Shown: one piece after another, positions 1-64,000 of the stretch
How the letters are laid out: every line of letters begins with the position of its first letter
Position numbering within the stretch: the first letter of the stretch is position 1
Assembly: GCA_040768745.1 (NCBI GenBank)
Contig: JAXGMI010000002.1
Span: forward strand, 480,001-544,000
Reading direction: 5' to 3'
Origin: Desulfomicrobium sp.
Lineage (GTDB): Bacteria; Desulfobacterota; Desulfovibrionia; Desulfovibrionales; Desulfomicrobiaceae
Length of the DNA: 64,000 nt
The notes under the pieces: generated by a model
The model's input: the letters and a program-made list of their open reading frames with translations, nothing else
The model's database searches: none
Told to the model about the DNA's origin: nothing
Translations under genes and position numbers: made by a program

Positions 1-366
1 GATGTTGAAACGCGCCAGCCTCAGCGCGCCACAGGCCATGACCAGGAAGGAAGCCATGATGCCCAGACGGCCGAACTCGTGGGTGCACCATTGGTGGATC
101 ATGACGGCCGGGCCCACGCCGAAGGCCACAAGATCGACCAGGGAATCCAGCTGCACGCCGAAATCCGAGGCGGAGTTGGTCATGCGGGCCAGCTTGCCGT
201 CCAGCCCGTCGAAAACACAGCTGACGATGATGGCCACGGCCGCCATCTCAAAGCGGCCGTCGATGGACCACAAGATTCCAAGAAACCCGGTCAGCAGACT
301 GGCCATGGTCATCATGTTGGGAAGCAGGTAGTATCCCCGATGCTTGGGCTTTGGGTGATCCATCAT
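1..366 (-). CDS. pssA: CDP-diacylglycerol--serine O-phosphatidyltransferase (3' end truncated by window edge)
   Basis: Not in the ORF track. Manual translation from 366 gives MMDHPKPKHRGYYLLPNMMTMASLL...FDGLDGKLARMTNSASDFGVQLDSLVD, the CDP-alcohol phosphotransferase motif; directly downstream of psd. Confidence 0.93.
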   Translation of the reverse strand, partial: MMDHPKPKHRGYYLLPNMMTMASLLTGFLGILWSIDGRFEMAAVAIIVSCVFDGLDGKLARMTNSASDFGVQLDSLVDLVAFGVGPAVMIHQWCTHEFGRLGIMASFLVMACGALRLARFNI

Positions 367-385
367 AGTATGAAAATGCGTGGTT

Positions 386-1030
386 CTACTTTTTTTTGCG
401 GGCCAGAACACTCTGGCCGGCGAAGACCTTTTGGCCGACACAAACAACTGTTTCATAGTCACTCGGCAGGTAAAGGTCAACTCTGGATCCGAACTTGATC
501 AGTCCGAAACGCTGACCCCGGGCCAGGCTGTCGCCCTCCTCGGCCCAGCAGATGATGCGCCGCGCGATGAGCCCGGCGATCTGGACTACGGTCCAGCCAC
601 ACCCGTCGGCATCCTCGATCAGCACGGCGTTGCGCTCGTTGTCCTCCGATGCCTTGTCCAGGGAGGCGTTCAGGAATTTGCCGCCGAAGTAGGCGATGCG
701 GCCGATGCGGCCGGCCACGGGCGAGCGGTTCACATGCACATTGAACACGTTCATGAACACACACACGGCCGTGCGGTTCTCGCCCGTCAGGGGGTCGCGC
801 ATGATCTCGACCTTTATGACCTTGCCGTCGGCCGGGGATACGGCCACTGCCGGCTCCTGGGGCACCACGCGCTCGGGATCGCGGAAAAAATGGAGCACGA
901 AGAACAGAATCACGAGCAGGGAGACAGCCATGACCCAGCACCCGATGAGCGCAAAGGTCAGGGTGGCGACCGTGGTCAGAAAGACGAACGGGATACCCTC
1001 AAGAGAAAGGCCTATGGACGGCTTGTGCAT
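386..1030 (-). CDS. psd: Phosphatidylserine decarboxylase proenzyme
   Basis: FFRDPER, SPADGKV, FMNVFNVHVNRSP and the autocleavage motif IKFGSRVD. Confidence 0.95.
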   Translation of the reverse strand: MHKPSIGLSLEGIPFVFLTTVATLTFALIGCWVMAVSLLVILFFVLHFFRDPERVVPQEPAVAVSPADGKVIKVEIMRDPLTGENRTAVCVFMNVFNVHVNRSPVAGRIGRIAYFGGKFLNASLDKASEDNERNAVLIEDADGCGWTVVQIAGLIARRIICWAEEGDSLARGQRFGLIKFGSRVDLYLPSDYETVVCVGQKVFAGQSVLARKKK

Positions 1031-1090
1031 GGAATCTCCTTGTCAGAACGTGAGTCCCTGCCTACCCGCGGCCCGGAAGGGATTCAAGCC

Positions 1091-2365
1091 TTATTTTTCA
1101 GGCCTTTTAGGGGTGTACTGTTTTTTCCACTCGTCGAGAAAGAGGATGGCTGTTTCCAGACGGCCGAGCCTGCCACCCTGGCCACGCACCGCACAGACCA
1201 CATCCTGGAAGGACGCGGATGGGTTCAGGCCGAGCTTGGCCAGGAGCCTGTCCAAATCCTCCCGCAGGTCGGACGGGATCTCCTCCAGCCAGGAGGGATC
1301 GCCTGTTTTGGGGGGCATCAGGGATTGAAGGTGCGCCATCAACGTGTCCATGCGGTGCACATAGGTGTGCTCCGCCAGAACCCGGGCGCGTCCCCTGGCC
1401 GCGATCTCTGCCCTGGCCTCGGGATTGGCCCGGTAATGCTCCACGGCCTGGAGCAGACCGGACATGCTGTCGAAAACGGCCAATTCGTCGGCGGTGAAAA
1501 GCTCCGGCAACAGGGTCCGCCTGTCAACCAGCTGAAAGGCCCCGCAGGCCGCCAATTCGAATGTGCGCGGATTGACAAAGTCCCCCCCTGCGATGAGGGT
1601 GCCGGGCCGGACCGAAGAGTGCAGATTGATGTTGATGGTCGAAGCGTTGAATATGCGTACGATCTCGTCGGTGTCGATGCGCTGTCCGTTGCGCTGCAGA
1701 AAGGGAGTCAGAAGATATTCTCCGTCCCAATCGTTTCCCCAGATGCGCAGGTCGTAGTTGATCAGTTGACGGAAGGCCAGTCGCCGGTTGGGATAGCCGG
1801 CCCCAACAAACGACAGCTCGCTGCCGTATTTGCGGCGTTCAAGAGGGGAAAGGCTGAGGGGATGGTGCACGGAGGGGTCGGCTGCCAGGGGAAGATAGAA
1901 TGCATTGGGCTGACCGACCTCGGACAGGCAGGCCGGAAAATTCCCCTTCTGGATCACGGCAAACGTGTCATACAACGGGGCAAAGGCTTTCCAATACGGA
2001 AACACCTCATGATCCTCCACAAACCACATGGCCGTGGGCACCTTGTCCCGCTGCAGACGCTTCAGGGCCTGTCTGGACAGCGGGGCCTGGGCCATCGCCA
2101 GAACCAGGTCCGGGGCGAAGGCCTCGACCTTGGCCAGCACGGCCTGGGACACGACCTGCAGGAGGCTGTTCTCCAGGTAGTCCAGGCGATCCGTGCCCAC
2201 GCGCAGCGTCTTCAGGGCCGAAAAGGCGCTGTGGAAACCCGGGGCCTCAAAGTATTCCACCACATGCCCCAGTATGCGCAGGGCTTGACCGCAATAGCGT
2301 CCAATGGGCAGGGATCCCCCATACATGGGCAGAACAATGAGAATCCTTCGCATGGGCTCATTCAT
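1091..2365 (-). CDS. CgeB-family glycosyltransferase
   Basis: LPLAADP, SFVGAGYPNR and NPRTFELAACG motifs; start placed at MNEPMRRIL, overlapping the upstream GT9 stop. Confidence 0.8.
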   Translation of the reverse strand: MNEPMRRILIVLPMYGGSLPIGRYCGQALRILGHVVEYFEAPGFHSAFSALKTLRVGTDRLDYLENSLLQVVSQAVLAKVEAFAPDLVLAMAQAPLSRQALKRLQRDKVPTAMWFVEDHEVFPYWKAFAPLYDTFAVIQKGNFPACLSEVGQPNAFYLPLAADPSVHHPLSLSPLERRKYGSELSFVGAGYPNRRLAFRQLINYDLRIWGNDWDGEYLLTPFLQRNGQRIDTDEIVRIFNASTININLHSSVRPGTLIAGGDFVNPRTFELAACGAFQLVDRRTLLPELFTADELAVFDSMSGLLQAVEHYRANPEARAEIAARGRARVLAEHTYVHRMDTLMAHLQSLMPPKTGDPSWLEEIPSDLREDLDRLLAKLGLNPSASFQDVVCAVRGQGGRLGRLETAILFLDEWKKQYTPKRPEK

Positions 2366-3620
2366 TGGCACGACCTCGCAGGGTTTGGGGCAGCATCCAG
2401 TCGCGCTCCTGGATCCAGGATTCATCCAACGGCACGGAGCAGGGAGCCGGACCCGGAATCCCGGCAATCCTGGCCACCGCGGCCCGAAAGCTTTGCCTTT
2501 CCTCCATGAAGGGGTCGATTCCCGCATCGGGGCGAAAACAGACGCCCAGGGAATCCACGGTGCTGGCCATGGCCGCGACGTGCGGCGGGAATTGCGCGAC
2601 ATCCTGCCCGCTGACATAGCGAAGCAGCCCCGGTTCGGAAAACACGTTCCGGCAAAGAACCCCGTTGGGGCAAGACCCGGTCTCCAGACACGGAGCGCAC
2701 GTGGCCATGGCCTGCAGCACAAGGTGGCCTGTCCCATACGGTCCCGTCTCGTGACACCAGGCCGAGGACAGAAAGAACGCCATCACCGGTACGCCGAGAT
2801 GGGCGGCCAGGTGCATGGTGCCCGTATCAGGGGACAGGAGCAGCCCGAGCCCGCCTACGACTTCAAACAAGTCCGCCCAACTGGTTTTCCCGACCAGGTC
2901 CCGCACCGCGCCTCGCAGGGAGCCTGGCAGGGCGGCTCTCAGCTCCGCGGCGGCCCGGCGCTCCGCGCCGGCGCCCAGGAACAGGATCGGTCCGTGTCCG
3001 ATCCGTTTGGAGGCGGCATGGACCAGCGGGGCGAGAAGGCGGGGGGGCAGGGAGCGACGGGCGTTCTGGCCAGCCATGACCACCCCGAGCCCGATACCTC
3101 CGGCCGAGGCCGCGGGATTGACGCGTTCCGGCTCCACGGGCTGATCCGCGTACAACCCCCACACGTCCACCAGGTTGAGGCCCCGTGTGGTGCGAACTTT
3201 GGTCCAGCGCATGACCTGCGCCGGCCAGGCGTCCACCACGCGTTGTCCGTGGGCCAGGCGATATCCGCGCACTTGGTCGACCGGAAACAGACTTGCCAGG
3301 GCGAAATTGAGTCCCGAATAATTCAGGTTGTAGATCCGGTGGAACTGATGGGCTTGCAGCTCCTGCAAATCGTCGTGCACCAGCCCGAGAATGGCTGGAC
3401 CGTGTGTGCCATGGGCGGAAATTCCATGCACCCTGACCCCCGGAAAAGCCAGTCGGGCCAGGGCCGTCAGGGATCTGTCCACCAGCAGGTGCACCTCGCC
3501 ACAGGCCATGAGGGACACAAGCAGGCGTTTGGTCTGGATCAGATCCCCAAAGCGGGCCAACTGGATGACAAGATACCTGGCCCGAGGGCCGGGCAAAGTG
3601 CCGGCAGCTTCGCGTTGCAT
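2358..3620 (-). CDS. Glycosyltransferase family 9 (heptosyltransferase-like)
   Basis: QLARFGDLIQ N-terminal motif, DLVGKTS and SPDTGTMHLAAHLG. Confidence 0.85.
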   Translation of the reverse strand: MQREAAGTLPGPRARYLVIQLARFGDLIQTKRLLVSLMACGEVHLLVDRSLTALARLAFPGVRVHGISAHGTHGPAILGLVHDDLQELQAHQFHRIYNLNYSGLNFALASLFPVDQVRGYRLAHGQRVVDAWPAQVMRWTKVRTTRGLNLVDVWGLYADQPVEPERVNPAASAGGIGLGVVMAGQNARRSLPPRLLAPLVHAASKRIGHGPILFLGAGAERRAAAELRAALPGSLRGAVRDLVGKTSWADLFEVVGGLGLLLSPDTGTMHLAAHLGVPVMAFFLSSAWCHETGPYGTGHLVLQAMATCAPCLETGSCPNGVLCRNVFSEPGLLRYVSGQDVAQFPPHVAAMASTVDSLGVCFRPDAGIDPFMEERQSFRAAVARIAGIPGPAPCSVPLDESWIQERDWMLPQTLRGRANE

Positions 3621-3734
3621 GCCCCCTCATCGGAAAAAAAACGAAAAAAGTCCAGAACACCCCGGATTTTAACGCCCTCACCTGCTCGGAGTGACAGCTT
3701 GGACAAGTGCTGCAGGCTCTGATAGACGGCGGCA

Positions 3735-4424
3735 ATGCGCTATTATCCCCTGCTTGCGGACCTGACCACACTTCGCTGCCTCGTCGTGGGCATGGGAGAG
3801 GTGGGCATGCGGAAGATCGAAGGGCTTCTGGCATGCGCCCCGGCCCAGGTCGTCGGCCTGGACCCGGCGCCTCCCGGTCCGCAACTGTCAGCACTTCTTG
3901 CCAGACATTCCGTCTTCACGTATGCACAGCGCCCATTTGATGAATCAGATCTGGATGGGATGCACCTCGTTTTTGCCTGCACTGCGGCCCGCGAGGTCAA
4001 CGCACGGATCGGCCAGGCCTGCGGACAGAGGAACATTCTCTGTAACATCGCCGACGACCCGGAACAGGGAACCTTTGTGCTCCCCGCGAGCATCACCAGA
4101 GGAGACCTGACCATCACCGTGTCCACCAGCGGGGCGAGTCCGGCCCTGTCCCGCATCATCCGCCAGGATCTGGAGCAGCGGTACGGACCTGAATACGCAG
4201 GATTGACCCGTTTCCTGGCCCTGCTCCGCCCGGCATTGCTCGGCCTGGGCCATGGCTGTTCCGAGAACCGTGACATATTCCGTGCCGTGGTGATGTCGTC
4301 CCTGCCGGAGCTGATCAAATCAAAAAACCGGGACGCATGCCTCGAGCTTTTGCATCGATTGCTCCCCACGACCCTGCATTCCCGAATTGGAGAATGGTGC
4401 GATGACTGCTTCCAGACTTTTTGA
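3735..4424 (+). CDS. sirC: Precorrin-2 dehydrogenase / siroheme synthase N-terminal domain (SirC/Met8-like)
   Basis: LVVGMGEVGMRK Rossmann motif, NIADDP and VSTSGASPAL. Confidence 0.88.
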   Translation: MRYYPLLADLTTLRCLVVGMGEVGMRKIEGLLACAPAQVVGLDPAPPGPQLSALLARHSVFTYAQRPFDESDLDGMHLVFACTAAREVNARIGQACGQRNILCNIADDPEQGTFVLPASITRGDLTITVSTSGASPALSRIIRQDLEQRYGPEYAGLTRFLALLRPALLGLGHGCSENRDIFRAVVMSSLPELIKSKNRDACLELLHRLLPTTLHSRIGEWCDDCFQTF

Positions 4425-5229
4425 ACTGTTCATTGCCTTGCTCTACCTGGGCGGGTCCCTCATCTATCCATTGGGCCTGGCTTGGCGGCAAAACCTCCTG
4501 AAGCGCGCCGCGACCTGGGCCTCCATGGCGGCCTTTGTCCTGCACACCGTGGATCTGGTCATGCGCCTGACCGTCACCGGAACCAATCCGCTGCAGCAGG
4601 GCCAGTTCTACATGAGTCTGCTGGGCTGGATTTTTGTGCTCATTTTTTTTGTGCTGTGGTGGAAACTCAAGCACGACTTCCTGTCCATGATCACATCCCC
4701 CCTGGCGCTCATTCTGTTTTCCTCGTCCCTGGCCATCAGCACCCAGGAACTGATCATCCCGGATCGTCTGAGCGCCCTGTGGTTCAGTCTGCATGTCGGC
4801 ACCATCTTCATTTCCCTGGCCCTGATTGCCATGGCCTTCGGCGCCGGGCTGACCTACCTGTACCTGGAGCGCAAGATCAAGACCAAGGAAAAGCTGCCGG
4901 GATTCTCCAAGGACCTGCCCTCCCTGGAAACCTTTGACAAAGCCAACCACTGGGCCGTCTGTATCGGCTTTCCCCTCTACACCATCAGCCTGCTGTCCGG
5001 CTTCGTGTGGGCCTCATTCACCTGGAAGCGCATTGTCAGCTGGGACCCCAAGGAGCTCATTAGTGTTGTCATCTGGGTCATTTTCGCCGCACTCTTTTAT
5101 CAGCGCATGGTCCAGGGCTGGCGAGGACGCAAGCCGGCCAAAACAGCGGTCATCCTTTTCGTGCTCTGTCTGATCTCGCTGGTAGGCGTTAATTTTCTGC
5201 TGCCGACGCATCACAGTTTTCGGCCGTAA
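4402..5229 (+). CDS. ccsA: Cytochrome c assembly protein (CcsA/HemX-like)
   Basis: Multi-pass membrane protein with LHV, GFPLYT..SGFVWA and SWDPKE (WWD-type) motifs; lies in the hemA operon. Confidence 0.82.
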   Translation: MTASRLFELFIALLYLGGSLIYPLGLAWRQNLLKRAATWASMAAFVLHTVDLVMRLTVTGTNPLQQGQFYMSLLGWIFVLIFFVLWWKLKHDFLSMITSPLALILFSSSLAISTQELIIPDRLSALWFSLHVGTIFISLALIAMAFGAGLTYLYLERKIKTKEKLPGFSKDLPSLETFDKANHWAVCIGFPLYTISLLSGFVWASFTWKRIVSWDPKELISVVIWVIFAALFYQRMVQGWRGRKPAKTAVILFVLCLISLVGVNFLLPTHHSFRP

Positions 5230-5258
5230 TTTCCAAAAGAAAACAAATATCACTGCTC

Positions 5259-6584
5259 ATGAATCAGGAAATCTATCTTGTTGGTTTGAATCATAAAACT
5301 GCTGGCGTGGATATCCGCGAGCGTTTTGCCCTGGCCGGCTGCGATCCTGTCGCCGCGGGTCTGGTCCATGACACGGGCCCCGTCACCGAGGCCATGATCC
5401 TGTCCACCTGCAACAGGGTTGAATTTCTGGTTGTCGGTGACAACTCCCTTGACATCCCGGCCCTCATCTTGCGCTTCTGGGCCGACCAGTGCCGGCAGCC
5501 CCGGGCCGATCTGGATGGGCACACCTACTGCCACGCGGGGGGCGACGCGGTGGAGCACCTTTTCACCGTGGCCTCCAGTCTGGATTCCATGATTCTGGGT
5601 GAACCGCAGATCCTGGGGCAGCTCAAGGGGGCCTATCGCAACGCCGTGGAAAAAGGCGCGGCCAAGGTCATCGTCAACCGCATGTTGCACAAGGCGTTCT
5701 CCGTGGCCAAAAGGGTGCGCACAGAGACCGCCATCGCATCCAGCGCGGTATCCATCAGCTATGCCGCCGTGGAGCTGGCCAGGAAAATCTTCACCGACCT
5801 TTCCAATCACCGCGCCCTGCTCATCGGCGCTGGAGAAATGGCCGAGCTGGCCGCGACCCACCTCCTTTCGGCGGGCGTACGGGATATCACCGTGGTCAAC
5901 CGCACCCTGTCCAAAGGCGAGGAACTGGCCAGGCAGTTCAAGGGGCGGGCCATGCCCTTCGAAGACCTGCCCCAGGCCCTGCTGGAAACGGACATCGTCA
6001 TCAGCTCCACAGGGTCCCCCACGGCCATCATCAGGGCCAGGGACATGAAGGATGTCATGCGCAAACGGCGCAACAAACCGATTTTCTTCATCGACATCGC
6101 TGTCCCCAGGGACATCGACCCGGATGTGAACGGATTGGACAACGTCTATCTGTACGACATTGACGACCTGAAGGAGGTTGTGGAGGAAAATCTGGCTGGT
6201 CGTCAGAATGAGGCCCTCAAGGCCAAGGGCATCGTGGCCGAAGAGGTGGCCACTTTCCTGCGCTGGCGGGACAGCCTCACCCTGCAGCCGACCATCGTGG
6301 CCCTCCTGGACCAGGGAGAACGTATCGCGCGCAAGGAACTGCGCAGGTCCATCAAGCAGCTCGGCCCCAACCCCGACCCGCAGATGGTGGCCATCCTGGA
6401 GCGTCTGGCCCAGTCCCTGTGCCACAAAATCTACCACGAACCCATCAGCTACCTGAAACGGCGCTCGCAGGAAGAGGGGTCGGCCCAGCGTTTCATCCAT
6501 AACGCCCGCCGCATCTTCAACCTGGACGAGGAAACCGTCTCCGACGATGCGCATCTCGACCGCAAAGCCCCTCTCAGCAAGTAA
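5259..6584 (+). CDS. hemA: Glutamyl-tRNA reductase
   Basis: GLNHKTA, LSTCNRVE, GEPQILGQ, IGAGEMAE and DIAVPRDI. Confidence 0.98.
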   Translation: MNQEIYLVGLNHKTAGVDIRERFALAGCDPVAAGLVHDTGPVTEAMILSTCNRVEFLVVGDNSLDIPALILRFWADQCRQPRADLDGHTYCHAGGDAVEHLFTVASSLDSMILGEPQILGQLKGAYRNAVEKGAAKVIVNRMLHKAFSVAKRVRTETAIASSAVSISYAAVELARKIFTDLSNHRALLIGAGEMAELAATHLLSAGVRDITVVNRTLSKGEELARQFKGRAMPFEDLPQALLETDIVISSTGSPTAIIRARDMKDVMRKRRNKPIFFIDIAVPRDIDPDVNGLDNVYLYDIDDLKEVVEENLAGRQNEALKAKGIVAEEVATFLRWRDSLTLQPTIVALLDQGERIARKELRRSIKQLGPNPDPQMVAILERLAQSLCHKIYHEPISYLKRRSQEEGSAQRFIHNARRIFNLDEETVSDDAHLDRKAPLSK

Positions 6585-6595
6585 GGATCAGCCCC

Positions 6596-6931
6596 ATGCG
6601 CTCCTTCATGATCGATGAAATCACCCCGGACGATATGGAAAAACTGGAGAACTGGCTCAAGGAGCAGGAATTGGGCAGCAGCATCGACCATCTCTACCAT
6701 TTCAACATCCCGGTCAGGCTTCTTTCGCCCCTGCAGCAGGAGCATGCCGAGACATGCGGGCCGTTCTACATGGCCGTGGAGACAGGGCGTGACTGGGTCA
6801 GACTGGAACTTCTGGTCAGGGCAAAGAAGATCCTGCGCTGCGCGTGCATTGCCTACGCCACCGGCGAGCAGCAACAGCATATGGTCGGGTATCTGGAAAA
6901 CCTGTTAACGGACCTGCGCATCCCCCTTTAG
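6596..6931 (+). CDS. Hypothetical protein
   Basis: Operonic ORF between hemA and tilS with an AAGGA ribosome-binding site and protein-like composition. Confidence 0.7.
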   Translation: MRSFMIDEITPDDMEKLENWLKEQELGSSIDHLYHFNIPVRLLSPLQQEHAETCGPFYMAVETGRDWVRLELLVRAKKILRCACIAYATGEQQQHMVGYLENLLTDLRIPL

Positions 6932-6934
6932 GCC

Positions 6935-7945
6935 ATGAGGCTGCAGGATCTCTCCCGGGACTGGGCCAGACGATGTCTGGACATTCCACGCTTCTGCCTG
7001 GAAACCCTCGGCATTGACCTGCACCGAGCCAGGCTCGTGCTGGCCTACTCCGCGGGAGTGGACTCCACCGCCCTGCTGCACATTCTGTCCTGCCTGCGCG
7101 CCCCCCTCAAGCTGACCCTGACCGCTGCCCATGTCCACCACGGGTTGCGCCCAGACTCGGATCACGAGCAGAGCCATGCCGTGAAAACATGCGCCGCCCT
7201 TGACATCCCCTGCGCAACGACCCGCCTGACCATACCCGCCCATGGCCCGGGAATCGAAGCCAGGGCCAGACTCCAGCGCTACGCCTTCCTGGAAGAGGTG
7301 CGCCTCCGGTATGACGCCGCATGGATCGTCACGGCCCATCATGGCGAGGACCTGGCCGAGGACATCCTGCTGCGGTTGGTCCGCGGCACAGGATGGCCTG
7401 GATTGGGGGGAATGCAGGGGGTCGACCATACTCGCAGACTGCTGCGCCCTGTGTTGAACTGGGCAAAAAGGGACCTGCAAACCTTTCTGTCCGAGCATGG
7501 CATCACGTGGTGCGAGGACAGATCCAACCTGTCCGACCGACACACACGGAACAGATTCCGGCACACAATTCTGCCCCTTCTGCAGCGCGAGAACCCCCAA
7601 CTGACCAAAACCCTGCTTCACCTGTGGCGGTTGGCCCGCGTGGATGAGGACTACTGGGAACGTGTCTTGCCCCCAGTTCTCCCCGGGCAGGACGAGTATG
7701 TGCTAGACGCCGCATCCATCCCACCCCATCCGGCCCAGCGCCTGCGCGTCTTCAAAAAGATCCTTGACGCCATGGGCCCTGGCCAGGCCTTGGCCAGCCA
7801 TCTTTTCCTGCTGGACAAGGCCTGGACAGACCACAGCATCGGATGCACGGTCCAGTTTCCTGGGGATAAAATCGGATGTATCGCGGTTTCAGGCATTCGT
7901 TTCTCCCGACAGCAGCGTCGTCCTCTGCCTGCAACAAATATTTGA
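6935..7945 (+). CDS. tilS: tRNA(Ile)-lysidine synthetase
   Basis: AYSAGVDS PP-loop, HVHHGLR, EARARLQRY, TAHHGEDLAE and DRSN..RNRFRH. Confidence 0.93.
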   Translation: MRLQDLSRDWARRCLDIPRFCLETLGIDLHRARLVLAYSAGVDSTALLHILSCLRAPLKLTLTAAHVHHGLRPDSDHEQSHAVKTCAALDIPCATTRLTIPAHGPGIEARARLQRYAFLEEVRLRYDAAWIVTAHHGEDLAEDILLRLVRGTGWPGLGGMQGVDHTRRLLRPVLNWAKRDLQTFLSEHGITWCEDRSNLSDRHTRNRFRHTILPLLQRENPQLTKTLLHLWRLARVDEDYWERVLPPVLPGQDEYVLDAASIPPHPAQRLRVFKKILDAMGPGQALASHLFLLDKAWTDHSIGCTVQFPGDKIGCIAVSGIRFSRQQRRPLPATNI

Positions 7946-8017
7946 CCATGCCTGGGAATGATTTCGGATTGCATATCTTTAGCGGAGCCCATCCATACCC
8001 TTCGACGAGCACAGACG

Positions 8018-9973
8018 ATGGCACATGCACCAAAACACAAATTCCAGATGACGCTCATAGCACCCGAAAAAGGGATGAGCGAAATCTTCAGCAAAATAGC
8101 CAAGAAGATGCGTGTGAACCTCCAGGTGGTCAAAGGCGGAGAATTGAATGCCATCGAGACAGTGCAAAACCTTTCTCCGGACAGCTGCGACGTAATTCTG
8201 GCCCGTCGCATTGTTGCCAGACACCTCCACCAGCATACAGCCATTCCAGTGATCAGCGTGGAACTGAGCACCCTGGACCTGCTGCGCATTTTGCAACCCT
8301 ATGTGGGCCATGTTCGCAAAATAACCCTCTTCCGTACCGATTCGCCTCTCTCAGGAGTGAACTATGTCGCCCACGCGCTCCGCATGGAGATTCACCAATG
8401 CATATACACCACCCTTGAAGAACTGAAACACAAAATCAGAACTCTTGAACGGGACACAGACTTGGTGATTGGCGGCATCCTGGCATATGATCTTGCCGTT
8501 CCGCTGGGTTTTGCGGCCATCAATATCGTGGACGAGGAGGAAATCGCGTGCAGGGCCATAAACGATGCCATTGAAGTGGCGCGATTTCAACGCAAAGAGC
8601 GGCAATGGAATCTCCGTCTCGAAACCCTGATGAACACCATCAGCGAAGGCGTCATTGTCTTGGACGAGTACGGCACGGTTCGCTGCAGCAATCCTGCTGC
8701 CGAGCGTCTGCTCAACTGCAGCCATGCGTCAATTCAGAAAAAGCACATCCTGGACGTCATGCCTGGCTTGTTCACCGAGAAGGAACTTGTGACGCACACA
8801 GCCTTGCACGCTCGGGTGCACGATATGAAGGGTAAAACACTCGTCGTCAACCGCGTGCCCATCATCTTTCAGAAAAAAGTCATGGGTACCGTTTGCACCT
8901 TCTCCGATGCGCGCCATATCCAGCAGGCTGCAGACAACCTGCGGAAAAAGGTCAAGTCCCGCGGGTTCACCACACGATATACCTTTGACGACATCAAGAC
9001 CCGCTCTCCCCGCATGCAAGGCATAAAGGAACTGGGCAAACTTTACGCATCCACAGAAGCAAGCCTGATCCTGTGCGGAGAGTCCGGAACGGGCAAGGAG
9101 GTTTTTGCCCAAAGCATCCACGCCGCAAGTCCACGCAAAGCTGGGCCGTTCGTGGCTGTGAACTGCGCTGCCATCCCCGAAGGCCTTCTTGAAAGCGAGT
9201 TGTTCGGTTACGAAGAAGGAGCCTTCACTGGAGCCCGACGTCAGGGGAAAGCTGGGTTGTTTGAAATTGCTCACACCGGGACCTTGCTCCTTGACGAAGT
9301 GAGTGATTTGCCGCTGTCCCTGCAGGGTCGCTTGCTGCGGGTTCTCCAGGAGAAGGAATTGATACGGGTCGGAGGAACGCAGATCATCCCTCTGGATGTA
9401 CGCGTCATCTGCGCCACATCCCGGGATCTTTCTCTGCAAGTCGAGAAAGGCGAATTCAGGGCTGACCTGTTTTACCGCGTCAACATACTTTCTTTGACCC
9501 TTCCTCCTCTCCGCGAACGTCCAGAAGACATAATGACTATCGCCACCCCCTTTCTGCTCGAACGTCTGCACCGTCCACCGGCAGCAAACACGCTTGATGA
9601 ACAACTTGGGCCATATCTGCTGGGTCACTCCTGGCCTGGAAACATCCGTGAACTGCGAAGCATAATGGAGAGATTGGTGATAGTGGCAAACTGTTCGGAG
9701 AACATTTCCCACTGGGGGACTCTGCTTTCCTCGGTATGGACGCCGTCTCCCTCTGTCAGCGAACCAGCGGAAAGCAACCACGAGCCCAGCCTCCCTCACC
9801 TGACAGGAAAACAACCTCTGCACTGCTCAGCAGCTCTCAAAGACCAGCTCCGGACCGCTGAACGGAACATCATCGAATCCACCCTGAACTTCTATGGCCA
9901 GGACATCGGCAAGGCCACAAAAGCTCTGAGAATCAGCCGCATGACACTTTGGCGCAAACTGACCCGCCAGTAG
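8018..9973 (+). CDS. Sigma-54-dependent enhancer-binding protein, PrpR-like (PrpR_N, PAS, AAA+, Fis HTH)
   Basis: GESGTGKE, NCAAIPEGLLESELFG, GAFTGA, LLDEV, WPGNIREL and a C-terminal ISRMTLWRK helix-turn-helix; start uncertain (7958 or 8018). Confidence 0.92.
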   Translation: MAHAPKHKFQMTLIAPEKGMSEIFSKIAKKMRVNLQVVKGGELNAIETVQNLSPDSCDVILARRIVARHLHQHTAIPVISVELSTLDLLRILQPYVGHVRKITLFRTDSPLSGVNYVAHALRMEIHQCIYTTLEELKHKIRTLERDTDLVIGGILAYDLAVPLGFAAINIVDEEEIACRAINDAIEVARFQRKERQWNLRLETLMNTISEGVIVLDEYGTVRCSNPAAERLLNCSHASIQKKHILDVMPGLFTEKELVTHTALHARVHDMKGKTLVVNRVPIIFQKKVMGTVCTFSDARHIQQAADNLRKKVKSRGFTTRYTFDDIKTRSPRMQGIKELGKLYASTEASLILCGESGTGKEVFAQSIHAASPRKAGPFVAVNCAAIPEGLLESELFGYEEGAFTGARRQGKAGLFEIAHTGTLLLDEVSDLPLSLQGRLLRVLQEKELIRVGGTQIIPLDVRVICATSRDLSLQVEKGEFRADLFYRVNILSLTLPPLRERPEDIMTIATPFLLERLHRPPAANTLDEQLGPYLLGHSWPGNIRELRSIMERLVIVANCSENISHWGTLLSSVWTPSPSVSEPAESNHEPSLPHLTGKQPLHCSAALKDQLRTAERNIIESTLNFYGQDIGKATKALRISRMTLWRKLTRQ

Positions 9974-9986
9974 TCATTGACTCCAA

Positions 9987-10036
9987 AATTTTTGTATCAT
10001 TTTTGATATTCTTATAACAAAATTGATACAAAAATT
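9987..10036. promoter_or_regulatory. Tandem dyad sites TGTATCA-N4-TGATACA (putative enhancer for the sigma-54 activator)
   Basis: TGTATCAttttTGATATT (9993-10010) and TATAACAaaatTGATACA (10013-10030) together form an inverted repeat with 19-bp arms and one mismatch. Confidence 0.6.
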
Positions 10037-10110
10037 CAATTACGCCATTCCCTAGATCTTGCATCCTGTCACTTTGCCTTGAAACCATACGGTTTTTTTT
10101 CTGTCCGTTA

Positions 10111-10126
10111 TGGCCCATTTCTTGAT
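10111..10126 (+). promoter_or_regulatory. Putative sigma-54 (-24/-12) promoter of the tct operon
   Basis: TGGCCCATTTCTTGAT versus consensus TGGCACGN4TTGCW (GA instead of GC at -12); about 80 bp downstream of the dyad sites. Confidence 0.45.
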
Positions 10127-10217
10127 CAAAAGATATTCAGTTCGCTTTTGGGTTTGCCCTAACGGACCCTGGCTAGGACATGAGTACCTAAGGAACCTCT
10201 AACAAGGATGGAAATCC

Positions 10218-11216
10218 ATGAAAAAGCTTATCCCGGCCTTGCTTGTTCTCGCCTGCATGCTTTGGACCGGCAACAGATCTGAAGTTCATGCAGCCTACCC
10301 CTACGACAAACCCATCAATCTCATCGTTCCATTCGGCCCTGGCGGTGCGGTGGACATTGCTTCCCGCATCCTTTCCGACTATTTCCAGCAAAATTACAAG
10401 ATCACCATTAACGTGATCAATAAAACTGGTGGCGGACAGGCCGTAGGCCTGAACGAAATGCTGCACGCCCGGCCGGATGGCTACACGATGGCCTTCCCTG
10501 GTTTCGGCGGCCCTTCGGTGACTACCAAACTGAGCAACGTCGGCTTCACCCACAAAGACCTGAAACCCGTCGCCCAGATCACTGTCATGGAACTGGTCTT
10601 TGCTACCAGCGCGAGCTCGGGCCTGGACACCTTCGCCAAGTTCCTCGAGCGGGCCAAGAGTGACTCCGCCAACACCGTTTATGCCACAACTGGGGCCATC
10701 ACCACCCAGCGCCTCTATCTGACCAAGTTGCTCGATCGCTTCCATAAAGACATCCAACTCCGCCACACGGCGTACGGCAGCGGGCACGAAGTGAGTACCG
10801 CCCTGCTCGGAAAACACATTACGGCCGGATTCCAGGTCCCCACCAATGTGCTGCCCTATGTGGAGTCCGGGGATTTCAAGGCCATCGCCATCTCACGCGC
10901 CGAACGTAGCCCCGACCTGCCCGATACGCCAACGTTCCGCGAACTCTATGCCGGACAGCTCAAGCCTGAAGACGAAAAGTGGATCGACCTCGGATCCTGG
11001 CACGGCCTGGTCACGTCAAACAAGGTTCCCGATGAGAATATTGCCGCCTTCCAGCCCTTGCTTCTCAAAGCATTGCAGGACCCCGACGTGATCGCCAAGT
11101 TCAAAAAGGTGGGTCTGTCCATCGACTACCTCGGGCCGAAGGAATTCGGCGAGGTCATTCAAACCTCGTCCGACCTTGTGGACGAGATTCTCGCCGGCCG
11201 CAAATCCCTGGACTGA
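10218..11216 (+). CDS. tctC: Tripartite tricarboxylate transporter substrate-binding protein (TctC/Bug)
   Basis: Signal peptide, PINLIVPFGPGGAVDIASR, PDGYT and PDTPTFRE. Confidence 0.9.
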   Translation: MKKLIPALLVLACMLWTGNRSEVHAAYPYDKPINLIVPFGPGGAVDIASRILSDYFQQNYKITINVINKTGGGQAVGLNEMLHARPDGYTMAFPGFGGPSVTTKLSNVGFTHKDLKPVAQITVMELVFATSASSGLDTFAKFLERAKSDSANTVYATTGAITTQRLYLTKLLDRFHKDIQLRHTAYGSGHEVSTALLGKHITAGFQVPTNVLPYVESGDFKAIAISRAERSPDLPDTPTFRELYAGQLKPEDEKWIDLGSWHGLVTSNKVPDENIAAFQPLLLKALQDPDVIAKFKKVGLSIDYLGPKEFGEVIQTSSDLVDEILAGRKSLD

Positions 11217-11225
11217 TCCAAGTGC

Positions 11226-11260
11226 AGTGCGGGCGCAGAAAAATGCGCCCGCACTCTTTC
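11226..11260 (+). terminator. Stem-loop between tctC and tctB (partial terminator or mRNA stabiliser)
   Basis: Perfect 12-bp stem AGTGCGGGCGCA-gaaaaa-TGCGCCCGCACT with a weak U tail. Confidence 0.6.
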
Positions 11261-11309
11261 CGGTCAGACAGGTCAGATCGTCAAGGGTCCGGACAACAAG
11301 GAATTCACC

Positions 11310-11786
11310 ATGAAGAACAAGACGGATTTTTTCTGCAGCTTGGCTCTGCTCGCAGCCTGTGTTCTGCTTGGACACCAGATCTGGCTGCTGCCCGCACCTG
11401 CCTCTAAAGCCATCATCACTGCAGCCACGTTCCCCACCTGGATCATCAGCTTCATGACGTTATTGTCCTGCGTGCTGCTGTTCAAAAGTCTGTTCGGGGC
11501 CAAGGGACGCGGAGACTGGCCGGAACGACCGATTTTCATTCCCATTCTCATGATGGGACTGCTCATTCTGGCCTATATCGCCGGCTTCATCCTACTCGGC
11601 GACTATGCCATGCAAAACGACTTCCCCGAAGGAACCGGGTTTGTGATCACCACGTGGCTGTTCCTTGTCGCAGCCCAGTACATGGCCAGATACCGCCACC
11701 TGGTGCGCGTCCCGTTGATCGCCACAGCCATGACGGCAGGCATGTTCACGGTATTCTCCGTTCTGTTCAAAGTCCCACTCCCCTAA
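11310..11786 (+). CDS. tctB: Tripartite tricarboxylate transporter small membrane subunit
   Basis: Small hydrophobic protein ending FSVLFKVPLP, between tctC and tctA. Confidence 0.85.
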   Translation: MKNKTDFFCSLALLAACVLLGHQIWLLPAPASKAIITAATFPTWIISFMTLLSCVLLFKSLFGAKGRGDWPERPIFIPILMMGLLILAYIAGFILLGDYAMQNDFPEGTGFVITTWLFLVAAQYMARYRHLVRVPLIATAMTAGMFTVFSVLFKVPLP

Positions 11787-11797
11787 GGCGGTGAATC

Positions 11798-13294
11798 ATG
11801 TTTGAAACCATTCTTGAAGCCGCCCGCGCGGCATGCAGCCTGGAAGCGATCGTGGCCAATTTCATCGGAACAGCGCTGGGCATCGTATTCGGAGCTCTGC
11901 CCGGGCTGACCGCCGTCATGGGCGTAGCCCTGCTCATCCCTCTGACCTTCGGTCTTGCGCCGGTGACCGCGTTCTCGGCCCTGCTCGGCATGTTCTGCGG
12001 GGCCATCTATGCGGGGAGCATCACCGCCATCCTGGTCAGCACCCCAGGTACGGCTGCGGCTGCCGCCACCATGCTCGAAGGCCCGAAATTCACGGCCCGG
12101 GGCGAATCCCTCAAGGCCCTGGATATGACGACCCTTGGTTCCTTTGTCGGGGGAATCCTCTCTTGTGTGGCCCTGACCACCGTGGCCCCGCAGTTGGCCC
12201 GCTTCGCCCTGGACTTCAGCGCGCCTGAATATTTCTCTCTGGGTCTCTTCGGCCTGACCGTTGTCGCAACCCTGTCCGAGGGCGCGCTGCTCAAAGGCAC
12301 CATCGCCGCCTGTCTGGGACTGATTATCGCCATGATCGGCATGGATCCCCTCTCCGGGGACATGCGCATGACTTTTGACCAACCCGGTCTCATCAACGGC
12401 ATAGCTCTGGTTCCTGCCCTGGTGGGTCTGTACGCCCTGTCCCAGGTGTTCGTGTCCCTGGAGCAGGTGTTCAGGGGAACTACCCTCAAACCGGCGGAGA
12501 TCTCCCGCGAGGGTTTGAGCCTGAAGGAATTCTGGCTGTACAAAAAAATCCTTCTGCTCAGTTCGGCCATCGGCATCTTCATCGGCATCGTCCCGGCCAC
12601 CGGGGCAGGCACAGCCTCTTTTGTGGCCTATGGCGAAGCCAAACGCATGTCCAAAAACCCGGAACAGTTCGGACACGGCTCCCTGGAAGGCTTGTGCGCC
12701 ACGGAAACGGCAAACAATGCCGTGACCGGTGGCGCGCTGATCCCACTTCTGACCCTGGGCGTGCCAGGGGACGTGGTCACGGCCGTCATGCTCGGAGCGC
12801 TCATGATCCAGGGCATAACCCCTGGGCCCTTGCTGTTTCAGAACCAGGCTCCCCTCGTCTACGGCATCTTCATCGCCCTGTTCATCTCCAACATCTTCAT
12901 GGTGTTGATGGGGATGTTCACCGTGCGTCTGTTCTCCAAAGTGGTGCTCATTCCCGGAGGGATTCTCCTGCCCCTGGTGACCACCCTGTGCGTGGTCGGA
13001 GGCTATGCGCTGAACAATTCCAATTTCGATCTCGGGGTGATGGGCGCCTTCGGCGTGCTCGGATATGTCATGATCAAGGCCCGGTTTCCGCTGGCCCCCC
13101 TGCTTTTGGCCATGATCCTCTCGGGGATCATTGAAACCAACTTCCGCCGCGCCCTGGACATTTCCAACAACGATTTCAGCGTATTTTTCACCCGGCCCAT
13201 CTGCGCGGCGTTCATTGGCATCAGCGCAGTCATCCTGCTGAACCTGCTCCGCAAGCAGTTTTTCAAGAAGAACGTCATCCCACTCAACAATTAA
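11798..13294 (+). CDS. tctA: Tripartite tricarboxylate transporter large permease
   Basis: GALPGL..MGVALLIP, GSITAILVSTPGT, ETANNA and IPLLTLGVPGD. Confidence 0.95.
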   Translation: MFETILEAARAACSLEAIVANFIGTALGIVFGALPGLTAVMGVALLIPLTFGLAPVTAFSALLGMFCGAIYAGSITAILVSTPGTAAAAATMLEGPKFTARGESLKALDMTTLGSFVGGILSCVALTTVAPQLARFALDFSAPEYFSLGLFGLTVVATLSEGALLKGTIAACLGLIIAMIGMDPLSGDMRMTFDQPGLINGIALVPALVGLYALSQVFVSLEQVFRGTTLKPAEISREGLSLKEFWLYKKILLLSSAIGIFIGIVPATGAGTASFVAYGEAKRMSKNPEQFGHGSLEGLCATETANNAVTGGALIPLLTLGVPGDVVTAVMLGALMIQGITPGPLLFQNQAPLVYGIFIALFISNIFMVLMGMFTVRLFSKVVLIPGGILLPLVTTLCVVGGYALNNSNFDLGVMGAFGVLGYVMIKARFPLAPLLLAMILSGIIETNFRRALDISNNDFSVFFTRPICAAFIGISAVILLNLLRKQFFKKNVIPLNN

Positions 13295-13393
13295 ATGAGC
13301 AGGACGCTCACATGGCCGCATCTGCCTGCGCCCTTGCGCAATTTTGAAACTTGAAACATTTTCTCCATCCAGATCCTGATACAAGGACGGGTT

Positions 13394-15040
13394 ATGCCGA
13401 AAGCAACACATATCTACCACAACGGCGTCATCCTGACCATGGACTCCCGGGCGTCCATAGTCACCTGCCTTGCCGTCGCCAACGATACAATCCTGGCCGT
13501 CGGCTCCGAAACCGAGGTGGCCCCGTTTGCGGATGAGGAGACCGTGCTCATCAATCTGCAAGGTCAGTTCATGATGCCCGGTTTTTACGACTGCCACAGT
13601 CATTTCATGCGAGCCGGCATGTACGCTGAGTTCTATCTCGACGTGAATGCCCACCCCATAGGCTCTGTGCGTGAAATGAATGATATCCGCCGACTTGTTC
13701 GGGACAGGGCCGTGACCCTGTCTCCAGGTTCATGGATCCTCTGCGCCGGGTACGACGACACGGCCATGCAGGAGGCCAGACATTTCACCCTGGCCGAACT
13801 GGACGCCATGGCCCCGGACCATCCCCTCTTTCTGCGGCACATTTCCGGACATCTCGCCCTCTGCAACAGCAAGGCCTTCGCCGCCGCCGGGATCACAGGG
13901 GAAACCTTGAACCCGCCCGGAGGGTTGTTCCGCCACGATGCGGACGGACATCTGACCGGGTTGGTCGAGGAGCCCGCCGCCATGGAGATGCTCCTGGAAG
14001 CCGCCCCGGCCATGACCGATGAAAAATGGCGTACCTCCGTGATTCGCGCCACCAACGACTATATCGCCAAAGGTGTGACCACTGCTCACGACGGGGGCGT
14101 GACCACCTCCATGTGGAAGAATTACATGGCCGCGCACAAGGAGGGACTGCTCAAGAACCGCGTTCAGCTTCTCCCCAGGCATGGAGGCTTTGACTTCCGC
14201 CTGGCTCCGACCACCAAATGCGGCACCCCCCTGACCAAGGACAACCAGTTGACCCTCGGTGCGGTCAAATTGTTTCAGGACGGCAGTATCCAAGGGTATA
14301 CCGGATACCTTTCCACTCCGTATCACAAGGTCATCGAGAATTGTTTTCCAGACGGCCCTCTGTGGCGCGGCTATCCGATCTATCCATTGCATGAGGTTGT
14401 GGATTTGGTCACAGCGTACCATCGGGCCGGCTGGCAGGTTGCTGTTCACGGCAACGGCGACAATGGCATCGGCGACATCCTCACAGCGTTCGAGGAAGCC
14501 CAGAAAGCCTATCCCCGGGCCGATGCCCGACATATCATCATCCATTGTCAGACCGTGCGCGAGGACCAACTCGACAGCATCAGCCGCTTGGGTGCAGTGC
14601 CTTCTTTTTTTGTAGTGCACACCTACTACTGGGGGGACCGTCACCGGGACATTTTTCTCGGGGAGGAGCGGGCCGCACGCATCAACCCTCTGCACAGCGC
14701 TCTCAAACGCCGCATTCGGTTCACGAACCACAACGACACCGCAGTTACACCCATGGATCCCATTCTTTCAGTGTGGTCGGCCGTCACCCGGAAGACAAGC
14801 AGCGGAAAGACCCTCGGTCAACAACAGAGGATTCCTGTCCTGGATGCACTGCGCAGCGTCACGACCTGGGGCGCGTACCAGTTCCACGAAGAACATCTCA
14901 AGGGAAGCCTTGAGCCTGGTAAACTGGCGGACATGGTCGTTCTGGACAAAAATCCTCTGGAGATCGAACCAGAGAGCATCCGCGATATATGCGTGCTGGC
15001 AACCATCGTCGGTAACAATCTCGTATACGGATCCATTTGA
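13394..15040 (+). CDS. Amidohydrolase, Amidohydro_3 / YtcJ-NfdA-like
   Basis: PGFYDCHSH, KLFQDGS, HGNGD, IHCQ and GSLEPGKLADMVVL. Confidence 0.9.
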   Translation: MPKATHIYHNGVILTMDSRASIVTCLAVANDTILAVGSETEVAPFADEETVLINLQGQFMMPGFYDCHSHFMRAGMYAEFYLDVNAHPIGSVREMNDIRRLVRDRAVTLSPGSWILCAGYDDTAMQEARHFTLAELDAMAPDHPLFLRHISGHLALCNSKAFAAAGITGETLNPPGGLFRHDADGHLTGLVEEPAAMEMLLEAAPAMTDEKWRTSVIRATNDYIAKGVTTAHDGGVTTSMWKNYMAAHKEGLLKNRVQLLPRHGGFDFRLAPTTKCGTPLTKDNQLTLGAVKLFQDGSIQGYTGYLSTPYHKVIENCFPDGPLWRGYPIYPLHEVVDLVTAYHRAGWQVAVHGNGDNGIGDILTAFEEAQKAYPRADARHIIIHCQTVREDQLDSISRLGAVPSFFVVHTYYWGDRHRDIFLGEERAARINPLHSALKRRIRFTNHNDTAVTPMDPILSVWSAVTRKTSSGKTLGQQQRIPVLDALRSVTTWGAYQFHEEHLKGSLEPGKLADMVVLDKNPLEIEPESIRDICVLATIVGNNLVYGSI

Positions 15041-15282
15041 TGGGGGTGACTTGAACGTGGGCAATATTCTGCAATCACCTTCTAACCCGCCTGGGGAGGA
15101 ATGACGAGCCGGCCCCTTGGCAGCATGACAGTGGTCAAGACCGCATGCACGGCTGCATCCTGTCCCCGTCCCCAGGTCTACAGAAGATGCTTGACATCCG
15201 GACAGGTTCATACATGGATGGCCCTTGAGGCTTTCGGACTGGATGAATCAGGTCAGCAAACGCTGGCAATGGATCGTAACCC

Positions 15283-15933
15283 ATGCAAAAACACCGTATC
15301 GTCATCGCGGAAGACCACGCCCTGTTTCGCGACGGACTCAACTCCCTCATCAGCTCCAGGCCCGATTTGGAGGTTGTGGGCGTGGCTGGAGACGGCATCG
15401 AGGCCATCCGGCTGGTGCAGGAGAAGAAACCTGCGCTGCTGCTCCTGGACCTATCCATGCCCAATCTGGGTGGAATTGAGGCTCTCAAGAAGATCAAACA
15501 GATATCCCCCGCTACCAAGGTTCTCGTCGTCTCCATGCACGCCACGGAGACCTACCTCAGGGCCGCGCTCAAGGCCGGAGCCAATGGATACCTGCTCAAG
15601 ATGGCCGACCAGAACGAATTTCACGTTGCCATTCAGGCCGTCCTCGCCGGAAGGGCCTACATCAGTTCCGAATTCGCCAGCCATGTGCTCGACGTCTATC
15701 GCCATTTGGAGGAGCCGGAACAGTCATCCCTGGACATCCTGACGATCAGGGAACGCGAAGTGCTCAAACTTGTGGCCGAGGGAAAAACCAACCGAGAAGT
15801 AGCGGAGCTGCTCTGCATCTCACCCAAGACGGCCGACAACCACCGCACCAACGTCATGCGCAAGCTCGACCTGCATCGGGCCATTGACCTCAGCAATTAT
15901 GCCCGACAGCACGGGCTGCTGTTGGAAAAATAA
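15283..15933 (+). CDS. NarL/LuxR-family response regulator
   Basis: Receiver domain (IAEDH, LDLSMP, YLLK) plus LTIREREVLKLVAEGKTNREVA helix-turn-helix. Confidence 0.95.
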   Translation: MQKHRIVIAEDHALFRDGLNSLISSRPDLEVVGVAGDGIEAIRLVQEKKPALLLLDLSMPNLGGIEALKKIKQISPATKVLVVSMHATETYLRAALKAGANGYLLKMADQNEFHVAIQAVLAGRAYISSEFASHVLDVYRHLEEPEQSSLDILTIREREVLKLVAEGKTNREVAELLCISPKTADNHRTNVMRKLDLHRAIDLSNYARQHGLLLEK

Positions 15934-15949
15934 CCAAGCGGAAAAAACA

Positions 15950-17542
15950 GTGCGCCAGTTGTCGACATGCCTGATCATCTTGCTCCTCCTCTGCTGCACA
16001 AGGCAGGCTGCGGCAGAACCCGTCAGACCGGTCCATGGCGGCCGGCTCGTGGTGGCCCTGAACAACATTCCTGCTCACTTCAACCCGGCCGTGCACTCGG
16101 GGCTCCTGACCGGCCTGGTCGGATCCCAGATTTTCGCAGGCCTCATCAGGTGTGACCGCCAAGGTCAGCCCCATCCCCATCTTGCCAAATCCTGGGAGTA
16201 TTCCGAAGACGGTCTCGTACTGACACTGCATCTTCGGGAAGACGCCGTTTTTCATGACGGGGCTCCCGTCAGTGCGCAGGATGTGGTTTTTTCCATCCAG
16301 ACCGTGCAGCGCTTCCATCCGTTCACGCCCATGCTAGAGGCCATCGACACAGTGGAGGCCCCGGACGACCATACGGTCATCGTCCGCCTGCGCCACCGTC
16401 ACCCTGCCCTGCTGAAGATTTTTACCGCGACTCTGACTCCAATCCTGCCCGCACATATCTACGGGGACGGCCAGAACATCCGCACGCATCCCGCGAACTG
16501 GAACGCCGTTGGTTCCGGACCATTCCGCCTCACGGCCTACCAGCCTGGACGTCGCATCGTTCTCCAACGATTCAATGACTATTTTCTCGGGGGACGGCCT
16601 TTTCTGGACACAGTCGAATTTGAGATTTTTCCCGGTCCCGATGAAATTCTTATGGCCATGGAAGCCGGGGAAGTTCAGCTGTCCGGCTTTTCTCCCCTTG
16701 TCGACCACCATGAACAAGCCGCCAAGACAGAACACCTGGTCGTCTCCACCGAAGGGCTGGATGGCATAGGGGCCATGCTCTGGATCGGCTTCAACCTGAA
16801 AAAGGCGCCCCTCCACGACCGCAGGGTCCGACAGGCCATCGCCCTGGCCATCGATCGGGAATTCATCGCACAGTATATACTGCGCGGGTCGTCCATGGCC
16901 ATGGACGGCCCCCTGGTGCCCAATAACCCGTTCTATGCGCCACCTGATACTCCTTCCAGGCTCGACCTCGCCGAGGCCAACCGTCTTCTGGACGAAGCAG
17001 GATACAGGCGCGATACAACCGGCAAGCGTATGACCTTGGAGATGGATTATCCGCCCAATGCAGCAAACCTCGCCCTCCCACTCATCAAATATCTCCGCCA
17101 TTCTTTGAGCCGGACAGTGGGGATCGACCTGTCCATCAGAAAAAACAGGGACGATACGGAATGGTCGAACCATGTGTCTTCCGGCAACTTTCAGTCGACC
17201 ATCGACATCGTCTTCACCTGGGGGGATCCGCTGATCGGTGTGCACAGGACATACCATTCCGCCAATATCCGTCCCGGAGTGCTGTGGTCCAACACCCAGG
17301 CCTATTCCAATCCCGAGGTTGATCAGCTTCTGGATCTGGCCGGACAGGAGGTGGACTTCATCCGCCGCAAGGAGCTCTATGCCCGATTCCAGCGTATCGT
17401 CAGGTACGATCAGCCCATGGTCTGGCTTGGGACCATGCCCTACGCCACAATCCATGACCGGCGGCTGCGGGGAGTCGGGGATTCCTACTGGGGTCTGCTG
17501 GGGCCCATGGATGAAGTGTTCTGGGCAAAGGAAACGCAATGA
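15950..17542 (+). CDS. ABC-type family 5 (DppA/GsiB-like) solute-binding protein with no adjacent permease
   Basis: Signal peptide, PHLAKSW, LREDAVFHDG, GSGPFRL and VRQAIALAIDR; GTG start inferred. Confidence 0.88.
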   Translation: MRQLSTCLIILLLLCCTRQAAAEPVRPVHGGRLVVALNNIPAHFNPAVHSGLLTGLVGSQIFAGLIRCDRQGQPHPHLAKSWEYSEDGLVLTLHLREDAVFHDGAPVSAQDVVFSIQTVQRFHPFTPMLEAIDTVEAPDDHTVIVRLRHRHPALLKIFTATLTPILPAHIYGDGQNIRTHPANWNAVGSGPFRLTAYQPGRRIVLQRFNDYFLGGRPFLDTVEFEIFPGPDEILMAMEAGEVQLSGFSPLVDHHEQAAKTEHLVVSTEGLDGIGAMLWIGFNLKKAPLHDRRVRQAIALAIDREFIAQYILRGSSMAMDGPLVPNNPFYAPPDTPSRLDLAEANRLLDEAGYRRDTTGKRMTLEMDYPPNAANLALPLIKYLRHSLSRTVGIDLSIRKNRDDTEWSNHVSSGNFQSTIDIVFTWGDPLIGVHRTYHSANIRPGVLWSNTQAYSNPEVDQLLDLAGQEVDFIRRKELYARFQRIVRYDQPMVWLGTMPYATIHDRRLRGVGDSYWGLLGPMDEVFWAKETQ

Positions 17543-20343
17543 ATCCGGCCCGAAACAGCGCGCATGAGGAGGATGCAGGGCAAACGGCAACCCTCACCCC
17601 AGGTCAACAAACCCCTGGACGGAAAACCGGCATCGGTATCTCGGCCAGGGTCACCGCCGGGTTGGCGGTGATTGTCATAGCGATGCTGGCAGCCTCGTTG
17701 ATTATCGTGTATACATTTAAAAATGCATCCAGATCCATCAAGACCATCACCTTACGCGACCTCCCCGCCCTGACAGAGACATTCAGCCTTGTTCGCCAGT
17801 CAGAACGCATGAAGGGCATCACGCCGGACCTCATCGCCGCTGAAAACACCTTCATCCGTGAAGCGCTGACCAAGGAATTCCAGGCTGGCGTTCAGCAGTG
17901 GGAAGAGCTGGTTACATCCATTTCCAAACACAGCGGCGATTCGCCACACATCAGCAACTTGATCGAACAGGCCCGCGTTCTGCATGAAAATATAGGAACT
18001 ATTTCAGAAATCATCGATAAACGCATGAAGATTGCTGATCGGATAGTCCTCCTCGATCAACGCATCCGCAGGCTGGGAGAGCGCCTGAATCGCGATTTTT
18101 CGACGGCAGAAAGCATGAATTGGGAGACCGGCCGGAAATATCAACAGTTCATGCAGGCCATGAACAGGGCGTGCATCCTGCTGCTCGTGGTCAACATCGC
18201 AACCAGTCCAGATGAACTCGAACGGCTCGAAATCCGGTTCAATGACGCCTACACAGATATGGAGCTGCGACTCAACGAAATGCCTGAAAACCTGCGGCTC
18301 CGCTTTTCGCCCATCTGCCAGGAATTTCTCCGTTTCGGCCGAGGCGGAGAAAGCCTGTTCGCACTGACCGCGCAAAATCTTATTCTTGACAAACGTATCG
18401 AGGACCAACTGATCGCCAATCAGTTTGCGTCCGACAGAATCATGGACTCCACCAACAACGTCCTGAACGACATCAGAGTCCGCATTGATTCCGAGACGGA
18501 CATCCTGGCCGGTGAGCTTGCTCTGGCCAACAATCTTTCCACGATACTCCCCGCAGTCAGCGTTGTCTGCTCGCTGATGATCATCCTCTACCTTCGGCGC
18601 TCTGTCATCGCACGCATTCTCTATCTGAATCGGACAATGATTGACCACATCAATGGAGGAACCGGTCCGATCAAGGTCGAGGGAAACGACGAGATATCGG
18701 CCATGACCAACGCGACAAACTACTTCATCAACGAAATCACGCAACGGAAGCAGCGCCTCCAGGAAAGTGAAATCAAGTACCGCAATCTGTTCGAAATGGC
18801 CCCGGTGGCCATCTACAGGGTGGACATGAACACCGGGAAAGTGCTCGACAGCAACGGATCCGCGCCAGTGGTCTTCGGGTATGCCGACAAGAAAGCCTTC
18901 TTCCAGTCGTTCTCCCATGCCGCGTGTTTCGTTGACAGCGGCCAGGGCAGGGAGTTCAGAACCCGCATCGCTCAAAACGGCCGGGTGGACGGATTTGAAA
19001 TGCGCACGTTCCGCGCCGACGGCACCTCTCTTCACCTCGTCATCTCCTCCATCGCCTATCCTGAAGGCGGTTATCTGGAATGTGCAGCCATCGACATGAC
19101 GGAAATCATTCAGGCGAGGGAGACCCTGCGTCGCTCCCATGAGGAGCTCGAACGCATCGTGCGAGAGAGGACACACGAGATCAACCAGCAAAACGAACTC
19201 TTGCGCCAGGAAATCAGGGAGCGCAGCGCAGTGGAGGCCGCCCTGCGCGAAAGCGAGGAACGGTTCCGCCTCCTGGCCGAAAATCTGAAGGAGGTCTTGT
19301 GCCTCGTGGAGATGGACTCCGGATCCCTGAGCTATGCCAATCCCGCGTTCGGAAAACTCTTCGGGATGCACGCCGACACCTTCCGCAAGAACCCTTCCCT
19401 GCTGGTGGACCGGATCCACCCCGAAGACCGGACAGCCATCCGTTCCCTTCTTTCGACGCAGTGGGGAACCGAAGCCCTGGAGACGCAGGCCGTCGAATAC
19501 CGTCTGACAACGCCCGAAGGCGAGCTGAAATGGATACTGTCCCGGATCATGCACATCCGCGACGCATCGGGAAAGATAGCCCGGGCAGCCATCATGGCCG
19601 AGGATATAACCGAACGGAAACAAGCAGAAAAAATTATCCGGGATTCAGCTCGACGCCTCAAATACCTGTCCACCAAACTCCTGGAGGCCCAGGAGGAGGA
19701 GCGACGAAATCTGGCCGCCGAGTTGCATGACAACATCGGCCCGTCACTGGGCACAGTGAAATTCGGCGTGGAGAATGTCATCAACGGGCTTGATGATGAG
19801 CGGGAAGAACAGAGAAAAATCCTTCGGACAGTCATAGGGATCGTCAAAAAGGTTGTCCGCCTCATCGGGCGTCTCCAGATGGAACTCCGCCCCTCAATCA
19901 TCGACGACCTCGGCGTGATCGAGGCTCTGGACTGGTATTGCCAAGACTACATGACCGTCTACAGCCAGATCGAGGTCCTGCGCCATATACGGACCAGCGA
20001 GAGCCTCATCCCCGAACGTCTCAAAATAGTCATCTACCGCATCGTTCAGGAAGCCTTCAACAACATTGCCAAACACAGCGGCGCGAACAGGGTTCTCCTC
20101 ACCCTGGAATCTGAAGAGAACATGCTCTCCCTCGTCGTCGAAGACAACGGATGCGGGTTCGATGCCCGTGATGCAGGCACGGGTCGTCGCAAGGGCAGCG
20201 GGCTGGGCTTGGTCAGCATGCGGGAACGCGCCGAACTCTCGGCAGGAAGCTTCAGCCTCACATCCCTTCCCGAACGGGGAACCAGGATCGAATGCCAATG
20301 GGACTGCAGGATGGTGCAGGGCCTGGAAGACAATCCGATCTGA
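17539..20343 (+). CDS. Membrane sensor histidine kinase (large helical periplasmic domain, HAMP, two PAS, HisKA_3, HATPase)
   Basis: Two transmembrane segments, EGNDEISAM HAMP, EEERRNLAAELHDNIG H-box, EAFNNIAKH, DNGCGF and GLGLVSMRERA. Confidence 0.93.
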   Translation: MNPARNSAHEEDAGQTATLTPGQQTPGRKTGIGISARVTAGLAVIVIAMLAASLIIVYTFKNASRSIKTITLRDLPALTETFSLVRQSERMKGITPDLIAAENTFIREALTKEFQAGVQQWEELVTSISKHSGDSPHISNLIEQARVLHENIGTISEIIDKRMKIADRIVLLDQRIRRLGERLNRDFSTAESMNWETGRKYQQFMQAMNRACILLLVVNIATSPDELERLEIRFNDAYTDMELRLNEMPENLRLRFSPICQEFLRFGRGGESLFALTAQNLILDKRIEDQLIANQFASDRIMDSTNNVLNDIRVRIDSETDILAGELALANNLSTILPAVSVVCSLMIILYLRRSVIARILYLNRTMIDHINGGTGPIKVEGNDEISAMTNATNYFINEITQRKQRLQESEIKYRNLFEMAPVAIYRVDMNTGKVLDSNGSAPVVFGYADKKAFFQSFSHAACFVDSGQGREFRTRIAQNGRVDGFEMRTFRADGTSLHLVISSIAYPEGGYLECAAIDMTEIIQARETLRRSHEELERIVRERTHEINQQNELLRQEIRERSAVEAALRESEERFRLLAENLKEVLCLVEMDSGSLSYANPAFGKLFGMHADTFRKNPSLLVDRIHPEDRTAIRSLLSTQWGTEALETQAVEYRLTTPEGELKWILSRIMHIRDASGKIARAAIMAEDITERKQAEKIIRDSARRLKYLSTKLLEAQEEERRNLAAELHDNIGPSLGTVKFGVENVINGLDDEREEQRKILRTVIGIVKKVVRLIGRLQMELRPSIIDDLGVIEALDWYCQDYMTVYSQIEVLRHIRTSESLIPERLKIVIYRIVQEAFNNIAKHSGANRVLLTLESEENMLSLVVEDNGCGFDARDAGTGRRKGSGLGLVSMRERAELSAGSFSLTSLPERGTRIECQWDCRMVQGLEDNPI

Positions 20344-20544
20344 GACCCCGGCCGGCACGAAGCGAACGGTCCCATGAAGTTCTCCCCTTCTCCAGATCGC
20401 CGCCATTTCGAACCCCACACCTAGGCCATCTGCGGTTCAAATACGTCGCGGGTTCTGATCCGACGAAAAACCCCCAAGCACTCCTCCATCGATTCCAAAC
20501 GCACGCCTGTCACCCAGAACACCCCAGGGCATCAAACAAAAAAT

Positions 20545-20609
20545 AAGGGAAAGTCCCTTTTTCGCCGGGGTGATGACCCCATTTCCTAACTCTCCTTTCA
20601 TGCTAATTT
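20545..20609 (+). promoter_or_regulatory. Putative tandem response-regulator operators and extended -10 element
   Basis: AAGGGA-aag-TCCCTT (20545-20559) and GGGGT-gatg-ACCCC (20567-20580), about 21 bp apart, then TGcTAATTT (20601-20609). Confidence 0.4.
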
Positions 20610-20677
20610 GTCACAAAAGTTACAGATATTGTCTGAAATAACGATGGCGCACTGATCCCAACCAGCAGGAGGTAATC

Positions 20678-22309
20678 GTGAAGATGTTGAAAAAAACAGC
20701 ATTCATCAATGGGAAAATCCGGACCATGGATGCTGCGTGCTCTATCCAGGAAGCAGTTCTCATAGAGCAAGACCGCATTGTTGCGGTTGGCACGACATTG
20801 GAAATCCTCGAATTGGCCGGAGACAGTGCAACCGTAATTGATCTGCGGGGATACGCGCTTTTTCCAGGGTTCATTGACACACACAGCCACCTGTCCATGT
20901 TCTCCCTGTGGAGCGATCAGGTCTATTGCGGGGCTGAGGTAGGCAGCGTGGCAGGCGCTTTGGAGCGGCTGCGTGAACGGGCGGCGCAGTGCAAACCCGG
21001 GGACCTTGTTCTTGGATGGGGTTACGATGACTCCATTCTGGCCGAGAACAGGGGGCCCTCGATTCAGGAGCTGGACGCCATCTCCACGGAACTGCCCATC
21101 GTGGTCGTGCATATTTCGGTACATGCCTGCTATGTGAACAGCAAGGCATTGGCATTGTGCGGCATTGGCCCCCATTCAAAAATCCAAGGCGGCGAAGTCG
21201 TCCTGGATGACAGGGGCAATCCCACGGGCCATCTCCTCGAGATGGCGCATTACGAGGCTCTGGGAAAACTTTGTCCGCCCCCGGACAAAGAGCGCCTCCG
21301 CCATGCCCTCCACTCAGGCATAGCCGCATACAATGCCTATGGACTGACAGGAACCCATGAGGCGGGCATCGGTCTCGGAGGAGTGGATGCGGCGCTCTAC
21401 ACAAGACTTCTGCTGGAGATGGAGCAGGCAGGAGAACTCAATATCCGCACGTACTTGTCGTACATGGGAGAAGCTTTCAAGAAAATCGAGGAGACTGGCA
21501 TCGGGACTGGATTCGGAACCAAACAGGTGCGCATCTCCGGCCCCAAACTCTTCAATGATGGGTCCATCCAGGCGCACACGGCAGCCCTCCTCGCGCCCTA
21601 TCATGATCGCCCTGATTTCCAAGCCGGACTGCTCATGAAAGACGGTGAACTCGACCGCCTTGTGGAACACTACCATCGTGAAGGCTATCAGATCGCCTAT
21701 CACGCCAATGGCGATGCGAGCATTGAAGCCATCATCCAGGCCGTGGAAAAAGCACAGAAGAAGTTCCCCCGTCAGGATCCCAGACACATCGTTGTCCATT
21801 GCCAGCTTGCCTCGGACAAACATCTGGAGCGCATGCACAAGGCCGGCATGATCCCATCGTTTTTCGGATTGCACATCTGGTACTATGGGGACCGTCATTT
21901 CGAGAGATTTCTCGGCCCGGAGCGGGCGTCACGCATGGACCCCTCAGGCAGTGCGGTGCGACTGGGCATGCGGCACAGTCTCCACGCGGACTCGCCGGTC
22001 ATGCCTCCGTGGACAATAAAATCCATCCATACCGCCGTTAACCGGACAACGCGAAACGGCAGAACGCTTGGCGAGGACCAGCGCATAAGTGCTGAAGAAG
22101 CTGTCAGGGCGTACACCAGCCATGCCGCCTACTTCCAGTTCAGAGAAAATCAGGTCGGCAGCATAGAGCCGGGGAAGCTGGCCGATTTCGTGCTTCTTTC
22201 CGACGACATCCTGACGATGGCGCCGCAGAAAATAGAAGACACCAAAGTGCTCATGACCGTACTGGGAGGCCAAACAGTCTACGGTGAAATTCCTGCACGA
22301 AATCAATAA
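20678..22309 (+). CDS. Second amidohydrolase, Amidohydro_3 / YtcJ-NfdA-like
   Basis: AGGAGG ribosome-binding site; PGFIDTHSH, KLFNDGS, HANGD, VHCQ and GSIEPGKLADFVLL. Confidence 0.9.
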   Translation: MKMLKKTAFINGKIRTMDAACSIQEAVLIEQDRIVAVGTTLEILELAGDSATVIDLRGYALFPGFIDTHSHLSMFSLWSDQVYCGAEVGSVAGALERLRERAAQCKPGDLVLGWGYDDSILAENRGPSIQELDAISTELPIVVVHISVHACYVNSKALALCGIGPHSKIQGGEVVLDDRGNPTGHLLEMAHYEALGKLCPPPDKERLRHALHSGIAAYNAYGLTGTHEAGIGLGGVDAALYTRLLLEMEQAGELNIRTYLSYMGEAFKKIEETGIGTGFGTKQVRISGPKLFNDGSIQAHTAALLAPYHDRPDFQAGLLMKDGELDRLVEHYHREGYQIAYHANGDASIEAIIQAVEKAQKKFPRQDPRHIVVHCQLASDKHLERMHKAGMIPSFFGLHIWYYGDRHFERFLGPERASRMDPSGSAVRLGMRHSLHADSPVMPPWTIKSIHTAVNRTTRNGRTLGEDQRISAEEAVRAYTSHAAYFQFRENQVGSIEPGKLADFVLLSDDILTMAPQKIEDTKVLMTVLGGQTVYGEIPARNQ

Positions 22310-22345
22310 ATTGCAGCCTATATCGCACTGAAACTTGGGGGATTT

Positions 22346-23566
22346 ATGCACGAACAGCGTCTTTTGGAAAGCCTGAACCGCCTGGCGGAATGCACTGACA
22401 CCCCCGGCGCAGGGGTTACCCGTTTTTCCTGGTCCAATGCGGACAGACAAGCCCGTGCATACATAGAAATAGAGCTCAAATCCATTGGTCTTTGCCCCTG
22501 GACGGACGGGATCGGAAACATCCGGGCCCGTATGAAAGGGAAAGAAAACATACCGCCCGTGATCATGGGCTCTCACCTTGACTCTGTGCGCAACGGAGGG
22601 CGTTACGACGGGGCCTATGGCGTTGTTGCCGCCCTGGAAGTCCTGCGGTCATTTCACGACCAGGGATACACTCCACGCATGGATGTGGAACTCATCGCCT
22701 TTGCCGAAGAGGAAGGTTCGAACTTCGGCTCGACCTGCCTTGGCAGCAAGGCCGTCACCGGGCAGGCCAGCGTGGATGACCTCAAGTTGTTGCGCAGCAA
22801 TACCGGACTGAGCGCGTATCAGGTCTTGAAAGGCTTTGGCCTGAATCCAGACACCCTCCCTCAGGAGCAGATCACGCCTTCATCCGCAACCGCCTACCTG
22901 GAAGTACACATCGAGCAAAACGACGTCCTGGAACGGACAGGCCATTCCCTGGGCATAGTCTCGGCCATTTCGGGGATGCGTCTGCATCGGGTCACCTTGC
23001 ATGGGCATTCTGATCATGCGGCCAGTCCCATGCAGGGCCGGCGCGATCCCATGGCCGGATTCGTCGAGGTGGCCCGGGGCATGAGACAGCTGTGGATGAA
23101 GGGAGTGCTACCCGCTGACTTTTCCTGCACCGTGGGCAGCATAGAATGCTCGCCCAATGTGGGGATTGTCATTCCCCATGTGGTCTCATTTACCGTGGAC
23201 ATCCGGCATGTCGATGTCCCCACCCTCGAAGAGGGCTGGCTGCGCATTGCATCGATCATCGACAAGGTTGCGAAGGAAGAGGGACTCGCCGTGGAGATCA
23301 CCCGGCGTTCCGCCAGCGGAGGAGTGCGCATGTCTCCGGCCATAGGTAATGCCTTCCATGCGGCGGCAGTGAAAAACGACGTGCAGCCGCTTTCCATGAC
23401 GAGCGGCCCGGCTCACGATGCCGCACCCATGGGCATGGTGGTGCCTGCCGGAATGCTTTTCGTGCCAAGTATTGGAGGTTTCAGCCATTGTGAACAGGAA
23501 GAAACAAGTTTCGAGCATCTTGTGTTGGGGGCCAAGGTACTCGAAGACACAGTTCGCGCCTTGTAG
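22346..23566 (+). CDS. M20 Zn hydrolase, allantoate amidohydrolase / N-carbamoyl-amino-acid hydrolase family
   Basis: GSHLDSV..GGRYDGAYGV, EEEG, EVHIEQ, HDA and SH motifs. Confidence 0.9.
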   Translation: MHEQRLLESLNRLAECTDTPGAGVTRFSWSNADRQARAYIEIELKSIGLCPWTDGIGNIRARMKGKENIPPVIMGSHLDSVRNGGRYDGAYGVVAALEVLRSFHDQGYTPRMDVELIAFAEEEGSNFGSTCLGSKAVTGQASVDDLKLLRSNTGLSAYQVLKGFGLNPDTLPQEQITPSSATAYLEVHIEQNDVLERTGHSLGIVSAISGMRLHRVTLHGHSDHAASPMQGRRDPMAGFVEVARGMRQLWMKGVLPADFSCTVGSIECSPNVGIVIPHVVSFTVDIRHVDVPTLEEGWLRIASIIDKVAKEEGLAVEITRRSASGGVRMSPAIGNAFHAAAVKNDVQPLSMTSGPAHDAAPMGMVVPAGMLFVPSIGGFSHCEQEETSFEHLVLGAKVLEDTVRAL

Positions 23567-23651
23567 TAAAGAAGAGAGGATGCGTTGTCATTGTGAGAAA
23601 AAAAAAGTTCATCTGCACCAAAACAACCAAAAATAAAGTATGGAGTACGTC

Positions 23652-24671
23652 ATGAAAAAATGTATGAGCGTCTGTTTGGTATGCGCCTTTGTGCTCTGCA
23701 TGAGTGTTGGTTTTGCCGCAGCGGCGGGCAAGATTCCCGTCATCGTGGCTTCACCAGTTGACATGGCAACCAAGAGTTATGTGGTGATCACCTGGAACCG
23801 GCTCGCTGAACTCGCCAATAAATATTCGGACAACTCTTTCGAGTTCAAAGTGTTTCCCAGCATGCAGCTCGGCGACGAGCAGGAAACTGTGCGTGGCTTA
23901 CAGCAGGGCACCATCCAGATATCCACACTGGCCACAAACAACTTTGGAGTGTTTGCTCCGTCCTGCGGATGGGTGAACATGCCCTATCTGTTCGATTCCC
24001 TGGACCAGTTCCGCCAGATTGTGGACGCCATGTGGGACCAGCACAATGAATGGGCAATCAAGGAAGCCGGCGCGCGCTGCCTTTCCATCGTCGATATCGG
24101 CTTCCGCCAGCTGACCAGTAACGCCAAGTTTCCCGTGCGCAGCTTGGCGGACGCCAAGGGTATGAAGATCCGCACACCGCAGAACCCGCTTATCGTATCC
24201 ACCTTCAAAGCCCTGGGCCTCAATCCCACGGCGGTGTCCTTTGCCGAAACCTTCAATGCCCTGCAGCAGGGCGTGGTGGATGGGCAGGAATGTGCGTACA
24301 ATCTGACCACAACCCTCAAGTTCTATGAAGCACAGAAGTATGGCACAGACATCAATTACGCCGTGCACAGCGCCAACATCATCGTCAACGAAAAATGGCT
24401 GCAGAGCCTTACTGAGAAGCAGCGCGATGCCCTGATCCGTGCAGGTCGCGAAGCCATGGAATACGAGCGGACACAAGTTGCTGGACTGATGGAGGAAGAC
24501 GTCGTTGTCATGAAGAAGCATGGCATGGAACTGCTCGGCAAGCCCACGGATTATGACGAATGGGTCCGCCTTGGTCGCACCGCTTGGCCCAAATGCTACG
24601 AGGTTATCGGCAATGGTGATGCGGCAAAGGGCAAGGCCATCGTGGACCTCGCCCTGTCCAAGAAGAAATAA
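23652..24671 (+). CDS. dctP: TRAP transporter substrate-binding protein (copy 1)
   Basis: Signal peptide, FPSMQLGDE, GFRQLT, GMKIRT and ALQQGVVDGQE. Confidence 0.93.
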   Translation: MKKCMSVCLVCAFVLCMSVGFAAAAGKIPVIVASPVDMATKSYVVITWNRLAELANKYSDNSFEFKVFPSMQLGDEQETVRGLQQGTIQISTLATNNFGVFAPSCGWVNMPYLFDSLDQFRQIVDAMWDQHNEWAIKEAGARCLSIVDIGFRQLTSNAKFPVRSLADAKGMKIRTPQNPLIVSTFKALGLNPTAVSFAETFNALQQGVVDGQECAYNLTTTLKFYEAQKYGTDINYAVHSANIIVNEKWLQSLTEKQRDALIRAGREAMEYERTQVAGLMEEDVVVMKKHGMELLGKPTDYDEWVRLGRTAWPKCYEVIGNGDAAKGKAIVDLALSKKK

Positions 24672-24682
24672 ACTGACTGTTC

Positions 24683-24708
24683 AAGGGGAGGCCACGCCTC
24701 CCCTTTTT
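24683..24708 (+). terminator. Rho-independent terminator-like hairpin after dctP copy 1
   Basis: AAGGGGAGGC-cac-GCCTCCCCTT followed by a T run. Confidence 0.7.
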
Positions 24709-24720
24709 GTGGAGGAACTC

Positions 24721-25230
24721 ATGTCTAAATTTATAACCTGGCTTGATCAATGGGGTGAAGAGTTTTTCGTCTCCATCATGCTGTCATTTCTGATCATACT
24801 GCTCGGTATGGAAGTTGTCAGTCGCTTTATAACCCACCACAGCTTTCCCTGGGTGGAAGAAGTGTGTCGCTACCTGTTCATCTGGTCTTCGTATTTAGGA
24901 GTGGCGATTGCCGTCAAACATAAGGAGCAGATTCGGGTACTTATGATGATGGACTTGATCGACAGACGATTCCCAAAGATTGTCAAAGTATTGTTCGTAA
25001 TTTCCGAACTGGTTTTCGCTGCGTTTTGCATTTTTGTCTTTTACTACAGCATCGGTATGATCCAGAATATGATGCGGTTCAAACAAGTTTCTTCTAGTTT
25101 AGAGATTGACACCATGTATCCCTATCTCATCATTCCCATCAGTATGATTTTAACCGCATTCCGTACGTTACAGTCCCTGCGGCGTGATTTGAAATTCGGC
25201 ACTCTCCACTTCGAAGCCAGGGGGGATTAG
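24721..25230 (+). CDS. dctQ: TRAP transporter small permease
   Basis: GGAGG ribosome-binding site; WVEEVCRYLFIW and about 4 transmembrane segments. Confidence 0.9.
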   Translation: MSKFITWLDQWGEEFFVSIMLSFLIILLGMEVVSRFITHHSFPWVEEVCRYLFIWSSYLGVAIAVKHKEQIRVLMMMDLIDRRFPKIVKVLFVISELVFAAFCIFVFYYSIGMIQNMMRFKQVSSSLEIDTMYPYLIIPISMILTAFRTLQSLRRDLKFGTLHFEARGD

Positions 25231-25232
25231 AC

Positions 25233-26501
25233 ATGGTTCTCGTCATTTCATTTATTGTATTCATGTTTCTGGGCCTCCCACTGTTCGGTGTTATTGGCCT
25301 GGCCACCCTCCTATCTCTGTCCGGAACGCCCTTTCCCATGGAGTTCCTCCCCCAGAATCTCTACACAGGCATGGACCAGTTTCCACTGATCGCCACCATC
25401 GGCTTTGTCATGGCCGGGTTCCTCATGGAACCAGCCGGCATCACCGGTCAGATCATCGAAGTGGCCAAAAAAGCCGTGGGGGGAGTCACTGGGGGTCTGT
25501 TCATGGTGACCATTCTGGCCTGCATGATCTTCGCGGCCCTGAGCGGTTCTGGACCGGCCACCACCGCGGCCATCGGGAGCATTATGATTCCCGGAATGAT
25601 CAGCGCCGGATACCGCAAGGATGATGCCGCGGCTGCATCCGCCACTGGCGGAACCCTTGGCATTCTCATCCCTCCCAGCAACCCCATGATCATCTACGGC
25701 GTCGTGGCCAACTGCTCCATTGCCGGCCTGTTCATGGCGGGATTCGTTCCCGGTTTTGTGCTGACCACGTTCATGTGCATTACATCCTATTTCATCGCAA
25801 AAAAACGCGGCTATGGATCAATGAGCCAGAAGTTTTCCCTGCTGGCGCTGGGAAAGGCCATCTGGGACGGCAAATGGGCCCTCGCCACGCCAGTTATCAT
25901 CCTGGGAGGCATCTATGGTGGGATATTCACACCCACCGAAGCTGCGGAAGTGGGCGTCATCTGGACTTTGATCGTCGGACTCTTGGTCTACCGCAAGCTG
26001 ACCTGGAGGAACATTTCCTCCGCCCTGGTCCGCACCGCCGCCTTTGCCGGCTCCGCCACTGTGCTCGTGGGTGTTTCCATGGCTTTTTCGCGCCTGCTGA
26101 CCCTTTACGAGATCCCGCAGACCGTGGGTGCGTTTCTCGCGTCCATCTCCACAGACCCGACCATCACCCTGCTGCTCATCGCCTTTTTCATCTTCCTGTG
26201 CGGCTTCGTAGCAGACACCCTGGCCATGGTCGTGGTATTGGCTCCTGTGTTCCTGCCCATCACCAACGCCCTGGGCATCCACCCCATCCAGCTGGGCATT
26301 TTGTTTGTGGTCTGCTGCGAAACAGGATTCCTGACCCCGCCTTTTGGCGCGAACCTGTTCATCACCATGAAAATCACGGACGTGACGCTTGAATCTGTGG
26401 CAATGCGGGCCTTGCCCTATTTATTGGTCATTTGGCTGCTCATCTTCATTATTGCTGCATTCCCGCAATTCACCATGTTTCTGCCGAAACTGCTGCTCTG
26501 A
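25233..26501 (+). CDS. dctM: TRAP transporter large permease
   Basis: ALSGSGPAT, GILIPPS, GIFTPTEAA and TPPFGANLF. Confidence 0.95.
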   Translation: MVLVISFIVFMFLGLPLFGVIGLATLLSLSGTPFPMEFLPQNLYTGMDQFPLIATIGFVMAGFLMEPAGITGQIIEVAKKAVGGVTGGLFMVTILACMIFAALSGSGPATTAAIGSIMIPGMISAGYRKDDAAAASATGGTLGILIPPSNPMIIYGVVANCSIAGLFMAGFVPGFVLTTFMCITSYFIAKKRGYGSMSQKFSLLALGKAIWDGKWALATPVIILGGIYGGIFTPTEAAEVGVIWTLIVGLLVYRKLTWRNISSALVRTAAFAGSATVLVGVSMAFSRLLTLYEIPQTVGAFLASISTDPTITLLLIAFFIFLCGFVADTLAMVVVLAPVFLPITNALGIHPIQLGILFVVCCETGFLTPPFGANLFITMKITDVTLESVAMRALPYLLVIWLLIFIIAAFPQFTMFLPKLLL

Positions 26502-26577
26502 TGAACACTGAAAAATCCGTACAGGCAAAGAGCGTATGTATATGTACACAAATAACCAATTAAGAATGGAGGATTGC

Positions 26578-27597
26578 ATGAAAAAAATTATGAGCGTCTG
26601 CTTGGTATGCGTCTTTGTGCTCTGCATGAGTGTTGGTTTTGCCGCAGCGGCGGGCAAGATTCCTGTCATCGTGGCTTCGTCTGTGGACACAAGCGAGCAG
26701 AACTACATGAACCTCACCTACAACAGGTTCACTGAACTCGCCAACAAGTACTCGAATAACGCATTCGAATTCAAACTGTTTCCCAGCATGCAGCTCGGCG
26801 ACGAGCAGGAGAGCGTGCGCGGCATGCAGCAGGGCACTATCCAAATAGCCATGCTCGCCACCAACAACTTTGCGGTCTTCGCCCCTTCCTGCGGATGGGT
26901 GAACATGCCCTACCTGTTTGATTCCCTGGAACAGTTCCGTCAGCTTGTGGACGCGATGTGGGACCAGCACAACGAATGGGCAATCAAGGAAGGCGGATCG
27001 CGCGCCCTCGCCATTCTCGACATCGGCTTTCGCCAGTTGACCACCAGCGCCAAGTACCCTGTCCGCACCCTTCAGGACGCCAAGGGGATCAAAATCCGCA
27101 CCCCGCAGAATCCCCTCATGGTTTCCACCTTTAAAGCCCTTGGCCTCAATCCCACGGCGGTGTCCTTTGCAGAGACCTTCAACGCCCTGCAGCAGGGTGT
27201 TGTCGATGGACAGGAAGGATGTTTCAATAACGTCGTGACCCTCAAGTTCTACGAGGCCCAGAAGTACGCGACGGAAATCAACTATTCCGTGCACAGCGCC
27301 AACATCATCACCAGTGAAAAATGGCTGCAGGGCCTGACTGACACCCAGCGCAACGCCCTTGTCCGAGCGGGCCGTGAGGCCATGGAATACGAGCGTACCA
27401 AGGTGGCTGGCATGCTCGAAACTGACAACAAGCTGATGAAGGAACACGGTATGGAACTGCTCGGCACGGTCAAAGACATAGACGAGTGGATTCGCCTTGG
27501 CCGCACCGCATGGCCCAAATGCTATGAAGTCATCGGCGGCGGCGATGCGGCAAAAGGCAAGGCCATCGTGGACCTCGCCCTGTCCAAGAAGAAATAA
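26578..27597 (+). CDS. dctP: TRAP transporter substrate-binding protein (copy 2, paralog of 23652-24671)
   Basis: Same length (339 aa) and collinear with copy 1; GGAGG ribosome-binding site. Confidence 0.93.
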   Translation: MKKIMSVCLVCVFVLCMSVGFAAAAGKIPVIVASSVDTSEQNYMNLTYNRFTELANKYSNNAFEFKLFPSMQLGDEQESVRGMQQGTIQIAMLATNNFAVFAPSCGWVNMPYLFDSLEQFRQLVDAMWDQHNEWAIKEGGSRALAILDIGFRQLTTSAKYPVRTLQDAKGIKIRTPQNPLMVSTFKALGLNPTAVSFAETFNALQQGVVDGQEGCFNNVVTLKFYEAQKYATEINYSVHSANIITSEKWLQGLTDTQRNALVRAGREAMEYERTKVAGMLETDNKLMKEHGMELLGTVKDIDEWIRLGRTAWPKCYEVIGGGDAAKGKAIVDLALSKKK

Positions 27598-27607
27598 ACT
27601 GACTGTT

Positions 27608-27636
27608 CAAAAGGGGAGGCTTGGCCTCCCCTTTTC
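27608..27636 (+). terminator. Rho-independent terminator after dctP copy 2
   Basis: AAAAGGGGAGGC-ttg-GCCTCCCCTTTT. Confidence 0.8.
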
Positions 27637-27885
27637 ACATACAACTATCTGAAGATACAGAAAATTTATTCTGACTTTTCTGGAGATGACAGTCTTGATG
27701 TCTTTATTCCTGTAAAAAACCAAAACTCTTTCCTGCCAATGGCAAAAGAATAGGCTTCGCAAGATCCTTGGACCGGTACTCCCGAGCCTTGGACATGCGA
27801 GCTGCATTCCCAACCCTCCCCGCTTTGACCACACGCAGGCCAAACACCCCCAGAACTAACGCATTGACCAGCAAGACTTCCATGA

Positions 27886-29079
<1,194 letters not shown>

Positions 29080-29083
29080 ACCC

Positions 29084-30091
29084 ATGAACGAGAATCGTCG
29101 CACGCGCGCATGGGCTGTCATGGCAGCAGCAGCCCTTCTTTCCATCTATGTGGCCCTGTTTTTCGGGTCATATCCGCTGACGGCCGGGGCCATCCACGAG
29201 GCCCTTGCCTCCTGGTTTCATGGCGGCGCGGACACGCAAGCCATGGTCATCGTCCGCGACATACGCCTGGGACGCGTTCTGCTCTCCTTCCTGACCGGTT
29301 CGGCCCTGGCCGTTTCCGGCGCGGTTTTCCAGGGACTGCTGCGCAACCCCTTGGCCGACCCCTTCACCCTCGGCATCTCCAGTGGAGCCGCCTGCGCAGC
29401 TGCCCTGGCCCTGGCCCTGGGCTGGACTCTGCCCGGTCTTTCCACCCTCCCTCTCGTCGCCCTGACCGGAGCCTTCGCGGCCATGTTCATGGTCCTGGCC
29501 CTCAGCAGACTGGCCGGGGGTTTTTCCCGCGAAAACCTGGTCTTGGCAGGGATTGTGGTCTCCACCTTTCTGGGAGCCATCATCGCCCTGATCAAATCCC
29601 TGAACGAGGAGTCGGTCTCGGCCATCGTCTTCTGGATCCTGGGAAGCTTCCAGGGCCGCGGATTCGAGCATGTCCAGCTGATGCTCCCCTATCTCGTCCC
29701 GGGCATGGCCCTGGTCCTCGGCTTCGCCCGCGAACTGGACATCCTGGCGTTGGGGGCCGAACAGGCGGTTCAGGTCGGGGTCGCCGTGGCACGGGTCCGC
29801 ATCGCGCTCCTGATCGGAGCAGGCATGCTGACCGCCGCCGCTGTCTGCGTTTCCGGCATCATCGGCTTCGTCGGACTTGTCGTCCCGCACCTGGTCCGCA
29901 TGCTCATGGGACCGGAATCCCGGCCCATGCTCCTCTTCTCGGCCCTCGGAGGAGGGGTCCTGCTGCTGTGGTCCGACGTCATGGCCCGAACCATCCTGCA
30001 TCACGGCGCGGAGCTACCCGTGGGGGTGGTCACGGCACTTTTCGGGGCCCCCTTCTTCTGCCTGATCATGGCGCGGGGGCGCCGGACATGA
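29084..30091 (+). CDS. FecCD/BtuC-family ABC permease
   Basis: RNPLADPFTLGISSGA, GIIGFVGLVVPH and ELPVGVVTALFGAP. Confidence 0.93.
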   Translation: MNENRRTRAWAVMAAAALLSIYVALFFGSYPLTAGAIHEALASWFHGGADTQAMVIVRDIRLGRVLLSFLTGSALAVSGAVFQGLLRNPLADPFTLGISSGAACAAALALALGWTLPGLSTLPLVALTGAFAAMFMVLALSRLAGGFSRENLVLAGIVVSTFLGAIIALIKSLNEESVSAIVFWILGSFQGRGFEHVQLMLPYLVPGMALVLGFARELDILALGAEQAVQVGVAVARVRIALLIGAGMLTAAAVCVSGIIGFVGLVVPHLVRMLMGPESRPMLLFSALGGGVLLLWSDVMARTILHHGAELPVGVVTALFGAPFFCLIMARGRRT

Positions 30092-30876
30092 CGATGGGAA
30101 AAATGGTCCACGTAGAGGGGCTCTGCGCCGGATACGACGGACAACAGGTGTTGCACGACCTGACTCTGAACGTGTCCCGGGGCGAATTCATGGCCATCCT
30201 CGGACCCAACGGAAGCGGCAAGACCACTCTCCTCCGCGCCCTGTCGGGCGTGCTTTCCTCGGTCAAAGGCAGCATCCACATCGCAGACCAGGACACTTGC
30301 CGTCTGTCGGCCAGAGGCCGGGCCAGACTCTGCGCCACGGTGGCCCAGAAAAACCCCGACCTGTCCGCATTGCAGGTCCTGTCCCTGGTGCTCATGGGCC
30401 GCTATCCGCACATCGCCTTCCTGGGCGGCTACTCCGATGCGGACCATGACTGCGCCAGGCGAGCCATGCAGGAAACGAGCTCCCTGCACCTGAGGAGCAG
30501 ACATGCCGGCACCCTGTCCGGGGGTGAACTGCAGAGGGTCATCATGGCCAAGGCCCTGGCCCAGGACACGGAGCTGCTGCTTCTGGACGAGGCGGCATCC
30601 AACCTGGACGTGGCCAGGACCGTGGACCTCTACGAGCTGCTGCGGGCCCGAAACCTCAATGGTCTGACCATCCTGACCGTTGCCCACGACCTGAACCTGG
30701 CCGCCCTCTATTGCCGACGGCTCGTCTTTTTGAAAGGGGGCCGGATCGTGGCCGACGGCCCGACCCAAGAAATTTTTACGTCCCATCTCCTGAGCGATAT
30801 CTATGAAACACCCATTGCCGTGGTTCCGCACCCCATCACCGGGGCTCCTCAGGCTCATCTGCTGCCTCGTGCTTGA
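30088..30876 (+). CDS. ABC ATPase (FepC/BtuD-like)
   Basis: GPNGSGKT, LSGGELQR, LLLDE and HDLNLA. Confidence 0.93.
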   Translation: MTMGKMVHVEGLCAGYDGQQVLHDLTLNVSRGEFMAILGPNGSGKTTLLRALSGVLSSVKGSIHIADQDTCRLSARGRARLCATVAQKNPDLSALQVLSLVLMGRYPHIAFLGGYSDADHDCARRAMQETSSLHLRSRHAGTLSGGELQRVIMAKALAQDTELLLLDEAASNLDVARTVDLYELLRARNLNGLTILTVAHDLNLAALYCRRLVFLKGGRIVADGPTQEIFTSHLLSDIYETPIAVVPHPITGAPQAHLLPRA

Positions 30877-31732
30877 GCTCTGCCTGCTCGGTCTGCCGGC
30901 TGGGGCCGAAGTGGCAGTGACCGACGACCAGGGCAGGATGGTCCGCCTGCACCAACCCGCCGGCCGGATCATCGCCTTGTACGGCGCGTTCAATGAAATT
31001 CTGGCCGACCTGGGACAGGCGGAGCTGATCGTGGCCCGCACCGCGGCGGACGAACTTCCGGCGTCCATCCTCTGCAAGCCATCCATCGGCACACATCTGC
31101 GCCCCAATGCGGAGTTGATCCTGGCCCTGCGGCCTGATCTGGTCCTGCAGCTCGGTGGCCGCAGCGAAGCCATGGAGCCGGTGCGGTTTCTTGAAGAGCG
31201 GGGGTTGACCGTGGCTGTCTTTGACATGGAAAATTTCCCCCAGCTTTTCTCCACTATGGAACGCATCGGCACCTTGACTGGATGCGAACACGCAGCCAAG
31301 GAGCAGGTCGCGACCATGCGCGCCGAGTTGGAGCGCATCCGGTCCTCCCGGACCGGAACACGGCCAAGAATTTTTTTCGAGGTCCGCTATCCCAACCTGT
31401 TGGCCGCTGGACAGGAATCCATCGTGTCCGAAATAATGAGCCTGGCAGGAGGAATCAACTGCGTGCAGATCCCGAACAAACTGGTCCGGCTGGGCGAGGA
31501 GGAAGTCCTGCGACTCGACCCGGACATCTACCTCATGCAGCACGGTCCCATGAATCCAATCCCCGTCCCCCTACCGGAACGGCCTTTTTTCCGCACCCTG
31601 TCCAGCCTGCGCGAGGGCCAGTTTTTTGTCGTGGACCAGGGGGTGTTTTCCCGGCCCGGTCCGCGCAGCCTGGAGGCCGTGCGGCAGCTTTCCCGAATCG
31701 TTCACGGGTGGCAGAACAGGAGCAGACCATGA
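30803..31732 (+). CDS. Periplasmic binding protein (BtuF/FepB-like)
   Basis: VTDDQGRMV, PNAELILALRPDLV and SRPGPR; start uncertain. Confidence 0.88.
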   Translation: MKHPLPWFRTPSPGLLRLICCLVLELCLLGLPAGAEVAVTDDQGRMVRLHQPAGRIIALYGAFNEILADLGQAELIVARTAADELPASILCKPSIGTHLRPNAELILALRPDLVLQLGGRSEAMEPVRFLEERGLTVAVFDMENFPQLFSTMERIGTLTGCEHAAKEQVATMRAELERIRSSRTGTRPRIFFEVRYPNLLAAGQESIVSEIMSLAGGINCVQIPNKLVRLGEEEVLRLDPDIYLMQHGPMNPIPVPLPERPFFRTLSSLREGQFFVVDQGVFSRPGPRSLEAVRQLSRIVHGWQNRSRP

Positions 31733-32439
31733 GCGGATGCCTGTATGGAGTCGGGGTGGGCCCGGGCGATCCTGATCTCATCACCCTGAAGGCGATCAAA
31801 ATCCTGGGGTCCGTGGACGTCATCCTGGCCGCGGCGTCCACCAAGAACGAGGACTCCCTGGCCCTGGACATCGCCCGGCCGCACCTCAGACACAATGCCC
31901 GCATCGTCCGCCTGGGCTTCCCCATGTGCCGGGATGCACACACCCTGCAGACCGCCTGGATCCGCAACGCGGAACTGGTCCTGGCCGAACTGCGTAAGGG
32001 ACATGACGCAGCGTTCCTGACCCTGGGCGACCCCTTGCTCTACTCCACCTTCGCCTATCTGCTGCGCACCCTGCGGGGACTGGACCCGGATCTGACGGCC
32101 AGCGTCATCCCTGGCATCACTTCCTTCCAGGCCGCTGCCGCGGCCACGGAAACCGTACTGGCGGAAGGCGCCGAGAATCTCGTCATCCTCCCGGGCATCC
32201 GCGAACCCGCAGAGCTTCGCCATAACCTGGCCCAGGCAGACAATGCCGTGATCCTCAAGACATACACAAATTTTGCCGCCATACGGGAAGAACTGCGCAA
32301 TTTTCCCTTGCAGACCCATTGCGTTTTCGCCTCAAGGGTGGGCATGAAGGAGGAACTCATCACCAGGAGCCTGGCGGAGGCCCCTGACAACCCGACCTAT
32401 CTGTCGCTCATGCTCATGACAAAACGCAAACCACGCTGA
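31729..32439 (+). CDS. cbiL: Cobalt-precorrin-2 C20-methyltransferase
   Basis: LYGVGVGPGDPDLITLKA, LGFPM, LTLGDPLLYSTF and YLSLML. Confidence 0.92.
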   Translation: MSGCLYGVGVGPGDPDLITLKAIKILGSVDVILAAASTKNEDSLALDIARPHLRHNARIVRLGFPMCRDAHTLQTAWIRNAELVLAELRKGHDAAFLTLGDPLLYSTFAYLLRTLRGLDPDLTASVIPGITSFQAAAAATETVLAEGAENLVILPGIREPAELRHNLAQADNAVILKTYTNFAAIREELRNFPLQTHCVFASRVGMKEELITRSLAEAPDNPTYLSLMLMTKRKPR

Positions 32440-32453
32440 AAGCGAGGAACCAT

Positions 32454-33806
32454 ATGCCCAAAGCCATCATCATCGCCGGCACCTCCAGCGGTTGCGGCAA
32501 GACATCCGTGGCCCTCGGATTGATGAAAGCATTTGCCCGCAAAAAACTCTCAGTCCAGGGCTTCAAGTCGGGACCTGACTTCATTGACCCGGGCCTGCAT
32601 CGCATGGCCACAGGCCTGCCCAGCCACAATCTGGACGGATGGATGCTTCCGGCCGAGGAAATCCGTCGCATTTTCCGCCGCAACAACGAAGGCTGCGACC
32701 TGTCCATCATAGAAGGGGCCATGGGGCTGTTCGACGGCATCGGCGCGAACAGGGAGGAGGGCTCAACGGCTCAATTGGCCAAGATACTCGACGTGCCCGT
32801 GCTGCTGGTGGTCAACGCCCGGGGCATGGCCCGGTCCGCTGCCGCCCTGGTCAAGGGATACGCGGAGTTCGATCCGGATCTGCGCCTGGAGAGCGTCCTT
32901 TTCAACATGACCGGCAGCCCAACCCATGGCCGCATCCTGGCCCAGGCCCTGGAGGTCCTGCCCAGCGTGCATGTGTTCGGCAGCCTTCCGCGCGTGTCGG
33001 ACCTGCAGTTGCCCTCCCGGCACCTTGGTCTGGTCACGGCCGAAGACCTGGATCGGCGGGAGGAACGGCTCAACGCCCTGGCTGACTGGGTGGAAAATGC
33101 CCTGGATCTGGATTCCCTGTACAAATCCCTGCCCGATTGCACCCTGCCAACCTTGAATGACGGAGGCAGCAAAATGCCGGAAATCCGCATTGGCTACGCC
33201 AGGGACCGGGCCTTCTGCTTCTACTACGAGGAAAACCTGCGCCTGCTGCGCCAGGCCGGAGCCGAACTGGTGCCATTCTCCCCTCTGCAGGACGCCCATC
33301 TGCCGCCGGCCCTGCGCGGACTGTACCTGGGCGGCGGATATCCGGAACTTCACGCCCGTGAATTAGCCGCCAATGAAACCATGCGGACCAAAATCCGCGA
33401 TTTTTGCCTGAGCGGCAAGCCGGTCTATGCCGAATGCGGGGGCTTCATGTACCTGATGCGCTCCATTGTCAGCCGCGCGGGCCAGGATCTGCCCATGGTC
33501 GGAGTCTTCGATTTCACCTGCTCCATGCAGGGACGGCACCAAGCCCTGGGGTACCGCGAGGTGGAACTCACCGGGTCCTGCTTCCTCGGCCAGGCCGGAG
33601 CCAAGGCCCGGGGGCATGAATTCCATTATTCTGTTCTGCACGGCGCAGATCCTGGGGTCACGGACATTTACAACGTCGTTGACCGCAGCGGCCATACAGC
33701 CAAAGGCGGATTTCTGAAAAACAACTGCCTGGGCTCCTACGTGCATCTGCACTTTGGTTCCAACCCGGCTATGGCAGCCCATTTTGTAGAGGCCTGCGGC
33801 GCATGA
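32454..33806 (+). CDS. cbiA: Cobyrinate a,c-diamide synthase
   Basis: SGCGKT, KSGPDFIDP, EGAMGLFDG, AFCFYY, AECGG and GHEFHYS. Confidence 0.95.
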   Translation: MPKAIIIAGTSSGCGKTSVALGLMKAFARKKLSVQGFKSGPDFIDPGLHRMATGLPSHNLDGWMLPAEEIRRIFRRNNEGCDLSIIEGAMGLFDGIGANREEGSTAQLAKILDVPVLLVVNARGMARSAAALVKGYAEFDPDLRLESVLFNMTGSPTHGRILAQALEVLPSVHVFGSLPRVSDLQLPSRHLGLVTAEDLDRREERLNALADWVENALDLDSLYKSLPDCTLPTLNDGGSKMPEIRIGYARDRAFCFYYEENLRLLRQAGAELVPFSPLQDAHLPPALRGLYLGGGYPELHARELAANETMRTKIRDFCLSGKPVYAECGGFMYLMRSIVSRAGQDLPMVGVFDFTCSMQGRHQALGYREVELTGSCFLGQAGAKARGHEFHYSVLHGADPGVTDIYNVVDRSGHTAKGGFLKNNCLGSYVHLHFGSNPAMAAHFVEACGA

Positions 33807-34876
33807 CCCTGCGTCAGGGCTTCACCACGGGCACTGCCGCAGCGGCCGCGGCCAAGGCCGCGACCTTGCATCTGTTGACTGGCCAAGGGCACACGACTGT
33901 GGACGTACCCCTCCCCACGGGAGAGCGCCTGACCATACCGGTGCTGGAAAGCAGGGCCGAGGCTGACGGCATCCTGGCCGCCGTGATCAAGGATGCGGGA
34001 GATGATCCGGACGTAACCCACCGGGCCGTGATCCGGGCCTGGGTCCGGCCCGGTGCAGGAGAGGGGGTGGTGCTGACGGGCGGGACCGGCGTGGGAGTGG
34101 TCACCCGGCCAGGTCTGCCCGTGACCGTCGGGCAACCAGCCATCAACCCCGTTCCGCAAATTCAGATCCGCCAGGCGGTGGCCGAGGCCCTGGGCGCCGG
34201 TCCGCGCGGCCTGCACGTCGAGATCCGCGTGGACCGGGGCGAGGAATTGGCCCGCAAGACCTTCAACCCTCGCCTGGGGATAGTCGGGGGCATTTCCATT
34301 CTCGGCACACGGGGCACGGTCAAGCCCTTCAGTCACTGGGCCTACCAGGCCACCATCCGCCAGTGCCTCGATGTCATGGTCGCCAATGCCGTCCCCTGCC
34401 CCTGCCTGACCACGGGTGGCCGCAGCGAGCGTTTCCTCCGCCGTGCCAGGCCCGAAATCGCAGCGGAAGCCTGCGTGCAGGTGGCTGATTTTTTTTTCTA
34501 TTCCATGCGCGAAGCGGGAAGACGCAGATTTGAAAACCTGTGCTGGGGTATCTTTTTCGGAAAACTGGTCAAACATGCCCAAGGCCATCGCTATACCCAC
34601 GCCCGCAGCGCGGGCCTGGACCTGAGGACCCTCGCCCTGTGGTGCGCCGGCTGCGGTTTTGAACCCGGGGTTTGCGACTTCGTGGCCAAGGCCAACACAG
34701 CCCGACAGGTTCTGGAGGAAATACACGACCACCCCAGGGCGTCCAGGCTCTTTGCCCTGCTTACGGACAAGGCCCGATTCTGGGCCAGAGCCTTTGCCGG
34801 GACAGACATGCGCGTGGACTATCTGCTGTTTGACTTCAACGGACGTGTTCTGCGTGACAGCCGGGAGGCGGCATGA
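33803..34876 (+). CDS. cbiD: Cobalt-precorrin-5B C1-methyltransferase
   Basis: LRQGFTTGTAAAAA, KDAGDDPDVTH and NPRLGIVGGISILGT. Confidence 0.96.
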   Translation: MTLRQGFTTGTAAAAAAKAATLHLLTGQGHTTVDVPLPTGERLTIPVLESRAEADGILAAVIKDAGDDPDVTHRAVIRAWVRPGAGEGVVLTGGTGVGVVTRPGLPVTVGQPAINPVPQIQIRQAVAEALGAGPRGLHVEIRVDRGEELARKTFNPRLGIVGGISILGTRGTVKPFSHWAYQATIRQCLDVMVANAVPCPCLTTGGRSERFLRRARPEIAAEACVQVADFFFYSMREAGRRRFENLCWGIFFGKLVKHAQGHRYTHARSAGLDLRTLALWCAGCGFEPGVCDFVAKANTARQVLEEIHDHPRASRLFALLTDKARFWARAFAGTDMRVDYLLFDFNGRVLRDSREAA

Positions 34877-36105
34877 TCCACGTCATCGGTCTCGGCGTTG
34901 GCCCTGCGGACCCTCCCCCGGACGCCATGTCCCTCATCCGTGGCTCCGCGATGGTCGCCGGCGGAACCCGCATTCTTGACCGCCTGGGCATCGAGGAACG
35001 GCGGAGAATCTGTTTCACCCGTGCTGACGAATTTGCGGCCCACATCCGCGCCCATGCCGCATGGGGCGACGTCTGCGTGGTGGCCGACGGCGATCCCCTC
35101 CTGTTCGGCATCGGCACGACGTTGCTGCGTTTTTTTCCGGCCCAGGATCTGAATTTCCGGCCCAACGTCTCGGCCATGCAGGCTGCCTGCGCCCGTTTCG
35201 GGCTGCCCTGGGCGCACTGCGTCCCTCTGTCCATGCACGGACGATCCGATCTCGCTCCCCTCTTCGCGGCCCTGGCCAGAGGCAGTCTGGTGGCTGTCTA
35301 CACCGACCCTGAGCATGATCCCGGCAGACTGGCCCAGGCCTTGATGGAGCGGGGAGTTCAGGGCTGGCGCATGCATGTGGCGGAAGCCCTCGGCCTGCCC
35401 GAGGAGCGGCTGAGCAGCCTGGATCTGGACCGTGCGGCCGCGCAGTCGTGGCATCCCCTCAATCTCGTTCTTTTTGAGCGGATGAGCCCGCCACCCCTGG
35501 ACCTCTGCCTGGGTCTCGATGATTCCCTCCTGGCCCATGACCAAGAGCTCATAACCAAGCAACCCGTGCGCGCCCTTGCCCTCTCGCTGTTGCGTCTTGC
35601 CCCTGACTCCACCCTGTGGGACCTCGGAGCGGGCAGCGGGGCCGTCAGCCTGGAAGCGGCACGGCTCGTCCCGTACGGACGGATCATCGCGGTGGAACGG
35701 CACCCTTCCAGGCTCCAGCACATCAGAGAAAATATCCTCCGTACCGGGGCCTGGCTGGTGGAACCGGTATGTGCCGATGTGGGCGAATTCCTCGCCAGGG
35801 AATCCTCTCAAACAACAATGACCCCATCCTCCCCTACCCGCATTTTCCTTGGAGGAGGGGCAACCCACCACACCCTGAGCCGCTGCTGCGACCTCTTGCA
35901 TCCCGGCGGGTACATGGTTGTGTCGGCAGTGCTTCTTTCAACCCTGGTAATGACGCGCTCCCTGCTTTCTGAACGAGGATGGCCCTGCACCATCCACCAG
36001 ATCGCACACAACAAAAGCGTCCCCCTGGGCAAGGACCTGCGATTTGTGCCATCAAATCCTGTTTTTCTTGTTGAAACCCATAAACATCAAGCGATGCATG
36101 AATAA
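34873..36105 (+). CDS. cbiET: Bifunctional precorrin-6Y C5,C15-methyltransferase (CbiE-CbiT)
   Basis: ADGDPLLFGIG (CbiE) plus ITKQPVR..WDLGAGSGAVSLE (CbiT). Confidence 0.9.
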   Translation: MIHVIGLGVGPADPPPDAMSLIRGSAMVAGGTRILDRLGIEERRRICFTRADEFAAHIRAHAAWGDVCVVADGDPLLFGIGTTLLRFFPAQDLNFRPNVSAMQAACARFGLPWAHCVPLSMHGRSDLAPLFAALARGSLVAVYTDPEHDPGRLAQALMERGVQGWRMHVAEALGLPEERLSSLDLDRAAAQSWHPLNLVLFERMSPPPLDLCLGLDDSLLAHDQELITKQPVRALALSLLRLAPDSTLWDLGAGSGAVSLEAARLVPYGRIIAVERHPSRLQHIRENILRTGAWLVEPVCADVGEFLARESSQTTMTPSSPTRIFLGGGATHHTLSRCCDLLHPGGYMVVSAVLLSTLVMTRSLLSERGWPCTIHQIAHNKSVPLGKDLRFVPSNPVFLVETHKHQAMHE

Positions 36106-37879
36106 ATCACCGCATGTCTGGTTTGTCGGTGCAGGACCTGGAGACCCGGGCCTGATCACTGTCCGGGGACAGGAATGCATTCGTCAGGCTGATCTGGTCC
36201 TCTACGCAGGCTCCCTGGTTCCCAGGGAAGTGGTGGCCTGCGCCAAATCCGGCGCACTGGTTTTGGACTCAGCCGGCATGAGCCTGGAAGAGACACATGC
36301 CCTTGTCCTTGAGACGGTGCAGCGCGGGGGAACTGTGGCCCGGGTCCATACTGGGGACCCGTCCCTGTACGGGACCATCCGGGAACAAGGGGCCCTCCTC
36401 GAACGCGATGGCGTAGCCTGGGCCATCGTTCCGGGGGTGACCGCCGCATTCGCCGCTGCGGCGCGGGCCAAGGTGTCCTTCACCGTGCCGGAATCCACCC
36501 AGAGCCTGGTCCTCACCCGTCTGGCCGGGCGTACGCCCGTTCCCCGATCCGAATCGTTGCGCCATTTCGCCGCCCATGGCTCTTCGGTGGCCGTATACCT
36601 CTCCGCAGACAAGACCACATTGCTGGCAGAGGAACTGCGCCAAGCCGGACTGCCCGCAGACACAGTCATTGTCGTCGGACACAAGGTCGGACATCCCGGA
36701 GAACAGATTCTGCGCACCAGCCTTGCCGACCTGGAACAGAGGGTGCGGGAGTTCGACATCGACCGCCAGGCCGTGTTTCTGATCCTGCCCGGGGAGTCTG
36801 CTCCGGAAACCATGTCCCGGCTCTACGCCGCATCTTTTGGCCACGGATTCCGCAGGGCGATCCGCCCTGACACCTGGACCCGCCTGGCCGTCTACGCCTT
36901 GACCGCACAGGGTTTAGCCCTGGCCAGGCGCATGGTTTCAGCCTGGCCGGGAGACATTTTTGTGCCCCGCCGCCTGGCGGACAGCGATACCGTTGCCTTT
37001 GCCCGCCTGTCTGAACAGGTGCGGGCCAATTTCGGAGCCTATCACGCCCATGTCTTCGTTGCGGCGGCAGGCATAGTGGTCCGCACCATCGCCCCGCTGC
37101 TGCAGGACAAGACGGCGGATCCGGCCGTCATTGTCTGCGACCACGCTGGGCAGCATGTCATCAGCCTTTTGTCCGGGCACCTTGGCGGCGCCAACGACCT
37201 CGCCCGCCGCATAGCGAAACACCTCGGAGGCCAGGCCGTCATCACCACGGCTACGGACACCTGCGCCAGCCCGGCCATGGATGTACTGGCCCGGGAAAAG
37301 GGTTGCACCATCGCCGACCCGTCCCGCATCAAGGCCGTGAATTCCGCCCTGGCCGAAGGATTGCCGGTCATGGTACACGATCCGGAGCAGTATCTGGGAA
37401 TTTCCGACCATCCGGCATTCAATCTCGTTTCTGATCCCGAGACGGCCCAGGTGGTTGTGACGTGGCAGAACCGCCCGCACCAGGGGCTGGTCCTGCATCC
37501 CATGTGCCTGGTGGCCGGCATCGGCTGCCGCAGGGGGGTCCACAGGGAGGATATCCTCGCCGCTCTGGACCAGGTCTTTGCCGCTCACCACTTGGCGCCG
37601 CAAAGTCTCCGATCCCTGGTCAGCGTGGACCTCAAGAAGGATGAATCCGGCCTCCTCCAGACGGGCCGAGACATCGGCGTGCCTCTGGAATTTCTGGACC
37701 GATCGTGCCTGGAACGAATCCAGGTTCCCAACCCGTCGAACACAGTGCTGAAACAAATTGGAGTGTCCAGCGTATGCGAAGCAGCGGCCCTGATGGTGGC
37801 CAGGAAAAACAATCCCTCGGCAAAACTCATCGTCCCCAAGACGATTGTGGGCCCGGTTACGGTGGCCGTGGCCGTTTGA
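36098..37879 (+). CDS. cbiFG: Fused precorrin-4 C11-methyltransferase (CbiF) and cobalt-precorrin-5A hydrolase (CbiG)
   Basis: N half: GAGPGDP, YAGSLV, HTGDPSLYG. C half: GIVVRTIAP, DKTADPAV, SGHLGGAN, GIGCRRG, SVCEAAA. Single 593-aa frame. Confidence 0.92.
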   Translation: MNKSPHVWFVGAGPGDPGLITVRGQECIRQADLVLYAGSLVPREVVACAKSGALVLDSAGMSLEETHALVLETVQRGGTVARVHTGDPSLYGTIREQGALLERDGVAWAIVPGVTAAFAAAARAKVSFTVPESTQSLVLTRLAGRTPVPRSESLRHFAAHGSSVAVYLSADKTTLLAEELRQAGLPADTVIVVGHKVGHPGEQILRTSLADLEQRVREFDIDRQAVFLILPGESAPETMSRLYAASFGHGFRRAIRPDTWTRLAVYALTAQGLALARRMVSAWPGDIFVPRRLADSDTVAFARLSEQVRANFGAYHAHVFVAAAGIVVRTIAPLLQDKTADPAVIVCDHAGQHVISLLSGHLGGANDLARRIAKHLGGQAVITTATDTCASPAMDVLAREKGCTIADPSRIKAVNSALAEGLPVMVHDPEQYLGISDHPAFNLVSDPETAQVVVTWQNRPHQGLVLHPMCLVAGIGCRRGVHREDILAALDQVFAAHHLAPQSLRSLVSVDLKKDESGLLQTGRDIGVPLEFLDRSCLERIQVPNPSNTVLKQIGVSSVCEAAALMVARKNNPSAKLIVPKTIVGPVTVAVAV

Positions 37880-38619
37880 CCGTCATCGGCCTCGGCCCAG
37901 GCACTGCCGGACTTCTCCCGCCCATGGCCCTGCACTGCCTGATCCAGGCCCAGGCCGTGGTCGGATACGACAGGTATGTCGATCTGGTGGATCCGGGACT
38001 GCTGCAGGGCAAGACCCTGTTCTCCAGCCCCATGAAAAAAGAGATGGAACGCACCCAAAAGGCTGTGCAGTTGGCCCTGGACGGCATGAACACAGTGGTG
38101 GTCTCGTCTGGAGACAGCGGTATCTACGGCATGGCCGGACTGGTGCTGGAATATCTGGAGCGATGGGCGTTGGTGGACAGGATCGACCTGCAGATCATCC
38201 CCGGCATCCCGGCTCTGTGCGCTGCGGCAGCCCTGCTGGGCGCTCCGCTGATGCACGACTTCGCCTGCGTCTCCCTCTCGGACCTGCTCACTCCGCTGCC
38301 CACTATCATGAAGCGGATTTGGGCCGCGGCTGAGGCGGACTTCGTCTTGGTTCTGTACAACCCCAAATCCCGAAGGCGCAGTTCATATCTCGCCGATGTC
38401 CTCGATATCGTGGCCCGCCAGCGAGGTCCTCAGACCCCGGTGGGGTTCGTGCGCAACGCCTTCCGTCAGGACCAGGAGGTCCTTGCGACCACCCTGGAAT
38501 CGTGTGATCCGGACCGGGCCGACATGCTGACCATCGTAATTGTCGGCAACAGCGCCAGTCGATTGGTCAGCGACAAGATCCTGACTCCACGGGGGTATTT
38601 CGAAAAGTATGGAGTGTGA
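37876..38619 (+). CDS. cbiH: Precorrin-3B C17-methyltransferase
   Basis: VIGLGPG, SSGDSGIYGMAG, GAPLMHDF, SLSDLLTP, YNPKS and TPRGY; TTG start overlapping the cbiFG stop is inferred. Confidence 0.93.
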   Translation: MTVIGLGPGTAGLLPPMALHCLIQAQAVVGYDRYVDLVDPGLLQGKTLFSSPMKKEMERTQKAVQLALDGMNTVVVSSGDSGIYGMAGLVLEYLERWALVDRIDLQIIPGIPALCAAAALLGAPLMHDFACVSLSDLLTPLPTIMKRIWAAAEADFVLVLYNPKSRRRSSYLADVLDIVARQRGPQTPVGFVRNAFRQDQEVLATTLESCDPDRADMLTIVIVGNSASRLVSDKILTPRGYFEKYGV

Positions 38620-38637
38620 TCCGGTAGCCTGGGAACG

Positions 38638-40245
38638 CTAAGTCTCGTCCCTGTGCAGAATATTGAGCAAATCGTTTTTGAGCATCCACAACACCGTGCT
38701 TCCCAAAGCCGGAGAGCTGCATTCCTCAGCCAGCCTGCCCCAGGCAATTCCCCTCCGGGCCCGGACCAGAATGAACCGCATCAGATCCAGATCGATCCGA
38801 TCCTCTATCCCCGCATACATCACGGGATGATCCTGCCCCCGGTACACGGCCCGGCCCAGGTCCGTGGCCTCCAGGACATGACTCTCGTGCAAACGCCCAC
38901 TTGCATAGACGCTGAACACACGGCCGTAATCCAGGGCCAACGGATGCCAAAACGCCCCTTGGCCGGGCAAGGGACAGGGCTCTTCATGCAACCGCTCCCA
39001 CAATGCCAGATATTGCTTCACAATCTTCGGCCAGTCGAACTTGCGGGCATGCTCCCGGGCAGCTGCGCCCATGCGTTCCCGCTCCCCGGGGTCGATCAGT
39101 CGGGCCAGATACCCGGCCAGAATGGCCACATCCACAGCCACGTCCTGGGCCAGCCAGAGGTGGTAGACGCTGTCGTACAGCAGGGGGGCCATGAGGCCGA
39201 CCGTCTCATCCATTCCGCTGTCCATGGTCGGCACCAGCAGCCCTGTCTGACCATGCAGGACCAGGTCCCGATAGCCGTCATAATCTGAGGCGATGACGGG
39301 CTTGCCTGCTGCCCCTGCCTCCAGCAGGGTCAACCCGAAGGTCTCCTGGGGATTGTCGGCCAGGGACACAACCACATCGGCCCGATGCAGCAGGGCCTTT
39401 TTGACCTCGTCATCCGGGCAGCGGACCACCACGATCTCCAGGCCGATATTGGCCCCCAGACTGGCCAGGGTCCCGGGCAGCTCCGTTCCCTCGTCGGCCC
39501 CTCCGGCCAGGACCAGACAAATCCCTCCGAGATCCGTTCCGGCCCGGCCCAATCGCTGGAACGCCCGCAGGAGAGGCAGGATGTCCATCTTTGAATAGGG
39601 GCTGATCCGCCCTGGAACGAGAAACACGGTTTTGGCATCCGGAACTCCTGCCAATGGCGCATGTCCCTCTCTGACGAATTCGTCGCGCCACACCCCTAGC
39701 GGGACCAGCTCCACCTGCGGAACCGTGGCGTCGGGCATCCTCTCCAGCAATCCCTGCAGCATGTTGCGCACCACGCTTGCTCCGGCCCGGGACGTGGCCA
39801 CAATGCAGTCCCGCCGGGTGACCCCGGACCAGACGTGCTGGGCGATGGCCTGGCCGTAACGGGCATAGGACAGGGAATGGGTCACGCCGGTGACGGGAAA
39901 AGCGGTGCATGACACGCGGTTCCGCAGGGCTGCCAGAAAGCCTTGGGTCGTCATGCAGTCCGACAGGTGAAAGCAGTGGTAGGCCGTTGAGGCTATCCTG
40001 GAGGGCAGTTCGGTGCGCGGAAGGATGCGGATTTTCGGACCGAGACCGGGATGATACTGCTGGACAAAGTCATGTACCGCCTGACCGGAAAGGGCGTCCG
40101 GGAGAAAAAAATGGTACCCGTCAAACGGGTCGACCGTCAGCAGGGCTTGGATGAACCCCCTGTTGGCCACTTTGCGCCCGAGAACAGGGCCTCTTTCCAC
40201 GAATGGGTCCAGCGTTCCCCAGATCAAACCCGATGGTTCTTTCAT
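38638..40245 (-). CDS. Glycosyltransferase family 4
   Basis: PGRISPYSK and ETFGLTLLEAGAAGKPVIASDYDGY; start at 40245 or 40278. Confidence 0.88.
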   Translation of the reverse strand: MKEPSGLIWGTLDPFVERGPVLGRKVANRGFIQALLTVDPFDGYHFFLPDALSGQAVHDFVQQYHPGLGPKIRILPRTELPSRIASTAYHCFHLSDCMTTQGFLAALRNRVSCTAFPVTGVTHSLSYARYGQAIAQHVWSGVTRRDCIVATSRAGASVVRNMLQGLLERMPDATVPQVELVPLGVWRDEFVREGHAPLAGVPDAKTVFLVPGRISPYSKMDILPLLRAFQRLGRAGTDLGGICLVLAGGADEGTELPGTLASLGANIGLEIVVVRCPDDEVKKALLHRADVVVSLADNPQETFGLTLLEAGAAGKPVIASDYDGYRDLVLHGQTGLLVPTMDSGMDETVGLMAPLLYDSVYHLWLAQDVAVDVAILAGYLARLIDPGERERMGAAAREHARKFDWPKIVKQYLALWERLHEEPCPLPGQGAFWHPLALDYGRVFSVYASGRLHESHVLEATDLGRAVYRGQDHPVMYAGIEDRIDLDLMRFILVRARRGIAWGRLAEECSSPALGSTVLWMLKNDLLNILHRDET

Positions 40246-40365
40246 GCATGCAGCCAAAGCAATATTCGCGCCTGTCATGCCTGCCTTGGCAGCAGCGTTC
40301 CTATCTTGGCAATGAATTTGCTAGGTTGGGATACGGCGTCATTTTTCCCTGCTGCGGAGGATTCA

Positions 40366-41823
40366 ATGGAGATGGCCATCAGGACCTGTCTTGGACTCAA
40401 CTTGAAGTCGCATCTGGCCGGTGCGTTGACCGGGCTTCTCCCGGAAAACCATGTGCTGCACAACCGCTCGACAGGTTTTGTCCTGAAATTTCTGGAATCT
40501 ACCGATCGGCCCCAAAGCGGTATCCTGTTCGTGCCCGCGTCCTCATGGCGAGCCTTGAGCCCGGAAGACCGGGAGGCCCTGCAAAGCCACCAGTCCTGGC
40601 CATTCCTGCTCATTGCGGACGTTTGCGAGGGGGAGGTACTGGAATACATGGCTTCCGGGGCCTTTCTCGGGCTCGTCACCCTACCGCTGGACGAGGCAAA
40701 AATTACCCGTGCCCTGACCCAGGCCGAAGAGGTCTCGGTCATGTATCAGGACATCTTCATGATGGCCCGTGAAATAAGCCTGGAACGGGAACTCCTGGCC
40801 CGCAAGAATGAACAGTTGACATTTTTGAACCAGTTGCTGACCAAGGCCAGCCAAACACTTGACCCTGCTGTCATCCTGTCCTCCGCCGCCGACGACCTGA
40901 ACCTGCTCCTGCAGGTCAGCGCGGTCATGGCCGTATTCTGGAATGGGCGTCAGGGGCAGATCGAAGCGGAACTCTTTCTGCCCGACAACCTTGCCAGCGA
41001 GCGTCAGGATCAGTGGATCACCCATCTCTTGAGCGTGGCCAAACGGCTGGGAAGGTCAGAGGTGAGCGGATACCAGGTGTCTTTTCTCGCACCCCGAAAA
41101 GAGGCCCAGTACATGTCCCCTGAACTGGAACAGATTCTGACCCAGCCCTTGAGCGTGGGGGACGATCCTTTCGGAGCGTTGGTCATCTGTTCGACAGAGG
41201 CCTCGACCCTGGGGCAGGACCGCCTGCGTGTCCTTGGATCGGCGGCCAACCATCTTGCCTTGGCCATGCGCAACAGTCTTGAATTCCGCAAGACCAAAGC
41301 ACAGTCAGACCATGACGGTCTGACCCGTATCGCCAATCGTCAGCACTTTGACATGCGTTTGCGCGAGGAAATGAAGCGGCATCAACGCCACCAGGATGAA
41401 CTCAGCCTGCTGATGCTCGATCTGGACTATTTCAAGTCCATAAACGACACCTACGGCCATCAGGCCGGCGACCAGGTGCTCAGGGAGGTCGGCAGGATTC
41501 TGCAAAAAACATTGCGTGAATCAGATTTTCCGGCCCGATATGGGGGTGAGGAATTCGTCATTATCCTGCCCCAGACCAGGGAAGATCAGGCCTGGATGCT
41601 GGCCGAGCGCCTGCGGGCCATTATCAGCCAGTCCATTTTCCAGTTCCAGCAAAAGATGTTCAGGGTCACCGTCTCCATTGGCATTGCAGGTCTCAAGCCA
41701 GGGGCCTTGGCCCCCCCGGAGGAGCTCATCCACATCGCGGACCAGGCTCTGTACCGGGCCAAGACCAGCGGACGAAACATGGTGTGCAGTTCGTCCATCC
41801 TGGATGCCGCATCGATGCAATGA
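40366..41823 (+). CDS. Diguanylate cyclase (sensor/GAF-like domain plus GGDEF domain)
   Basis: GGAGG ribosome-binding site; DGLTRIANR, DLDYFKSINDTYGH, RESD I-site and YGGEEF. Confidence 0.92.
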   Translation: MEMAIRTCLGLNLKSHLAGALTGLLPENHVLHNRSTGFVLKFLESTDRPQSGILFVPASSWRALSPEDREALQSHQSWPFLLIADVCEGEVLEYMASGAFLGLVTLPLDEAKITRALTQAEEVSVMYQDIFMMAREISLERELLARKNEQLTFLNQLLTKASQTLDPAVILSSAADDLNLLLQVSAVMAVFWNGRQGQIEAELFLPDNLASERQDQWITHLLSVAKRLGRSEVSGYQVSFLAPRKEAQYMSPELEQILTQPLSVGDDPFGALVICSTEASTLGQDRLRVLGSAANHLALAMRNSLEFRKTKAQSDHDGLTRIANRQHFDMRLREEMKRHQRHQDELSLLMLDLDYFKSINDTYGHQAGDQVLREVGRILQKTLRESDFPARYGGEEFVIILPQTREDQAWMLAERLRAIISQSIFQFQQKMFRVTVSIGIAGLKPGALAPPEELIHIADQALYRAKTSGRNMVCSSSILDAASMQ

Positions 41824-41860
41824 AAAAGGGGCTTTCGAGCCCCTTCACGGCACGCCCAAA

Positions 41861-42700
41861 TCACAACGCATAGGGTGTCAGACTGCGTACGCCCGTTTCC
41901 GTCACCAGCACGGTTTGCTCGAACTGGGCGGAAAGGGAACCATCGGCGGTGACTACGGTCCAACCGTCGTTCAGCCTTCTGGTTTGTGGACCGCCCTGAT
42001 TGATCATGGGTTCGATGGTGAAGACCATGCCCGGGACGAGCACGATGCCCATGCCCGGCCTCCCGGTATGGTTGACCTGGGGCTGCTCGTGGAAAGCGTG
42101 CCCCACTCCATGGCCCACCAGTTCCCGGACAACGGAATACCCTGCCCCTTCGGCATGCCGCTGGATGGCGTGCCCCACATCGCCCAGGGTCGCCCCGGGC
42201 CGGACGGCCTCGATGCCCAGGCTCAGACAGCGGCGCGCAGCATCCACAAGTTCCCTTGCCTCGCGAGAGACTTCACCGACCAGAAATGTACGATTGGCGT
42301 CGGCGAACCAGCCTTCGAGGATGCTCGTCACATCAACGTTGACAATGTCCCCTTCGCGGAGCTCGCGCGAACCGGGAATGCCGTGACAGATCTCCTCGTT
42401 GACGGAGATGCAGACGCTTTTGGGAAAACCGCGGTAGTCCAGCGGGGCGGGCCTGGCCCCATGATCCAGGGTATACGCATGCACCAGTCCGTTCAGGCTC
42501 TCGCCGGTCATGCCTGGCCTGATATGGGCTGCAACCATGTCCAGGGTGCGGACCACCAGTTCTCCTGCCCTGGCGATGCCCTCCACCTCCTCGTCGCTCT
42601 TGAGACGGATGCGGAATCGCTTCCAGTATTCCTCTGCCAGGGATACGGAGCGGATGCGGCGGGTCAGCTTGGCGTGGGCGTTTCTAAACAGCATGCTCAT
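41861..42700 (-). CDS. map: Methionine aminopeptidase type I
   Basis: FPKSVCISVNEEICHGIP, GHGVG..FHE, FTIEPM and SAQFEQT. Confidence 0.96.
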   Translation of the reverse strand: MSMLFRNAHAKLTRRIRSVSLAEEYWKRFRIRLKSDEEVEGIARAGELVVRTLDMVAAHIRPGMTGESLNGLVHAYTLDHGARPAPLDYRGFPKSVCISVNEEICHGIPGSRELREGDIVNVDVTSILEGWFADANRTFLVGEVSREARELVDAARRCLSLGIEAVRPGATLGDVGHAIQRHAEGAGYSVVRELVGHGVGHAFHEQPQVNHTGRPGMGIVLVPGMVFTIEPMINQGGPQTRRLNDGWTVVTADGSLSAQFEQTVLVTETGVRSLTPYAL

Positions 42701-42805
42701 CCTTGATGTTTTCCCCTTCTGCCCTGGAAGCGCCTGGCTGTCCAGCGCAGCAAAGCATTGCCTTCCCGGGTTCTTTGGGACATTGTGCCGAAAAAGGAGG
42801 CCACC

Positions 42806-43006
42806 ATGACAACCATCAAGATATCAGGCATGTCCTGTGAACACTGCACCGGATCTGTCACCAAGCTGCTGCAGTCCATACCCGGAATCTCCAATGTGTC
42901 GGTCACTCTGACTCCTGGCCAGGCCAGCTTCACTGCCGGACCTGAAGTCGATGTGGACAGCGTCAAGGATGCCATTCGCAAGATCGGTTTCGAGCCTGTA
43001 TCCTGA
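42806..43006 (+). CDS. Heavy-metal-associated (CopZ-like) protein
   Basis: GMSCEHC motif, 66 aa, AGGAGG ribosome-binding site. Confidence 0.88.
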   Translation: MTTIKISGMSCEHCTGSVTKLLQSIPGISNVSVTLTPGQASFTAGPEVDVDSVKDAIRKIGFEPVS

Positions 43007-43500
43007 TGTTCGCCACGGCCCGCAAGATCCTCCTGCTCGTTCTGGGCATCCCCTTCGTCATGCTGGGCACGAGGTTTCTCCTTGACGCCGGGAAAAGCGC
43101 CTACGTGTATTGGTCCGCAGCATCGTGGTCCCCTCGAAGCGCGGAGCTGCTTGGGGTAGACCTCTTCTCCAGCGATGACCAGGCCCTGGGCAACCAGACT
43201 GTGGCCCGATACCGCTATGAATTCAGTGGCACGAGCTATGACGGCCTGTTTTCCTGCATCGGTGACGAATGCCCTGAAAACCTGCACGCCGACCTCAAAG
43301 CCGCGCAGCAGGAGAGCCGAACCGTGACAACCCTGGTCAACCCCGGCAGGCCGGACCAGTCCGTCCTGTTCCGGCATCTGCATGTGCCCCTGCTTCTGCT
43401 CAAGGTTGGAGCCGGTCTCTTTTGTTTTTTCACTGGCAGCGTGGCCGTCATCTTCGGGGTCTATCTGCTGCGAGGCAGGCCCGCCGGGGAAAAAGCATGA
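43006..43500 (+). CDS. Membrane protein, DUF3592-like
   Basis: Two transmembrane segments flanking ARYRYEFSG..VNPGRPDQS; start overlaps the upstream stop. Confidence 0.6.
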   Translation: MFATARKILLLVLGIPFVMLGTRFLLDAGKSAYVYWSAASWSPRSAELLGVDLFSSDDQALGNQTVARYRYEFSGTSYDGLFSCIGDECPENLHADLKAAQQESRTVTTLVNPGRPDQSVLFRHLHVPLLLLKVGAGLFCFFTGSVAVIFGVYLLRGRPAGEKA

Positions 43501-43802
43501 TCCACGTCGTCGCCCGCATCCAACTCAAACCGGGCATGCTTCCTCCTTTTCTGCTCGAATTCCGGGAGCTTGCCGTCCTGGTGCGACAGGAGGCCGGCTG
43601 CATGGACTACTTTCCAGCCCGGGACGTGCGCACCGGAATGGAAACACAGGAATACAGCCTGGATGCCGTCACGATTTTCGAGAAATGGTCCGACAGAAGG
43701 GCGCTGGAGGCACATCTGCGCTCCGGGCACATGCGCAGCTTTCAGGACCGCATCAAAGATATGGTTCTCGACACCCGCCTGAGCATCATTGAAGAGATAT
43801 GA
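43497..43802 (+). CDS. ABM-domain putative quinol monooxygenase
   Basis: MIHVVARIQLKPG, EAGCMDY and FEKWSDRRALEAHL. Confidence 0.85.
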   Translation: MIHVVARIQLKPGMLPPFLLEFRELAVLVRQEAGCMDYFPARDVRTGMETQEYSLDAVTIFEKWSDRRALEAHLRSGHMRSFQDRIKDMVLDTRLSIIEEI

Positions 43803-43868
43803 ACCTCGCGGCCGGCGCATCCTTCCGCAACGGATCACACCCTGGAACTGCTGACATCCCTCGCACGA

Positions 43869-44507
43869 TCAGCCGCGCTGTTCCAGGGCAAGCTTGGCCA
43901 GGGCATTGACCACCGAGGCGGCCAGACTCGATCCACCCTTGCGGCCTGCCACGGTGATGTAGGGAACCGCGTCCTGGGCCATGAGGAGTTCCTTGGATTC
44001 CACCGCGTTCACAAATCCCACAGGCATGCCGATGATGAGCTGCGGCGGCCTGGCCCCCTGTCCGATCCAGTCCAGAAGCCGCACCAGGGCTGTCGGCGCA
44101 TTGCCGATGACAAAAATATCCGCCCCGCCATGGGCCATGACCTCGTCAACGGCGGCCCACGCCCTGGTCACGCCCTCGGCCTTGGCCCGCTTGGCCACCC
44201 GGGCCTCGTTCATCAGACACCGGGCTGTGCACCCCAAAGGATCGAGCCGACGCCGGGGAATGCCGACCAGCGCCATGTGCGTGTCAGTGACGATGTCCGC
44301 CCCGGCCAGGAGCGCTGTCTTTCCTGCAAGAACGGCCTGGGGGTGAAAGCGGATATGGGTCAGAAGATCGAAATCCGCTGTGGCATGGATCATGCGTCGG
44401 GCAACAACCCACTCCTCAGCGGCGAAGGGCCTTGGTTCTGGCACTTCGGCATCAATGATGGCCATGGATCGGGACTCGATCTCTTCCGCCGGTACGTGTG
44501 TGTACAT
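43869..44507 (-). CDS. cbiC: Precorrin-8X methylmutase
   Basis: RMIHATAD, IGNAPTAL, PVGFVNA.ESK and GRKGGS. Confidence 0.95.
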   Translation of the reverse strand: MYTHVPAEEIESRSMAIIDAEVPEPRPFAAEEWVVARRMIHATADFDLLTHIRFHPQAVLAGKTALLAGADIVTDTHMALVGIPRRRLDPLGCTARCLMNEARVAKRAKAEGVTRAWAAVDEVMAHGGADIFVIGNAPTALVRLLDWIGQGARPPQLIIGMPVGFVNAVESKELLMAQDAVPYITVAGRKGGSSLAASVVNALAKLALEQRG

Positions 44508-44548
44508 GAAGTTTCCTTATCACCCTGATTGGTTCAGGATGTATGTCA

Positions 44549-45226
44549 TCAGGGGAAAGAACGTTCGCTTTTGCCATTTTCAGAAGCTTCATGGATGGTC
44601 AGCACAACCACGCTGTCCTGTTCAAAAAACTTCTGATCGACATGGCCGAACAGCGTGTGCTCCACATCCAGCACGACTCTGGCCCGCTTATAGGGCTTGT
44701 CGTCGTGTCCCACGCGGATCCTGCGCACCAACCGGCCGTGGCATTCCACATCGCGTCTGAGGCCATTTTCAGGCAGCGTGCCATCGAAATCGCAGACCAC
44801 GCGTCCAGGGGGCACCCCGTCGAGCATGAAGAGGTCCGGGAGAACCGGACTGTCCAGGTAGATCGACACTTTTTCCTTCGCCTCGTGGACCTCGAATTCA
44901 ATGCGCACGATCCGTCCTTCACGAAAACGCAGACAGGAGGATTCCTGCTTCCGGTATACAGGAACCCGTACTCTGGCATTAGGGACCAGCGCCCCGGAAT
45001 GGGCAACGGCCGGGTTCAGTTGCGCAAAAGCACGGCGGGCATGGACATACTCCCGCATGGAGGTGATGCAGTTGTAACGGAGCAGAATGGCGCGGATGCT
45101 ATCCCCCGCAACAATGCGATGCTCCCTTGCGGCGGGCGTAGCCGGAGCCGCATGGAGGAGATCGCCCGAAAATTGCGGCAGTATGGCCCCGAGGACCAGG
45201 CAGACGAAGAACATCCTACACTTCAT
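44549..45226 (-). CDS. Exported protein with LysM-like and AMIN-like domains
   Basis: Signal peptide; HRIVAGDSI..LNP..VRVP; PGRVVCDF..VRRIRVG..RVVLDV. Confidence 0.6.
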   Translation of the reverse strand: MKCRMFFVCLVLGAILPQFSGDLLHAAPATPAAREHRIVAGDSIRAILLRYNCITSMREYVHARRAFAQLNPAVAHSGALVPNARVRVPVYRKQESSCLRFREGRIVRIEFEVHEAKEKVSIYLDSPVLPDLFMLDGVPPGRVVCDFDGTLPENGLRRDVECHGRLVRRIRVGHDDKPYKRARVVLDVEHTLFGHVDQKFFEQDSVVVLTIHEASENGKSERSFP

Positions 45227-45501
45227 GACGATATCTTCCTCGAGCGTGCTGAGATTTGGCGTGAATGTATCTGTAATCAAGAAGGATGAAAAAGAAAATC
45301 AATTCCATGCATCATTTTCAACCTGCAGGGGCAGGTGACCGCGCAACATGGGCTTGACCTCGGGGACTGGGCACGCCAAAAGGTTTGAAAATATGGTCGC
45401 AGCGACGGTCCAGACCGGAAAAAAATTCAAAAGGCCTCCCCGTGGCGGGCCAAGCCCGGACAGACCGTTCTGACGGAAGAGGACTGCGGCAAGGAGACAG
45501 C

Positions 45502-46194
45502 ATGAACACCCTGACCTGGCACGGCCACTCGGCCTTCGCCATAACATCCGGAAATAAAACAATCCTCATCGACCCCTGGTTCGACGGGAACCCCTCGGCC
45601 AAGGCCGCGGCGGCGAACATCGACGCCGACCTGGTCCTGGTCACCCACGACCATGGCGACCACGTCGGCCAGGCCCTGGACATCTGCAGGCGCACCGGGG
45701 CCACCCTGGGCTGCATCGTGGAGCTGGCGGCCAGGCTCAAGTCCCAGGGTCTGCCGGGCGATCAGGTCCTGAACGGCATCGGTTTCAACATCGGTGGCAC
45801 CGTGATCCATCAGGGCATCTCGGTGACCATGACCCAGGCCCACCACTCCTGCGAAGCCGGCGTGCCCGTGGGCTTCATCGTCCGGCTGGAGGACGGCTAC
45901 ACGGTCTACCACTCCGGGGACACGGGCATTTTCTCGTCCATGGCCCTGTGGGGTAAGCTGCACAGGATCGACCTGGCCCTGCTGCCCATCGGCGGCGTCT
46001 TCACCATGGACGCGGCCCAGGCGGCCATGGCGACCATGATGCTCAGATGCAGGAAGGTCATCCCCATGCACTGGGGCACCTTCCCGGCCCTGGCCCAGAA
46101 CGTGGACGCCTTCAAAAAGGAGCTGGACAAGCTGGAGCTGGGCGACGCGTTGATAAAGGCCGAGGTCGGCGTGCCCGTCGGGCTGGTGCGCTGA
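45502..46194 (+). CDS. UPF0173 metal-dependent hydrolase (metallo-beta-lactamase fold)
   Basis: WHGHSAF, IDPW, THDHGDH, YHSGDT, PIGG and PMHWGTF. Confidence 0.92.
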
Positions 46195-46343
46195 CAGGCC
46201 GCCCCAAAACGGTGATCTGCTGCGTCAGCGAAAAAAGCCAGGACGCGCAGTGTATTTTCGCATACATAAGCGGTCTGGCTTTTTTCGCTTCCTTGCATCT
46301 CACCATTTTGGAACGGCCTGCACATTTGGTGTTTTTTAACAGC
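46195..46343. repeat. Long imperfect palindrome, MITE/REP-like element
   Basis: Nested inverted repeats CAGGCCG/CGGCCTG, CCAAAACGGTGA/TCACCATTTTGG and a perfect 15-bp AGCGAAAAAAGCCAG/CTGGCTTTTTTCGCT; ends in TTTTTTAACAGCC. Confidence 0.6.
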
Positions 46344-46416
46344 CAGCCCTAAGACTTCACGACGCCCGGCCGGAAGCCGGTCCCGTGAAGACGGGGTGCC
46401 ATGCGGCGCAACAGAC

Positions 46417-46446
46417 AAGGCCCGGTCGATCGTTCGGCCGGGCCTT
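46417..46446 (-). terminator. Hairpin downstream of trpB
   Basis: AAGGCCCGGtCGA/TCGgCCGGGCCTT stem 8 bp after the trpB stop; weak U tail. Confidence 0.5.
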
Positions 46447-46454
46447 CCTTCGTG

Positions 46455-47663
<1,209 letters not shown>

Positions 47664-47686
47664 GAGTGCCTCCTTGGGGTTTTTTG

Positions 47687-47721
47687 AAAAAAAAAACCGC
47701 GGTCAGTGTGCACTGCCGCGG
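47687..47721 (-). terminator. Attenuator terminator of the trpB leader
   Basis: Minus strand CCGCGG-CAGTG-ca-CACTG-a-CCGCGG followed by 10 T, 23 nt before the trpB ATG. Confidence 0.88.
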
Positions 47722-47749
47722 CTGGTATTCGCTTATCCTCTGGCGGATT

Positions 47750-47827
47750 TCAGGCCAACACGCATCCCACGGCATGTATTCCATGCCGCCACCAAAGAAG
47801 GGAAACGCTGCTGGCCGTGATTTTCAT
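47750..47827 (-). CDS. trpL: Tryptophan attenuation leader peptide MKITASSVSLLWWRHGIHAVGCVLA
   Basis: 25-codon ORF with tandem TGG TGG codons (47794-47789) upstream of a terminator and trpB; below the ORF-track size cutoff. Confidence 0.85.
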   Translation of the reverse strand: MKITASSVSLLWWRHGIHAVGCVLA

Positions 47828-48292
47828 GGAAATTTTACTGCCCCATGCATTCCGCGTTTGTCAAGCGGGGGGGCTTGGGATAGAGAATGGCGGCGTGAAC
47901 ACGCAGGACGGATCCCATGATCACCAAGAGCAACGACACCACCTGGCAGGACCTCATCCTCCGCATCCGGGTAGCACCCTGGTCCATGGGAACAAGACCC
48001 TCATGACCCCTTTCGAGTCGCAGAAAAGGTCCTTTCTGCCACTTCCCAGCCACATTCACGATCAGACCGCCTGCCTGGTCTCCGACCTGGTGACTACGAC
48101 CATCATGGCGCCGAGCACCACGCGGACCATCGAGACGACTGGCCCAACGCGCCAGGCCAAGTGTACTGCGCCGTCATCCATGCAGGGGTTTTCTCGCCGG
48201 AGCGCGAGGACTGCCTGGCAGATCAGCAGGCCCGGGAAGTGCACGGATATTCCAGGCATCGACACATCCGGTTCCGGACGAGAAAAGGCTGC

Positions 48293-49207
48293 ATGAGCGG
48301 CCGCGACGCATTTTCCCGCACCGTTACGGTGGAAGAGGCCGGCACCGCCTGCGACCTGCTGGCCAGGCTGACGGGTTTGCCCAAGGCACGGGTGAAGGAC
48401 TGCATGACCAAGGGTGGGGTGTGGTGGAGCCGGAACGGACGATCCACATGTCGGCTGCGGCGTGCCACATCGGTGGCACAACCCGGGGACAGTCTGGAAA
48501 TCAATTATGACCCGGCCCTCCTGGCCCTGCGCCCTGCACCTCCCACGCTCATTGCCGACATGCATCTGTATTCAATCTGGGACAAACCGGCAGGTGTCCT
48601 GGCCCAGGGCACCCGCTTCGCCGACCACTGCGGCCTGCCGCGCCTGGCCCAGTCCATTCTCGGGATGAAAACGGAGCCCCACCCTGTGCACCGCCTGGAT
48701 CGTGAGGCATGCGGCCTCATGCTCCTGGCTCATGACAACAGGTCTGCTTCAACGCTGGGGCGCCTCTTCCGCCAAGGGGCAGTGGAGAAGAAGTACGCTG
48801 TCGTTGTGGCCGGAATTCCTGACTGGTCAGAAATTGCGGTCGACCTCCCCCTGGACGGGCAGGGCTGCCTGTCCCACTTCACTGTGCTGGAAACGGATCT
48901 CGAGTCCAACAGCTCCCTGATTTCCGCCTGCATCCGAACAGGACGAAGACACCAGATCCGCCGCCATCTGGACAGGATCGGCTTTCCCGTCCTGGGAGAC
49001 CCTCGCTATGGCCAGGGCAATAGCTGCCCGAACGGTCTGCAACTCACGGCGGTCAGCCTTGGTTTCCCCTGTCCATTCACCCACACATGGCAGAGCTGGT
49101 CTTTACCGATCACCAGATTTCCGATTCCCGCCGGGCCCAAACGAAGATCCAACCAGGCTGATTCTCCCACACTTCGCCTTCTCCAGTTCCGGAAAGATCG
49201 GACTTGA
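48293..49207 (+). CDS. RluA-family pseudouridine synthase
   Basis: DKPAGVLAQG, VHRLDREACG and TGRRHQIRRHL..GFPVLGD. Confidence 0.92.
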   Translation: MSGRDAFSRTVTVEEAGTACDLLARLTGLPKARVKDCMTKGGVWWSRNGRSTCRLRRATSVAQPGDSLEINYDPALLALRPAPPTLIADMHLYSIWDKPAGVLAQGTRFADHCGLPRLAQSILGMKTEPHPVHRLDREACGLMLLAHDNRSASTLGRLFRQGAVEKKYAVVVAGIPDWSEIAVDLPLDGQGCLSHFTVLETDLESNSSLISACIRTGRRHQIRRHLDRIGFPVLGDPRYGQGNSCPNGLQLTAVSLGFPCPFTHTWQSWSLPITRFPIPAGPKRRSNQADSPTLRLLQFRKDRT

Positions 49208-49385
49208 ATCAAATCGAACGGAGTTTTTTTGTTCTTCCCATTGCGAAACAGCAAACAACGAGTTATATGAATAATAAATAAGTACCCCTTACAGGGCCTT
49301 GCCCATCTGCTTCAACCCTGTCGCATATCCCTCCTGGCGCCCTGGACGGACAATACCCACTCCCTTTTCGGGAAAAGGAGGTCGC

Positions 49386-49772
49386 ATGACGAAACAGATG
49401 TCCTTCAAAGCACAGCAACGAGAGGTGGAGGCCCGCTACAGGACCCAAATTGACTCTGCGGAATCCACAGAAGATGTGCGGAAGTTTTTTGAACGCACTG
49501 CTGTAAATTTTTTGCATCGTGCGGTCGGAGAGCAGGTCGATGTGCAGCCCGATGATGTATCCTTTGAACCGGACGCGGAACCGGGGTACGCACTGAGTGA
49601 CCGCTTGCTGAAAAACGAGGCCTTTTCAGCCTTGTGGGAGGAGTCGGATCTGCCTCAAATTCTGACTCTGTTGTCTGAGCGGGCCCTGAATCGATACAAG
49701 TATTTGGCCCGCAAGCATCCGGACAAGACGGAAATGAAGATTTTCCAGGTTTCCGGCCCCCGCCGGTATTGA
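49386..49772 (+). CDS. Hypothetical protein
   Basis: AAGGAGG ribosome-binding site, 128 aa, co-oriented with the USP gene. Confidence 0.7.
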   Translation: MTKQMSFKAQQREVEARYRTQIDSAESTEDVRKFFERTAVNFLHRAVGEQVDVQPDDVSFEPDAEPGYALSDRLLKNEAFSALWEESDLPQILTLLSERALNRYKYLARKHPDKTEMKIFQVSGPRRY

Positions 49773-49826
49773 TCCCTCAAAACCTTGTTGAAATGGACAT
49801 CAAAGACAACTTAAAAGGAGGACAAA

Positions 49827-50249
49827 ATGAAAATCTTGGCAGCGGTTGATCAATCGGAATACGCTGGCATTGTGCTCCAGAAAGCCGCAGAACTCTCCTC
49901 CAAGTATGGAGCGGAAGTGACTGCCCTGACTGTGACCAACCTTGCCTTCACGAACCTCTATATTGGGGAGACACCCACAGAGATAGTCAGTAAGGTCCGT
50001 GAGGGGATAAAGGAGAAGGTCAAGGACATCGAAGCAAAAGCCAGGGGGATTGACGGGAAAATCAAGTTCGAGGTGGAAGAAAGCGCTTCCCCTGCTGACG
50101 CCATCGTCAAATATGCGGAAAAGAATGGGATCGACCTCATTGTCATCGGCAACAAAGGTGCCGGCGCAATTGAACGCTTCCTCATCGGCAGCGTGTCCAG
50201 CCAGGTCGTGACCCATGCCCCATGCTCTGTGCTGGTCGTCAAAAAGTAG
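49827..50249 (+). CDS. Universal stress protein (UspA family)
   Basis: KILAAVD and DLIVIGNKG..IGSVSSQVVTHAPCSVLVVK. Confidence 0.95.
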   Translation: MKILAAVDQSEYAGIVLQKAAELSSKYGAEVTALTVTNLAFTNLYIGETPTEIVSKVREGIKEKVKDIEAKARGIDGKIKFEVEESASPADAIVKYAEKNGIDLIVIGNKGAGAIERFLIGSVSSQVVTHAPCSVLVVKK

Positions 50250-50269
50250 CTTTCTGTGAAATTGCTGCG

Positions 50270-50308
50270 CATCAAAAAGCCCGGTTCACACCGGGTTTTT
50301 TGATGCAT
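50270..50308. terminator. Bidirectional terminator between usp and dxs
   Basis: CATCAAAAAGCCCGGT-tcac-ACCGGGTTTTTTGATG, overlapping the dxs stop. Confidence 0.75.
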
Positions 50309-52217
50309 GACCCCCAGAGAGACTGTGTAAGGCCTGAAGGATCCCATCCCGGTTCAATCCCAGCCTGGCTCGCAATTCCTTCTGACTGCCATGCTCGACG
50401 AAAATATCCGGGACCCCGAGACGCTTGAAGCGCAGTTTGGCCAGAGCATCACGGTCGGCCAAGAGCTCCAGAACGGCAGAACCGAACCCTCCTTGCAGGA
50501 CGTTCTCTTCCACCACGAGCATGCATGGCTGCGTGGATGCCAAGGCCAGAAGCTGTTCTTCAGGTAACGGTTTAACAAAGCGGGCGTTGAATACCGCCAC
50601 ATCCCGTCCGGTTTCTGCATGAAACAGCCGGGCAGCCTCCAGGGCTGGATTAACCCGGCTGCCCAGAGCCACGATGACCCCGTCAGATCCATCCCTGAGC
50701 AGTTCCCCCTGTCCCACGGGCAGAATTTCAGGACAGTCCGCCAGGGGTGCGCCTTCGCCCAGACCCCTCGGATACCGCAGGGCCACGGGACCTTCATGGG
50801 CCATGGCCGTGGCCAGCATATTCTGCAGTTCCGGTTCGTTGCGCGGGGCCATGATCATCAGGTTCGGAATATGGCGCAGATAGGAAAGGTCGAATACGCC
50901 GTGGTGGGTGGCCCCGTCTTCGCCCACCAGGCCGCCCCTGTCCAGACACAGTGTGACGCTGAGGTTCTGCAAGCAGACGTCATGTACGACCTGGTCGTAT
51001 GAGCGCTGCATGAATGTAGAGTACACGGCCACCACAGGCTTCATTCCCTGGGAGGCAAGACCGGCTGCAAAGGTCACGGCGTGCTGTTCGCAGATACCCA
51101 CGTCGAAAAACCGATCCGGAAATCGTTCGGAAAAACAGGTCAGCCCCGTGCCTTCGGGCATGGCCGCTGTGATGGCCACGATCCGCTCATCCTTTTCAGC
51201 CAACGTGCAGAGGGTGCTCCCGAATACCTCGGTGAACGTGGGAAGCGAGCAGGCCGCGAACTTTCTGGCAATGCCTGTCTCGGGCTCAAAGCAGCCCACG
51301 CCGTGGAAGTAGGTCGGGTTGGTCTCGGCCGGCTCATATCCCTTCCCCTTCTTGGTCAGAACATGAATGAGAATGGGGCCTTCCAGCTCCCTGGCCTGTT
51401 CGAACACATTGGTCAGCAAGCGCAGATCGTGACCTTTGATGGGGCCGATATAGGTGAAGCGAAAGGCCTCGAAGAGCATGCCCGGCGTGAAAAAACTTTT
51501 GAGTGAATCCTCGCTGCGGCGCGCGTAGTCGGCAATGTCGTCCCCGATCTTGGGGATCTGGCGCATGATGGCCTCAGCCTCCTTCTTGAATCGCTGCACC
51601 CAGCGCTTGGACAGCTTGCGGCTGAGAAATGAGGAAAGAGCCCCGACATTGCGGGATATGGACATCTCATTGTCGTTCAGGACCACGATCAGATCCTTGC
51701 CCAGACCACCGGCCTGATTAAGACCTTCGTAGGCCAGACCGGCAGTCATGGAACCGTCGCCGATGACGGCGACGACGTTGTGGCTCTGGTTGGCGAGGTC
51801 CCTGGCCGCAGCCATGCCCAGGGCAGCGGAAATGGACGTGGAGGAATGACCTACCCCGAAATGGTCGAAAGGGCTTTCCGAAGGGCGCGGAAATCCGCTG
51901 ATGCCGTCCAGCTTCCGCAAGGTGTGAAACCGTTCCAGCCTGCCGGTCAGAAGTTTGTACGCATAGGCCTGGTGCCCCACGTCCCAGACAATGCGATCCC
52001 GGGCCGGATTGAAGACGCGGAGCAAAGCCATGGTCAGTTCAACCACCCCCAGAGAGGGCGCAAGATGTCCACCTGTGGTGGACACGGTCTGAATGATCAT
52101 GCGGCGGATTTCTTCACCCAACCTTGTCAGTTCCTTTTCATTCATGGTCTGCACATCGGAGGGATGCTCAATGGCAGCCAGCATGGGAAAAAGTTCCTGC
52201 AGGGTTTGAAGAGTCAT
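50286..52217 (-). CDS. dxs: 1-deoxy-D-xylulose-5-phosphate synthase
   Basis: [31 protein letters not shown] and [13 protein letters not shown]. Confidence 0.98.
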
Positions 52218-52225
52218 TGATGCTC

Positions 52226-53113
52226 CTAGTTTGTTCGATCCAAGATATAAAGGGCGATGGCCTTCAGAAACCCAACGCGAGGGTGGGCGAATCCCCCCAG
52301 GGAGTCCACCGCCTGCTCCACGCTCTCCCGGGCCAGAGCCCTGCTCGCCTCGATGCCCAGAAGCGCGGGGTAGGTGGATTTGCCCTGGGCTTCGTCGCTG
52401 CCCACCGGCTTGCCCAGGGCCTTCTCGTCCCCGACCACGTCCAGAATATCGTCCGTGACCTGGAAAGCCAGTCCGATGGCCCGACCGTATTCCGAAGCCC
52501 TGACCTGCACCTCGGCGCCCCCTCCCCCCAAGATGGCTCCCGTGACGCAGGACGATTCGATGAGGGCGCCGGTCTTCTGGGCATGCATCTCCCGCAATTG
52601 GGGCAGGCTTGCAACTTTCCCGGTCAGTCCCATGTCCAGGACCTGTCCGCCGACCATGCCGCGCGGTCCGGCTGCCGTGGAAAGATGTCTGATGGCCTGC
52701 AGCACCCGGTCAGGCGGCATTGCCAGTGACGAAGCCAGGGTGAAGGCTTCCGTCAGGAGGCCGTCGCCGGCCAGGATGGCCGTGGCCTCGTCGAACTGTT
52801 TGTGGTTGGAAGGCTTGCCCCGGCGCAAGTCGTCGTTGTCCATGGCCGGCAGGTCGTCATGGATCAGGGAATAGGTGTGGATGCACTCGATGGCGCAGGC
52901 AAAATCAAGGACCTCCCCCACTTCTCCACCAGCCAGATCGGCCCAGGCCAGAAATAAAACCGGACGCAATCGCTTCCCGCCTGCCAGAAGGGAATATTGC
53001 ATGGAGGCAACCAGTGGCCCCGGCGCAAGTCTGTCACCGAAAACCGAACCAAGCCGGCCCTCCACGCGTCCGGCCAGGACGCGGAGCTCGGCCTTCATTT
53101 CCTGAGGGGTCAT
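52226..53113 (-). CDS. ispA: Farnesyl-diphosphate synthase / geranyltranstransferase
   Basis: [22 protein letters not shown] and FQVTDDILD. Confidence 0.95.
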
Positions 53114-53331
53114 GATTCCTCCTTGCCGGCTGGCCCATTCTCCCTCTGGGTGGCCGTCTCGACGATGATCCGGGCCTGCTCCAGTTCGATCCCGCATTCC
53201 TTGGACAGGCGTACGCCCTCCTGAAAGAGCTTGACCCCCTGCTCCAGGGGCAGGTCCCCAGTCTCAAGCAGGGACACGATCTCCCTGATCCGTTCCAGTC
53301 GCTTCTCGAATGTCTGCTGTGTCTTTGCCAT
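53110..53331 (-). CDS. xseB: Exodeoxyribonuclease VII small subunit
   Basis: FEKRLERIREIVSLLETGDLPLEQGVKLFQEG. Confidence 0.93.
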   Translation of the reverse strand: MAKTQQTFEKRLERIREIVSLLETGDLPLEQGVKLFQEGVRLSKECGIELEQARIIVETATQRENGPAGKEES

Positions 53332-53342
53332 ATGCCGCCTTG

Positions 53343-54194
53343 TCAGTGACTCCAAACCTGAGAGAACAGCGGAGAAGGGTCCACCGAAAAATCCAGAATG
53401 CTCAGGCTGAAATGAAGGTGAGGGGCGGTGACCCGCCCGGTCTGGCCCGCCCGGCCGATCGTATCTCCCGCCTCGACCATGTCTCCTTCCCGGACCAGGA
53501 TCTCATCCAGATGCATGTACTGGGTATACACCCCCAGCCCATGGTCGATGAACACGCAGCGTCCGGCATAATAGTGTTCCGCCGCCAGCACAACCTGTCC
53601 TGCAGCGGCGGCTTGCACGGGATCGCCCATGGCCGCCCGCAGGTCCACGCCCCGGTGCGGGTTGCGGGGCTGGTCGTTGAAATAGCGCGTCAACCCATAC
53701 ACGCTCGTTATCTTGCCAGGCACCGGACGAATCAGGGGCAGGTCCAGGTGCTTGACGGGAGAAACTGTACCCAGGATCCTGCGCACCTCACTATTCTCCC
53801 GGTTGATGCGTTCCTGCACACTGGCCGGCGGGGTGACCATCTCCTCGGCCACGATCAGACGCTGGAGAGGAAAATCACGCTTTTCGATGAGAACGGACGA
53901 CTGCACTGCCAGAGGATTCAGGCCGAGCTTGATGACCCGCAATGTCTCGGTTCCGGGTTTCGACTTCAACACATCGGTGCCCAGCAGAAAAGTCAGTGTT
54001 TTCGCCCCATGAGCAGGAATCTCCATGGCTTTTGACGCCCATTCCACCTGCACCGCGCTCATAGGCTCGTCCGCATCGACTCGGACCTCGAAAGGCTGTC
54101 CAATGCCAATGACCTCCGGGCATTCCAGGCGCAGACTCGCCGCGTGCAACGGCAATACACAGAAAACTGCCAAAACAAGAAACATGCCTTTCAC
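53343..54194 (-). CDS. M23-family metallopeptidase
   Basis: HRGVDL, YMHL and TGRVTAPHLH; signal peptide; GTG start inferred. Confidence 0.9.
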   Translation of the reverse strand: MKGMFLVLAVFCVLPLHAASLRLECPEVIGIGQPFEVRVDADEPMSAVQVEWASKAMEIPAHGAKTLTFLLGTDVLKSKPGTETLRVIKLGLNPLAVQSSVLIEKRDFPLQRLIVAEEMVTPPASVQERINRENSEVRRILGTVSPVKHLDLPLIRPVPGKITSVYGLTRYFNDQPRNPHRGVDLRAAMGDPVQAAAAGQVVLAAEHYYAGRCVFIDHGLGVYTQYMHLDEILVREGDMVEAGDTIGRAGQTGRVTAPHLHFSLSILDFSVDPSPLFSQVWSH

Positions 54195-55558
54195 GATGTC
54201 ACCTCGGCGCCGAATTCTCCATCTGACACGTACACCCGAATCCCTTCCCCGGGACGAACGTCGGAACACACGCGGACAAAACGTCCGGCCTCGTTACGGA
54301 CCAGGGCATAGCCGCGGGCCAGGGGTGCTCCGGGATCCAGAGCGGCCAGGCGGCCTTGCAGGCCCCGCAGCAAATCCTCGCGATCACGCACAAAGGCAAC
54401 CCCGGCCAGCTCCAGGGCCGTGCTGAAGCGCCCCAGTTCCGCCTTCGAGACCATAATTCTGGCTGGCCCGAAACTTTTGTGCAGCCGTTCATCCAGCCTA
54501 GCCAAATCCAAGGCGCGGTTTTCGACACGATTCCGGGCGGACTGGCGCAGGCGGTCGCCAAGGCGCTCCAGTTCGAATCCAGCCCGTTCCAAGTGCCGGA
54601 TCGGAGAACTCCAGAAAAGCGCCTGGGCCTGGGCTGTCAAACAGGCCCCCTGCCCGGCCAGATAGCGGTCCATGCCCCGCGTCAGAGCCATGAGCATCTC
54701 GTCGGCCTGTTGCCTGAGCACCCCACGTTCAGTCCACAGGATCTGGGCAGCATGGGAGGGCGTTGCCGCCCGCTGGTCTGCCACCAGGTCGGCGATGGTC
54801 GTGTCGACCTCATGGCCCACGCCGGTCAGCACCGGCATGCGGGCCCGGGAGATGGCCTCGGCCACGGGCTCGGTATTGAACGCCCACAGGTCCTCCAGGG
54901 ATCCACCACCCCGGATGAGGACCACGATTTCGGCCCACCCGTCCATGTCCGCCCGGTCCAGGGCTGCCGCAATCTGGGCCGGGGCGCTCTCGCCCTGCAC
55001 CAGTGAAGGATAGATCCGCACCGTGGCCCCGAAGCCCCGGTCCGCGGCAATGCGCAAAAAATCCTGCAGGGCCGCGCCCTGGGGCGCGGTGACCACGGCC
55101 ACGCGACGTGGGTTGCGCGGCAGGGCCATCTTGCGGTCCTGGTCAAAATAGCCCTTGGCCTGGAGTTTGGCCTTCATGGCCTCGAAGGCTATGGCCAGCT
55201 CGCCCTGGCCCTGTCCCTGCACCAGCTCGGCCACGAGCTGGTAGGCCCCGCGCGGCGGGTACACGTTCATGCGCCCGGCCACAAGGACCTCCAATCCGTC
55301 AGAGAGCTGAAATGCCTCCCCGACCTCGCCGGTCAGGGGGTTGACGCACTCCCCCTCATCCTTTCCGGCCTTGGGCTGCGCCCCCTTGAACCACACGACG
55401 TTCAGGATCGCTTCCTCGTCCTTGAGCGAGAAGTAGACATGCCCGGAAGGCGGCTTGGAAAGGTTCGAAATCTGGCCCCGCACCCAGACGAACGGGAATT
55501 CGCCCTCGAGGACGTCCTTGACAGCCTGGGTCAGGGTACGGACGGTGAAGATGTGCAT
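54191..55558 (-). CDS. xseA: Exodeoxyribonuclease VII large subunit
   Basis: SGHVYFSLKD, RGGGSLEDLWAFN and GHEVD..RAATPS. Confidence 0.96.
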   Translation of the reverse strand: MHIFTVRTLTQAVKDVLEGEFPFVWVRGQISNLSKPPSGHVYFSLKDEEAILNVVWFKGAQPKAGKDEGECVNPLTGEVGEAFQLSDGLEVLVAGRMNVYPPRGAYQLVAELVQGQGQGELAIAFEAMKAKLQAKGYFDQDRKMALPRNPRRVAVVTAPQGAALQDFLRIAADRGFGATVRIYPSLVQGESAPAQIAAALDRADMDGWAEIVVLIRGGGSLEDLWAFNTEPVAEAISRARMPVLTGVGHEVDTTIADLVADQRAATPSHAAQILWTERGVLRQQADEMLMALTRGMDRYLAGQGACLTAQAQALFWSSPIRHLERAGFELERLGDRLRQSARNRVENRALDLARLDERLHKSFGPARIMVSKAELGRFSTALELAGVAFVRDREDLLRGLQGRLAALDPGAPLARGYALVRNEAGRFVRVCSDVRPGEGIRVYVSDGEFGAEVTS

Positions 55559-55565
55559 AAAACGC

Positions 55566-57308
55566 TTACACCAACCCCCACTCCTTCATCACTTCCCTGC
55601 GCCATTCCAGAACGGCGTTTTGCCAATCGGCCACCGGTAGTTCCCGCTTTTCGCCGGTCCTGCGGTTCTTGACCTCCAGCACGCCCTTTTCCAGGCCCTT
55701 GCCGCCGATGACGATCTGCATGGGGGAGCCCAGCAGGTCCGCCTCGTTGAACTTGACGCCGGGGCGCTCGTCGCGGTCGTCGAACAGGGTATCGATACCC
55801 TGAGCTTCCAGCCAGTCATGGATTTCCCGGCACTGGGCCATGACCTTCTCGTCCTTGGTGGACATGGCCAGGATCGTGACCTCGAAGGGGGCGATGGACG
55901 GCGGGAATATCATGCCGGCCGCGTCGTTGTTCTGCTCGATGCAGGCGGCCACCACGCGGCTGACGCCGATGCCGTAGCAGCCCATGATGATGACCTGCTC
56001 CTTGCCGGTTTCATCCAGGAAGGTCGCGTTCATGGCCTTGGAGTACTTGGTGCCGAGCTTGAAGACATGGCCGACTTCGATCCCCTCGGGCATGGTGATG
56101 GCCGCCCCGCAGGCCGGGCAGGGGTCGTCCAGGGTGATGGAACGCAGGTCCGCGTAACCCGTGGGCGCGGCGTCCGTGGACAGGGTGATGTCCCGGCGCG
56201 GGTCGACATGGATCAGGTGCGCGTCGGCCGCATTGGCCCCGCACACAAAATCCGTGGCCGAGGCGATCTCGAAATCGGCATAGATGGCATCGACCGTCAG
56301 GCCGACGGGTCCTGCAAAGCCGACCGGCGCACCGGTCCACTGCGTGACCTGCTCAGGTGTGGCCAGTTCCACATTGGTCGCGTGCAGGAGATTCTTGAGC
56401 TTCACGTCGTTCACCTCGCGGTCCCCGCGCAGGAGCACTGCCACGGATCTCCCGTCCGCATCAAACAGGAGCGTCTTCATGATCTGACTGGCTGGCACGG
56501 CAAGAAATCCGGCCACCTCTTCCACGGTGTGCTTGCCCGGAGTGGCCACCCGCTCGTACGCATCGCAGGTTGCGGTGCACATTGCGCCAGGCCTGATCTC
56601 GGCTTTTTCCAGATTGGCGGCATAGGAGCAGGCCGTGCATACGGCCAGGGTGTCCTCCCCGGTCTCGGCCAGAACCATGAACTCGTGGGAAAAGCTGCCG
56701 CCGATGGCCCCGGAGTCGGCGCTGACAGCCCGGAATTTCAGGCCCAGCCGGGTAAAGATGCGGGTGTAGGTGTCGTACATGGCCTGGTAGCTTTCGTTCG
56801 CCCCTTCCTCGTCCTTGTCGAAGGAATAGGCGTCCTTCATGATGAACTCCCGGCCACGCATGAGTCCGAAGCGCGGCCGGATCTCGTCCCGGAACTTGGT
56901 CTGGATCTGGTACAGGTTGATGGGCAGCTGACGGTAGGAGCGGACCTCCCCGCGGATGAGGTCGGTCACGACTTCCTCGTGCGTGGGTCCGAGACAGTAG
57001 TCGCGACCGTGGCGGTCATTCAGGCGCAGGAGCTCCTTGCCGTAGAATTCCCAGCGCCCGCTCTCCTGCCACAGGTCGGCCGGCTGAACCATGGGCATGG
57101 AGATTTCCTGGGCCCCGGCCCGGTCCATCTCCTCGCGCACGATGTTCGCGACCTTGTTGATGGCCCTCAGCCCCAGCGGCATGTAGGTGTAGATGCCGGA
57201 GGTCAGCTTGCGGATCATGCCCGCACGCAGCAGCAGCTTGTGGCTGACGACCTCGGCCTCTGCCGGAGTTTCCTTCAAGGTGGGCACGTAGAACTTGCTG
57301 AACAGCAT
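55566..57308 (-). CDS. proS: Proline--tRNA ligase
   Basis: [24 protein letters not shown], editing insertion domain and [10 protein letters not shown]. Confidence 0.98.
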
Positions 57309-57410
57309 GGGACATCTCCTCGATATGAAACTGAATGTATTTGTTTAAGAAAATACGATGCAACCTGGAAGCCGCGCCAAAAGGTCCCATGGACGAACCG
57401 GCCTGGGAGG

Positions 57411-58490
57411 TTAGCCGGCCGCGGCCTGCGCCGCCAGCCTTTCGGCCAGTTCCAGCAGCTCGGCCCCCCGTTCGAGGCCGTCCACGAAGCGCCACGGGAT
57501 GCCGGAAAGCCCTGTCTGGGCGCCGGCCAAGGCCCCCGTCAGCATGGTCCTGGCCTGGTTCTGTCCGCCTCCGTTCACGGCATGGAGAACGGCCGACTCA
57601 AAGTCGTCTTTGAACCGTGCGGCCAGATAGTAGGCGGCCGGAAGCTGGTGGTAGATGGCGCAGGGCATGCCATAGACCAGGGAGACCTTCCAGGCCGGCT
57701 CGATGCGCACGTCAGGGTCGCCGGCGGCCGCGGCCATGTAGGCCGGCGAAAGGAGTGCGTCGGGGGAGGCGAAGCGGCCGGCTCGCGGCGGGTCCGGGTC
57801 GCCAGGACGCGGGGGCTGGAGGTTGTCGCTGGTCACGGCGTGGAAGGGGAGCTCCCCCGTCTTGACCAGCTTCATGAGCCGGCCGGAAATGTTCGTGTCC
57901 AGCAGATGCCCCTGCACCAGCTGCCCCAGCACTGCTCCGTAGGCCAAGGTCAGGGACAGGATGAGGTCGTCGGCCTGGGTCAGGGCGGCGTTTTCGGCCA
58001 CGGCCGTGGCCAGCTTCGCAGGCTCCAGGGCGTAGCGCACGGCAATGGCCAGGGTCCGCTCGACGGCCTCGGTGGTGTCTGCCCGCCCGGCTGTCTTGCC
58101 CCAGGGCAGGCGCTGCCGCACACGACGCTGCCAAGCCTCGCGAATGGACTGGCTGGTGTAGTTCCCGGGTCCGCAGAAAGGCGTCCCGTCCAGCAGGGGA
58201 AAAAGCTCTTCGTCCATGCGCTGGCAGAAATCCTGCTCATCATACCCCCCGCGTTCCAACAGCGACCAGAGGGTCAGCTCAAGAATGAAACCTGGCTGGG
58301 ACTGTTGCCCTGCCCGCAATCCCTCGTGATAGCGACCGGGCCTGGGCGCAGTGTAGCCTGTGATCCAATCCCCATAGTCGCGGCGCAGGGCATCCAGGTC
58401 ATAGTACCAGTGGGGTCCCACGCCCAGGGCCTCCCCGATGAAGGCCCCCATGATCGCCCCCACGGCGCGGTCTTGAAAATCTTTCGCCAC
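57411..58490 (-). CDS. ADP-ribosylglycohydrolase-fold protein with degenerate metal-binding motifs
   Basis: GAIMGAFIGEALG N-terminus and AVNGGGQNQAR..TGALAGA C-terminus; AGGAG ribosome-binding site before GTG. Confidence 0.82.
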   Translation of the reverse strand: MAKDFQDRAVGAIMGAFIGEALGVGPHWYYDLDALRRDYGDWITGYTAPRPGRYHEGLRAGQQSQPGFILELTLWSLLERGGYDEQDFCQRMDEELFPLLDGTPFCGPGNYTSQSIREAWQRRVRQRLPWGKTAGRADTTEAVERTLAIAVRYALEPAKLATAVAENAALTQADDLILSLTLAYGAVLGQLVQGHLLDTNISGRLMKLVKTGELPFHAVTSDNLQPPRPGDPDPPRAGRFASPDALLSPAYMAAAAGDPDVRIEPAWKVSLVYGMPCAIYHQLPAAYYLAARFKDDFESAVLHAVNGGGQNQARTMLTGALAGAQTGLSGIPWRFVDGLERGAELLELAERLAAQAAAG

Positions 58491-58502
58491 GGACACTCCT
58501 GT

Positions 58503-59654
58503 TCAACGCACAATAAATTTCCCCACTCCATCAGATGCTGCGCAGTTTTCAACAGCCTTCACGCGACGCTCGTCCAGAAACAGTTCCAGCTCCTCCATGA
58601 AGGCGGGCAAGAGTTCGCTGCGGCCCTTGACCTTGCGCACCACCTCGCCCCTGCGGAAGACGAGACCGGAATCCCGGCCGCCGGCCACTCCGATGTCCGC
58701 CTCGCGGGCCTCACCCGGACCGTTGACCACGCAGCCCATGACGGCCACGGTGAAAACCTCCTCCACCCCGCGCAACCTGTCCTCCACGGCTGCAGCCAAT
58801 TCCATGAGTCCGATCTCGGTCCGGCCGCAGGTCGGACAGGACACGATCTCCGGACCTCTGACCCGCAGGCCCAGGGCGCGCAGGATCTCCCAGGCCACCA
58901 GCATCTCCTCCACCGGATCGGCGGTGAGGGACACGCGCAGGGTGTCGCCGATTCCCTCGGCCAGCAGGATACCGAGCCCCACGGACGACTTGACCGCCCC
59001 GCGCATGGCCGTTCCGGCCTCGGTCACACCGATGTGCAGGGGATACTCCACAGCCTTGGACATGAGCCGGTAGGCGGCGATGGTTTTCAGGACACTCGAC
59101 GACTTGAGGGAAATCTTGATGTCGCGGAAGCCGCGTTCCTCCAGCAGGCGCACGTGCTCCATGGCGCTCTCGACCATGGCCTCCGGGGTCGGGCCTCCGT
59201 ATTTGCGCAGGAGATCTTTGTCCACAGACCCGCTGTTGACGCCAATGCGGATGGGCACGCCGGCGGCCCGGGCCGCATTCACCACCCGGTCCACCTTGTC
59301 CGGACCACCGATGTTGCCGGGATTGATGCGCAGACCTTTTACGCCCGCCTCCACGGCGAGCACCGCCAGACGGGAATCAAAATGGATGTCCGCGATAATC
59401 GGCAGGGCGGTGGCCGTGCAGATCCGCTTCAATGCCAGGGCCGCGTCCAAATCGAGCACGGCCAGCCGCACGATCTCACACCCGACCGAAGCCAGGGCCT
59501 GAATCTGGGCCAGGGTGGCGTCCACATCGCGCGTATCTGTGTTGGTCATGGACTGGACACGGATGGGGTTGTCCCCGCCGATGCCCACTCCTCCGACGGA
59601 GATGATGCTGGTTTTTCTGCGTTGGATGCGCATTGGAGTTTCGAACTGCGTCAT
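58503..59654 (-). CDS. ispG: 4-hydroxy-3-methylbut-2-en-1-yl diphosphate synthase
   Basis: VQSMTNT, ADIHF, RINPGNIG, SCPTCGR and MGCVVNGPGE. Confidence 0.97.
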   Translation of the reverse strand: MTQFETPMRIQRRKTSIISVGGVGIGGDNPIRVQSMTNTDTRDVDATLAQIQALASVGCEIVRLAVLDLDAALALKRICTATALPIIADIHFDSRLAVLAVEAGVKGLRINPGNIGGPDKVDRVVNAARAAGVPIRIGVNSGSVDKDLLRKYGGPTPEAMVESAMEHVRLLEERGFRDIKISLKSSSVLKTIAAYRLMSKAVEYPLHIGVTEAGTAMRGAVKSSVGLGILLAEGIGDTLRVSLTADPVEEMLVAWEILRALGLRVRGPEIVSCPTCGRTEIGLMELAAAVEDRLRGVEEVFTVAVMGCVVNGPGEAREADIGVAGGRDSGLVFRRGEVVRKVKGRSELLPAFMEELELFLDERRVKAVENCAASDGVGKFIVR

Positions 59655-59720
59655 GACTACCAAGCCTACTGAATTTGATCATCAAAGCCAAGGACAAGGC
59701 AAAATGGGAACGAGGAACGA

Positions 59721-60383
59721 TCAAAAATATCCCAGGCTGTGCAGGTGATCCATCTGCACCTCCTTCCGCCCATCCCGCCCAGAGCGTTCGCCGTGACCCG
59801 ATCGACTGGTGCAGGGGATGCAGCCCAGGGAGCGGTAGCCCCGGTCGTAGAGCACACACCATGGGATGTTTTCGCGCACCAGGAACGTCCAGATGTCCAG
59901 CTCCGTCCATTCCAGAAGAGGTGCCGCCCTGAGATGCCCTCCATGATCCTCCAGCCACGGACGCTTGGCCCGATCAGGGTTTTCATCGGCGCGCACCCCG
60001 GTCAGAAGCGCGGTGGTTCCCAGGTTCACGATGGCTTCATTGAGAGGGGCTATCTTCAAGTCCCGGCAGCATTGCAGCGGGTCCACGGCCAGGGGGTAGT
60101 GGGCCAGATCCTGCCTGGGATGAACGATATGCAGCGCAATATCCCATTCACGGGCTAAACGGTCGCGAAAATCCAGCACCTCTGGAAACTTGCAGCCCGT
60201 ATCGAGATTGATGGCCTGAACAGACCGCCCCGGGTCCTGCCGGCGCAAGACATTCCGCCACAGGGCGAGCACCGTGGTGGAGTCCTTGCCCCCGGTCCAT
60301 CCTACAGCCACTGCCGGGCCAAAGCGTGTCAGCACCTCGGCCATCCGGTTCATGGCCAGACTGACTTTGTCCGCGAGAGTCAT
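59721..60383 (-). CDS. PAPS/APS reductase (CysH)-family protein
   Basis: WTGGKDS, DTG, CCRDLK, GYRSLGCIPCT and ERSGR; start at 60383 or 60389. Confidence 0.85.
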   Translation of the reverse strand: MTLADKVSLAMNRMAEVLTRFGPAVAVGWTGGKDSTTVLALWRNVLRRQDPGRSVQAINLDTGCKFPEVLDFRDRLAREWDIALHIVHPRQDLAHYPLAVDPLQCCRDLKIAPLNEAIVNLGTTALLTGVRADENPDRAKRPWLEDHGGHLRAAPLLEWTELDIWTFLVRENIPWCVLYDRGYRSLGCIPCTSRSGHGERSGRDGRKEVQMDHLHSLGYF

Positions 60384-60901
60384 CCGCATACCACCCTGCA
60401 TCAACCTCCTGAAACATCCTGCACGCCGGTACGAGGGCATACGCACGAGCTGCAGGGAGTGCAAGCCTGCTCCAGAATCCGCACAATCGCCAGAGGTGAC
60501 CGAGAGAGTGTCGCTCAGAGACAGGCCCAGTGTGAACCTCATTTCAAACGCAAAGGACATTGGCGGACTGAAAACGACCTTTCACCGTTTGCCAATGTAC
60601 GAAAGCCGCTTGTCGCAGGGCTCCTGGATTCATCACCTGCTTCTGGTGTATCCATCTGCAAGTAAGTCCAGGCCGCGCAACCCGCTCTTTTTTGCCCATG
60701 CCCTTGACGCTGAGCAACGCACAATCGACGCACCGGAAGAAATGCGCCACGCGGCGGCTGACCATGCACTGCACCTTGCAGGCAGGTGCATCGTCGCCGG
60801 GTGAAGGGCCAGCCCGCCAGACTGCAGAGCAGAAGAATTTGACGGAGATCAAGGCAGGAACAAATTTCCAACAGCACTCCGAGATTCCAAAGGAGATCAA
60901 C

Positions 60902-62119
60902 ATGACATCGACAAACAAGGGGTGGAGAGTGACTTTCGCCGGTCTGGGCATCAACCTTGCCCTGGGTGTTCTCTATGCCTGGAGCATCTTCAAAGGGGAA
61001 ATCACCTCCTCCATCGGGGCAGGGGGGCCTTTCACCTGGGATCCTTCTGCGGCCAATGACCCCTACGCCTTGTGCTGTCTTGTCTTTTCATTTTCCATGA
61101 TCCTGGCCGGCAAGGTCCAGGACAGATTTGGTCCGCGCCTGACAGCCATGATCGGAGGGGTGCTCGTCGGTTCAGGCATGGTTTGGGCGTCCTTGAGCAC
61201 CGCATATTTCAGCTGGCTGCTTGGATTCGGCGTGCTGGCAGGAATGGGCATGGGCTTTGGCTACGCCGCGGCCACGCCTCCGGCCCTGAAATGGTTCCCC
61301 GCCTCAAAAACAGGGCTTGTGGCCGGAATTGTGGTGGCCGGATTCGGACTTGCTCCGGTGTATATCGCGCCCCTGGCCACCTGGCTCATTGCAGGCTGGG
61401 GTTTGGCCGGAGCGATGAAATTTCTGGGCATGGCCTTTATCATTGTTGTCGGGGGACTGGCCATCCTGCTGGTCAATCCGCCTGCCGGATACATCCCCGC
61501 CAACCCGGCCGCATCATCGGCCACAAAGGCCCCTCTCCCTGGCCCTTCAGGCTCCATCCTGATCCAGGGCCGTTTCTGGGTGCTGTGGATCACCTATTTC
61601 ATCGCCGCCGGGGCCGGACTCATGGTCATCGGATCGGTAGCCGAGATGGCCAAGAAAAGTATGGGTGAATACGCCTTCGTGGTAGTGGCGTGCATGGCCG
61701 TGGGCAACGCTGGAGGCCGGATTGTAGCCGGTCTCATCTCCGACCGGATCGGCCGCAAGGCCACCTTGGCCATCATGCTCGGGTGCCAGGCCCTGCTCAT
61801 GTTCCTGGGCATGAGCCTGATCGGGGCCGATGTCAGCGCCTTGCTTCTCGTTCTTTTGGCAACAGGCATCGGATTCAACTACGGCACCAACCTGTCCCTT
61901 TTCCCATCTTTCACCAAGGATCTGTGGGGATTGAGGAGTTTCGGCACCAACTACGGACTGCTGTTCACCGCCTGGGGTGTGGGTGGCTTCGCCTTGAGCC
62001 GGATATCCCAAATGCTGCAGACCAGTACCGGAACGTTCGCAGCATCCTTTCTGACTGCCGGAATCCTGCTCCTGGGAGGGCTCGTCCTCACAGTTTTCGG
62101 ACTGGCCAGAAAAACATGA
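60902..62119 (+). CDS. MFS transporter, oxalate/formate antiporter (OFA) family
   Basis: ALGVLYAWSIF, GKVQDRFGPR, KWFP..GLVAG and NYGLLFTAWG; AAGGAG ribosome-binding site. Confidence 0.9.
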   Translation: MTSTNKGWRVTFAGLGINLALGVLYAWSIFKGEITSSIGAGGPFTWDPSAANDPYALCCLVFSFSMILAGKVQDRFGPRLTAMIGGVLVGSGMVWASLSTAYFSWLLGFGVLAGMGMGFGYAAATPPALKWFPASKTGLVAGIVVAGFGLAPVYIAPLATWLIAGWGLAGAMKFLGMAFIIVVGGLAILLVNPPAGYIPANPAASSATKAPLPGPSGSILIQGRFWVLWITYFIAAGAGLMVIGSVAEMAKKSMGEYAFVVVACMAVGNAGGRIVAGLISDRIGRKATLAIMLGCQALLMFLGMSLIGADVSALLLVLLATGIGFNYGTNLSLFPSFTKDLWGLRSFGTNYGLLFTAWGVGGFALSRISQMLQTSTGTFAASFLTAGILLLGGLVLTVFGLARKT

Positions 62120-62207
62120 ACATGGCCCACTCCGTCAGGGCAGACTCTGCGGAGCCGTTCCACGGCCCCTCGCCATTCACCGGCAAGTTCCCTGTTTTTG
62201 AAAAAGG

Positions 62208-64000
62208 CTATTCGTTGCGCAAGAATGGGGCGGCTTTGCGGCCCAGCACCCGCCAGGTTCCCAGCAGCCCCATGACCAGGGACAAGGATACACCCGCGAG
62301 CACGGTCAGCGCGCCGACACCGAAGTCCGGAGTAAAACGCATGCGCAGGAGCCCCTGCACCACCCCCCATGCGGTAAGGGTGCCCAGCGCCAGGCTGCCC
62401 ATGCCAGTGAACAGACCGGCCAGGGAGAATTCGGCAACAAGGATGGCCAGGATATCCCGGCGGGTTGCCCCGCAAACCTTGTAGATGACGCTGTCGTAGA
62501 TGCGGCGGTGCTGATCCGCCGAAAACGCCCCGGCCAGGACCAGAAAGCCGACGAGCAGCGCCACACCGGCCATGACCTGAAAGATCCGCACTGTCCGCGA
62601 CATGAGCCGGGCCGCGCTGTCGAGCACCTCGCGGATGGTGACCACGGCCACCTCGGGAAAGGCCTCGGTGGCGCGGGCGAAAAGAGTCTCTTGGCGGTCC
62701 GTGCCGTAGGCGGCACCGAGCCAGGACTGTGGGGCGTTGTCCAGTGCCCCGGGGGAGAAGATGATGGCGAACTGCATGGCCAGGGTCTGCCAGTTCACCT
62801 CCCGGATACTGGCGATGGTCCCGGTCAGATTGCGGCCCAGGATGTTGACGGTCAACGTATCCCCCAGATCGACCCCGAATCCCTTGGCCAGATCCGAGGT
62901 CAGGGAAATGAGCGGCGGGCCGGAATAGCCCTTCTCCCACCATGTGCCCCGCAGCAGGGTGCTGCCGGCAGGAAAATCCTCGCTGTACGACAGTCCCCTG
63001 TCCCCGCGCACGGCCCAGGCCACGTCCTCGCTGACCGTGGCGTTTTCCACCGGGGTCTGTCCGATGCGTACGATGCGTCCCCGGACCATGGGCCGCAGAT
63101 CCAGGCGGGATACGCCAGGGGTACTCAGAACCAGAGAGCGGAAATTCTCAACCTGATCGGGCCGGACATCCATGAAAAAAAAGGTTGGGGCCTCCTGGGA
63201 TAGTTCCGCCGAGATCGTTCTGGAAAGACTGGCGTTGACCATGACCACGCCCACCAGGGCTGTCAGCCCGAAACCCAGGGCAAAGACGAGACTGACGCCG
63301 GGCGAGCCAGGGCGGTGGATGTTGGCCACGCCGATGCGCCAGCTCGGCCAGGGCAGCTGCGGGGCCCTGCCCGCCAGCCAGCGGATTGCCTTGGCCATCC
63401 CCTTGAACAGGACATACGCCAGAAGTGTTCCCCCAATGAACCATGTTGAAAGCCTGGGGTTGTCCGCGAACCAGAAAACCATTGCCCCCAGCAGGATGAA
63501 GGCCGCGGCGGTGGGCAGGGCGGCGGCCCTGGGCATCCGTTCGAGATCGGCAGAAACATATCCGCGAAAAATGCCCGAAGGTCTGACCATGACCGCTCGG
63601 AAGAGCGGGGGCATGGAAAAAGCCATGGTGGTGACCAGTCCGAAAAGGGCGGCCTGCAGAAGTGGACCGAAATAAATACCACTGCGGACCTGGATGGGCA
63701 GAATGTCGTCGAAAAAACGGGCCCCGACCCACGGCACCAGGCTCCCCCCGATTATCCCGGCGCAGGCCCCCAGGAACCCGAGAACCATGACCTGGAGGAG
63801 ATAGGAGGCAAACAGGACCCGACCCGATCCCCCCATGCACTTCATGGCAGCCATGTGCGTCAACCTGCCGCCCAAATAGCCGCGTACCCCTCCGGCGATG
63901 CCCAGCCCGCCCACCAGCAGCGCGCCCAAACCGACCAGGGTCAGGTCAACGCTGAGCCTTTCGAGCACAGTGCGCACGCGCGGAGCAGCATGGGCGTAAT
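62208..64000 (-). CDS. ABC transporter permease, YbbP/FtsX-like (5' end truncated by window edge)
   Basis: Repeated FtsX-type transmembrane blocks, APTFFFMDV and GDTLTVNILGR..IASIREVNW. Confidence 0.85.
   Translation of the reverse strand, partial: YAHAAPRVRTVLERLSVDLTLVGLGALLVGGLGIAGGVRGYLGGRLTHMAAMKCMGGSGRVLFASYLLQVMVLGFLGACAGIIGGSLVPWVGARFFDDILPIQVRSGIYFGPLLQAALFGLVTTMAFSMPPLFRAVMVRPSGIFRGYVSADLERMPRAAALPTAAAFILLGAMVFWFADNPRLSTWFIGGTLLAYVLFKGMAKAIRWLAGRAPQLPWPSWRIGVANIHRPGSPGVSLVFALGFGLTALVGVVMVNASLSRTISAELSQEAPTFFFMDVRPDQVENFRSLVLSTPGVSRLDLRPMVRGRIVRIGQTPVENATVSEDVAWAVRGDRGLSYSEDFPAGSTLLRGTWWEKGYSGPPLISLTSDLAKGFGVDLGDTLTVNILGRNLTGTIASIREVNWQTLAMQFAIIFSPGALDNAPQSWLGAAYGTDRQETLFARATEAFPEVAVVTIREVLDSAARLMSRTVRIFQVMAGVALLVGFLVLAGAFSADQHRRIYDSVIYKVCGATRRDILAILVAEFSLAGLFTGMGSLALGTLTAWGVVQGLLRMRFTPDFGVGALTVLAGVSLSLVMGLLGTWRVLGRKAAPFLRNE

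Follow-up and report, generated by a model that had tools for sequence, protein, structure and literature searches.

The window, a stretch of 64,000 nucleotides of a Desulfomicrobium genome considered here at its full length, carries on its minus strand a stand-alone trpB gene, preceded by a short open reading frame (ORF) with two consecutive Trp codons and by RNA segments that can pair in alternative ways. Listed in the direction of transcription, the parts are as follows.

47859..47864, minus strand: sigma70-type −35 hexamer TTGACA, invariant in 24/24 rows of alignment A1, whose rows were cut at the TTGACA motif itself
47835..47840, minus strand: candidate −10 hexamer CAGTAA, non-canonical, without the last T, at an 18-nt spacer
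47750..47827, minus strand: trpL-like leader ORF of 25 aa, MKITASSVSLLWWRHGIHAVGCVLA, without a Shine-Dalgarno (SD) sequence, predicted to be translated leaderless or nearly so; stop codon at 47752-47750
47789..47794, minus strand: putative regulatory Trp codons TGG TGG, codons 12-13, present in 23/23 genus loci
47769..47789, minus strand: protector hairpin 1:2, GCGGCAUG/CAUGCCGU, with region 1 at 47789-47782 and region 2 at 47776-47769
47711..47778, minus strand: antiterminator 2:3, 47778-47767 pairing with 47721-47711
47687..47722, minus strand: intrinsic terminator 3:4, stem 47722-47696 with one bulged A, 10-U tract 47696-47687
47669..47675, minus strand: trpB SD sequence AAGGAGG, assigned by anti-SD pairing
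46455..47663, minus strand: stand-alone trpB, TrpB1 type, 402 aa, matching TIGR00263

Much of this had been outlined in an earlier note on the same DNA. The TTGACA at 47864-47859 and the ATG at 47827 that it named are both present on the minus strand, as are its hairpin directly after the Trp codons (47789-47769) and its GC-rich terminator with a 10-U tail; the lack of an evident SD at the leader ATG is borne out by an anti-SD pairing of −2.6 kcal/mol, against −11.2 for trpB. The segment GCCGTGG exists as well, at 47773-47767 and not at 47774-47768, and the 7-bp pairing proposed for it (GCCGUGG, 47773-47767, with CCGCGGC, 47721-47715) forms the core of a longer antiterminator, in which UAC-A-UGCCGUGG (47778-47767) and CCGCGGCAGUG (47721-47711) make an 11-bp outer helix with a bulged A, joined by inner helices.

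Hairpin 1:2 (−14.0 kcal/mol, z −4.98) and terminator 3:4 (−18.2 kcal/mol, z −4.57) are each matched in stability by 0/200 shuffles, and the antiterminator (−29.1 kcal/mol, z −2.43) by 4/200. The minimum free energy fold of the window leader contains a long 5′ stem that extends hairpin 1:2. The succession of Trp codons, arm 2 and arm 3 is found at a single place in the window and in 0/100 shuffles, a weak control as the pattern was derived from the site. Since 5 of the 346 short ORFs with WW in the genome are followed by a hairpin and U6, the pattern in a single genome is no more than suggestive, and conservation decides.

The trpB product scores 600 bits against TIGR00263 (cut-off 392) and 173 against the TrpB2 model TIGR01415 (cut-off 519), and it aligns full-length to solved TrpB1 chains. 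No trpA lies near the gene, and the next gene is convergent. It is one of two trpB copies in the genome; the other, 54% identical, sits in a pheA-aroA-tyrA-trpEGDCFBA cluster on contig C1, for which all gene names except tyrA, trpE, trpA and trpB come from reading the translations by eye. Among named records, the nearest by TrpB is a Desulfomicrobium (93% identity), outer relatives are Maridesulfovibrio, Halodesulfovibrio and Desulfovibrio, and the best match in a plasmid search reached 61% identity.

Two further hairpins flank the locus. Directly past the trpB stop, a GC-rich hairpin with a weak U tail (46417-46446, minus strand) is a probable terminator between the convergent genes. Between a universal stress protein gene and a convergent 643-aa ORF, a perfect inverted repeat (50252-50320) is probably a bidirectional terminator; an Rfam E-value scan of 44000-52000 found no leader family, and its sole match, an unrelated miRNA model lying over this hairpin far below threshold, was dismissed as spurious.

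Conservation and covariation of the trpB leader

Of 24 other genomes searched in the genus, 22 hold a stand-alone trpB locus in full and the remaining two are 63% and 69% complete; the leader is intact in all 23 genus loci with upstream DNA (these 22 and the window). Codons 2-11 vary freely and the stop codon switches among TGA, TAA and TAG, while TGG TGG is invariant and the start and stop positions are kept. The leader is also found at 14 of 16 orthologous loci in other Desulfovibrionaceae records, where leaders outside the genus usually encode 17-19 aa with WWW and stop in the loop of hairpin 1:2, an E. coli-like layout. The conservation of TGG TGG upstream of orthologous trpB, which the earlier note had put forward as a check, thus extends from 23/23 genus loci to all 55 distinct leaders (57 loci less 2 duplicates), with WW in 22 and WWW in 33, although related leaders are not independent samples. 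The WWR core likened to that of E. coli is real, and the likeness is probably incidental: WWW occurs in 33/55 leaders, and in alignment A2 the genus Arg codon CGG sits on the third TGG of WWW leaders, so that the 25-aa WWR form of the genus is probably derived.

A covariance model, R1, was built from 25 of 38 leaders. It has a single match in each of 39 of 151 Desulfovibrionales genomes, spread over 4 of 7 families, and some of these matches are the model's own training sequences; in the genome that the window comes from it finds this site only. Inspection of 19 of the 20 non-genus matches (all but L025) showed WW or WWW leaders in every case, 18 upstream of trpB and 1 upstream of a gene for a DctP-family (TRAP transporter) binding protein (L146:1036-1149, genome G062), which is a candidate Trp or indole importer. 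Among 150 other genomes of the phylum, R1 gave 4 weak matches: L175, L176 and L177, from other families, have WWW leaders and terminators before DAHP synthase, TrpB2 and TrpE, with an SD-like stretch in the L175 leader, and L178, which has no Trp leader, was set aside as a chance terminator match.

Orthologous trpB genes lacking the leader were found at L027, L028, L039, L049 and L063. At L026:2879-2990 (genome G037), a decayed leader retains promoter and terminator remnants; its in-frame Trp codons are gone and about 150 nt are inserted before trpB. In three Synergistaceae loci (L068, L075 and L082, at about 2243-2380), trpB is preceded by a different leader of 18 aa, which ends in WWCV and is accompanied by a strong terminator and an SD-like stretch.

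The start of the leader is similarly constrained. TTGAC[AT] lies 29-36 nt upstream of the leader ATG in 55/55 distinct leaders, in a search limited to 27-36 nt, a range that no candidate failed. Within the genus, a hexamer starting with CA follows at a spacer of 17 or 18 in 23/23 loci, and this presumed −10 lacks the conserved last T in 20/23; outside it, a NANNNT hexamer stands at a spacer of 16-19 in 21/32 leaders, several of them exactly 6-7 nt before the ATG. The genus promoter may be weak or activator-dependent, and a −10 box without its last T has a possible link to CarD-type factors. TAAAAT (47837-47832) was rejected as the −10, having a spacer of 21 nt and no conservation. A consensus scan predicted no promoter at the leader; the same scan also missed the bulged terminator.

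Pairing with what we take to be the anti-SD sequence reaches −6 kcal/mol or below in 1/55 distinct leaders, the other 54 being without an SD at the leader ATG, and in 55/55 loci for the downstream genes. Because an SD is lacking, the ATG lies 29-36 nt after TTGAC[AT] and several relatives have a clean −10, the leader ORF is probably translated as a leaderless message, as in Sinorhizobium trpL; its geometry fits a transcription start at the A of the ATG, and a 5′ UTR of a few bases may also be present. Such starts are not general in the genome, since ATG shows no genome-wide excess 29-33 nt after TTGACA (79 of 907 sites, a flat profile). Metatranscriptome contigs (4 runs, one study) cover trpB up to 47673-47676 in 2 runs and 47677-47907 in none; being assembled, they show neither ends nor levels, possibly contain DNA and count neither way.

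Compensatory changes, likewise proposed earlier as a check, occur in all three helices. Across 25 sequences, hairpin 1:2 shows changes on both sides in 4 of 6 core pairs with 96.7% of cells paired, and terminator 3:4 in 3 of 11 pairs with 99.3% paired; together they have 98.3% of cells paired, 7 of 17 pairs changed on both sides, and 42 both-side-changed cells against 12.4 +/- 3.9 in shuffles that ignore kinship. The antiterminator is paired in 99.4% of 175 cells and changes on both sides in 2 of 7 pairs, from C-G to U-A in 4 sequences and from G-C to U-A in 1; these 5 cells compare with 0.7 in the same kind of shuffle, and the covariation score was reached by 0/500 shuffles. Slid controls have fewer cells paired than the real helices. 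The genus-only alignment holds no both-side change in 2:3 (0/8 pairs), and support for that helix comes from the wider set. Furthermore, where arm 3 has changed, arm 2 and arm 4 have both changed to match, as in the GUCGCGG:CCGCGAC pairing of Maridesulfovibrio loci; this is the mark of selection acting on two alternative structures.

At L037-L061 and L129-L150, the stretch between the U tract and the trpB SD holds a segment whose sequence complements the terminator hairpin and varies in step with arm 3; such complementarity was significant at p 0.05 or less (200 shuffles each) in 27/32 non-genus leaders.

The leader as a probable ribosome-mediated switch

The earlier note had also proposed folding the alternative structures. 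Folds were computed on transcripts cut before arm 4, under an assumed ribosome mask of the A-site codon plus 9 nt, and they switch between antiterminator and terminator as classical attenuation requires. Masked at the first and at the last Trp codon, the antiterminator has a probability of 1.00 in 38/38 leaders; masked at the stop codon, it has 0.12 or less in 38/38; the untranslated full leader gives the terminator a probability of 1.00, again in 38/38. At full-length equilibrium with a ribosome on the Trp codons the terminator mostly wins, the antiterminator reaching 0.18-0.40 in the window and staying close to 0 in most homologues. For the model to hold, the switch must be kinetic, trapping 2:3 co-transcriptionally. 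Kinetic switching of this type is accepted for classical attenuators. Without a ribosome, 2:3 exceeds 0.1 in 8/38 leaders (0.96 at L043, 0.52 at L015). In the window, ribosome positions at codons 10-16 all favour the antiterminator, not only those at the Trp codons, and Leu, Arg or His limitation could therefore also act.

Conservation, covariation and folding under the mask thus support the logic of classical attenuation read earlier from this DNA, and from them we infer its function. We read the region, with a probability of about 0.92, as a classical ribosome-mediated transcription attenuator that would allow read-through into trpB only when charged tRNA-Trp is scarce. Transcription would begin at, or a few bases from, the ATG at 47827, and the ORF would be translated as a leaderless mRNA. 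When Trp is low, a ribosome stalled at codons 12-13 would cover region 1, and 2:3 would pair as region 3 leaves the polymerase, before region 4 exists; no terminator would form, and trpB would be transcribed. With ample Trp, the ribosome would run through region 2 to the stop at 47752-47750, leaving region 3 to pair with region 4, and transcription would end in the U tract near 47690 to give a leader RNA of about 135-140 nt. If no translation takes place, 1:2 would form and termination would be the default.

The complementary segment past the U tract hints at an additional post-transcriptional layer in the leader family, and with it at a leader acting mainly on trpB translation or mRNA stability, its hairpin serving as an inefficient terminator. 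We consider this very unlikely for the window: the segment reaches p 0.05 or less in only 2/23 loci of its genus, and the window itself gives p 0.995. Moreover, the 3:4 hairpin does not include the trpB SD, and it is followed by a conserved U tract of 10 nt.

The extension of the genus ORF to 25-26 aa, with its last 8-9 codons well conserved, might instead point to a nascent peptide that senses free Trp or indole and arrests the ribosome in the manner of TnaC, with HAVGCVLA in the C-terminal extension as the arrest motif. This is less probable still. Most leaders of other genera stop 2-3 codons past WWW, in the loop of 1:2. A TnaC-type system would have conserved arrest residues near the stop and Rho-dependent termination; here C-terminal residues are not conserved outside the genus, and an intrinsic terminator is present. 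The conserved stretch of codons shares sequence with region 2 and with the inner antiterminator helix, and within the genus it tolerates non-synonymous changes (G→E, V→A, C→F, L→P). Going by the established behaviour of tnaC, free Trp that arrested the ribosome would switch a Trp-making enzyme in the wrong direction.

That the ORF is untranslated, its RNA a protein- or ligand-binding switch with structural TGG repeats, is hardly credible: the leader ATG has no SD, leader translation is a prediction and the TGGTGG bases can extend helix 1:2, but an in-frame ATG stands at a fixed distance from the promoter in 55/55 leaders with the intervening sequence varying without stops, TRAP and T-box were not found in the genome, and the decayed leader at L026 lost its Trp frame together with other parts.

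Among known ribosome-mediated attenuators, the trpL leaders of E. coli and S. meliloti come close to the window leader. With E. coli trpL it shares a short ORF with consecutive Trp codons, the 1:2, 2:3 and 3:4 alternatives, an intrinsic terminator and a biosynthetic target, as far as the accessible parts of PMC6614838 and PMC13434334 describe that leader. It differs from E. coli trpL in having no SD and no TrpR layer, and in its target, a lone second trpB instead of trpE; the genus ORF also runs through region 2, stopping 24 nt after the start of arm 2. The Rfam family Trp_leader (RF00513, gathering score 41 bits) has no match at the window locus with E up to 1, and none at the gathering score in 6 related loci; the window leader would work like trpL and is outside RF00513. 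Similarly, S. meliloti trpL (rnTrpL) is described in the accessible part of PMC6614838 as a leaderless ORF whose ATG is the transcription start, releasing an RNA of 110 nt, to which the predicted window leader RNA would be similar in size; there, on the other hand, it controls trpE(G), and start site and termination, which are predicted for the window leader, were shown.

The remark in the earlier note that this mechanism is not known to have been characterised in the lineage needs qualification. A putative attenuator before the D. vulgaris aroA′-aroB′-pheA-aroF-tyrA-trp supraoperon is on record from the Merino database (PMC1173090, Table 7). It comes from the same order as the window and has an aromatic amino-acid target, but it lies at a different locus from the lone trpB; the portions of PMC1173090 available, text and Table 7, record an attenuator neither upstream of a lone trpB nor in the interval from tyrA to trpE. 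Desulfomicrobium baculatum is among the genomes listed in PMC4833913, whose accessible text and supplements contained no per-gene prediction. In a full-text literature search, whose coverage excluded most subscription journals, no paper dealt with a Desulfovibrionales trpB leader or a TyrA-tail attenuator. Lopatovskaya et al. (2010) reportedly predicted attenuators in delta-proteobacteria with trpB among the targets; that study, or supplements beyond those we saw, may already list the trpB leader.

Candidate attenuators at the aro-trp supraoperon

Contig C1 of the same genome carries two further candidate attenuators. On its minus strand, with an ATG at 1577094 (L112) and TTGACA 34 nt upstream, a 28-aa leader, MANVTSTHSLYFFWYFYFNRACGLEVQL, and a terminator head the aro-trp supraoperon. 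This Phe/Tyr/Trp-rich leader recurs in 21 of 22 loci of relatives, with a terminator in 21/22 and TTGACA 30-34 nt before the ATG in 20/21, and it probably senses Phe, Tyr and Trp together. The D. vulgaris attenuator occupies the same position, going by the available part of PMC1173090. Several aro-trp operon genes on C1 (1565000-1577000; tyrA, trpE, aroA and others) appear to be split by frameshifts, through sequencing error or decay.

The second candidate lies between tyrA and trpE (C1 minus strand, about 1571790-1571940, L112; also at L151-L174 and L179-L238), where WWW at the end of TyrA is followed by a purine-rich arm and a U-tailed terminator. Upstream of trpE, TGGTGGTGG and then a strong terminator occur in 25/25 loci from 7 families. 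The WWW is the C-terminus of a long upstream ORF in 22 of these 25 (the frame read at L160 covered 104 residues only), and the ORF at L151 is TyrA by Pfam and NCBIfam. The exceptions are the genome of the window, whose tyrA is one base shorter than that of L151, L161, where the frame read differed from the WWW frame, and L170. The 5′ arm of the terminator is the pairing partner of the purine-rich arm, and the two arms covary between genera. At L170:6822-6938 (genome G036) tyrA lies elsewhere, and trpE is preceded by a free-standing short WWW leader whose tail and terminator resemble the tyrA-end element; its origin may be the 3′ end of tyrA, following a split of the operon.

A second set consisted of 60 TyrA loci of one family, which are kin and not independent and share one genome with the first set. 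Where trpE comes next (43 loci), a terminator is visible in 18/30 with WWW, leaving 12/30 without one, compared with 1/13 without WWW (Fisher p 0.002). Where it does not, WWW is kept in 7/17 (p 0.075), so the expected loss is only partial and the Trp run is partly a protein feature. In two genus genomes that lost the trp operon, TyrA has WW, and downstream of tyrA no terminator with a U tail could be seen. The tyrA-end element has no 1:2 protector and its arm 3 is mostly sequestered when no ribosome is present; termination would therefore need a ribosome covering the purine arm near the stop. A mask at the tyrA stop lowers arm 3 sequestration in 24/25 loci, only to 0.10-0.64. R1 scores on tyrA-end elements are weak (24.7 bits at L170, 15.2 bits at L112), and homology with the trpB leader is not claimed.

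The closest precedent for the TyrA tail, judging from the available part of PMC7755916, is Chlamydia trachomatis YtgCR, a functional protein whose internal run of three Trp residues links transcription to the supply of Trp. Stalling there promotes termination within ytgCR and affects trpBA indirectly, through a repressor, whereas the stall predicted in tyrA would prevent termination and, by means of an antiterminator, would directly affect the trpE operon that follows.

Searches of the genome, which is 99.99% complete, found no TrpR, no TRAP (mtrB, PF02081) and no T-box (RF00230), the T-box search having matched 5 of 14 known genomes as a control. With odds that we place slightly better than even, Desulfovibrionales would use three ribosome attenuators and no Trp repressor in aromatic amino-acid synthesis. 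One of the three would have no leader peptide: a ribosome stalled at the WWW tail of TyrA (prephenate dehydrogenase), a Trp-rich protein end that already existed and was co-opted as the sensor, would free a purine-rich antiterminator and so block the terminator before trpE. Where the trp genes parted from the aro operon, a free-standing trpL would have been born of such a tail, as at L170. The trpB leader, gating an enzyme of indole salvage, would be the third switch.

Probable indole salvage and the proposed place of the leader in tryptophan control

The lone TrpB itself probably serves in indole salvage, making Trp from indole and serine in a way that does not depend on the trp operon. Two genomes, G017 (one contig, 99% complete) and G012, keep the leader and its trpB, and no trpA, trpE or operon trpB was seen in them, so that there the lone TrpB could make Trp only from outside indole. 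In a quick tree without bootstrap, the leader-bearing TrpBs fall together in a single clade (SH-aLRT 99) that excludes the operon copies; no donor is inferred because the clade also holds leaderless and non-Desulfovibrionales proteins.

Amino-acid leaders in Rfam are thought to be mainly gamma-proteobacterial, according to the accessible text of PMC3766115. The mechanism of the trpB leader is itself textbook; as an uncatalogued family of sulfate reducers, absent from Rfam, it fills a gap in the attenuation map. Its presence marks the lone TrpB1 as being under Trp control, does the same in one case for a DctP-family protein, and is a pointer to the scavenging of indole. If true, the TyrA tail would show attenuators arising from coding sequence, and would explain how the trp half of a single aro-phe-tyr-trp supraoperon is tuned separately.
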